Assembly: GCF_000150275.1 (NCBI RefSeq)
Contig: NW_002060943.1
Coordinates: 8,378,066 to 8,442,065 of the forward strand
Reading direction: 5' to 3'
Length of the DNA: 64,000 nucleotides
Source of the DNA: Trichoplax adhaerens
Taxonomy: Eukaryota; Animalia; Placozoa
Shown: positions 1 to 64,000 of the stretch, piece after piece
How the letters are laid out: every line of letters begins with the position of its first letter
Numbering within the stretch: the stretch's first letter is position 1
Translations under genes and position numbers: made by a program
Notes under the pieces: generated by a model
What the model was told of the DNA's origin: nothing
The model's database searches: none
The model's input: the letters and a program-made list of their open reading frames with translations, nothing else

Positions 1-1117
1 CGATGAAAAGGTGGGACAGAAATGAAGCTGTTATAAGTTTTACATAATCTATGATTCATCATATAAACATTCAGCTACACGGGCAAAATTACATGTTTCA
101 GCACTGAGAGTATTAAGCGGTAAATTTAGATGTTGCTGCCGTATAATCATAAAGATTATGAATCATCACGAAAATACTTAGGTCTAGGTATGCATTCAGA
201 ATTGGCAAATTTCGTTTTATTTACTTATATTTCAGTTTACATCCAGCTGGTCGGAATGCATAGAAACGCAGCAGTATTATGGTAGATTGGATCATATCGC
301 AACGCAATACTTGCTCAATCAGAGAATGGAAAATTTCAAATCAGTTAACAGCCAAAAGTAGCCAAATGCTTTGATCTGTTTCAATCTCCATATTGAGATA
401 AAATATTAATTGCACCTGAATCAACGGTTAATTTACTAGCACTGCACATAAATTTTTACTTATCGATACAATTACGTTTACTCATTCCCTGGTAGTTGAA
501 TCCAGCTTTTTAAGTTATTACCGGTAATTGTTATATCATATTACAGAATTTTCGATGATCAAAGTTGTCTATGGAAGGATGCTAAAAGAGAAGGTATTGA
601 ATATAGTAGTTGAAATTGCTCAAGATGAGAGTACTAATTATTGAAATAGATAATCGATATACAGCTCATCTTCTTCCTTATTATTCAGGCACACCTTATG
701 TGTTTATTTGTTATATTAGCTTTTATCTTCGTTATTAAATGTTATTTACAATAGTTTAACGACTGGGCTAGTGGGATTATTGTTGATTTAAGGTATCTTT
801 CTGACTGTTAAGGATACGCATCGAGTTTGAGCAACCATATGGCATCAAATTTATCATTTACATATAGAATTTATTTTAAAATTGCTGATTACCGTTGTAA
901 ATGTTAATAAAAGTAAAAAGTATTGATACTTAATAAGAAGCTAGTTGAAGTTGAAATGGATAGTTCCTGGTCAGATGCATCGGTGTTTACTAATTTGCCT
1001 TAAACGATAGAATAGATAGTTTTAACCGAAAACAGCGTATTTCAGTCATATTATTGCTATCTGGAAAGAAGAGACTACTTATACATGGTAGTTTACAGTA
1101 TAACTGAGTCCTAATTT

Positions 1118-4100
1118 ATGGCTGAATCTAGCAGCAGTAGCCCTACTGAAGTGGAGCTTCAAGATACTAATGCTGTAGAAGAAGCAACTAACACAATAAG
1201 TACGTGACTAGAATAGTTAACTTTTTTCCAACATTAAAATGAATTCATTTCGATTTTTACCTATTAAAGCCATATCTGATGTGATAGTCCTCACTAATTA
1301 GATTATAATTCGATTAATTTGATAAGCTTATTTTAAAATAAGATTATAAAGTAATTTAAGGAAGCCCTGCTCAATTTTTGTATTATTAGCATATGACAAT
1401 GAAAATCAAGCAGCCAATGGTAGCGATGGCCCAATGGATGGGCAGCAGAGACATTCAAAGCCAGGTTGTTATGGTAGTTTCAACTACTGTCATAAATACT
1501 ATTCTTAAATTAGTAAAGTCTCATTAAGTGGTCATGATTGAAATTGTGCTGATATTGTAAAGAAACAATGTTATAATATCCTCTGATTTAGTTTATTTTC
1601 GTCCTCATAACAGATTCATTTCCAGTGTCCACGCTAGCATGATTTTCTATTATTTTTATTATCTCGCAAACACCTATCCTTTTCTTAATATTCGGCAATT
1701 ATCTTCTACAGTCAGGCTAAATAATGATCACTAATATATCTGACATGAGAAAAAATAGCCTTTCAATGCCTACACCAAGGTTGAATATGACGATAGTTAG
1801 GATATTACCAATTTTTTATATGAAATTGATAACTAAACAGAAATTAAAAATTTTTATGTCACTCCACTGGCTATGAAAAATTGCAACCCAATTTGATTAA
1901 TAAAATTAGAACAAATACTACATAGTATCTATTGGAGTGTGAAGTGTACTTGAATCAACAGGTATCATAAGATACTATGGATAATGTCGTTATAACTACT
2001 CTTAATTTTTACCTTTATTTACCATCCGGTATTAAAATAAGCATATCCAACATAAGAAATGTTATAAAGCTAGATATGCATTGCGTCGACAGGACCTAAT
2101 CAAGAAAATGAAATACAGCTTAGCAAAAATTTCTTAAATTGCTTTTCAAATCTTTTGCTTTATTTCTTTTCCTTTAACTTATTAACACTAAGTTTATCTG
2201 CTACTATACGTATACGTATACATACGGTACTTTCCTTCAGTGATAGAATCAAACATTATAAGATTTTATATTGGGTGATTAGTGCAAGGTAACAATATTG
2301 TGTCACATAGAATAGGAAAAACTAATATATAACCGTTATTGGATAACTGATTAAATAAGGATTAAGCTTTCTTGACCGTTGTCATTCTTATAATTGAATT
2401 TCACTGATCACTTTTTCTTATATTCATAAAAATACTTAACAACCGCGGCAAAATGGCATTCAATAGCCACATACAGGCTTGAGAATGGTACATAAATATC
2501 AAGAAACTGTTTGGTTTCATATCAATAGCTCTGAAAATAGCCTTAAAATATAAAAAGAAGCAAAGAGGATCAACCGCTAGACGCCAATATATGGACGATT
2601 TCGCTTAAGCTAAACTTATTACCTAAGTATCACAGTGGAAGCATATCCATATTTATAATAAAGATGTAGCCAACAGTCTTAGTTAAAGGAAAAAATTAAT
2701 TCTCAGTCCTTCATGATTATTAGTAACTGAAATAAAACGAATATAAAAGATAATTATATAATCTTCCTATAATCTTCGTTTTTCACAAAAACATAAAAGC
2801 TATCTTATCGTCATAGTCATGAAGATCACAGCGATGTAACAACGCTGACTTTAATTTTAACTATAATTTAATGTGCTATCAAGATATTTGTGTAAAAAAG
2901 GGTAGTAATTTCGCTCGTCATAACCATCGCCAAAAGCTACAACCATCACATTTTATGGAATAATTTTATTTACTGCCTGGTTTTCTTCTTCCCATGTTAT
3001 TAAGCCTCTTTAATTGAGGTATAAAACTAGTATAAAAGTCGCTATGATAATAATGAAAAGTACATACATGTATTATAAGCATACGAATATTTGCTGCCAT
3101 TTTTATTTATCTTCAAGAATGGTTGCATTTGTTTCATTTCCCAACTTTCCTTTGATTTCGTCTTATTAATCAATTCGGTATTTTGTTTATCGCAATCTAG
3201 CCGTTTCTACGTTCGTGATTGCAATATGTCTGTCCTTTACTTTATTTTTTATCGAACTGATATATTATATATTAAATTATCATTCATTACTTCTTTTTTA
3301 GAGGAAATACAAACTGTCGTTGATTTGAACTGTAATAAAGTCAGATTGATTCCTATACTTTTAGTGGGAATCGGTGGCTCACTATTTGCCGCTACGCGAT
3401 TTGGTAGAGAGGTCTATAAGCATAAAAATTTTACCGCACCAGCATTTGCTACATGGTAAGTATACTGCTATGAGTAATGATGTTCTGCCTATTAATGCAT
3501 TATATTAATGTTGACACCATATCGGCAACGATAGTCTTTATGATTAGTTAAGAAATCATATTGATAACTATGACATTATGGAGCATTATAATATTCCTGC
3601 CCTTTTTTGCAGGTTTATCATGTCATGGTCGGGAATTTTGTTACCGATTGTAATTGGAGTAGCCATGCTAAGTGGCTATAACCTTAGTAAATGTAAAAGG
3701 TACTAATATTATACGTACATAAGCAGATAATTTTTATACCAGTAAAGCTAAATGATACACTATACGTATATTGATGTAAGTTGGTGGTAGTCAATAGAAC
3801 GTGCACTATTGTGATTTGTAATATTGCTCTCTATAATTTAATCATGATGGAATGATGGTAGTAAGTTTAAATCAATTAACCCTTTCTTTTACAGCATCAT
3901 TTCAGAACCATATCGAATATATAATCAATTCTCTGTCGGTTTATACATTATTAAAGTACTCCCATTATGCTTTCTGCTGGATGGAACTGTATTTTTAGCA
4001 AGCTCTGCGATGGTGGCTTTATCTTCTTTCGATGTTACGATTATACTTCTTTCGACGACTCCACTAACGTATTTATTTACTTATACATGTAACAATCAAA

Positions 4101-5076
4101 ATTTTAACATAATAAAAGTAAGTAAGAGATGAAAAGCTACAGATTATATTATAGATTATTATACTTTACTACCGTTAGATCACTTAAAAAATAATGATAC
4201 TATCGAGTATACTTTTCGTTTATTGTGATGTGTTTAATGGTTGTATCATGCTTTTCTATCTACAGATCACGGGTACAATTCTGAGCATAGCTGGGCTAAC
4301 AGTTATGATTATTCAAGGTATTCTTTTTCATCCACCGGGTACTGATATCAGAATGGCGTTAGCAAGTTCCGTTTTTCTCGCTCTATATCAGGTTTACGTA
4401 CAATTTTATAGTGTCTAGCTAAAATAGTAGACAGTTTTAGGGTCAAACGACTTCGTAATATAGCAGCTAGCTCAAGCTGCTTAGTTTATTTGCACATTGC
4501 CTTCGTATTGAGTACAATTTGTAGACAGCAATTCTTAAATTGACTTGTGTGAGTTTTACGAACTTGACTAATACGCTACTCGATAAATTTTTGATTTAGA
4601 TTTCAATAGATAGTATTTTCAAGAGACGGATGCATCCACTTCAACTAGCGTTCATACAGACATCGATTGGTATCTACAGCTTGCTAACATTTTGGATTCC
4701 AATGATTGTATTTTATTACCTTGGCTTAGATCGCTTTGAATTACATCAAATTCCATGGCAATCATTATTACTTGCATCTATATCTATTTTCATCCATTTC
4801 TCTCTTGTACATCTATCGCATGGAATTATAAATCCTCGTATCCTGTTGCTTGGCCGGCTTTTAGCTGTGATGCTAAATGGAATTGTTGATACCATCAATC
4901 AAGAAATTGAATTTGATAGTCTACGAACTAGTGCGACAGTATTACTGGTAGTAAGTCATATTATCTATTTAATACCATTTAATTACAGTAATACAATATC
5001 GAATAACTTGATGGTATATCTTCATTGTCGTCCAAAAAATATGGAATATAATTTTAACATTGACGCAGCCATATGA
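1118..5076 (+). CDS. SLC35F3/F4-like DMT transporter, copy 1 (most divergent), 7 exons
   Basis: Exons 1118-1199, 1390-1464, 3302-3455, 3613-3699, 3895-4117, 4266-4391, 4600-5076 with GT-AG boundaries splice in frame. The product has ATRFGREVYKHKNFTAPAFATW, FDVTII, ALYQ, FWIP, IPW and NGIVD, and the same intron phases as the other copies. The first two exons are less certain. Confidence 0.8.
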
Positions 5077-6352
5077 CTACAGCTACTTGTGTGAACCAAC
5101 CAGTCTATATCCAGCATAATTGATAACACTATCATCGATGGTTATAGTCGCTTATATAAGTCATGTTATACTACCGTTTCACAATACTAGCAATTTCACC
5201 TCTATTTCGCTGTCGGTTGTTTTGAATTATGATTACGCTGTTATCCTTTATTTTTCTGTGAAATATGCTAAAGCGATTGTAAATATAACAAATATTTGCC
5301 CTTATTGTAAGGAATGATAGACTTACAAATTTAGAGTAATTTTATTGCATTTAAAAATACTATTTCTATATTGCTATTATGACGATGATAGGAAATAACC
5401 TTAATATCCAAACTGGTTATTATTATCTTATTTAAAAGCTATCATTCTAAATTAAGAAATATATACCAGTGTAGTCATTGGTATTCGTAACATTAGAGTA
5501 CCATATGTATGGCAATGTATTCATTTATATTAAAATAGTAAATTATTACTATGATCTCTTAGACCAGTTTATGGCACATGTAATGATTGTCTACGATAAT
5601 AGTAGCGAAATTCTATTTTAAAGTCATCTAATAAATAAATTAATTAATAAGAGATTCTTGATATTGTAATTATGTTAGCATTTTCCAGGAGCCATCGATG
5701 GAAATAAAGCATCAAGTTAAGATCCTTAACTTGGATCAATAGGTGCCAATTTATTATTTGAACGTCTGAATCTATAAATGTATAAATTCTATTTTGAGCA
5801 ATAGAACTAGATCAATGTACAAAATCACAAGTCACTAGCGACTTTACAATGTAAATAGTTTTGTATATGTAAATCTGATGCAGAATAATTAGGGTAGAAC
5901 TATTCTACTACAATGATTGAGTGAGATAATCGAAGTATTACACGTGTGATAGACAAAAAAGAATACTTGGAGTAGAAAATTTTAAATGTTATACAAATCT
6001 AGACGCATGTCGGTAAGTTATGCATATTCGTGTGAAGATCTTGAACATATAGCGAGTAATATGCGATATATTTAAGGATTATGCTATATGGATAGAGATT
6101 GAGAAGTATAAATAGTCTAGGAATTTGCCTGAATACAGATTTGCTGTAGTGCCACTGGACATCAGCATAAAAGAAGCTAGCAAGTATTGTCAGCAAATTT
6201 ACCGCAATTGATCACCTTACAGTATCGCATTACCTATAACGCCGTTAACGAAATTTATTTATAGCTACGTCCAATAAATACTACAGAAGTGACATCAAAT
6301 TTTTTTAGATAGCAATTTTGCGTTATATAAAAGGCGTTCAATATACCGTATA

Positions 6353-6775
6353 TGATAATAGCTCATTTCCCGCTTAATTCAGTCGAGTAGTAGCATTAGT
6401 GATAAAGTAAGCATCTTGCAAATTAGTACCAGGTACAGTAAATACTTTTAGATATCAATTCTAAGTTACGATTAGGGTATTAAATAGAAATGTGAGCAGT
6501 GTATGACTCATAACTACTGTAATTAGCTGAAATCAGTACAACGTGATAATAGCTCACTATCCGCTTGATTTAGCTGCATAGAAGCATTAGTGATAAAGCA
6601 ATCATCTAATTGAGCCGAGTAGTAGAGTTAGTGATAAAGCAAGCATCTTGTAAATCAGTACCAGATACAGTAAATACTTTTAGACATTAATTCTACATTA
6701 TATTCAACATATTAAATATTTGTGATATTAGCTCATGGCTTGATTGAGCTATGTAGAAGCTTTAGTGACAAAGCC
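6353..6775. repeat. Diverged local direct repeats (~115-190 bp modules)
   Basis: TGATAATAGCTCA...GCATTAGTGATAAAG recurs at ~6353, 6544 and 6723. GCATCTTG.AAAT.AGTACCAG.TACAGTAAATACTTTTAGA occurs at ~6411 and ~6643. Confidence 0.75.
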
Positions 6776-8925
6776 ATAAATGTACGCGAGTTCAATACTA
6801 TCTAACATTACTACTTCTATTAACTCTCACAGAGATTGAGCTTAACATTAATCTCCGACTGTACGACGTATTACTAAATTCAATGCATTACACTAAGCCT
6901 CTACAAGATGATATATATTTTTTCAGTTCTTTCTCGAAATTTGAATATCACGGCTACTACTTTCATTGCAAAATACTGCAGCATATTATCATATGGCATT
7001 ATTTGCAATATAAATCGCTAGCGAAATCAATGTCACATTGTGCGTCCATGGGTATGATATTATTTTGTCCGAGATTATACAACGCAATACAAACTGCAAT
7101 AAATAAAACAATCACAAAAGAAATAAGGCATTGTAGGTGTAATGGAATTACAGAAGAGACGGGATTATTTTTTGCTGGTTTAGTAAAAGTGGATCGATTT
7201 CACTGAAGACAATCGAGCTGGATTGCTTAACTATAGAATGCTAATAGCTATAGTATGGAAGTCATTTCCATCAATTGACGTCTATTTATTACCCATATGT
7301 CTTCCTGCACAGTTGTATTATAACTTGTATAATGGATTTTGCTTTAGACAATACAGCAGAGCTGGATTGGATACAACAACGTATACATTAATATATTATC
7401 AAACTTTGAATCTAATGAATAATTAATGAATGAATAAAAAATAAACAGTTGTGATCCTATTCTTGGTTTATAAGTACGCGTATATCAGCTCCATAGTCGT
7501 CCTACAACTTTTTCGTTGACTTCTATGATTGTTAATGTCCAATACAGCACATCGATTCGTTAGTATTACACTTTGTAGCTTATGCTCTATAGTGCATTGT
7601 TAAGACGAAGTGATCTGACGATGATTTCCAAGCAAGCGTCCATTTTTCAATTTGGTAATCTTGTTTGATAGTGATATTTCTGTGTAACCAATTCTATTGC
7701 ATTTATCTAATAGTTACCCATTTTTATTAGAAACAGAAATAGTGAACCAGTAATAATATCATACTACTAAAGTGTAATCAAAAGTTCTCTTTAGCGTCAT
7801 AATGGTTCATAATACGTATGACCAGCAGATCATAATCTACACTTTAATCCATTCCAATCATTTTACACCTGTAGAATAACTATGTTTCGTTATGTTGTAG
7901 TACTGTCCATGGATGTTAGTCATTCGTTTTTCGCAAGCAACTAACTTGAAACATAGGCTGCCTTCAGTTAAATAATTGTCTACAGCGATACCTTAGTATT
8001 TGCAAATCTTTGCAGTTTCATTTGCAAACTAGGTTATAATGGTAGGTATTCTATATTACAAAGGACGATTTCTTCTTCAATACCAGATGTTTGATTGGAT
8101 GATAGCTTACAAGCTAATTCACTATTACAACATCTACTAGTTTCAAACGTTCACCCTACAACGATTTATATCAATGGTTATCACGAATGGTTGATTAAGA
8201 TTACACACATTTTCCCAAGTAGGAAAGTTGTTATACTTTAGGATTAATGTCGAAGGTTTACCGCCATACTCCACCATAGGTATGATTTGATTCAATTTGT
8301 TTACAGTACATTCAGTAGTTCGTGCTACAGTACTGTACTGTACGTTACTGTAGCATGACCTGCCGCCTACAGTATAGTCCAGTATGGGGTAGTTCACCGT
8401 CCAGTACGGTACAGTACTTTTGGATGACGACAGTACTGTATACTTTAGATTGTAGCTAAGCCATCTGTGGGAGAGACCTCGCTCGGGCTGTCAAAATGTC
8501 GAATCAGAATTATCTCTCCATTAACCTGTTTCGTAAGTAGAGTAGAGTAATATTTTAGTCTTTACTAGAACAAACCGAGTTACGTCGTTTAGCATTATTT
8601 TTCCATGATATCTATTCAATCGGCTATTTCATTGCTTGTTTGCTCCTCGATGCTGTTGGGGACTGTAAGTAAATAGAGGTTATTTTGATTACCTAGAAAT
8701 GGATAATTGGGATGGGATGGGCTGGACGCATAATCGTCTCCCTTATTTTCAGTCTTCATGCTTGTGTATTCTCAATAAACGTTGCTCATGCTGGTCTCGA
8801 GTAATTTCCTAAAGTTGAATCTATATTTTACAACTTTAGATATCAAATATCGTGTTAATGGATAATAGCTGCAAGTAACAACACTAAGAAGCTACTCGTA
8901 ACTACAAGCGACATCTACCGTTCAT

Positions 8926-11629
8926 ATGGAGAGCACTAAAAGTGAAAATCATAACGCTGAAATCAAGATATCAGGTATGATGTATGATTTACAGAATGTC
9001 CTAACATGTATCATAGACCAATCCTGGCTGAATTAGTTGAACTTACCTTTTGAAAAGCTGCAATATTTCAGTGTCTGGAAATATAGTATTGAGCTGTATA
9101 TCATACCAAAATTCCTACAGTGCACGAATAGTGGGCTTCTTTATCTTGTAAATAGAGAATATGCTGATCTAATCCAACTATCATTTAATCAATTCCTTTT
9201 ACATATACGATATTCTGCCATAGATAGAGTGAAATACTTTTTAGTTATAATTGAAAAATGATGCTAATGAATAATATTAGTGGTGCATACACTTCCCTTA
9301 CGCATATCAAAATAGAGCTAAATGTCTGCGTTAGATGCGGTCCGCAAAATTTTTAAATAGTATAATCTTCATTATTCGAAAATGGATTAATATACTATAT
9401 TAATAAATTCATTATTTATGATGATGCTATAAGTAACCTATCTTTTTACAGAACTACAGGATATCTGCAATCAATCAGTCAATAGTTATCAACTTGCCAT
9501 TGAATCTAGAGGCGGTAAATTGATTTGACATACCTTATAAAATTATAAAGATAGCCTCAAAATTCTTACAGAAGAAATTAAATCTGCAGTAATTGCAATA
9601 AGTAAAGTTAATATACACAGATTAACTTTACAAAATTATATAATTTAAAAATCCTTTATCTTAAATCATTCATTTTGCTTATTATGTTTCCTTTCATTAC
9701 AGATGATAAACTATCATCAGCAAAAGACACAATTAAGAAATCGTTATCTGTGCAAGAAACATTAATTGGTATCATAGTCGTAATATTTTTAGCTTTAACT
9801 TTTAGTCTTATGAGCCAATTTGGAAAAGATTTATTCTCCAACAAAAGTAATTTTACATCTGTGACGTTTTATACTTGGTACGTGATATTTTTACAATCTT
9901 ATATAGCATGATTGCTATCCTAGAGAAATAGTCATACTCCGAATATACATCGCGCTTAGAACCTTCACATACATGAAGAATAATTGAGTGCTACGTAATT
10001 TCTTGCAGTTCATAATAGACTTTTAGCTCTAATTTCTATACATTAGCGTTCATCCATTAAGTATGCATAACTTCGACAAGAGAATTATAAATAGTCATTT
10101 ATGTCCATATCATAATACTAGCTGTTACTGTAAACTAATGTACGATACTATTTCTTCCTTTCCTTTATAATTTATCATACAGGATGATGTTTTCTCTGTA
10201 TGCGTTTTTTTAGTTCTGAGTTTCAATGTCTTGCTTATTATCTATGAATTATTTTCTGTATTACGTAAAACTTTCTCCTTTGACGCTAGATTCTACTTCA
10301 TACGAATCATAGGTTTTCAATTTCCATGTATACCTTGATGCTTCCAATTATCTCATCGTTATTAGTTTTGTTTAATGGTTATACTTTTCGACAGTGCTAC
10401 AGGTATCTTGGATAACTTTCGATCAATCAGGTTGTTAATAATATATCATTTAACATTGCATCTATAACAATGTCTTCGTTAGGGAAGCCATACGACTGTA
10501 TTCCAATCACGGATTTGTAAAAACGACTTTATTTCGAATCCTTCCGTTAGCGATATTGCTAAATGCCGCTATTGTATCGAATTTTTACGCCCTAGTATTT
10601 ATTTTACCTTCCGATTTTACAGCAATATTTTCTTCGGTATCTGTGTTTGTTTATATATTATCTATTTTGATATTGAAGGAACCTTTCGTCGCGATTCGGG
10701 TAATAATTTTGATAGATAGATACATACGTATTAACAAGGATATTATCATTATTAGCATTATACTTGTCATATTTTAATATACTGTAAGCGTATTAATAAG
10801 GTTGTTTCGCTAATTCTGATGGAATAGTAAAGATTAAATGCGGCTCCATTCCTGCTTCTGGTAATAGCTACGGTATAACATTACGATACACTTTTGACTT
10901 TTAGGCTGTAGCCGTATGCCTATCTATAACCGGTGTTATATTATTTGTGTATGCTGATGGCTTTGGAAATTTTGCTATAACTGGCTTCGGGCTAGCTCTC
11001 ATTAGCGCCATATCAAGTGCTGTTTATCGTGTAAGTACGATATTATTATATTATTGAATATTATAATTAAGTGCAATATCGTAATTCCGGAATTATCCTG
11101 TGTACATAAAGTAATATTTGCGTATCTTATACGAGTAATATAATGCTAGAGTAATTTGTTGTGTTTTTAATTTGCTATATAGATTTTAGCGAAATTAACT
11201 ATAGGCGAAAGGACTGTAATTCAAGTATCGCTACTAACTGCTACCATTGGTGGACTAACGTTTTGCCTAACTTGGATACCGGTTGTTATATTAAATATTA
11301 TTGGCGTTGATGTTAATTTATGGTCGAATATTACATGGGGACCTCTATTAAGTACTGTTGCATTTAATGTGCTATATGATTTTCTACTTGTACTTGGAAT
11401 TGCTGTAACATTTCCGGTATTTATTTCCCTTGGCGCACTATTTGGAATACCTACAAATTCGATAATAGATGCAGTTATACGAAATCAAAGTTTTACTATA
11501 GCTAAAATTTTTGGTACAATTTTACTAATTATAGGATTTGCTATTCTCATAATACCAACAGAAAAGGCCCTGATTATTTCGACAAATATTATTAATATTT
11601 GTACATGTAAATCTACGAAGTGTAAATAA
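8926..11629 (+). CDS. SLC35F3/F4-like DMT transporter, copy 2, 7 exons
   Basis: Exons 8926-8974, 9452-9514, 9703-9877, 10313-10402, 10483-10699, 10905-11030, 11183-11629. Motifs SQFGKDLF..NFTSVTFYTW, PSDFTAIFS..FVYILS..LKEPF..IR, YADGFG, SAVYR and FPVFISLGALFGIPTNSIID match recalled SLC35F3/F4 motifs (TDVSVLF, TYADGF, YPTLMSLG..IPVNAVID). Confidence 0.88.
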
Positions 11630-12746
11630 GATATAATGAATAAAATATGAGATAGATATAAAACTATGCTAGTGGAAGTTTATAATGATGTTCGAAAGTT
11701 ACAGAATCACTAACAAAATTTACACATATTAGATAAGCTTTTATGACTTTTTATTTCCGTATATTGCAGAGTTATGATAGTACTATACGTATAGTACGTT
11801 GTTTTAGCAAATTGAAAGAAACTTCGAGTTAAAGTTAAAGGAAAAGTAAAATCCACCAGTTCTGCAACACAGAGTTGTCTTGGGAATAGATATGCGCATG
11901 AAGTAGTGTATACAAATTTCAGCATCTGTCCTAATAAAGGCACTAAATTCCCAGCGTATCAGAATTAGAGCTATACTAGTTATATGTGCAATTGTGCATA
12001 CTCTTCTATTAGATATTATATCGTGTACTGTTTGAACGTATTCACAACTATTCTTCGTAGAACAAACTTTAAGTAATCGAGCAACAAATCCGCACTTCTT
12101 TATTTTAATTAAATATACGATATAATGATGCATATTGTAGTAAAGCTGCAAAAGTCTTAGTATTGTTTGTCTTCTTCCTTGACTGTAATGATTAATGATT
12201 ATACGAGTATACGAGCAAATGCATAATTGGGCAGTACCATCTTAGTATCAAATTGTTCTGTTGAAGGGTATAGAGATCTAGTATGCACATTTTCGAGATC
12301 TTTTTCTTTATTTTGTGGGTTAAAAATATATGATTATGTTATTATTTATGAATGGTTGAGGTATCCTATTAAAAGCTAAGTTACTAGTTTTATAGTCTGC
12401 GAGTAAATAATTAGGTTATTCATTACCTGATCATCAATTAATTTTAGTATTTTATTACTGTAACAGATAATTTTAGAATTTTTTATTTTACAACCCTCAC
12501 TTATGTAAAAAAGACCATTTTCATCTTTGTTTAATTTCGTCGACTTATTGATAATTACTTAACGGATTATATACGATCATTTAGTGTATTAAAAGACATA
12601 ATCAGACCATTACAGTCCAATAATTCATTACCTAGTCATCAATCTATTTTAACCTTTCATAGTCATAATTTGCTTCAGAATTCTTTTAAATTACTACTAA
12701 TCCTAGCAGCTTAACATAATACTTATACAAATAATTATAATCAGTT

Positions 12747-15136
12747 CTAATCTTGAGGATGATGTGTATCTCTCGATACTTTACACAGAATGACGTCAGT
12801 GATTTTTTTAGAAATTTTTATAGCTTTTCCTGTTGGTATTAATAGGATTACGAAAGCTAAAATAAGTAAAACCGTACCAAAAATTTTGGCTTCCGTAAAT
12901 GCTAAATTGCGTGTTACTGCATCAATAATCGAGTTTAAAGGTATTCCAAAAAGTGCACCAAGGGAAACGAATATCGGATAAGTTATGGCAATCCCAATTA
13001 CAAGTAAAAAATTATATAATACATTAAATACAACAGCTACCATTAGCGGTCCCCAAGGAATAGTAGACCATAAATTTATATCAACGCCGATATTGCTTAG
13101 TATAATTACTGGTATCCAAGATAAGAAGAGCGATATTACACCAATATTGGAAACTAGTAATGATATCTGAAGGAGCGGCCTGTCGCCAATTATTAATTTT
13201 ACGAAAACCTATATAATGTAATAATAAGGTGATACAGAAATTACACAATAAATAGTGTTGGTGCCTTAATCAATACTCGTATAAACACTATTTTACGATG
13301 ATCAATTTTTGGAAAGTTTGATCTACTTACGCGATAGAATGCGCTTATAACAGAGCAAGCAACAGCTAATACTACGCCTATTATCGCAAAGGTTCCAAAG
13401 CCATCAGAATATGCAAATAACACAACACCAATAATAGATAAAATTACAGCTCCAGCCTAAAATCGACAAATACAGATGTACGAGTATTAATAGTTGTCAG
13501 ATACATTAACTATTCAGGAATTCATCCTATATTAAGGCTAGATCACTTTAATCAAAACATGCGTCTACTAAAAATTTAGTATATACAGTACTGTACTGTA
13601 GGTACAAGCGATTGATACACTTATACACCCGATCTTTCTACGAATAAAAAGGTTCTAAAAATTGTTTTAAATTACCCTAAGAAGAATAAATTGTTCTTTC
13701 AATAGTATGATGGAAAGAATATAAACAAACGCAGCAGTCGAAGAGAAAATAGCAGTCATATCGGATGGCGCAATGAACTGTAAAGCGTAAAAATTCGTTA
13801 CAATTGCACCATTTAGCGTTAATGCCAATAAAAGAATTCGGAGGAAAACTGTTCTTATGATTCCATGCTCAGAATAAAGTAGTTTAGCTTCACTAGTAAA
13901 GGAAAGATGAATATAATTTCAGAATTTCATAAACAGTCAGTTCTACATAAAAAGTTATTTCTCGCATATGTTTGTATAATTGATAATTTTAACCTGCAGC
14001 ACTGTTGGAAACTGTAACCGTTGAATAGGATCATTAAGAATGAGATACTTGGAAATATGATAACATATGAGGACATCCCTAACCTTTTATTTATAGATAC
14101 AAAAAAAAATTTTCTGTCAGTTGAAAGTGTTTTTTAAAACCATTGTTTAGAGTCTTAGATTACTGGCATAAAATATTAACTTTACTGCATACGTACTGTG
14201 ACAGAGTGGACATAAATACAGCAAAAGATGCACTTGTAATTGTTACCTTTTGATAATGTTAACTGGATTAACATATTAGCTATGACTGCAAATGATGTAT
14301 CTGACAACTAGCGCAGCAGCACTTAAATTATATTAAAAGATTTCGAAATTATCTTACGATTATATAAATTACTCTTGAAGCCTATTATTTGTGCTTCTTA
14401 CCATGTATAAAACGCCACAGAAGTAAAATTATGTTCGATTGAGTATAAATTTTTCCCAAATTGGTTCAACAAGCTAAAGCAAACAGCAATGAGTATCACC
14501 ACGGTAATTCCAATAATTGCTTGTTTAACTGATAAAGAAATTTTATTTTGTCGCGTCTCCCGTAATAGGTCATCATCTACGAGATAATTATTATATTAAT
14601 TACTAATACAATTTCTATATTGTAAACGATCGTTTATAAATGGACTTGATAGTAAATTACGTGTACATCGTAATTTTAAAATAAAATCTATTCTGGTTAT
14701 TTACTCTCAAGTTTAGATTTATGAAGAGGACTTACTATTTCTAAGTTCAATAGCAAGATCATAACTATTCATCGATGGATGGCGGCTGCAATTTGATTTT
14801 GCATGATTTTCTGCACGTTCTAGCAAATTGTTATAGTTAATCAGAAAAGTCATCCTATGCAGTCTATACAGCGATAAGGTTTAATTGTAATATATTATCA
14901 CTGAGGTGCGTGAACACCATTATTGGTTGTTATGAGACTTTTTGAGTATCTTTTGCGTTAAGCAGGAGTAAGCATATCTTAATTGGCTTTAAATAATTTT
15001 ACTCTTTGCTAATGAATGGAGTTTAAGTTTTCAGACTATAGAATAATCATCTCTAACGCTAGCAAACTAGTTCTAGGAGTGTTGGTGTTTCCAATATCGT
15101 ATCAAAAATACCTGATGGTTGCGTTTTCTTTTCCAT
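12747..15136 (-). CDS. SLC35F3/F4-like DMT transporter, copy 3, 7 exons
   Basis: Exons in transcript order: 15136-15112, 14810-14736, 14576-14402, 14083-13994, 13892-13676, 13456-13331, 13208-12747. Starts MEKKTQPS and ends DTHHPQD*. Ten hydrophobic segments. Confidence 0.9.
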
Positions 15137-17323
15137 AGCGTTTATTAAAAATAAGTTATAAATATCTAATCAGACCTATAGTATCGTATTGATCTTATTG
15201 GAAATAGTTAATATAACGTTTTCGTTGTGAGCTTCGTAACCTATACTGTAGTAATAAAATTGCACGAATTAATTGCTGATTTTAAACGATAACAAGGGTT
15301 GCTAATTGCGATATATACGCATTAATTCAGTGGTTCGATCATTGCCAGTGAAAATTATTTCTTCAACTGCATTATTTTAGGTACGTTATACTCGTAGTTT
15401 GGCTCTAAAATGATCATTTAATCCTATAACTGAAATACCCAATGAAACTATTGGCATTTATCAACATTATCGGCTCTAGTAGACCAATATCTGAACATCT
15501 GTCGTTAATGCCTGCTTGGTAAAATAGTAACTCTACCGTTAGCTGGTTATCCTACTGTATTGTGATCAAAATAGCACTGCACGGTAGCACAGTCTGTATC
15601 AAATATGGAAAGATCGAATAATAACGGTAATAATCAATTATTGCTATAAGAGTCAATATATTCAACTGGAGTAATCAATTTGACATGTAGTCAGTACGTT
15701 TCCTGCGGATTAATGTCGACGTCCATTAAAATGACATAAGTAAAAGTTTTCCTCAAAAATGAAATCTTATATTTATTATTCAAAGAAAGCGGAACATTAA
15801 CTATGTTACAAGGTATCACGTGATGCCACACTTCCAGCCTTCTTGGAAAGTAAAAAATAGAAATAAAAGAAAATGTCTACATCGCGTATTTTAAAAGGGA
15901 GAAATTGTATTTCTAGCTTGGATAGGCAAGTGTCTTAATCATCTGAATTGGCAGGATATAGGTACTTGTAGTCATTTCGGTTTAGGAAGATGATTGAATA
16001 AGGTATCGATCATCCTTTCTTTACCTACCGAAATAGGATTATGACGACTGGGCTTCAAACGTAATCATTAAATAAAGGTTTTGTTGAATAATAATACAAA
16101 GGGCAATTTAAATCGATTTACCGAACCTTTCTCAGGTCTAGCATAGACAGAATTTGGTAACTTACGTCGATGGAATGCGTGTATGATAGAAGGAGAAATT
16201 TTGTAGGACTTATCTTGGCTCATTGAATTGGATTGAACATGCGATTGGTGTTGCTTTTCAACCATGAATCATTGAACAACGTCTGACGTTGTCTTGGTTG
16301 TCTTCGTCGCATGTAAGTTGCAAACTTAATGATCAAGGCTGTCAGGAGCGATCAAGAGCCATTAATCGATGTATATTAAGTATGTACCGATGCATTCAGT
16401 GCTAACTATGTTGATTCTCCAATCATGGTTTGTTTGTTCTATAATCATACGATAGAGATTTTTTTGCTGACCCAATTAGGCCTGGATTGCTAACTGTAAT
16501 GAATATGATTATTTTAGTTGCTCCTCGTAGGGTACGTACGTATAAGGATGTGAAGATGAGGCCATTTATTCGATTTGCGTACTTGCACCATCCATTGGAT
16601 TTAATTCAATCAATCAAGGCAAGTGCATAGTAGGGTTAGGCGATTTGTATAAAGGATGAACGGGAGAAAAGAGAATTTACTGTTTGAACGTGCATGATTG
16701 AAAGTTGACTGACAGTCTTGTAACGATGGACACATGCAGTGCATTCTATCATGGATCACTAGCAGAAAACCTTTTCTTCTAGTGGTCCATCACTCGATCT
16801 ACTGTTGGCTTTAAGTTCAGTGAATGACAGTTAAGATGGATACGTACAGCACATTTAGCAGGCAAAATGGAGTGGACGTATATCTGTTATGTCTACCGAT
16901 TTCAAGAGACGATTTTTTTTCAGTTGTGTTGAAATTTTTCGCTAGTTTACTGGCTTACAGAAGGTGCTGTCTACCGAGCCAAGGTAAGGCAACAAATAGC
17001 TAGGAGGGGGGGGGGAGTGCAAGCTCACGGGTGACTACTGTAGGCGGATGTCACCAGTTGCTTGTACAATATTCAGTACAGTCTCCATGATTGACGTTCA
17101 CGCAAGCATGTCTCGCCACCGGTCAAGGTCCAATCTGTACACTCACCCAGTGTACGTGTACAGTACAGTATTGTACTGTATTGTACTGACTGACTTAGGA
17201 CTAAGAGATTCCCCCCCCCCCCCCTAAAGTATAGCCGCCGCGGCACTTCCGCTGACTAGTCCATAAGTATTTGATGGACTTGTACAATTATAAAAGAGAA
17301 AAAAGTACCTTAACATCCGCCCA

Positions 17324-17910
17324 GCCCAGTTTATTGCTGCGGAGTACAGACTAACTGTAAATAAATTGAAGAGGATTTTTCTCTCTGTGCTTGCAATTTG
17401 ACAGTATTTGGTGGACTTGTAGCCCAGTTCATTGCAGCAGAGTACAGACTAACTGTAAATAAATTGAAGAGGATTTTTCTCTCTGTGCTTGCAATTTGAC
17501 AGTATTTGGTGGACTTGTAGCCCAGTTCATTGCTGCGGAGTACAGACTAACTGTAAATAAATTGAAGAAGATTTTTCTCTCTGTGCTTGCAATTTGACAG
17601 TATTTGGTGGACTTGTAGCCCAGTTCATTGCAGCAGAGTACAGACTAACTGTAAATAAATTGAAAAGGATTTTTCTCTCTGTGCTTGCAATTTGACAGTA
17701 TTTGGTGGACTTGTAGCCCAGTTCATTGCAGCAGAGTACAGACTAACTGTAAATAAATTGAAAAGGATTTTTCTCTCTGTGCTTGCAATTTGACAGTATT
17801 TGGTGGACTTGTAGCCCAGTTCATTGCAGCAGAGTACAGACTATCTCTAAATAAATTGAAGAGGATTTTTCTCTCTGTGCTTGCAATTTGACAGTATTTG
17901 GTGGACTTCT
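17324..17910. repeat. 98-bp minisatellite, 6 near-identical copies
   Basis: Unit GCCCAGTTCATTGC(A/T)GC.GAGTACAGACTAACTGTAAATAAATTGAA..GGATTTTTCTCTCTGTGCTTGCAATTTGACAGTATTTGGTGGACTTGTA starts at 17324, 17422, 17520, 17618, 17716 and 17814. Confidence 0.97.
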
Positions 17911-18565
17911 AAAGGGAAAGAAGTCCCTACAAATGTCTCGAGCATTTCTTGTCTTCTTTTTGACTACAACGAGTATACGCGTTTACGAATATTGGTATAA
18001 TTGCATGCACTACCGTAGCAGAACGTAGTCAATGTCTTCGTTGAGACGAAAATTTTAATTACTGTACTGAGTATAATTACACGAAATTGTTTTGACAGGG
18101 CTATAGGGATCTAGTATACGCGCTTTAGAGATCTTTTTCTTAATTTCTTGGGTTATCAATGAATGATTAAAGGACTGTTTATGAATAGTTACTGTACTTA
18201 AAGCCAGAGTATTACTATAATAATCTTATCGAAATACCCGTATATACGACTATGTCCCTATATAAAATTTATTACTGAATCATCAATTCATTTTGGTATT
18301 TTATTAAAATCAGATCATCTCAGAAACTTTTTAAAAGAGTTTCCTTTAATTTAAAGCTAATGGTTATGTAAAGAAAATGAGTACTTCCACGGACTTATTA
18401 ATAAATTAATAAATGATCAAAGGATTATTTTTGCGAACATTTATGACATTAAAAGTCACAATCATATGCTTTATGATAATACGAGTAGATCGTGCCTGCA
18501 AAATTCTTTTAAATTACGATTAATGCTTACACAAATTATTTAATATATGTATAGTACAATTAGTT

Positions 18566-21279
18566 CTAATCTTGAGGATGATGTGTATCTTTCGATACTT
18601 TACACAGAATGATGTTGGTAAATTTTTGAGAAATTTTTATAGCTTTTCCTGTTGGTATTAATAGGATTACGAAAGCTAAAATAAGTAAAACCGTACCAAA
18701 AATTTTGGCTTCCGTAAATGCTAAATTGCGCGTTACTGCATCAATAATCGAGTTTAAAGGTATTCCAAAAAGTGCACCAAGGGAAACGAATATCGGATAA
18801 GTTATGGCAATCCCAAGTATAACCAAAAAATTATATAATACATTAAATGCAACAGCTACCATTAGCGGTCCCCAAGGAATAGTAGACCATAAATTTATAT
18901 CAACGCCGATATTGCTTAGTATAATTACTGGTATCCAAGATAAGAAGAGCGATATTACACCAATATTGGAAACTAGTAATGATATCTGAAGGAGCGGCCT
19001 GTCGCCAATTATTAATTTTACGAAAACCTATATAATGTAATAATAAGGTGATGCAGCAATTACACAATAAATAGTGTTGGTGCCTTAATCAATACTCGTA
19101 TAAACACTATTTTACGATGATCAATTTTTGGAAAGTTTGATCTACTTACGCGATAGAATGCGCTTATAACAGAGCAAGTAACAGCTAATACTACGCCTAT
19201 TATCGCAAAGGTTCCAAAGCCATCAGAATATGCAAATAACACAACACCAATAATAGATAAAATTACAGCTCCAGCCTAAAATCGACAAATACAGATATAC
19301 GAGTATTAATAGTTGTCAGATACATTAACTATTCAGGAATTCATCCTATATTAAGGCTGGATCACTTTAATCAAAACATGCGTCTACTAAAAATTTAGTA
19401 TATACAGTACTGTACTGTAGGTACAAGCGATTGATACACTTATACACCCGATCTTTCTACGAATAAAAAGGTTCTAAAAATTGTTTTAAATTACCCTAAG
19501 AAGAATAAATTGTTCTTTCAATAGTATGATGGAAAGAATATAAACAAACGCAGTAGTCGAAGAGAAAATAGCAGTCATATCGGATGGCGCAATGAACTGT
19601 AAAGCGTAAAAATTCGTTGTAATGCCAGCATTTAACATCAATGCCAATAAAAGAATTCGGAGGAAAACTGTTCTTATGATTCCATGCTCAGAATAAAGTA
19701 GTTTAGCTTCACTAGTAAAGGAAAGATGAATATAATTTCAGAATTTCATAAACAGTCAGTTCTACATCGAAAGTTATTTATATGCTTGCATAATTGATAA
19801 TTTTAACCTGCAGCACTGTTGGAAACTGTAACCGTTGAATAGGATCATTAAGAATGAGATACTTGGAAATATGATAACATATGAGGACATCCCTAACCTT
19901 ACATTTAAAAATATAAAAAAGAAATTTCTGTTAGTTGAAAGTGTTTCATAAAACTCCTGTTTAGAGCCTCTGATTACTGGCATAAAATAGTAACTTAAGT
20001 TATTACATATAGTGACAGAGTGGATAAATAAACACACTGATTGAATTGATACAACTTATAGATCTTACCTTTTTGTGATGCTAACTGTATAAGCATATTA
20101 ACTATGACTGTTAATGATGTATCGGACAACTAGTACATTACAGCACGTAATTTACACGATTTCGAAATTTTTATCTATTGCTATACAGTATACTGTATAT
20201 GTTAATGTTTCTTTAAGCAAATTAGAATTAATTTATTGTGCTTCTTACCATGTATAAAATGTCACAGAAGTAAAATTATGTTCGATTGAATATAAATTTT
20301 TCCCAAATTGGTTCAGCAAGCTAAAGGTAACAGCAATAAGTATCACCACAGTAATTCCAACAATCGCTTCTTTAACTGATAAAGAAATTTTATTTTGTTG
20401 CTTCTCCCGTAATAGGTCATCATCTACCACATAATTATTAAATTTATAAATTAGTAATACAATTTCTATTTTATAAATGATCGTTTCAAAGTGATTTCAA
20501 CAGTAAATTATGTGTGTGGATCGTAATTAAAATCTCGAACTCCTACAAAAGAAAGACACGGGACATGAAACGGTCGTTCGTTATAGTGATAATGTGGAGG
20601 CTGATTATTTTACCGGTCATTTCATCTGTATTGTATGTCTCCACGACACACTGTTCTGTCCGTAGTTGACATCTAAATTAACTGCTATAAGCCTGCTAAA
20701 TTAGTTTGTATAGTGTGGTATACGGCTTCGTTGGCACAGTTTAGTTGAATGACCGAGAAAATAATAAGCCTCCACACTATTTTGCGTTGAAGGCCGTTTC
20801 CTTGTCCGCCTTTTTCTTTTAGCAATCTCTGTTAAAGTAAAACAGTATTCTAGCTATTTACTCTCGAGTTTAGATTTATGAAGAAGACTTACTGTTTGTA
20901 AGTTCAATAGCAAGATCATAGCTATTCATTGATGGACGGCGGCTGCAATTGGATTTTGCATCATTCTCTGCAAGTACTAGCAAATTGTTACAGTTAATCA
21001 GAAAAGTCATTGCTATCTAGCATACGATATCCAGCAATAGAGGTTTAATTAAGAGATGTTTTTAGAATATCTTTCACATTGAGCAGGAGTCACAATGAGT
21101 CTCTATAAGAGTAAGCATGTCCTAATTTGTTTTAAATAATTTTACTTTTTGCTAATGAATGAAATTTAAGTTTCCGGTCTATGGAATAGCCATTTCTAGC
21201 ACTAGTAAACTAGTTGAAAGAGTGTTGGTGTTTCAAATATCCTATTATAACTACCTGATGGTTCCGTTTTCTTTTCCAT
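18566..21279 (-). CDS. SLC35F3/F4-like DMT transporter, copy 4, 7 exons
   Basis: Exons 21279-21255, 20967-20893, 20423-20249, 19897-19808, 19711-19495, 19275-19150, 19027-18566. Exon sizes are identical to copy 3. Confidence 0.9.
20531..20831. mobile_element. ~300-bp MITE-like insertion in intron 2 of copy 4
   Basis: Absent at the homologous intron position in copies 3 and 5. Flanked by TTAA (20527-30, 20832-35). Imperfect ~75-bp inverted repeats at 20547-20623 and 20747-20820 (GTGGAGGCTGATTATTTTACCGGTCATT / AATGACCGAGAAAATAATAAGCCTCCAC). Confidence 0.8.
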
Positions 21280-21513
21280 AGCGTTTATTACAAATAAGTT
21301 ACGAATATCTAATCAGACCCACTATATCCTTTTGGTAATAGTTTATAGCAAGAGCTGTCTACCAAGCAGTGAAGGCGGATCAATTGATCCGTAAAGGCAA
21401 CAAGTAGCCAGGAGGCCGTGCAGCGTACGGTAGCCAACCAATTTGATGGCTACTTTGGGGACGCACTTGTAAACAGTACAATGTACGATTACAGACAGAC
21501 GTACTGTGTAGCA

Positions 21514-21587
21514 GAAATGACCAGAAAAAAAAGCCCTCACATTTTTTGTCGATGGAAAGTCGTTTCTTGTCCCTCTCTTTTCTTCCG
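21514..21587. mobile_element. Solo diverged end of the same MITE family
   Basis: GAAATGACCAGAAAAAAAAGCCCTCACATTTTTTGTCGATGGAAAGTCGTTTCTTGTCCCTCTCTTTTCTT aligns by eye to 20747-20820. Confidence 0.65.
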
Positions 21588-21990
21588 CGTTGTAGTCCTG
21601 GTTACGCGAATGTCAGCAAGGGCTTATAGCTCTTACTGTCTCAATGGTTCATACAAATTCGTTTAAATGATGGAATAATCTACTTTGTCTCAAGGAACGT
21701 GGAACGCTACGATAGCGGTCACATGCTATTTTAAGACCAATTACGCTGTAGAGACCTCCAACTTTTTCCTCCGAGGCAAAATATAAGTAAATAATTTTTT
21801 TTTATATTCTGTCGACTTTTATTACTGTCTCACTTTGGACAAAGACCTAAGGAATTGACTTTTATCTTAGTAGGGGGAGGTGCCGGGGACAAAGCACATT
21901 ATCATTATCCTATTATCTGAACCAAGTCTGAACGAATCTGCAAATACATCCAAGATTTTCGCTAAAAAGCCCCTGATAGATGCAACATTG

Positions 21991-22028
21991 TGGCCAGTGA
22001 CTTGCCACTGGCCAGGATCGATTCTAGT
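21991..22028 (+). mobile_element. Helitron-like 3' terminus (hairpin + CTAG|T)
   Basis: Perfect 9-bp stem TGGCCAGTG-acttgc-CACTGGCCA (21991-22014), then 9 nt, then CTAG (22024-27) followed by T. The 5' end was not identified. Confidence 0.55.
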
Positions 22029-22913
22029 GTCGTAGAGTGCAGTACTAATGCTCTATTCAAATACGGTAATTACTACTATTCAAGTTAGTTGTAGTCCATG
22101 GTTTAGCGAATTAAAGGAAATTTTCCTATCTGGTTTAAGGGACTCCATGCCTAGTGTAACAGAGTCATCGCTGAACTGACGATCACTAATTAATAAGACT
22201 CAAAAGCTAAATTGTACAGTATTGGAGCGCATTTTAAAACTATTCTTCGTAGAACATGCTTTCAATAATTCGTATACGTGTAATTAGCCAACAAATCCTC
22301 AATTCTGAGTTTAAATTAGATGTAGCAATGAATTGTACATTATAGTAAAGTTGAAAAAGTCTTAACATTCTTCGTATTCTTCTTTGACCTCTACGACTAC
22401 ATCCATCTTAGTAGCATGTAGTCAATGTCTCCGTTGGAGCGGAAATTTGTTATTATACAGTTTTATTACACCAAATTTTTTGGTGATTGCAATAGGGATC
22501 TAGCGTACACGGTTTAGAAATCTTTTTCCTAATTTTGTGGGTTATGAATGAATGATTAAAAGATTTATTATGAATAATTACCGTGTTAGCCGGAGTATTA
22601 TCACAATAATTTAAATAATATAATTTATTACCTAACTATCAATTCATTTTACAATTAATGATCACGTAAAAAATAAATGAGTACTTTCACCCTTTGTCGC
22701 TTTCACGGACTTATTAATAAATTAATTAATAAATATTTAAGAGATTATTTTGCTAACATTTATTGCATTACAAGTCACAATCATACCGATGTGATCTAAA
22801 TAATTCATTACCTAGTACGCAATTCATTTTGAATATTTTATGGTAACTGATTGCTACAGAATTCTTTAAATTACCACTAATGCTTACATAAATAATTTAA
22901 TGAATAAATATAA

Positions 22914-25339
22914 TTAATTGTAATCTTGAGGATCATGTAAATCTCGTGATGCTTTGCACAGAATGAAGTTGGTAAATTTTTGAGAAATTTTTATAGCCGT
23001 TCCTGTTGGTATTAACAGAATTGCGAAAGCTACAATAAGTAAAATTGTACCCAAAATTTTGACTTCCGTAAAAGCTAAATTGCGTGTTACTGCATCAATA
23101 ATCGAGTTTAAAGGTATTCCAAAAAGTCCACCAAGGGAAACGAATATCGGATAAGTTACGGCGATTCCAAGTATAAGGAAAAAATTATTTAGTATATTAA
23201 ATGTGATAGTGACCAGTAACGTTCCCCAAGGAATAGTAGACCATAAATTTATATCAACGCCCGTATTGCTTAGTATAATTACTGGTATCCAAGATAAGAA
23301 GAGCGATAATACACCAATAATGGAAATTAGAAATGATACCTGAAGTAGCGGCCTGTCGCCAATTATTAATTTCACGGAAACCTATATAAAGTAGTGATAA
23401 GAAGGCACAACGATTACGCATAACTTGGAACAAGTGTTAGCGTCTTATATCGATATAACTTATTAGACATAATCATGATATAATATGATGTAATTAGATA
23501 TAACCGATACAATTATAGATTGAGTAATTTTTGAAAGTTTGATCTACTTACACGATAGAAGGCGCTTATAATAGAGGAAGCAACAGCCAATATTACACCT
23601 ATAATCGTAATGGTCCCGAAGCCATCAGCAGCTGTAAACAAAACAACACCAATAATAGATAAAATTACAGCTCCAGCCTAAGATCCACAAATGCAAATAT
23701 ACGAGTGTTAATAGTTGTCAGGTAAATTATTTCTAGAATTCATCCTATTATTAAGGCTCCGATCACTTTAGTTAAAACATACGCCTACTAAAAATTTAGA
23801 ATACGTAAAGACGTAGTTAAAAGCGATTGGTGTGTTTATACAACCGATCTTTCTATGAATAAAAAGGTTCTAAAAATTGCTTTAAATTACCCTAAGAAGA
23901 ATAAATTGTTCTTTCAATAGTATGATGGAAAGAATGTAAACAAATCCAGCAGTTGAAGAGAAAATCGCAGTCATATCGGATGGCGCAATGAACTGTAAAG
24001 CGTAAAAATTCGTAATAATGGCACTATCTAGTAATAATGCCAATAAAAGAATTCGCAGGAAAACTGTTCTTATAATTCCATGCTCAGAATAAAGAAGTTT
24101 AGCTTCTCTGTAAAGGCAAACATGAATATAATTTCAGAATTTCATAAACAGTCAATTCTACATCGAAAGTTATTTATATGCTTGCGTAGTTGATAATTTT
24201 AACCTGTAGCACTGTTGGAAATTGTAACCATTAAATAGAATCATTAAGAATGAGACAACTGGAAATATGATAACATATGAAGACATTCCTAACCTTTTAT
24301 TTAAAAATACAAAAGTAAAGTTTCTGTTAGTTGAAAGTGTTTTGTAAAACTGTTGTTTAAAGTCTTAGATTGTTGGCATAAAATACTAACTTACGATATT
24401 ACATATGGTGACAAAGTGGACACAAACACACCGAATGATGCAACTTGTAGTGGTTTGGTCATGCTAACTATGTTATATTAGCCTATTAGCCATGACTGTA
24501 AATGATATATCGGACAACTAGTACATTGCAGCACGTACATTCAATGAAACGATTTCGAAATTATTATCTATCACTATTATGTTAGTTTTCTTGAAGTCAA
24601 TTGCCTGAGCTTCTTACCATGTATAAAATGTTACAGAAGTAAAATTATGTTCGATTGAATATAAATTTTTCCCAAATTGGTTTACCAAGCTAAAGGTAAT
24701 AGCAATGAGTATCACCACGGTAATTCCAACAGTTGCTTCTTTAACTGATAAAGAAATTTTCAGTTGTTGCTTCTCCCGTAATAGGCCATCGTCTACCAGA
24801 CAATCATTACATTTATTACTTATTAATGCAATTTCTATATTGTAAATGATTATTTCTCAATGCATTCAACGGTAATTATGTGTACATCGTAATTAAAATA
24901 AAATATTACTGTAGTTGTTTACTCTCAAGGTTAGTTTTATGAAGAGGACTTACTATTTCTAAGTTCAATAGCAAGATCATAGCTATTCATCGATGGATGG
25001 CGGCCGCTATTTGATTTTGTATGATTCTCTGCAAGTACTAGTAAATTGTTATAGTTAATCAGAAAAGTCATGCAATCTAGTATACACAGCAATAAGGTTT
25101 AATTCTAATTATCACTGAGGTACATGAACGCTATTATTGCTTGTTTTGAGGCGTTTTTAGAACATCTTTCGCATTGAACAGTAGTAAAGACATCTTGATT
25201 TGTTTTGAATAATTTTACTTTTTTCTAATGAATAGAATGATCATTTCTACAATATATCAGACAAGTCAACTAGTTGAAAGAGTGTTGGCGTTTGGAATAT
25301 TCTATCCAAAATACCTGATGATTGCGTTTTCTTTTCCAT
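22914..25339 (-). CDS. SLC35F3/F4-like DMT transporter, copy 5, 7 exons
   Basis: Exons 25339-25315, 25028-24954, 24792-24618, 24293-24204, 24107-23891, 23677-23552, 23381-22914. Splices in frame and ends DLHDPQDYN*. Confidence 0.9.
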
Positions 25340-25893
25340 AATGTTTGTTACAAATAAGTTGTCATCAGAACCATAGTATCGTTGTTAATCATTTTTGGCA
25401 ATAGTAAATATAATTTTTTGGTTGTGGGTTCAGAGCCTACAGTAATAAAATTGAATGAATTTATTGCTGATTTTAAATGATAGCAAGTACATCATCTGAT
25501 GTTGTTGCGGTTTAGCTATAAAATGATTATTTAATCACACGAGTGATAGGACTGAAATACAAATGAAATTATACTATTAGCATTTATCAGTTACCGCTAT
25601 CTTGGTATCAGTAGTGATAATCTGATTGCCAATCTACTGTAGTATACTGTATTGTAGACCAACAACATGCCCTTTACCCTTAGCGAATTGTCGTACAGTG
25701 ACTACTACTACTACTATGGCACTACCTACAGTCTATGGCAACTATGAAAAGAGCGTAAAACAATAACAATCCGTCATAAATTATTGCAGTAAGTTCAAAA
25801 ATAAACTCGATTAATGAATTAATCGTGTATGAAGAAGGATGTAAAGATGAGCACATTTTATTTAATTCGTCGATAACTTGTAGTATAGTACTA

Positions 25894-25911
25894 TTAGGGT
25901 TAGGGTTAGGG
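25894..25911 (+). repeat. Interstitial (TTAGGG)3
   Basis: TTAGGGTTAGGGTTAGGG read directly. A shorter homologue TAGGGTTAGG is at ~16631. Confidence 0.8.
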
Positions 25912-26668
25912 TTTAATCGATCAATGCAATTGGATACTATATCGTAAAAAATGAGAATTCACTGCTTGCCATGTTATAGAAGTGGAAAGTTAGCTGGCAC
26001 TCACTATCGAGCAGTGTGCATTTTCCGACTGTTGGTTGTTTAGTTTAATAATCTAATTCTTGGATAAAAGTTGAGATGGATACGTACTCTACAGCGCATT
26101 GAACAGGCAATATGGTGGTTGTATGTCTGTCAAGTCTTCCCATTTCAGCGCTTCATTTTCTCCACTTGTTTTGCCACTTTTTTTAACATCTAAATATAGC
26201 AGTAAAGTGCTGTCCACCCGGTAGTAAAGGCAACAAGTAGCTAATCCCTCTAGCGATTTCAGCACATCATTTTCTTCAGCTATTTTGCAACATTTTAGAA
26301 CACCCAGCAACAACAGCAAAACGCCAATGACTCCTGGTAGTATAGGCAACCAGTAGCCAGTACCGGTAGCCAGTACCGGTACCAGTACCAGTACCAGTAA
26401 GCAGTTCCTGGCCTGAAGGAGTCTGGTGCGGAAACCAGCGACAACGTGATTGATAGTATAACTTGTCACGTACGCTAATGAACATCTACTCTATTGGCAC
26501 AGCACTACTGTTATGAGCACCACTATTAAAATGAAACGGCAACTAAAATAAATAAATGACCTAAGGTCACGTGTTCACGTCTTCAAATCCATACTAAACA
26601 ATATATTTCAAAGTCATCCATGGGAAGGCATAGTACCACTGTGAAGAGTAATTGGCTTGGAAAAGAAA

Positions 26669-27330
26669 CAAGTCCCAGCCGGCCATTGCTGTAATTAATC
26701 TTGACTTGAAGACAATTTTTGCTCTCCATGTTTGCAGTTTCTTCTTGCAAGAGATACAAGTCCCAGCAGGCCATTGCTGTAATTAATCTGACTTGAAGAC
26801 AATTTTTGCTCTCCTTGCTTGCAGTTTCTTCTTGCAAGAGACACAAGTCCCAGCAGGCCATTGCTGTCATTAATCTGACTTAAAGACAATTTTTGCTCTC
26901 CTTGCTTGCAGTTTCTTCTTGCAAGAGATACAAGTCCCAGCCGGCCATTGCTGTCATTAATCTTGACTTGAAGACAATTTTTGCTCTCCTTGCTTGCAGT
27001 TTCTTCTTGCAAGAGACACAAGTCCCAGCAGGCCATTGCTGTAATTAATCTGACTTGAAGACAATTTTTGCTCTCCTTGCTTGCAGTTTCTTCTTGCAAG
27101 AGATACAAGTCCCAGCAGGCCATTGCTGTAATCAATCTGACTCGAAGACAATTTTTACTCTCCTTGCTTGCAGTTTCTTCTTGCAAGAGACACAAGTCCC
27201 AGCAGGCCATTGCTGTAATCAATCTGACTCGAAGACAATTTTTGCTCTCCTTGCTTGCAGTTTCTTCTTGCAAGAGATACAAGTCCCAGCCGGCCTTTGC
27301 TGTAATCAATCTGACTTGAAGACAATTTTT
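26669..27330. repeat. 87/88-bp minisatellite, ~7.6 copies
   Basis: Unit CAAGTCCCAGC(A/C)GGCCATTGCTGTAATTAATCTGACTTGAAGACAATTTTTGCTCTCCTTGCTTGCAGTTTCTTCTTGCAAGAGA(T/C)A starts at 26669, 26757, 26844, 26931, 27019, 27106, 27193 and 27280. Confidence 0.97.
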
Positions 27331-28722
27331 GTTGGCCGTTCGGTCAAAATTGGGATCGAAGCCTGTGGAAAAGGTAAGTAAAGATCCTCTTCTTTATCAG
27401 GATCAATATGTTCTTTTCCCCTTGATGATGGAGGGAAACAAGCAATGTTTTAACATGGACATTGTGGTGAATAGTTTGCAATGATGGATAGACTAGCGTA
27501 GTACACAATTATTCGATCAGATTGGAAAAACCGTTTAGCTAGGATTTCCCAGTGAAACATCGTATTTTGACTGACCTTTAGCAGATACCATAAGAATAGT
27601 ATTCATGTTGTCTGCTAACTACGACACATACTCCCTTCTTCATCTCGTCGATGATGGCGATCTTGAACATTTGTAGATGATCAATAATTATAATTGTCAT
27701 AATCAGTATTTACAACTACATACTAACGTAAAGCCATACATAGTGGCGTGACAGGGATTGACTCAAGTTTTACTTATCTCTTTTTTCTTCATTATTTACT
27801 TATTTTGGAAAAAAATTAAGAGATAATTTATGATATCATTCATAATGAACTCCGCCTAGTTTTTCGACTTTCCTGCTCAATTCGTCCAAATTTAACAGCA
27901 GCTACTCTAATGTAATTGGATACTTTTCTGTGCTACACAGAACTAAATGATTATTCCACCTCTTGATTTTATTCGACGTAGCTCCACGAACCCTTAATAG
28001 TGATGATAGATGACATCATTTTTAAACTCCATCGATCAAGTCAACTTTATTGTTCTACCTGCTTTCAATTTCGAATAATTTGTTTAAATCTCTATTATAG
28101 TCTTTGATGTACTTTTTTTATGTTCAACTTGATGCATCCTATCCTTTTCAATGGATAAGCAACGCATTCAGTGATGAATATCATTAGATTCCACTTTTAG
28201 TACTCTTCAGATATTTTTGCCTAACTGCAAGAGAGTGTAAATGCATAGCATTAGACATGCCAGTATCACTTCAATTTCATCCCGTTCAGTGGAAAGAAAT
28301 GATTCTATTTGCATCCAAATTCTTTCATTCTCAGAAATTACATTTCTTCTCTACTTTATGGTAATGATGTACTACCATTCGCTGAAATCATTAAAGTACG
28401 GTTACTACACCAGGCGATATTTCAAATGGCTTGTCGTTTGAAATGCTACTTGAGCACACTTTGTACTACTTTAGTGCAGTAACTAACTGCATATGAACTG
28501 TTACTTATAAGCCAAACTTTCGGCTACTCTCCTCATTTGAAGTCACAGGATTAATCATATTGGGCGATACTGTACGATGCAATTATGATTTTCACACTGC
28601 TGTACCCAGAATGCCATAATTTCATCATCCGTATAGTTACCTGCATTTACTTGAAGTCTATAACGAGAATCCGATACCTTCTATCAAACTTGATGATAGG
28701 CGCCAAAATATCACCTGCTTAA

Positions 28723-29030
28723 CCCTCGAGGATACGTGCAAATGGGATCAATGGTACCACAATTTCTCATAAAAGATTATTTATTGAGAAAAATATCCAA
28801 ATTGTAACATTCTTTATGTACTGTAGATATTGTCTATAAATGTTTGTTGTCGCTTATATAACTTCATGGTTGTTTATATGGTGTAAAGATTAGAATCTAG
28901 CGAGTATATCTTCATAGTTTTAACGTCCTCTATTTAAATTATTTGGTCTTTATTTGAGCAATTCAATATTATGGGGTCCATTGGACCCCACTTGCACCTT
29001 AACGTTATATAGAACTTGCACGCATGGCGG
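28723..29030. mobile_element. Degenerate piggyBac-like non-autonomous element
   Basis: Left end TTAA|CCCT. Subterminal GTGCAAATGGGATCAATGGTACCACAAT is inverted with ATTATGGGGTCCATTGGACCCCACTTGCAC (28968-28997), which contains the palindrome GGGGTCCA-T-TGGACCCC. Right end CTTGCACGCATGGCGG|TTCA is a degenerate TTAA. Confidence 0.55.
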
Positions 29031-29942
29031 TTCAGCTGCTACTTTATTAGTATTAAGGATTGCACCTGGGTAATTCTAATCGAGCGTACAACACTATGTA
29101 GTTTAATTCATAGATTAGTTGGAATGTCGATTACTAAAGGAACACCTTCACTAATAGTATGTAAAAAAAGGGATATGTGAAATCAGATAATGAGCCGTAA
29201 ATACTTGATCAGTCTTGCATTGTACTATTTGCGTTTTCGATCAAACTGTGGCATCTAAACCTTCTCGAGCCTCCGCTAATTTCTGTAGGATACGCATAAA
29301 GCCTGTTAACAGACAATCTCGATACCTGCATCGAATACCGTATAAACTTCATTGCCTTGCCCGCTTGATATTAAGTAAAATTAAAGATTACATCTGATAG
29401 TTATAATTTAACAAATGAGTAACAATTAATCTTGTCCAACAACGCAGTCAATAGGAAACTCTGTAATTTTGTCTCAATCTTTACCTTGATAGTTCTCTTA
29501 CATCCGAAATGGCCAGATCTTGAACTTTCTCAATCAAATTACAGATAAAGCTTCCACATCAGATTAACACGCTGTATTAAAATCGAATAAATTGCAACCG
29601 CCTTCAATCAGCGATGAGTGAATTATTTCTCCGTTTCTTGATGTAGCCACATACTATTACATCTAATTAGGCAAAAAATAATAAATTATCCAAGTTAACA
29701 TGATCGGCTTTAATTTTTTACAAGTTCTTACAATACGTAAACTATTTAGAGATCTGTCGATCTGTGTTCTGTTTCACACTGGCGTTTTGACAATTATACA
29801 TATGCTGATAATATAATTAGTAGTATGCTCGCTTTGCCTACACAAAAATATTTTGTGTACAAAGGGTGTTTACCAATTTATTATACTGTGCAGGCTAAAT
29901 CTTATTATTTTCTTACATCGTCCTTCTAGGTTAGTTATAGCA

Positions 29943-32604
29943 ATGGTTCAGTCGGAAGAAGTGGACCGAAATTCCGAAGTAGAGATTAGAAGCAACAAAG
30001 ACTTACCTTCAATTCAAATTGGTAGTAGAAATACATGTTCCTCGAAATATTCGATATGATACAATAATCTAAAGTTAGACTTACAATACTTTTATCTCTG
30101 CTATTTAAATGCCCCCCACTTTTCATTATCTATCTTTTAGTTAATTCGAATCATACTTTCATGTTAAAATAGTTCAGCATATTTATGACTTAGCTTGCAA
30201 TACTTCTTTGTTACTATCGTTTGAGATGTACACAAGTTAATGGATATTATGCAATCAAGGAAGGATTAACCATATCGTGATTCGAACTAATGTCTGTTTT
30301 TACTATTCGTTTAAACAATTGATAGATAAAAATGCTAGCCGTGACGATGTCAACTCCATGAGTAGTTATGAGATGGCTGTGCATGGTGGTATCTCAAATT
30401 TTGATTAATATAATTAACTATAAAGATATACTTGTTTAATTTTAGCTCTTGACTACATTTTATTTGCTTTTATCAATTAATTATAAATAGATAATGTCGA
30501 TTCCAAGTTAACAAACTGTAGTCTATCAACTAAGTTTTTTATCAAATTTATTCACAGACCTGTTATCTTACTAAGTGTATTACTATCACAATCTTACTTT
30601 CACCACAGATGCACTAGGCAAACAAGCTAGCTCAAAGACTTCATTACGAAAAACCCTGTATGGTGTCATAATTGTAATATGTAGTAGCATAAGTGTTTGC
30701 GCAACTACACAGTTTACAAAGGTTTCTTATGACCAGGAAAATTTTACATCTACTGCGTTAGCGAATTGGTAAAGACTTGAACATTACAATTACTCTTTCA
30801 AACCAAAAAAATATCTGCAGTAATATATGTTATTTGAAAGACATCTGTTCCTTATTTCATTACAAACAATACTATTTAACCTTATAATAAATTGATATCT
30901 CGTCTCATTTATAGGTTATCTAGAACTGGATTAACTATAAGTTATCCCGTAATTTCAATGATTTTCTTTTGCTCTGGCCGAAGCCATTATGACACTTTTA
31001 AGTAATTCGATAGTAATATGTAGACCTGAGAAAGGCTCAGTTTAGCTAGATTACAGTATCATAGTTATATTTTAGCGTCTTAACGTTAATAGCTGTAAAA
31101 TTAAGCCAAAAGTGAAAGCAGTAGTATAAAGTCATAGCAATGATCACTTTGGAACTTCTGCATCATATTTATAGTAGTATTGTAATTACGTGTTGCTCTT
31201 AGAGAGGCTGGTCTCATATGCGGTAAAGATGGGTTCACTCTTAAAGGTGCAGCTATCAGAATGTTACCCTTGGCTTTCATAACAGCTGTATCAACGTATA
31301 CCTACTATTACGCTCTGACATTTACCAGTTCTACGGATGTTACAGCGGTTTTTTCCTCTGCCGCGGGTTTTGTCTACATTCTCTCTATAATATGGCTGAA
31401 AGAACCTTTCGTTATTTTTCGGGTAGGAATACGTATAAATATAAGTATAGAATTTAAATTTTCAGCTGTTAATATAAGTTAAAAACTAGGATGTGTGAAG
31501 CTACTGCCAATAGTGCAATTGGAAGTTAGAGTGTGAAAGTTTCGTAGTGCTGCATTTTGCCACTACTCGAATGATGTTTAAATAGACTGTGATGTAGCAT
31601 GTAGTACGTTAATTTAATATGAAGAAGAGATTATTAGATGTTAGGATACAGTGGTATACTTGCTTAGTTTTAACATGTTTTACAATGTTTTACTGCATCA
31701 TTTGAGTTGTAAACTGTTGCTTTATCTTCCAATCTGAATCTTTCTTGACATCAATGTTTATATTAAAACCCTTTTAGTTCTTGGCTGTGATCTTCTCTAT
31801 TGGAGGCGTAGTTTTAATTGCTTATTCCGAGGGGTTAGGATCTTTTGGAGCAATTGGTGTTTTACTAGCTGCAGCAAGTGCATTAATATCTGCTGTTTAC
31901 AGAGTAAGTATGAAAAAGTAAATCTAATATTTGGCATTTTTTACTGCGTTGGGATTGCTTTCATATTCGTAAGGATACATTACAGCGTATCGATTTAACT
32001 GCTAGTTTGATCTACCTTGAGTTGATGTCCATTACGGCATTGTACAGTAAGCATTGATACTAAAGGTGAATTTGATAACTATGAAACAAAACCGTACCGG
32101 ATGGTATCTAATTTATATTACTTGACATACTTTCCTTCTGAATTTGAAACTTTTTCATTGTAGATAGTTGCAAAGAAATATATGGTCCATCCATCGGTAT
32201 CTCAAGCTGCTTTATTTGCGTCCTTACTAGGCATTTATAGTATGTTGGCGCTATGGATTCCCACTGTAATCTTACATGCTGTTGACGTGGAGCCGATAAC
32301 AATTGCAAGCTTTCCTTGGACTTTGCCTTTAATTGTTCTCTTTCATGTTCTGTATAACTTATTTCTTTGTATTGCAATCGCTATTACCTATCCTGTATAT
32401 GCATCATTAGGACCGCTATTGGCTATTCCCTTGAATGCAGCGATTGATGTTGGGTATCGACAGGAAGTCTTTAACACCTACAAAATATTAGGCACCGTAT
32501 TTTTAGTAGTCGGATTTTTAATCCTGACAGTCCCGTTGCCATTGATGTTGACATTTTCCGCTAAAGTTCGTTCATTAATTACATTTAAACCTATTAAAAA
32601 TTAA
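29943..32604 (+). CDS. SLC35F3/F4-like DMT transporter, copy 6, 7 exons
   Basis: Exons 29943-30021, 30326-30388, 30609-30768, 30915-31001, 31203-31422, 31778-31903, 32164-32604. Motifs TTQFTK, STDVTAVFSS, YSEGLG, YPVYASLGPLLAIPLNAAID. Confidence 0.9.
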
Positions 32605-35377
32605 TTCTGAATTAGAATGAGATGAAAGCATTACCACTAGCCTTGATGTTAATACATCGAGCACAAGACCTAAAATTATCTTAATTCAACTTGCAGCGTC
32701 TCTCAGTGCGACTGGATTTCTTAATACTAATATTATTATCCTAATATATTGAGGATTCTATCTCATAAAATAGCATTTGTCCTTTGATTTAAATAAAAGT
32801 ACGTTGCTGCAACATTCTAAATGATCTTATCATATCCCAATAAGCAACTTAGAATTTTTAAACAACTTGTTTCACAAATGTTATAAATTTATCTGCCATT
32901 TATCCCAGAATGTACAAATAAAGAATTGTACGTGTGCGATATCTTTTCGGTAAGACAGTTTAAAATATGTATGTGATGATGAAGGTGATTTTATATATGC
33001 ATGCATGTTTAATTTCTCACCATCTATAGTGATTAACTTCTATACAGTTTCAGTATTGCAATAATACGACTATATCAAGGTTTCTTGTAATAATATCGTT
33101 GCATACATCAACTAATATCGAATTAATTTTAGTTTAATTCGAACTTTTTGAACTCTAACATTTTGATAAGAAATTGCATTTTTCGTTAAAAAATGAATGA
33201 AATGCATAACCAATTAATGATGATATTCCAGACTACTAATAATTTTATTTCATAAAGAGGATAATTATAAGACTTCTAGTAATTTTAACTGAGGATATAC
33301 AGTATTAACGAAGATTTAACAACATTCTATAAGATATCCTGCCTATATAAGTATGCGTGCATATGACGCTGTATTTAGTGTTATAAGTATATCCGAGGAA
33401 CTCCTTAAAGGTTGTTGATTAATATATTCGTATGCTATATAGTGCAGTAGAAGAAATCAGTAGTTGGTAGCATATACTCGATACTATTCAATGCTTCGTA
33501 TTGTTAGGGACCCAGGATTTTTTCTCTTACTCCTTTGCTAATGACTTCTGGTTATTACTCATTCTATGATTCGTAATCGTAATACGATCACGTACTGAAT
33601 AAATTGTCCCCTTATTTGTTTTTCAGGTTTATTCTTATATAAATAAATATTAGCAATGATTTAGTCTTCAATTTAGTACATAGATTACGATTAGTTTGAC
33701 TAGCTACTTGTTGATTTTCTACACCAGTACGGGTGGTACTAATTTATGGTTTTATAACAATATCAACTAATTTATTAATGTCAAAAAGTACTGGGAAATT
33801 ATCAACAGCTGAATCAGTTATTATTCACTTTTATATATCCTATTTTTATAGTAGAGTCGTTCATAATCTTCAATTGCGTACTAGCAAAACAAGAGATAGT
33901 CTGTTATTGAAGTAAACATAGACATACTTTTCTCATGCTATACTTTGTCAAGTATCTGTCAATACAAAGTGTACTAATCTAATGTACGTACTCGTACTAA
34001 ATAATTATAAGAGTAATCATATCTATCACAGCAGTTTGTTCATACCACAGTATTAACTTTGAAACAAGCAAGAAATTAGTAAGAGCTTTTAGTCAATTGA
34101 TATGAAAATGATAGTTAAAGATTGATTCTTAGCAGTCATTAAACATTTTGATACATCAAAATAAGTTTTCTGTTTATAATTAACACTGTATAGGATCGTA
34201 ATAGCTGTGTACTAGCCCCTGTGTGTAAGAGTCAGTCAATCTTTCTACGTAGGTTGAATACATGCTGTCATATCGATTATTTGATTTCATATATAATCAG
34301 AAATTGACGATTAAGGAAACATCAGGATAAAGAATATCGAGTAATCGTGCAGATAACGGCTCGAGTCTCCAACCCTTTCAATCTATATTTAACCGGTACG
34401 TTATCTTACACTTAAATTTTACTCAACTTACCAGCTATATTCCATGGTTCGCTTTTTTTTGATACATGTGCTCTTTAAAATCAATCGCGCTATTCATTGG
34501 GTATTTTCAATATTTCTTTATAGTGATCTTGATTTTATACTTACTGAGGGAAATTTATTTCCACGCTGCATAACATGGTTGATTTTTATCGTTTTAACCA
34601 AGTAGATAAGACGATTTAAACGATTAAAATAGTACTTTTGCTATTTTAGATTTTAATTGCAGGAACAAAATCGCTCAAGTCGATAGTTCGATTAAACCTT
34701 CATTATAACAGTACACTAGTCCATACTGAGATGATTGTTGCTACTATCAAGCATTAAGAATGCTTAGAATCACTTCAATAAAGATTCATTGTTCATAAAA
34801 AATATTGTATATGAAGCTTGATCTGAGCATATTAATGCACTTCTTTATGCTTAACAGTACGCAAATTCTCGACTATTAGTAACTCATTCTCTAGTATTAA
34901 GAAGAAAAAGAGACCTTGTATTGTAGCTCAGTTTATCGAAGATATTTTAGACTTCGAGTACATTCATAAATATACTACGCAATAGTATAAGCAATAGACC
35001 AATGGCCTTGAAGGGAAATAGGAATAATTTTCGTCGGTAAACATTCACTTATTAATTTTTCACTAATAATCAGACATATAAGCCTATTTAATTCCATTCT
35101 GAAATTCAAACTAAGGAATTTCTATTCTACGAGTACATGATGTAGCTTAGGAAATGTTGGTAATTGATAATAGTAATTTAGCTTTTATAATTTAAAGTAA
35201 CTATTGATAAAGAATAAAAGCTAACAAATATGCTGCATTGTCCGTAACAAATAACTTGTTGACTACACGAATATAGAGTAAAACGTCACAAGGTTGATAC
35301 TATCTAAATTACACTTTGTTGAAGCACTGTATTTGGTTGTTAGGCCATAATCGTTCTTGATTCATGTTTCATAGATT

Positions 35378-38300
35378 ATGGTAGTTATAAATCAGAATAA
35401 TCCAGATGCACATGAATCTCGCTCTCTCATCGGAGCTAACCGCAATTCTCAATATGGCAGTAAGTTCTTTAACTTCTTTTCTCTCCTAAAAGTACATTAT
35501 AGATATAATTTTGATAGACTAGATGATATTAAACTACCAATATTAACTTTACTAGTCATTTATTTCTATTCATCTATTTTTATGGCAATAAAACCCATCG
35601 TGAGATGATTTCCATCAACTTGTACAAATATATATTGCATGTATATTTTCATGATTTTTATCATATTGTCTTACAAATACTCGTGTAACCTACAGCTACA
35701 GAAAATGGGCAACCCTCCACCCTAGATAGTAATTCTACAATTGGCACAGCTGGTTACTCGACAGCCGAAGATGACTGTTTTCTAATTGCTGGTACATCTA
35801 TAATTTAAGACTAAGGTATCACTTAAAGCATTTGAGAAAATATGCATATAAATCTACTTAATTACACTGATAGGTAATACAAATGATTTATCGAGCAAAA
35901 GTTATCGTACGGCAAATGAAGATGAAGCAATACCAAATCCAACAGGTTATTTAGACATTGAGTTAATTCTATAGAAGATAAAAATCTAGATCATTATACT
36001 TACTCGTTCTTATATGAACGTAATGACTACGACTTACTAAGTGGATATTATGATTTTATAAATATAAGTTATCTCATAAGTTTGGCTAATATAGATAAAT
36101 TAATCTACATTAAGAAATGAACTTGCAGAAATTATGATGTCTAAGTAAATTTGTTACGAATACAATGCTTATATGATAATACAGTATTTCTGTAAACCGT
36201 TGCTAATCCTTCGCATATTTGTATTTCTTTGCATTTATAGAAGCACAAGTTGAAGACCAAAATTCATCCAAGTCAGTTATTGTTGGCGTCATTCTAGTTG
36301 TTGTTTATGCTATATGTCTCTCTGCAGCTACCCAAACTGGAAAAGAACTATATACTACTAGTAATTTCACTGGAGCCTCACTAGTTGCTTGGTAACGAAA
36401 TACTTAGTAAAGGACATTAAATTATTTTAATATTGGACGTAAAAATTAAACTGAAGGTGGAATAAATTATAAGTAAATATGAAATTTAAATTTTTCGTTA
36501 TAAAATTGGAATATTTTATAGCTATGATTAAGGTTCTTATTGTAATAGCATAACAAGACTACCACGATTTTTACAAAACAATAAAGTTAATAGCTACAAT
36601 CAAATTACACAAACGACTTTAGTGTATGCTAACAATGTCTAAAAATGAAAAATTTAGCATCAGTTGTTAGCAGCGTGATTTTAGCAATTGTTATTTTTGT
36701 ATTTAAATTTAGGTCTTCCAGATCGCTGTTGCTAATCTTCTATCCCATAATAGTCATATCATTACTATTTTCTGGTCAAAGCTACGACGAAATTTACATG
36801 TAAAGTGCAAATTAAAATAATATCTGTAAAAATATAACATTACTTCGGAATCTCAGCTGCTCAAGCTGTAACTTAAATATCATATATATTTCAGTCTATT
36901 TAATTGTGTATGAAAATTTTCAATTTATAGTAATTATGATATTGCTGTGTGTTATCTGTATTCGATGAAATTATAAGCTAAGAATCATGTCTGTATCGAT
37001 TGTAAATAGAAACATATAGCTTACTATATGAGTAATAAAATAATGTTTTATTTATTTTGTACGATATCTATCGTAAATATTGCACATAAATTTTAGGAAA
37101 AGTATTATGCTTATGTATTATTGACACCATCTATTTAGGCGTGCTTCTAAATTCTATATGCAAAAGGGATCTTCCTTGAGAATCACCATTATCAAAATTA
37201 TTCCATTAACTTGCCTATCATTGGGCATTGCCTATTTCTACTTGATTTCGCTATCATTCTTATCCTCAACAAATGTTTCGGCGATATATTCCTTCTCCGC
37301 AGCAATTGTTTATGTTATGTCTTTAATTTTCTTGAAAGAACCCTTCTTATTCCTGCGGGTATTTTCGCTTTCATATTATTGTATATACCTACATATTTTA
37401 TCCAAATAATTTTCATATCATTTTGATCTTTTTCATCAGTTCTTATAAAAATTTTTGCTACTATTTTAGTTCTTGGCCGTGGTAATCTCATTAGCTGGCG
37501 TGGTATTGATTACTATTGCCAAAGAAGACGGCTCTTTTATAGTATCAGGCGTATTTTTGGCACTAGCGGCCGCTTTTTGTGGAGCTAGTTTTCGGGTTAG
37601 TACAGATCGTATCAGTTTAGCACTGACTGTTGATTGACTCTATTATTATATTCCGAAAATGATACTATAAAATGAATTAGTTTAAATGCAGAAACATACT
37701 TTTCGAATTGTAATAATACTATCTTCTGTATATCATAATTAATCTTATGTAGAATAAGACGATATGTCATCGCAGTTTCATTAATGAAGCATTGTTTCAT
37801 TAAATACACTAGAATATATTAAAAAATAGTATCATCAATTTAAGTAATCTAGAAATTTCATGACCAAAAATAGATCTTACTATTTTTAATTATTTATCAT
37901 CTATCGGATAGAATGGCCCAAGATTCAATGGCTGATTTACAAATTTTCGCCAATTAATTCTCTACTGTCTTCATATCACTATTTTATAGGTTGTTACCAA
38001 AGTGATTATCGGATCAGCATCAGTTATTGAGACGACTTTTCTCTTGACTATCATGGGAACTCAATCCCTTTGTATCTTTTGGATTCCTATTTTAATTTTA
38101 CACTTTACAAATGTAGAAGTGATTGTAGTACCCGATTTTCCTTGGACTTGGCTTATGTTGACTATACTTTTACGCACAACATTTAATCTGTTAGTCTGCA
38201 TTGGCATTGCCTATACCCATCCCATCTATATTTCGATTGGGTCATTACTAACTATACCAATTAACGCTATAATTGATTCAACTGTACGACATCAAAATTT

Positions 38301-38439
38301 TCAACTTTTAGAAATTATAGGTACTATCCTGTTAATTATTGCATTTATAGTATTCACTATTCCACTTAACATTATTATATCTGTATCAGCAAAAATACGT
38401 TTATCTATTCGTAATTTACTTTGCAGACCAACTTTATAG
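35378..38439 (+). CDS. SLC35F3/F4-like DMT transporter, copy 7, 8 exons (extra N-terminal exon)
   Basis: Exons 35378-35459, 35696-35791, 35874-35945, 36241-36391, 36713-36799, 37139-37358, 37470-37595, 37990-38439. Motifs ATQTGKELY, STNVSAIYS, HPIYISIGSLLTIPINAIID. Confidence 0.85.
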
Positions 38440-41400
38440 TATGCATGCTGTATTTAACTGGCTTAAATTAACTAATACATCGGTAAGCTATCATTGACAT
38501 CATTTCTTGATAAATCGTTTGTCTTAATTACACTTACCTATACCAGATCGTCTAAGCCTGACTTTTCTACCATATCTTTAGGCTAGATGTGCTACACTAA
38601 TATGATAATAGATGAAAGCTTTTATTTTATTTTCACTTCTTGTATAATCAGTGAAGTATTGGAAAAAGGGCTTGCAAATAATTTTATTAGATATTTGAAA
38701 CTTAATATAGTATTCAATCTTGTGTCGTAAAATAATGTATAAGTTATCTCTATAACAAATGTTCAAGGTCGAAAATGGGTAAAATTATAGTACGAAGAAA
38801 CCATTAAATATGCTAATTATTATGAAATTGCATTCGATGTATTTCCGTAATAAATCTTAAAATTGAGCCAAAAGATAAATGTTTACAGTATAGCTGTGTA
38901 AAATATATTAATCCGTTTTCTTTACTATTTAAATTATGGCAGAGCTTTTGAAGCACTAAGCTGCCGGCATCGTACATGAAGGATCTATATTTTATAATTC
39001 TGTCCCAGTAATTTACGAAGACTAGATCTCCATTTAAATTTTTTGATTATTTCTTGTCTAAAATAGTGTTTGATAGTCATTCACCCATTTTCTTTTGTAT
39101 TGGTCATCGTAGTAGATATTAAGTTAGTTAGTGAAATTTACTCCTCGATTTTTATATAGCGTCTGCTATTTCTTTCTTTCTGAAGAGCATAATTACTTCG
39201 GGGCTGGTAAAGCAGAGTAATCCGGAAGATACTACAAAGCTCCTATACTCCCTAATCGAGTGGGAATAGGAGTTTAGCGATTTCAGTATTAATCGAGTTA
39301 ATAATAACTTCAACTTTATGAAATAATACTATATCGATATGCTACGTAATTTTTTAGTGAAATAGATACTTTGGCCAAGAACAGTAACATGCGATCATTA
39401 TCTTATTCTGAGTTGTTCACTATTCCAGTATATTATATGCATATACGGCTACCATAGAGTGCCAAAATACTGATACTTTGAGTAGCACGAGTTATATCAG
39501 ATAGAGTAGATGTTGAACTTAATCAACTTGTACGCTACTTCAGAAATAATTAAGAAAAATTCTTTAATTCTATTGAATCTTCTTGAATTATACCGAAGTT
39601 AGGTACTTATTTTTACGCTTTGATGTTGTATATGTTGGCGTATCATCAAAATGCCGTATCAAATTTTAACAGAGCTTTCATGAATTTATGCTGTTTATTA
39701 AAACATTGATCTTAAATAGAGAATGCCCTATTTCCGTAAAGGAAAAGTAATATAATAACTTAATACCATTATCAAACCGCTAAATTTGTATTGAAAGGCA
39801 TATTGAAGCTGATCTTATAAATCAAGCATATACCGCCTAATTGAATACGGTACAAGCCATATGCTAAGACAGTAACCAACCACGGTAACAACAACAAAGG
39901 TAAATCCAGCCAGATGGTCACTTATATTACTGTTATCCTAAAGCAAGACCCTTTTGACTAGAAGTACAATTGTACTTATAAAATCCATTCATATAAAGCA
40001 ACTTATATAACCAGTAGAAGCAGGTGAAAATCTCCTAATCTTATACAATACAATAATTCTAGTTGTGTATCCATGAATCTTCATAGTTTTTTCTATTCTA
40101 TCAATTTTTAATGCTATATATTTTTGGTTGCTGTAATTTTCCCCTTAATCATAAATGATATCACAGTGCTCGATTAAGCACAAGGCGAGCTAGTAGTAAT
40201 TATTTTATCAAGTCTCGACTTTATCGATTGCAATTAACTTCTACCGTAAGATTCGTATCATTGCCGTCAGTTTCATCGTCATAATAGAAATAACAATAAT
40301 AATTTGAATAATAAATGATGAGAATACGGGCTCAATGGCAGAGATATATGTGACAATTCCATTTGATCCTGCTTTAATACATAGAACTACCATACAGTAT
40401 TTTTGTTACTGAAAGGCAATTCTCTACTCGCAAGCAAAGTAAAATTTGGCTATACTCGTGTGTGTGATTTTGCGATGCTAAAGGCCGATTTAATTACTTA
40501 GCCTACTTTAGATTTAGCAATTAAGAGTACTCTTGACAGAAAGTTAGGTAGACAAGATTTGGCAATATTTAGTTTGTTTATGTCTATGCTACAGTACCAT
40601 TTTGAACGATAGATAGATCTGAGAAAGGTTCGGTTACCCTCCCTACTGCGCTGATAGACTGTCGACATATTAAATCATATCAATTTTATACCATTATAAA
40701 TTCGCCTGGAGTTGAACTTATGACATCCAATCAATCATTTAGTCTCCTTTGCTCAACATCGTGATGTGTAGTATAGCTATACTGGTTTTAGATGTCAAGA
40801 TGTACATTGTACGTTAATGTATTTTCCTAGACTTTTGGCTACCCTAGTTAAAAGTTACTTGTGATAAAGCTACAATACATAAAATAGAGAACAAATAACA
40901 ATAACATTAAATAAAGGTGGAGCATACGTATAAACAATAATTCAGCACACTTATTAAAATGGCTATTGTATCGTATGGTCTGATGGCATTGTAGGCGCAA
41001 GACGTGAAATTATTTTTATTTATCTCATCATCAGTGTAGCAGTAAGAAAAAATAAGCGAATAGACAGACATTTAACGACGGTTTCTAAATTGTAGATTGA
41101 TGTTTAAGTTTACAAGTTGGTATTTTCTAGACCCAAAGCTTGATCAGTAAGATGCATGCACTGATTGTATGATAAGGAATACCAAAGATATTCGAGAAAT
41201 TCGATTTTCGACGACAACATAGGCAAGACATTTTCTCTGTTTAAACGCGATTTTTAGAGTCCATGAAATCCTCAAGTCTCGCTGCTGTGTTAAGTTAAAT
41301 CCCTAGGTGGTCTATCTTCATCACGTTAATATTCTTATACCATTAATTTAATTAAGCGAATAGCTGTATATCCATACATAAGGACGTCCATGGCATTTGA

Positions 41401-41461
41401 TAGTATTGACCAGACGGCGATTTAAAGCATTATCTACCATTTTAAACTGTATTGTTGGCAA

Positions 41462-41686
41462 GGTCTATCACGGAATAATCGCTAGGACTATCAGTAAGAT
41501 TTACTGGATTAATTTCATCAAGTAAAATAATTAAATTCAAGCACCTGCTAGAACATAACTAATAAGCAAAGGCTAGCAATTGGTATAATATTTATTATTT
41601 GGTAGATAGACATACGCGTAGGTCTGTCACCGAATGATTGCCAGGACTATCGACGAAATTTACTAGGCTCAATTTTATCAAGTAAA
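41462..41686. repeat. Two diverged ~65-bp direct repeats
   Basis: GGTCT.TCAC.GAAT.AT.GC.AGGACTATC....A.ATTTACT...AATTT.ATCAAGTAAA occurs at 41462 and 41621. Confidence 0.7.
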
Positions 41687-42574
41687 TCGATTCGATTCAA
41701 GATCGTACTGGAACGTAACAAGTGAGTGAAGACCAGCAATGGACATGATTATTATAGTTCAGTAAGCATGCCATTGACATCTTTTCCTTCTTGTTAGTTT
41801 GAGATGATCTAGGCAAGTAGCCAGTCAATTTCCTATAGTACGAGTACAAGTCATCATGGCATAATATTTTTGATATCCTTAAAATATAAAGCTGAAATAA
41901 AGTAATCCAATTATTAGCAAGTATATTACTGTCAATCTTCATTAGCAATGTATTAATGGTGAATCAGGCAATTTTTGCGGTACATCTTACGACGATACTA
42001 TACTCTTTTATTTCCTTCAATATTAAGCTGAAATGATCTGATGCGAATGTGAATCAGACGTATATTTAGTGTATTCCTAGTAATATCCGCATATGTTTAG
42101 AGACTAATAGACAGTCTTCTACTATATGATAACTAGACGTGCAAAGTTCAGATAGTCAAACTTTAATATATAGTATAGATACGATGCCTTGTAGTTCGTT
42201 AATTATTTAATCTAAAATGATCTAATCCACCTATTAGCAAAATTAATCAAAGTATCATTAGCTATTTATTAGCTATATATTAGTTATTAGCTATTAAGAT
42301 TCGTGCTAAGTGATTTCAACCCTTCAGTGCCATTAACGGAATAGATACGTAATTAGTGCCTAACTTTTATAGCTATGCAATATGGAGCAGATTATTATCA
42401 CTACAACTTCTGAGGTTCCTAAGAGTATACTAGGGCTACGAGTACTTATCCGTACTATTAGAATGCCTGTTTTAGAATCGCATTTATAAATACGGTACTC
42501 TGTTTATTTTCTCATATGATCTCTCAAGAATCGTCATTGGATAAAAGTGGTTGCAGAATTCAGCCAGACAAGGA

Positions 42575-43085
42575 TCAATAAATAGAATCCCATCAAGAAT
42601 AGTGGCTATCACATAATAGCAAACGTGCAGTTAAAATAAGACGGGTGCACCAGATACAGGCCAATCAACCGAATTCCATCGAGGATAATTGTAACCAGAT
42701 AAAGTAGACGCAAAGTTAAAATAAGACAAGTGTAGCCAAACAAAAATCAACAGAATCTCGTCAAGGATAGCAACTATTAAATAAAAGTAGAGACGGAGTT
42801 AAAGCAAGGCGAGTAAAGTAGACAAATATTAACAGATTTTCATCAAAGACGGTAACAAGCAAATAAAAACAGACACGGAGTTAACGAAGACGAGGAAGCT
42901 AAATAAATAAGCAAGTGCTTGAATAAGTCAAAGCAAAGTCGTCAACAGAAATCCCTTAATAATAGCAGTAAGATAGACGTGAAGCGAATAATCCTTGGAG
43001 GGCAATAGTTAACAAAGTTTCCTCAGTAAGAGAAATCAAATAAAAATAAATACGGAGGTTAGTACGAGATGAGAAAGTCGAAATA
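42575..43085. repeat. Old, purine-rich ~82-bp tandem repeat (~5-6 copies)
   Basis: AA(C/T)AGAAT...TCAAG.ATA...TAAA.TAGAC...AGTTAAA..AAGACG recurs with ~82-bp spacing (~42581, 42667, 42749, 42831). Confidence 0.7.
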
Positions 43086-43853
43086 ATAATTCACGCAAAA
43101 ATTTTTTACCATTCAAAATAAATTTATCGATAAATTACTTTTAAATCCACTTATGCCTTCTTCAGCTTGAGCCTGCTGGAGAAAAAGTATAATTGTAGCA
43201 TATGGCTATTAAATAAAATCTGAGATTCAATAATTTAGTCCAGTCATGTTACTGTATGGTAAGGAAACGAATACTTCAGGTAGTAAAAAAATGTTCAATA
43301 TTTTTTAAGAAAGACAAGAAATGTCCTACTTAGATGATACAGTAAAATATTTATAGTCACTATCAGAGCATTGGTTATCCGCAAATCATCATAGAAAGTT
43401 AGCTTGTGTAAGATTGATTCTTTTTATATGTGATGGAAGATAAACTGCTATCAGCTAAATTGAGATATTGATAATATAACTGTAGTAGGAGAGAATTATT
43501 GGTCGGTACACTAAACAAGACCGATCAGATCTAATAGCTAAAGGTATTCTTAGCTCTTATTCCATTTCTTATCCTGATGGAAATGGAAATACCATTAGCA
43601 ATATCTTAGCTAAGCCTAACAATTTATGCATTTCAAGAAATTATGCGCAGACAGGATTATGTTATCATAGTGATATTATACTTCATAGCTATACTGTGTA
43701 ATTGTATCAAATCCAATGCAGTTTAACTTAGGTTGATTACTAAACGTACAAATAGACTACAAGGTTACTATAAATTCTCCAATTAAACTATGGTCTATTT
43801 GTTTTCATTGCATATGTATATATAAATTATATAATTGATTCATTACAGGAGGA

Positions 43854-46460
43854 ATGAAGAAAGCTAGCAATGGATCAATCAACAGTTATCAACTAGCCAT
43901 CGCGGCGAATTTTGGACAAAAAGCAGGTAAATCAACATAATACCTTTAACAATCTTAAACCATTGCTAGCGATAGCTACCAGTATTATATAAGGAATGTT
44001 ATCAACTATTTTATTTCAAATGGTATAGCATAATATAACTCGTACGCGGTATATACGAATTTTTAAAATCAGATTTTAATGGTAAAGATTTTTTGATTTA
44101 TAATCAATGCCAATTGGTTACTTACTCTACATATAATATAGCCATAGTTGGTGTGGAATAGCGGTCCACCTGTTATATCAATTACTGTAAATAGTAATAC
44201 TATAATTGTATTTTTTAAAGTTTTAGAAGATGAGGATCACCAACCAGGTAACAAGAAACAGGCCCAATCAAGAAAACAAATCATCATTGGGGTAGCTTTT
44301 GTCATAGCTATAGCAGTGTGTACTGCTGGTGCAACTCAATTCGGAAAGGATTTATACGAAGAAGGCAATTTTACTTCTACATCACTGGTAGCATGGTAAT
44401 CGTTATAAGCAATAGGAATAGGCTTTACGACTGATAGAGAAAATCATAGCTACTTTTTTTCTTGAATAGCTTCGTCATTTAGTCCTATTGCGATACATTT
44501 TCTTACAATACTTCTACGTTATAACGGCTTGTATCAATTAATTATAAAATTAGTTAGGATTCTGTTATATGTAGTTTTATACGTAAAGAAAATCCTATCT
44601 GACTAAAATATTGAAATTTTATTGCATCTACTTATCCATATCTTAACTTAATTGTATGATTGATTAGATCTTACGATGAGTCAATTTTTTATAGAACTAA
44701 AGTCATTTAATTAAAGATAATGTAATTTAAAAGTTCTAAGACTTTTACTAGACAATATCTTAATTATGCGCCTGTTGTCAGATAGGATCTTGTTATGTGT
44801 CCATTTTTTACTGACTTAAAATCATATCTAATTAAAATATTGAAACTTTTACAACTTTACATTAATTCCAGAATAGTATTCATTTAATCTGAAAAAATAT
44901 ACTTAGATATAACCATCGTTTTATTGCCACTTTCCTGTATTTGCACGTAGGTCTTCAAGATCCATGGCTGTTTTTATTTATCCAGCAGTATCCATTTTCT
45001 ATACTTTTCGTGGGCAAAGTCATCGAGAAACATATAAGTAAGATGTAGATCGCAAAATAACTCGTTTTAAATTGCCTTCGTTTAAAATTTGCATTTCTAT
45101 ATTCAGCCAATCAACTTGGCATAGTAAATTAGAAACAATTTGTTTCATTTTATTTAAAATTTCAAACTATTCAAAAATTTTATACCGTATTATTGTAGAG
45201 GTATCTATACTAATAACATAAAGATAATTAATTCCTCTCGTTCCTTATCCTATGGAGATATAAATTATAAGATATATTAAACAGCTGCTACGCAACTCTA
45301 GCATCTTTCATTGCACTTTTACCATTAGAAATTTATTAAATGTAAATTAACTCTTTACAATTGATAGGCAAGCTTCCAAGATTTTCGGGCAGCATAGGCA
45401 TGGAGTTATGTCTGCTTTTCTCAGACTAATACCAATAACTGCATTGTCGACAGGTGCAACGTATCTTAGCTTCTATGCTTTGCGTTATACCTCATCAACG
45501 GACGTAACTGCCGTTTTCTCCGCCTCAGCAGCGATAGTTTACGTGCTGTCTCTCTTGGTTTTGAATGAGCCTTTTGTAGTTTTGCGGGTATAAATTAAGC
45601 TTGAAATCTTTGTAAAGGCGATATATAAGTTCGATGATGATCATTAGAGCTTAAGAATATCTTATACAGTGTTATAAATTAGAAATATTATGAAGAGAAT
45701 TGCATTAATAATTCATTAATACAATTACTGATTATTTTCTGTATGTATCGTGACTAGTTTTTGGCTGTATTAATGTCAGTAGCGGGTGTTGTGGTAATAG
45801 CCTACTCTGAGGGATTTGGATCTTTTGGAGCAATTGGAGTCATTTTAGTATCTGGAAGTGCAGCTTTTGCAGCTGTTTATCGAGTAAGTAATTAACTTTT
45901 TAATTCTACTGGATATTATACGGATGCAGAAGGCATTTTAAAGCATTAAAAATGTTCAAGAAAGGTTATTACTAGCTGTAGGTTCTCAATGTATTGTGTC
46001 TTTATCAATAAATTAGGTGTTGACGAAAAAAGTTATTGGAGAAGCATCGTTAGCTCGAGCCAGCCTTTACTTAAGCGTAACGTGTTTTCAAGCTCTCATC
46101 CTATTTTGGATCCCTATTCCTATTTTATATTTTACTGGTGTTGAAGAAATTACCTTTTCTACTTTTCCATGGACTGCATTTTTCCTATGCATATTTACCC
46201 TTTTTCTCTATAGTATACTTATGATTTTGGGTATTAATTTTACTTATCCCATCTATATGTCAATGGGACCATTGCTGGGAATTCCCATCAATGCTGCTAT
46301 TGATGTTTTAGTTCGAAATCAAACTTTTTCAACGACTAAGATTATCGGAACTATGCTATTAATTCTTGGCTTTCTAATTTTAACGATACCTCTATCGAAT
46401 ATTCTAGCGATATCAAGTAAAACTAAGTTACTTTTATGTAAGAAAAAGAATTTAAAATAA
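43854..46460 (+). CDS. SLC35F3/F4-like DMT transporter, copy 8 (first coding exon not located)
   Basis: Exons 43849-43926 (in-frame ATG at 43854; the true start may lie in an upstream exon), 44221-44395, 44951-45037, 45368-45587, 45758-45883, 46017-46460. Motifs ATQFGKDLY, STDVTAVFS, YSEGFG, YPIYMSMGPLLGIPINAAID. Confidence 0.85.
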
Positions 46461-46479
46461 TACACCTTTTAGCAGGATT

Positions 46480-47470
46480 ACTGCTTTGTTAAAGAGGATT
46501 TTGGAATCGAAATTATTATTCAGTAAAAGATTTTAAGTTTGAAAGAATAAATCAAAGTAAGAATTGGTAGCCATGGGAACTGTTTGATAATTTTAGAAGT
46601 AGAAATGTCTAGTTTGCTTTAAAGTATAATTGTTTCGTAAAAGTAGTTAAGTTAAGCTAGAGTTTCTAAGTTATCTTAGGGGCATGACCGCTTTACTAAA
46701 GAAGATTTTGGGTATCATTGGATTTATTTCATAATATTTAAGCTTAGAATCACAAATTGGAGTATCTAATTTGCTATTATGTTGCTGCTTTGCTAAAGTA
46801 GTCAAGACATCGGTAATCCAAGTAATTGTTTAATATTAGCTTAATTTTAGAAGAATATATTGGAGCATCTATCTCACTTTCGTGATTTACTACTTACCAG
46901 TTGTGAAGATATTGGTAATCAGAGTAGCAGTTAAATAAACATATACGAACAAGTTTAGAAGAATAAGCTGGAATTTCTAGTTCGCTCTAGCCACATTACT
47001 GCTTGCTAAAGGAATTAAGATATAGGTAATTTAAAGTACCATAACTGTTCGATCAAGGATTTAGCTTAGAACAAACTGGAGTAATTTGTTCGCTCTGAGA
47101 TATTGCTAATTTGCTAATTTATCAAGTTACTGATGATCAGAGTAACTGTTCAAGAAAGATCGAACTTGAGAGGAGTGAGCTGGAATTCTTAGCTCACTTT
47201 GGCAACATTACTACCATATTAAAGAAGGTATCAGCATTCAGGATATTTATCCGATACAGCTTATTAAAGCTTAGAAGAATCAACTGTAATACCTAGTTCG
47301 CTTTGATGACATCATTATTTCATTGAAGAAAGTATTGGCAGTCAGATATCTGCTCAATAGAAGCATAAGTTTTGAAGAACAAACTGGAGTATCTCGTTGA
47401 TCCTAGTGATATTACCGCTTTACTAATATGGTCAAGATGTCAGTAATTAGAGAAACTTTCTAATACATAG
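46480..47470. repeat. Highly diverged ~105-bp tandem repeat (~7-9 copies) directly downstream of copy 8
   Basis: (C/T)TTAGAAGAA....TGGA(G/A)T.T.TAG.TCGCT.T...ATT.CT recurs at ~46741, 46845, 46953, 47064, 47165, 47269 and 47369. Confidence 0.7.
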
Positions 47471-48577
47471 TAGATATAAATTGGGATAAACCAACTGTAG
47501 TACTGTAAATGCAAAAGCACCCATGATCATTGTCGAGGTAGTTATGCATGCGTTCAAGTTAACGCTTTAAGTCCTGGATTTCCTTTAGTCATTTTTACTA
47601 TTTTACGAATTCAGGCATGTTCTAATCTCTGTGTAAAGATAATATATCACTTTACGTGCTCAGAAAATAACGAGATGCAGTAAATGGTAGTGTTATGGAG
47701 CTTGATGCTCTATGATAAGTGGCTACTAGTAAATTTGCTAATGATAAACTTATCCTTGGACTTGTTTTCTATAGTATAGGAATAAGTTAGTTTTCCTTTA
47801 CTGATCTCCGGAGTTAGTCGGGGAACCTTAAAAGTAGATAGTTTAGTTCAGGAACGATCACGAAAGCTGTTTTGTGACAGGTAGCAAATGCCAATTCACA
47901 TAATTTCAAATTAGAATGACAGAGTTCAAAAGTACTATGTTCAGATCTTGTTGGAAGGATACTTTTGGACGACTGTCGCTAGAAAATTCGCATTAATTCG
48001 TGCAGTAATTATTAAATACTGCTTATTTTTAGTTATTATGATAGTATTATAATGTGAAGGTCCTAGAGTATATTATATGTGTTTTTAAGCAATTAAATTG
48101 AAAGATGTAAAATCTATCAATACCTTAACTGAAAACCTAGACGTAGTAAATGAAAACCATGGAAATTTTATTATACAAAGTAGCATTGAATGCCATTCTA
48201 CTCACTGAGATCAAGATGACTATACGATCCACTATGTTTATAGAATACTTTTAAATTCTGTATAATTACCAATATAATCCAACTATACATTCCTAGTCCT
48301 ACTCTATTATGTCCAATCCATTCGACACTAACTCAATTAATTCACAGCAGGAGAATTGAACGAGAAAATAAATATAATATACAGTGACTACTTGAGATAG
48401 AACACCCTTAATTCGCTTGATTGATAGCATTAACTGCCATCCATTTCTTATAAAATACATTAAGATGAACTGGATATAACAATCAGTATATCATAGCTAT
48501 TAAAGTTTTAGACTATTTAGTTGCTTAAATTGACCATACTCTACTCAGAAGTGATATTAGTAACATCACTACAAATT

Positions 48578-51500
48578 CTATGAATCTTCTTGCGATTTCA
48601 TTTTAACTTCTTCAGGAGGTGGCACATAATTTGGATCTCGAGTCAGCATTTTAGCCACTAACAATTTCATAATTTCACTTGATGATGGATCGACTTTATT
48701 ACGCTGTCAAATTGAATTATTAAAATGAATGATTATTGCTGAGGTTGATTCTATGGAAATAACCTTCTTACTCTAGTATACCTGCAATGCTAATCGAAGT
48801 AAACCTGGTGCACTTTTGTTATTAACTATAACATGGCCGTCCGTTGGTGGAATGAGATTACACTGGTGTTGAACAGCTGCCCAAAATGCTTTAATTGATT
48901 CTTCTCCTAATTTATTTCCTATATTAAAGTAGAAGAAATTGTTCAATAACGACGATAACAATAAACCACTTGATACAGGATATCCTACTATCTCATTTTT
49001 GACGTTGAATTACTATTCAAACTAACTTGAAAGATTCAAATGGATCAGAGTTCGATTGCCACGTAAGTAAATTTCTCCATTTTCTTCAACGATCGGTTCC
49101 ATAAGGGGATTTGTCAACTCAATTTGCTCAGGCTAGAATTTTTTACACATAGAAGAAATTCATAAATGATTTATAACACCATCACGCTAAATTTTAACGC
49201 GCTCATGCAGGCGTCAAACTCACAATTTACTCTAGTAATGATCAATTTTAAAAATTCTACCTCATGTTCCTGTTGGACGACCTTTTTCTCACTACTTCGA
49301 TTCGATGCAGCTTTCTTGTTTTTGGGTCTACTAGATGAGTCGCCACCAGATGCTAAACCAAAATGATAGTATAGTATTACCAATAATAGTAATCATCACT
49401 ATAAGTAATTGTAAAGGAGAGAGAGAGAGAGAGGAGTATCCGCTAGGATAGGAGTTGGATTACGCATTATTACTAATTTAACTCTTACATTTCTTGCTTC
49501 TTGAGTCATCCTTTTTATTTTTGTCATCTTTGGATTTGCTTTCTTTTTTCTTAGGTTTTGGTTTATCACGAATCTTCGTTTCATTTGGCGACATATGAAT
49601 ACTGTAAGAGACAGGGTGAAGATCGAATATATTAGCCATGATAATTGGTTTGCATTAGCTAATAGTTTTATCGTCCACTCGTCTCGTTAATATAGCATGA
49701 AAAATTCTAATGTTAACATCCATCAGTAGGCGATTATCTAATTGACTTTAGGGATTTACCTTTGGCGTGATGTTTGTGGTCTATTATCGCGTGATCCACC
49801 GTCATGTTTGCGATTATGTGGTGAAAGAGACTAGAATGGTAGAAGAAATAGGGTAGATTCTCTAATATGACTATTTCAGCGGTTGAATCATCGATATCCC
49901 TTACCAGATGGGTTCCATCATCAGTTGATACGCTCTTTTTAGACAACAATAATCGACGCTGAACTATTTCTTCGTGTGTTAGTGGGAACCGATTGAGTAC
50001 CTATATGAGAGCAAGGTAGAGTAAGTTTAGAAAATAATTTTCAACGTAAGCTGTTGTGGCTAGAGTGAACTAAGAAGCGCGTTAAACTATCTTATACTTC
50101 GGCTAGTTTGAGTCCTCCTGAGTCATCAATTTCATTGTTCGCTAACATTAAGCAGTGTAAAGTTCTATTTAAACGCAAGCTCTAGCGATATAGAAAGAAT
50201 TTTCAGAGATTTAGGATATTCATGATTTCTAGTATGCGTTAATTTCAGACTAGAGTAGCAGCATTTCAAAGTTCTATTTTAATACGTATACTTTCCGGCA
50301 GGTTGGCATAAACTAGATCGAAGTAATGTAGCGATAGGATAGTATACGCCATAGAAAATATCTTTTACTATGGTTAACTTTAAATGTTATATGATTGATT
50401 ACTTTATTACCATAGCGAGTGCTTTGGCACCTTCCGATCCAATTTTATTATTGCAAAGATCGAGCGTTACTAAGCTTTTATTCTTAAATAGTGCATGCCC
50501 CAACATGGTAGCACCAGTTGAAGTTATTCCACAGCTTCGAAGCGATAACGTATGGATATTGCTATGAGGTGATAGGATGGTTGTGTTATTAGATTAATAT
50601 ATTGATGATTTATGCCATATAAATAGAATACTGTCGACATAATTATTTTAAATTGGGATATGCGTAAAATCAATTAAACTAGTATCACTGTTTTGTACCA
50701 GTTTTCAGGAGTTATAAAAGCTGAGAAACGTTGTCCAGGAACATTATTCCCATCCAAATGTACATGCCTTGTGTTAATAAAAAGTAGATAACACGTTATG
50801 TTGTTTTTCATCTGATTTAATGGCCAGTGTAATATTATTTGGCTTACTTTAAATTTTTACAAAGTAAAGTCAGACTTGCGACGCCAGCTAATGTTTCATC
50901 TTTTAACCCCACGTTCCATAAGCTGATTAAACGAAATAACTATGTTAGTTAAGGTTGTTCAAATACTGTACAGAAGTAGCATTAATTCAAATTGCAAAAG
51001 TTTATCATGTTGAGATATTATATCGTACTTAATTGTCGTCAGGTGAGAACACTTTGGTAAAGCACTGGAAAGAATTGTTATTATTGGAAGCTCCAAGCGC
51101 CAGCCTGTTATTATCAAATCATATAGTTGAAAAAAGCAAATGGAGTTGAACTATGGAAATGTTCCATTGGTAAGTAAGTTGAAATTGAATATATGCTAGA
51201 GCTGACCTCTGATATAAACTTCTCTTGCCGTCATTTTGTTATCTTCATTATCATATTCTACTTCAATTTTAGGTTTAAAATAGTCAAACTTTTCCTTAAC
51301 GGAATAGGTTGTCGGTTGCGGTTCTGTCGGCTCTGCTGGAGGTTCTTGATTTTGAACTAATTATGTTTGTGATAGACATTATTTTTATCATTCATTCTGG
51401 TACAATAAGTGGCTTTCTCTTCTACATCTTTGGATTTCGATGATCAACCTTAATGATCTAATTTTATAGCTACAACTCACCTTGTCCCTGATTAGGGTTA

Positions 51501-52455
51501 ATAATATGCAATGATGCCTTTGATCTATGCCCTATGAAGATATAAAAGAATAGTAAACGGTATAAGATACAAGGACTAGCCAATCATTTATGCAGTGTTA
51601 GAGTAACGATGGCAACTTATTTCGCATTATATAGTTGAGTTGTTATTTCCCGTAACTTCAATTACCATACTTGTAGTGGCATTGAATAAATTGATTGCTC
51701 TCATAACTTACTTGTAAATCCTTCTTCATCATACGAGCTTTTATGCTTATCTTCCTTTCCATGGTCTCTTCCATGACCTTTAGAATCACTATCTTTTTTA
51801 CTACCCTTGGACTCCTTCCCTGGAGGTTCATTACTTTGGTCTTGAGATTGGGGTGGTTGCGCCTTGCCGCGGATGACCACTTCAATTTTAGTATTTATCT
51901 CTGCTCGCAAGCACATTTGTCCAAAATCAACCTCCAAATTTCCAGTTGGATTATAGGGTTCTGATAAATGTTGATAAACAAATCTAATAAAGATATAACT
52001 TCAAGACTCTACGACAGCGTATGCCAATTTATTGACTAAACTGATTTTTCCTTATATTATTATATTTATGCATACACTAGTTGTTATCGCTTATGCCCAT
52101 TTATAATGGTATCTCGATGGTAGTCTGCAAGTGTCATTATCATGTACAACTAGCCATAAGTAATGCAAAACGAGTACTGCTTTATACGCGTATATGCACA
52201 GGGTAATTTTCTTATGTGAGACGTACAATAATATAGTCTATCACTGTAATATAATCACATCATAAACGTTTACTTTTATATGCATAATATAGCCATGCTT
52301 ATAATAATAATCACATTAGCTTTTGCTGATCAATTCTATCATTAACCTTTTCCACTACCATCTCCCTGATCTCCGCCGCCACCTTTATCGTGGAGTTGCT
52401 TATCACGATCTTCACCGCGACCTTTTCTTCCACCTTTAAACGATCTAGACGCCAT
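48578..52455 (-). CDS. LRRC71: Leucine-rich repeat-containing protein 71-like, ~15 exons
   Basis: ATG at 52455 (MASRSFKGG..). Exon 2 gives PTGNLEVDFGQMCLR..VVIR. Later exons give FDYFKPKIEVEYDNED..EVYIRGWRL, INLWNVGL, LSLRSCGITSTGA, LDLCNNKIGSEGAKALA and GLLRLALQ. Stop TAG at 48580-48578. These resemble recalled human LRRC71 (SGVLETDFAELC, FRPTIQVE, EIYIRGWKV, INLWKVGL). Confidence 0.85.
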
Positions 52456-52756
52456 ATTAACGTTGCTATAGTATTAAATTATGTAAGTAATCCAATTACA
52501 AAGTATGATGTTGTGATGATGAAGAAATTTTGACTGCTGTTTGTAACGTAGTCGACACACAATAATGTGTTACTGTGATGATCGCGTAATATAGAATTTG
52601 TATGGATAGACGATCGCCAGTTCCTATTGTATATCGTAGTTAGATGCTATTACTGGTTAAGTTAATAACTAAAGCGATGATTAAGCATAAAAATAGAAAT
52701 AGACTTGTATGGGAATTTAGCTCATGGATAAGCTTTCATATTGTATTCGTTACCTG

Positions 52757-52770
52757 GTTGCTATGGTGAC
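52757..52770. promoter_or_regulatory. RFX X-box upstream of the LRRC71-like gene
   Basis: GTTGCTATGGTGAC closely resembles the X-box consensus GTTGCCATGGCAAC and lies ~300 bp upstream of the ATG at 52455. Confidence 0.6.
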
Positions 52771-52848
52771 CCTAGTTGTCAACGTTGACGGCATATACTA
52801 TGGCAGTATATACTATTTTAAATTGCCTGTTCTATCATATTGGATATA

Positions 52849-53424
52849 ATAGCGGTTAATAATAACCTACTGCTATACAGTATGTTAAGTGTTGTCCAAG
52901 TCTATTATTTTAACTTTCCCAGTCTAAAATAGCAGATAGACACGAACAATAATGCTGTAACTATAACTAAAAGGTCCGATATTGTACCAGTCTATTGCTT
53001 CACCTTGCTTACCTTATGTTATACCGGATATACAAATATGCTGCATCAACTTGCCTAGTTTATCATGCAAGGTAGCCTAGTGGTAGCATAATAATTATTA
53101 ATGCAAACCAAGTATACTTAAATAGACGCTAATATCATGTACGTGTTATTCATGTAGGCGAATACTGTCCCAAGTTACCTACTGTACTCTGTCATATTGA
53201 CATAGTAGCGGTTAATAGTGACCCACAGTACTACTGTATGTTAAATATTGTCCAAGTCTATTTCGTTAACTTAGCCAGTCCAAAACAGTATATGGATACG
53301 AACAGTAATGTTGCAGAAATGACTAAAATGTTCAATATTACACCCGCCGACTGATTCACTCTGTGTTGTACTAAATATACAAATACGTGTATACTACTTC
53401 AACTTGCTTAGTTTATTATGCAAG
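52849..53424. repeat. Diverged ~220-bp direct repeat pair
   Basis: TAGCGGTTAATA...GTATGTTAA...TTGTCCAAGTCTATT...TCAACTTGC.TAGTTTAT.ATGCAAG occurs at 52849-53071 and 53205-53424. Confidence 0.85.
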
Positions 53425-54597
53425 CTACTCGCAAACTAGCAGTAAATACGTATCAATAAATCCTAAGCATACTGAAATATTCCACTCAGTAAAGTAGATA
53501 AGTATGCAGAGCATATCACGAGTAAAGGGTTCTACTAGTAAATTAAAATTGGAGAGAAATATCGGTTTACCTACGAATTTTACTGTATACTGTATATCAT
53601 ACGACGTACTTTTTAAGCATAGTTTATATTTATCTCCTTCAAGGCGCACACTAGATTTTCGCTGCTATGGCCAGGTACACACGCTCTTTTACACTATATA
53701 CGTGTAAGTAGACCTTTCCATGTAATGAAATAAGGATCTCGTGTTTTGCTGATGCGAATACATATATTCACGATACAGCGATGTATACTGTAATAACGCC
53801 ATCACAAAGAAATTTTAAATTTAGCTTATTGATTTCACAGGCGCTTTCCGCTGATTATTCCCAACCCTAAACGCTTGGGTTTCATATCTATTTAGAATTA
53901 GGTAGCGTTATTTAAAGTGTCTTGTTCATTTCTTCAAATTACCAAAAATAGTCTAGACATTATCCCAGCAAACGGATAACAATTTTTTTAATTGGTAATT
54001 GATGTTGCGAGTATTCATAGCATATTTAATCCCAGCACAAATGTGCTAACAAAATTTACCAAGGACAAAGAAAGCATCAAATTCATTCATTCATTCATAC
54101 ACTCCAGTTTATTTCCATGTGTAAATCACACAATGCATTCAATACTCAAAAGATATAAAAATGAACGCCAATTAAAGAGAAAAAAAACTACATCTTGCAC
54201 TAAGTATACAGTAGTAGCTTACAGTATTAACTTCCACCTTTAAATATTCAAATTTTGGAAGTTAAATTTAGCACTTGCAGCAGTATTATTGAAACTACAT
54301 AAATTCTATGTAAGGTGGAGGTCTGTAATGACCGTCCCTACATAATATTCAATTGAGAAGACTTAAGAGGTCAATTGCATGGTGTTCCTAGCTAACTATA
54401 GCACCTACGGAATAATATTCTTTTATGACACAAAATTTAGAACATTGAATCTTTTCTGTTTTAATACGGTCTTACAAGGTATACTACCTTCGATTGCTGT
54501 ACGCGAAATTTAGTACTGATAAAGTGAAGGTATCTTAAGTAAGTCTAAATAAAGGAAGATCGAAAAAGTAAGTAGTAAGAAATACATGTGTTAATCC

Positions 54598-59873
<5,276 letters not shown>

Positions 59874-60103
59874 TTCGCTTGCAAGTAAAATATTAAATTG
59901 CAATGGCAGCACCAGCGTCTTGATTGCAGCAAATATATAAGCCAATTGTATGTACAATATGCATTGACTAGGGTTGGCCTGTCTAAATAGGGAAACTCCC
60001 AATTTTGCTTTTCCTGACTATGCGTCCAGTCAACCAGCCAGTGACACCCTTGCGATCGGTTTTTTTGGGACACCAGGCATGCACGCAGTGATTGCATGGG
60101 AGT

Positions 60104-60700
60104 ATGCGTAGCCGGCACGACTGTCTATTGTACTGTACACTGTACTGTACTGTACTGTACTGTACTAAAAGGAGTACTGTATGCGTAGCCCGGACTACTG
60201 TGCATTGTACTGTACAGTACACTGTACTGGACTGGAATGAACTGTACTGTACTGTACAGTACTAAAAGAGTACAGTACTGTACTGTACACTGTACTGTAC
60301 AGTATGCGTAGCCCGCACTACTGTCCATTCTACTGTACACTGTACTGGGCTGTAATGAACTGTACTGTACTGTACTAAAAAGAGAGAGTGTACTGTACTG
60401 TACACTGTACTGTACAGTATGCGTAGCTCGCACTACTGTCCATTCTACTGTACAGTACACTGTACTGGATTGTAAGGAACTGTACAGTACAGTACTAAAA
60501 AGAGTACAGTACAGTACAGTACTGTACTGTATGCTTAGCCCGCACTACTGTCCATTCTACTGTACACTGTACACTGTACTGGACTGTAATGAACTGTTTA
60601 GTACTGTACTGTACAGTACAGTACTAAAAAGAGTATGCGTAGCCCGCACTACAGTACTGTACTGTACTGTACAGTACACTGTCGGACTGTCCTGTACTAA
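60104..60700. repeat. Composite TACTG/TACAG satellite with ~80-120-bp higher-order unit
   Basis: Anchor ATGCGTAGCCCGCACTACTG(T)CCATTCTAC at ~60104, 60181, 60304, 60419, 60531 and 60635, separated by variable (GTACT)n/(GTACA)n runs. Confidence 0.92.
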
Positions 60701-63700
60701 AATGAAAAGCGTTTTCTTCTTTCAACACTCTACAGTGTACAGTACATCCTTACAGTACTTTACACTGTACATCGTGATCTTTTCTCATTCCATTCTTGAA
60801 TAGGAAAGTGACAACGCTTTAGTATTAACCAATAGAAGATAATATACAGTACTGTACAGACAGTGTACAGTACATCATTTCCATATGTAAAAAATGCGCG
60901 CATATAATAGGTACTGATTCCTCCATTTGGAAAAGGATTACACTGAGTGTACAATACTGTACACAGTACGCACGCACTGGACGAGCAAATATGAGTTCAA
61001 TTTGTGTTATTTCCGGGATCGTACAAGTACTGTACAGTACACCAACCACAAATTTACCTAAAGTTCAATGATTTCAGAATCTGTGTTCAATTCATTTCGG
61101 AGGTACTAGTACAAACTCTCGTCGCTTTGCTGACGGTTTACGATAATGTGCTCATTTAACAGATAGTATTACCATTTGATACTGTAGAGTGTACTGTAGA
61201 CCTGTCACAGGTTCAGTAACTTTATACCGTGAACTGTACAAGAGTACGGTACAGCACTACAATACCGTACTGTACAGTACTTTTACTCGGGCATATGATA
61301 ACGTACCCGTTTGTTAATAATTAATAGATAGATAGGATTACCATTCGACATTACATTACTGTATATGTACTGTATATCCCGGTAATAGCCGAGCACTACT
61401 GTACAGTACTATACAGTATTCACAACTATACTTCTAGAATACTACTTTTCAATAATGCATTCACGGATGAAACCTTGTTACAGTCTTTGATAATAATAAT
61501 TCGGCAATTATAATATCTGTCCTACATATCCTAATGTGAAGAATAATACTACTGGACAGATTAAAATTATATCAACCATTGCTGAGTAGTAATACTATGA
61601 TTGAACACTCATTTGCAAGTTTACTTTGCATAATTTGACAACATTTTATTAACATCCGATTACTGTATAATGCTGATTAGAATATTATTGATGTATTGCA
61701 AAGGAACAATAAAAGTAATATGACAATTACTCCCTTACATATCACAAATTCATAATGCAATAAAATTGATTGACTTTACGTTCGGAATTAAAGCATTCCA
61801 TTTTTGTGGCTGCAAAATGTGTTATATAAAGTGATATTTGCCTAGACGCTTTATCCTAAGTATAGTATTATAATCACTATTTCAATGTAAAGCTTCCCTA
61901 TAAACTACATTACGTGTCACTCGGCATATGCCATTATTGTAGCCTGGCAAGTTACTGTTAACTCTATTATGGAGTAAGGAATTAATTTCCGTTCGATCAA
62001 TAAACACCTTTCAATCGCGAGGATTTCCAACGCGGCTTATGGCTACATATAGCTGGCCGTGAGTAAAAACGCTGGTAGACAAAAGTACTGCACATTGATT
62101 CAAAGTTTGCCCTTGGCTTTTGTTAATAGTCATAGCAAATGCTGGGCATATAGGAAATTACCGACGTATCAACTGAAATAGAAGATCAGTGTCAGATGGG
62201 GAAATATTAATACGTGGTATTAAAATGATAGAGCCGGCATGTTCTCCACCAAGTACAGTATACGCGCCACCAACAGTCTTTCAGTAATATCTGTGTTCAA
62301 TTTATTTTGAAGGTATGAATGTCCGCTGTGCAGTGTACACTGTACAATACTCTACAGTTATGAACAGTGACATTGCTGGATATCCATTTTAGCCCATGAG
62401 AAGTCATTTCTTGTTTTTGGCTAACTATACCCCTGTCCGGTACTGTGTGATGTTATTGTCTACTAATACAGTACAGTACAGTATACTGTAGTAACAGTAC
62501 TGGTACGGTACACTACAGTTCCGTACTCTATTGTACTGTACTGTACTGTACAGTATTTTCACTGGCAAGAATGCAAATTGGAAAATTGGAACTTGCTGAT
62601 ATTTGGGGAGAAAATGGATATACAGTAGACGAGCAGGGATGCCTGTACAACATCTACCTATCCATGGAACTCACTTTAGACTTCATTTAACCTGCACCAT
62701 TTTATTTTTGGATTGTAGTACTGTTCTCTGTACTGTACAATACAGTACTATATGATGATAGAATCCAAGGACTTTGTCCCCTTTGATAATTGATGAATTT
62801 TTCCATTTTAGAGAAAATGGATCACGTGAACAGCTCCCTGATCATCGTCAGCATGCCCAGGAACTTATTGTTCGCCCTTGAACAAATAGAAATTTCCATT
62901 TCCCGGCCATTGGCATACAGTAATAATTAATAATAATAAGAAGAAGAATAATATTAATAATTGGAATTATTCAATACCGTACACTAGTGTACGGTATAGT
63001 ACTGACCATTTCGCTTAGTCTGTCTAGTCTTGGATAAAAAGCCATAAAAGACAAAACTCACTCAAGCATTGATCACAAAAGAGTTCCAGCTCCGACTGGC
63101 TGTAGCAAGAATTGCGTTGGTTGATAAAGCAAATTAGAAGTTTCTCTCGTTGTGTAAGTATCTCTGATAAACGACATTTTTTATTGATCAAATGGTAGTT
63201 GTCCAATGTATCTTGTTATTACTTTACTTGGAGATGGATGAAGAGAGGAAAATGGATGCAACATTTGGTTGCATTTTGGTATTCAAAGTCGTCTCCAGCC
63301 TGTATACACTTTTTTGCTCATCAAAAAATAGATGGTCGGATAATCGTAGTAGCTATCGTTGCGTTGTATGGTAACATTCAACATCTGTAAAGTAGATTAT
63401 GACTGTATATCAATCATTTTTACCATCACATCCATGGCATTGGAATAGTCTGGGGTCAACAAATGGACTAAATTGATACCAAGATTGTATTCAATTTTCC
63501 ACCATGTTAGTATGTTGCTAGTACAGTATAATTATGAAAATGACAAATCATGGACAGTAGTTGTTAACATAATAAACGTGATCGATGATTGGTATACTGC
63601 TTGCCACAACTGTGCTTTGCCCGATATTCATGACAGACGTGACTACCTTATTACTTTGGAAACATGATAGTATCAACATACATGACTATGTTACCACGGC

Positions 63701-64000
63701 TTGCTACGGATTAATGATCTCCGACTGCAGCGCGCTTCCCGCAGATTGACTTATTCTAGTACTACTACACTACTGTTCATGATTTTACGAGGAGGCGGGG
63801 AGAGAACGTGACCATTTTCTAATGTTGAGTCAATAATTAATAGGCGACCTGCAGGTTGCCTACTCACCTATTATAACATGATTGTTTTAATGGATTGGAC
63901 TATATCCAATCTTGAAATAGCGAGGGATCAGGTGAGCATCCGCGGTAACCTTACTGAATAGTGAATACCGTAGATGAGCTCTAGTAGTTCTATCCACGGT

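What the first reader, a model, noticed from the sequence alone, without database searches (positions are those of the whole stretch)
12995..13825. Hypervariable islands in predicted cavity-lining helices survive inside the homogenised tract
Seen: within the ~99% identical tract, copies 3 and 4 differ at 8 of 24 nt in TM3 (LTLNGAIV vs LMLNAGIT; copy 5 LLLDSAII, copy 2 ILLNAAIV; 13798-13822 vs 19617-19641). They also differ at 5 nt / 4 aa in TM8 (VFNVLYNFLLVI vs AFNVLYNFLVIL), with single replacements in TM4 (STAA/STTA) and TM6 (VAC/VTC). TM5, TM7, TM9, TM10 and the loops look identical. Known: in DMT-fold structures such as YddG, TM1/3/4 and their pseudo-symmetry mates TM6/8/9 line the substrate cavity. 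Inference: selection shields specificity-determining patches from conversion, or micro-conversions shuffle pocket patches between paralogues. The array would then be a transporter system diversifying combinatorially at its binding site.
Basis: partly seen in the sequence, partly recalled or inferred. Interest (0 to 1): 0.85.

Follow-up and report, generated by a model that had tools for sequence, protein, structure and literature searches.

The report
Divergence islands inside converted transporter paralogues
In a Trichoplax tandem array of SLC35F-like membrane transporters, gene conversion has made neighbouring copies about 99% identical, except for two short codon blocks in helices TM3 and TM8 that stay strongly different; this is a clean, twice-replicated example of a known pattern (selection holding out against conversion), not a new diversification machine.

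Summary
The window is Trichoplax adhaerens and carries at least 9 intron-bearing SLC35F3/F4-like DMT/EamA genes (27 hits genome-wide). Copies 3 and 4 share a 1,277-bp tract (12810-14086 / 18629-19900) that is about 99% identical, introns included. Their differences cluster: 8 in 21 nt at mid-TM3, 5 in 33 nt in TM8, and one intronic cluster (0 of 200,000 permutations reach this density).

New here: a second, unrelated paralogue pair on another contig has its own ~1-kb tract with islands again in mid-TM3 and TM8.

Inside the islands both synonymous and non-synonymous divergence is 0.13-0.49. In the flanking tract exons it is 0.00-0.03. The islands are therefore older than their flanks, or selected.

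The TM3 island overlaps the wider family's most conserved TM3 motif, which aligns to substrate-contacting residues of the CMP-sialic acid transporter and LicB. Both copies are transcribed. All island differences are also present in Trichoplax sp. H2.

No donor for either copy-3/4 TM3 patch exists in the genome, and no patch allele is shared between paralogues. Micro-conversion shuffling and "combinatorial diversification" are therefore unsupported.

Best reading (about 0.6): an Innan-type "peak of divergence", in which selection keeps copy-specific pocket or gating residues against interlocus conversion. This is a known kind, new member. Cavity exposure could not be computed because model coordinates are not exposed.

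The parts
12747..14772 (-). Copy 3 gene (SLC35F3/F4-like DMT transporter). Exons: E1 14736-14772, E2 14402-14576, E3 13994-14077, E4 13676-13892, E5 13331-13456, E6 12747-13208.
   Evidence: Reading frames and GT-AG borders read from the sequence. RNA contigs of run X20 join 13206/13329, 13455/13675, 14081/14400 and 14576/14736 with no mismatches. Exon 4 matches EamA at E=2.2e-05.
18569..20929 (-). Copy 4 gene. In-frame exon matches: E6 18569-19027, E5 19150-19275, E4 19495-19710, E3 19810-19890, E2 20251-20421, E1 20894-20929.
   Evidence: tblastn of copy-3 exon peptides. An RNA contig carrying the 4+5 copy-4-specific letters across the E2-E1 joint shows it is transcribed.
12810..14086 (.). 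Copy-3 side of the homogenised (gene-conversion) tract, about 99% identical to copy 4, spanning E3-E6 with their introns.
   Evidence: Windowed identity and the full list of differences.
18629..19900 (.). Copy-4 side of the same tract.
13800..13820 (-). TM3 island in copy 3: 8 differences in 21 nt. Patch codons = residues 149-156 of the 392-aa protein, in the middle of helix 136-164.
   Evidence: Nei-Gojobori pS 0.49, pN 0.28.
19619..19639 (-). TM3 island in copy 4.
   Evidence: Unique in the genome at up to 3 mismatches.
12998..13030 (-). TM8 island in copy 3: V299A plus LLVI/LVIL at 307-310. 5 nt, 4 aa.
   Evidence: pS 0.13, pN 0.14. Copy-4 letters seen in independent runs X1 and X2.
18817..18849 (-). 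TM8 island in copy 4.
13949..13975 (.). Intronic island between E3 and E4: 2 adjacent substitutions, a 5-bp indel and 2 substitutions. Copy 4 equals copy 5 here and copy 3 is the odd one out.
   Evidence: No local or inverted donor found.
23891..24106 (-). Copy 5 exon 4: 7 differences from copy 3 in the 192 nt outside the patch, 8 in the 24 nt inside it (LLLDSAII).
10484..10699 (+). Copy 2 exon 4 (opposite orientation, 64% aa identity; patch ILLNAAIV).

Best explanation
Shown: neighbouring, same-orientation paralogues about 5.8 kb apart have exchanged 1-1.3-kb segments (exons 3/4 to 6 with introns) by interlocus gene conversion. Two short codon blocks stay 13-49% diverged at both synonymous and non-synonymous sites: one in the middle of TM3 and one in its pseudo-symmetry mate TM8.

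Inferred: these blocks carry copy-specific residues of the substrate pocket or gating hinge. Haplotypes in which conversion overwrites them are removed by selection. Tightly linked synonymous differences are carried along. The result is narrow 'peaks of divergence' of the kind modelled by Innan.

The outcome is a set of differently tuned DMT transporters, not an active shuffling mechanism.
For: 1. The tract includes introns at about 99% identity, so it is conversion and not constraint.
2. Islands are far denser than chance: 0 of 200,000 permutations for pair 1 and 3 of 100,000 for pair 2.
3. Island divergence is pS 0.29 / pN 0.20 in pair 1 and pS 0.23 / pN 0.28 in pair 2. The rest of the tract exons show pS 0.005 / pN 0.003 and pS 0.026 / pN 0.
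4. There is an independent replicate: L035 versus L037 on contig C1342 (about 47% aa identity to copy 3) has its own tract, with islands at residues equivalent to 151-158 (TM3) and 298-305 (TM8).
5. The N:S ratio is 11:2 in the pair-2 islands against 0:4 in the rest of its tract (Fisher p=0.006). Pooled over both pairs it is 20:6 against 2:5 (p=0.027).
6. Copy 5's exon 4 is homogenised with copies 3 and 4 except for the same 8 codons.
7. Introns in both tracts were homogenised although unconverted introns are 20-40% diverged. Dense mismatch alone therefore does not protect a segment.
8. All island differences are present in Trichoplax sp. H2.
9. Location:
   - The patch lies mid-helix in a confident model (pLDDT 87.7).
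   - It overlaps the wider family's conserved TM3 motif F..LW..(A/T)NY.Y..AL.
   - That motif's W and N align to CST Tyr82 and Asn86, whose alanine mutants abolish CMP binding.
   - By repeat symmetry it also aligns to LicB Y233/Y236, which bind choline.
10. The substitutions include polar or charged residues deep in the membrane: N/D, G/S, V/T, T/M in pair 1; D/N, N/H, C/F, N/T in pair 2.
11. Both copies are spliced and transcribed.
Against: - omega inside the islands is about 0.7-1.2, which on its own is compatible with unconstrained codons.
- An equally dense island lies in an intron of the same tract (13949-13975), so not every island needs protein-level selection.
- No site is fixed between species yet shared by both copies. 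Ongoing conversion since the H1/H2 split is therefore not demonstrated, although only about 7 mutations are available to test it.
- The varying residues are spread around the helix rather than on one face, and TM3 has a lipid-exposed outer face in SLC35B1.
- The substrate of these proteins is unknown.
Confidence: 0.6

Rival explanations
1. Neutral mosaic conversion. The islands are relics left by discontinuous (patchy) mismatch repair, or by gaps between separate conversion events. They are visible only where codons were already unconstrained and highly diverged. No functional differentiation is needed.
For: - An intronic island exists in the same tract.
- omega is about 1 inside the islands.
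- The block 149-157 is the most variable stretch of TM3 among all Trichoplax paralogues, without helical periodicity.
- TM3 has a lipid-exposed face.
Against: - The same two helices carry islands in two independent pairs. My rough estimate for chance co-localisation is about 0.01.
- Introns, which are fully 'visible' targets, were homogenised over about 750 nt with only one clear island. Four islands fall in about 110 nt of TM3/TM8 codons (my rough binomial p is about 0.001).
- The varying positions include motif positions that are strongly conserved in the wider family.
- They include polar or charged changes deep in the membrane.
Confidence: 0.2
2. Adaptive bursts after conversion. The island differences arose after the last homogenisation through repeated positive selection (or one complex multi-nucleotide mutation) in one copy. 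They are not old differences that were shielded.
For: - In pair 2 an outgroup paralogue polarises the changes. L037 is derived at TM3 and L035 at TM8, and nearly all changes are non-synonymous.
- Island pN divided by flank pS is about 11 in pair 2.
Against: - In pair 1, 3 of the 8 TM3 differences are synonymous. Copies 3, 4 and 5 are mutually equidistant there (8, 8 and 10 of 24 nt), and both copy 3 and copy 4 carry states not shared with copy 5. This indicates an old three-way split.
- All differences predate the H1/H2 split.
- No template-switch donor lies nearby.
Confidence: 0.12
3. Micro-conversion shuffling. Short patches are copied in from third paralogues, giving combinatorial binding-site variants.
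For: In the Trichoplax sp. H2 assembly the TM3 and TM8 alleles of copies 3 and 4 appear in the reciprocal combination.
Against: - Neither copy-3/4 TM3 patch has any other match in the 105.6-Mb genome at up to 3 mismatches. The only exception is one 25-mer without flanking homology.
- The closest paralogue patches are 6-8 mismatches away.
- The H2 chimeras are reciprocal. They switch in the longest identical stretch (13238-13478). One of them sits on a 6.8-kb scaffold that starts and ends in the same minisatellite. This is the signature of a collapsed tandem-repeat loop in a short-read assembly.
Confidence: 0.04
4. Assembly or annotation artefact in the reference genome.
For: - The region is a tandem repeat.
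- The deposited gene models here are fragmentary.
Against: - Independent DNA runs from several studies carry copy-3-type or copy-4-type letters at the islands.
- The independent H2 assembly carries both forms.
- RNA contigs support the exon model.
Confidence: 0.02

Closest known systems
Peaks of divergence in duplicated genes under gene conversion: Innan's two-locus model for RHCE/RHD, and exon 5 of the human red/green opsins (review PMC3924837)
   Same: Paralogues are kept nearly identical by interlocus conversion, introns included. Divergence rises sharply only around functionally important codons.
   Different: - The peaks here are much narrower (8-33 nt).
- There are two per gene, on pseudo-symmetric helices.
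- They recur in two independent paralogue pairs.
- The functional importance of the sites is inferred, not measured.
- Ongoing conversion after speciation is not shown.
ATP1A1 tandem duplicates of Leptodactylus frogs (bioRxiv 10.1101/2020.08.04.234435)
   Same: These are tandem membrane-transport paralogues. A handful of substitutions near the ligand site are maintained by selection against homogenising conversion and persist across species.
   Different: There the ligand (toad toxin) and the effect of each substitution were tested by protein engineering. Here the substrate is unknown and nothing has been assayed.
GOT1 paralogues of the copepod Tigriopus californicus (PMC3728101)
   Same: [quoted passage not shown]
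   Different: That paper also reports novel combinations created by conversion. No such recombinant patch combinations are supported here.
SLC35F3/SLC35F4 (DMT/EamA fold; SLC35F3 is annotated as a putative thiamine transporter)
   Same: - 10-TM DMT fold.
- EamA domain.
- The best named non-placozoan relatives are SLC35F3-like.
   Different: - The copy 2-5 subclade has lost the family's conserved TM3 W..NY.Y and TM8 NFG residues.
- There is no PF06027 hit.
- Identity to bilaterian SLC35F3 is only about 30%.
- There is a lineage-specific expansion to at least 27 loci.

Membership tests
DMT superfamily / EamA-like transporters (PF00892) | EamA domain at or above Pfam's gathering score | tested here: met
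   The H2 full-length orthologue P0153 scores 28.2 bits against a cut-off of 28.2, E=2.6e-06. This is borderline. Exon 4 of copy 3 alone scores 25.2 bits, E=2.2e-05.
DMT superfamily / EamA-like transporters (PF00892) | Ten transmembrane helices forming two 5-TM inverted repeats | tested here: met
   The AlphaFold2 model (pLDDT 87.7, pTM 0.83) has ten TM helices, with breaks in TM4 and TM7.
DMT superfamily / EamA-like transporters (PF00892) | Fold similarity to solved DMT transporters | tested here: met
   Foldseek probability 1.00 to SLC35B1 (9i20, TMt 0.75), TPT (5y78), CST (6i1r, 6oh3), LicB, YddG (5i20) and Vrg4. The family profile hits LicB, CST, SLC35B1 and YddG by sequence.
SLC35F3/F4 subfamily (putative thiamine transporter) | SLC35F Pfam model (PF06027) hit | tested here: not met
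   No PF06027 hit for P0153 or P0152. Only one distant relative, P0030, reaches it (21.8 bits).
SLC35F3/F4 subfamily (putative thiamine transporter) | Family-conserved TM3 motif F..LW..(A/T)NY.Y..AL and TM8 ..NFG.. | tested here: not met
   In copies 3-5 the W, N, Y and Y positions read L151, I155, V/T/I156 and N158. The TM8 N309/F310 positions read V/I and I/L. Other Trichoplax paralogues keep the motif.
SLC35F3/F4 subfamily (putative thiamine transporter) | Thiamine transport activity | not testable with these tools
   Only database names are available.
Peak of divergence under interlocus gene conversion with selection (Innan-type) | Homogenised tract that includes non-coding sequence | tested here: met
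   Introns 13209-13330 and 13457-13675 are about 99% identical, against 57-80% outside the tract. The same holds in pair 2.
Peak of divergence under interlocus gene conversion with selection (Innan-type) | A local peak where synonymous and non-synonymous divergence both far exceed the flanks | tested here: met
   Nei-Gojobori counts.
Peak of divergence under interlocus gene conversion with selection (Innan-type) | The peak sits on functionally decisive residues | tested here: inconclusive
   Only homology mapping to CST and LicB binding residues and to the family motif is available. There are no coordinates and no assay.
Peak of divergence under interlocus gene conversion with selection (Innan-type) | Differences persist across species while flanks keep being converted | tested here: inconclusive
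   Persistence in H1 and H2 is shown. However, 0 shared species-fixed sites were found, so post-split conversion was not seen. The H2 assembly is collapsed here.
Cassette or micro-conversion diversification systems | Donor sequences for the variable patches elsewhere in the genome, and patch alleles re-used in different combinations | tested here: not met
   No donor for the copy-3/4 TM3 patches at up to 3 mismatches genome-wide. None among the fetched paralogue loci for either pair.

The most novel reading that the evidence does not exclude
A placozoan-specific subclade of SLC35F-like DMT transporters has discarded the family's canonical TM3 and TM8 pocket motifs. Each paralogue now carries private residues at exactly those two pseudo-symmetric segments, and these are protected from concerted evolution in at least two separate arrays. 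The family would then behave like a receptor-style repertoire whose specificity is set by two short 'hypervariable regions' in an otherwise homogenised scaffold.
Probability: 0.35. Interest if true: 0.6.

Novelty: new member of a known kind. Interest (0 to 1): 0.45.

Why it matters
If the islands do mark specificity or gating residues, they give a sequence-only pointer to the functional determinants of an orphan SLC35F-type transporter family. They define a ready-made set of natural chimeras (identical scaffold, different TM3/TM8 patches) for transport assays.

They also give an unusually sharp, replicated example of selection opposing gene conversion in an early-branching animal with little known recombination biology.

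It is not evidence for a dedicated diversification mechanism.

Tried and rejected
- **Donor search.** Both copy-3/4 TM3 25-mers were scanned against all fetched paralogue loci and against the whole genome at up to 3 mismatches. Only the patches themselves were found. One 3-mismatch 25-mer at G000:C1414:12651721 has no flanking homology and no transporter context; I treat it as chance.
- **Local template-switch donors.** None were found for the TM3 or intron islands. For TM8 there is only an 11-mer inverted match 1.2 kb away, rejected as chance.
- **H2 recombinant phase as evidence of shuffling.** Rejected as a probable assembly loop collapse.
- **Phasing the islands with public runs.** Logan contigs are bubble-popped and break or merge inside the identical tract, so they cannot phase.
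- **'H1-only' singleton differences inferred from the H2 assembly.** Run X3 shows the copy-4 letter at 13234 in H2 as well, so that inference is unreliable.
- **Solved-structure search with exon 6 alone.** Nothing useful.
- **Deeper placozoan orthologues of copies 3-5.** None found in the protein collection.
- **Literature on a Trichoplax SLC35F expansion.** None found.
- **Direct cavity versus lipid mapping.** Not possible, because the structure tool returns no coordinates.
- **Spliced model.** The spliced copy-3 and copy-4 proteins were never joined for any search or fold. Window exons were searched one by one by reference. The public H2 protein P0153 served as the full-length stand-in. In-frame exon pieces were only placed side by side inside a local script to count codon differences.
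Full report
**What the region is**

The window is AT-rich (about 31% GC) and has few long ORFs. On the minus strand at 12747-14772 lies a six-exon gene with GT-AG introns. Exon 4 matches the EamA domain.

A search with exon 6 against 1.84 billion representative proteins returned Trichoplax adhaerens and Trichoplax sp. H2 proteins first. After them came SLC35F3/F4-like proteins of other animals. The window's assembly has 105.6 Mb in 1,414 contigs. The deposited models TRIADDRAFT_52255, 52256 and 3933 are fragments of copies 4, 5 and 3.

tblastn of the exon peptides finds at least 9 paralogues in the window. The whole genome gives 27 exon-6 hits and 23 exon-4 hits, in several tandem clusters.

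The public H2 protein P0153 (392 aa, the copy-3/4 orthologue) served as the full-length protein.

**Checking the observation**

A three-way alignment of copies 3, 4 and 5 shows that copies 3 and 4 are 93-100% identical from 12751 to about 14099. Identity is 57-90% beyond that.

The list of differences defines a tract 12810-14086 (18629-19900 in copy 4), introns included. It contains 25 events:
- 8 substitutions in 13800-13820 (TM3)
- 4 in 12998-13005 plus one at 13030 (TM8)
- 4 substitutions and a 5-bp indel in 13949-13975 (intron)
- 8 scattered singletons, among them 13735 (STAA/STTA) and 13360 (VAC/VTC)

Random placement of 25 events never reached 8 in a 21-nt window in 200,000 trials.

Contigs from independent DNA runs carry copy-3-type sequence across the TM3 island and copy-4 letters at the TM8 island. 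The H2 assembly carries both forms at both islands.

RNA contigs reproduce the splice joints of copy 3 without mismatch. A second spliced contig carries the copy-4-specific letters, so both genes are transcribed.

**Fold and position of the islands**

An AlphaFold2 model of P0153, built on a 63-sequence alignment, is confident (pLDDT 87.7, pTM 0.83). It has ten TM helices:
- TM3 = 136-164, with the patch at 149-156 in its middle
- TM4 is broken at 175/176, next to STAA
- TM8 = 291-314, with the varying residues at 299 and 307-310

Foldseek places the model with SLC35B1, TPT, CST, LicB, YddG and Vrg4 at probability 1.00.

The tool gives no coordinates, so I could not measure cavity exposure. 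The indirect evidence is as follows.

- *Family motif.* In the wider family (61 sequences), TM3 carries its strongest conservation at F147, L150, W151, A/T154, N155, Y156, Y158, A161 and L162.
- *Alignment to solved structures.* In the profile-to-PDB alignment, W151 and N155 pair with maize CST Tyr82 and Asn86. The CST paper reports that alanine mutants of these residues abolish CMP binding, with Ser79 and Leu83 also contacting CMP (bioRxiv 10.1101/580449). By repeat symmetry, N155 and Y158 pair with LicB Y233 and Y236, which coordinate choline.
- *Where the variation falls.* The copy 2-5 subclade has lost these W, N and Y residues. The positions that vary among copies 3-5 (150, 152, 153, 154, 156) sit on and between the motif positions.
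- *Chemistry.* The changes include N/D, G/S, V/T and T/M, which are unlikely for a purely lipid-facing surface.

Against a simple 'pocket face' picture:
- The varying residues are spread around the helix.
- LicB has a glycine hinge at mid-TM3, so G/A/S variation may tune gating or packing.
- SLC35B1 shows a lipid bound outside TM3 and TM6 (PMC12267056).

**Age of the islands**

Nei-Gojobori counts:

| Region | pS | pN |
|---|---|---|
| Pair 1, TM3 island | 0.49 | 0.28 |
| Pair 1, TM8 island | 0.13 | 0.14 |
| Pair 1, rest of tract exons | 0.005 | 0.003 |

Three of the eight TM3 differences are synonymous. Copies 3, 4 and 5 are mutually equidistant in the patch (8, 8 and 10 of 24 nt), and copy 5 sides with copy 3 at five sites and with copy 4 at three. 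The island is therefore an old three-way difference, not a recent burst in one copy.

Copy 5's exon 4 differs from copy 3 at 7 of 192 nt outside the patch and at 8 of 24 nt inside it. The same codons have thus escaped a second, older homogenisation.

**Comparison with Trichoplax sp. H2**

Every island difference and most background differences are paralogue-specific in both species. No site is species-specific yet shared by both copies. The tract and the islands therefore predate the H1/H2 split, and no later conversion is visible. Only about 7 mutations are available to detect one.

The H2 assembly shows the reciprocal combination of TM3 and TM8 alleles. However:
- The two chimeras switch in the longest identical stretch (13238-13478).
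- One of them lies on a 6.8-kb scaffold bounded by the same minisatellite at both ends.
- The main contig lacks one 5.8-kb unit.

I read this as a collapsed repeat loop, not recombination. Public contigs cannot phase the islands.

**Donor search**

Neither copy-3/4 TM3 patch occurs elsewhere in the genome at up to 3 mismatches. The nearest paralogue patches are 6-8 mismatches away. A 3-mismatch 25-mer 4.2 Mb away has no homology around it. No nearby direct or inverted template exists. Micro-conversion from a third copy is therefore not supported.

**An independent replicate**

Among all paralogue pairs, only one other pair is at least 88% identical over at least 400 bp: L035 and L037 on contig C1342, again about 5.9 kb apart. 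They are only about 47% identical in protein to copy 3.

They share a tract of about 960 bp, from exon 4 to exon 6, with introns at about 97% identity. It holds 23 differences. Six of them lie in 22 nt at residues equivalent to 151-158 (TM3), and seven lie in 23 nt at residues equivalent to 298-305 (TM8). Only 3 of 100,000 permutations reach this density.

| Region | pS | pN |
|---|---|---|
| Pair 2, islands | 0.23 | 0.28 |
| Pair 2, rest of tract exons | 0.026 | 0 |

The N:S ratio is 11:2 in the islands against 0:4 elsewhere (Fisher p=0.006). Pooled over both pairs it is 20:6 against 2:5 (p=0.027).

The outgroup paralogue L036 indicates that L037 is derived at TM3 and L035 at TM8. L035's TM8 patch is unique, whereas L037's resembles other relatives. 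The changes include D/N, N/H, C/F, A/S, N/T and M/T.

**Weighing the explanations**

Neutral patchy conversion could leave relics. It predicts that relics are seen wherever the sequence was diverged beforehand, that is, above all in introns. Yet about 750 nt of intron in the two tracts hold one clear island, while about 110 nt of TM3/TM8 codons hold four. My rough binomial estimate gives p of about 0.001. My rough estimate for chance co-localisation of the pair-2 islands with the pair-1 islands is about 0.01.

I therefore favour selection keeping copy-specific residues against conversion (0.6). This is the 'peak of divergence' pattern described for RHCE/RHD and the opsins (PMC3924837), frog ATP1A1 and copepod GOT1.

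The other readings, with my odds:
- neutral mosaicism: 0.2
- post-conversion adaptive bursts: 0.12
- micro-conversion shuffling: 0.04
- artefact: 0.02

The intronic island (copy 3 differs, copies 4 and 5 agree) is unexplained. It may be one complex indel-associated mutation, or the gap between two separate tracts.

**Verdict**

The 'shuffling/combinatorial system' half is not.

This is a new, unusually sharp member of a known evolutionary pattern, in an orphan transporter family of a placozoan.

Noticed in passing
G000:C1342 about 32495 and 38429 (loci L035, L037; also L010, L008): A second paralogue pair has its own ~1-kb conversion tract, with dense islands again in mid-TM3 and TM8. Each copy is derived at one island. 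The changes are almost all non-synonymous.
   Followed up: yes
L028 (H2 NOWV01000595.1, 6,854 bp) and L029:14060-16774 (H2 NOWV01000007.1): The Trichoplax sp. H2 assembly holds reciprocal copy-3/copy-4 chimeras that switch between 13238 and 13478. The small scaffold begins and ends in the 98-bp minisatellite. This is probably a collapsed tandem-repeat loop, so the H2 gene models here (including P0153) are likely chimeric.
   Followed up: partly
window 17225-18008 and 26615-27399: Two minisatellites, with periods of 98 bp and 87 bp, lie downstream of copy 4 and upstream of copy 5 (G+C about 40% against about 31% around them).
   Followed up: no
window 20533-20832 (copy 4 intron 1; insertion point in copy 3 about 14676): Copy 4, and its H2 counterpart, carry an insertion of about 300 bp in the first intron that copy 3 lacks. 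Its origin was not examined.
   Followed up: no
window 12747-25000; proteins P0154, P0001, P0155: The deposited T. adhaerens models TRIADDRAFT_52255, 52256 and 3933 are incomplete. 52255 reads exon 3 out of frame and skips exon 4 (TM3/TM4). RNA contigs support the six-exon model given here.
   Followed up: partly
G000:C1414:12651721-12651745 (L053:2022-2046): A 25-mer with 3 mismatches (20 of 21 in its core) to the copy-3 TM3 patch lies 4.2 Mb away, with no homology around it and no transporter context. It is probably chance.
   Followed up: yes
L037 (C1342:36929-40108) and L038 (C1412:5920366-5923545): These are identical over 1,600 bp on two contigs. This suggests assembly redundancy, or a small contig that belongs in a gap of the larger one.
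   Followed up: no
exon-4 peptides of loci L030-L052: About nine of the Trichoplax paralogues (copies 2-5 and L034-L038) have lost the family's TM3 W..NY.Y motif, while the others keep it. This is a remodelled subclade within a lineage-specific expansion of at least 27 loci that I could not find described in the literature.
   Followed up: partly
window 13089-13090: Run X1 has a contig with two adjacent other letters (G>C, A>G) in exon 6. It may come from copy 5 or be a strain variant.
   Followed up: no
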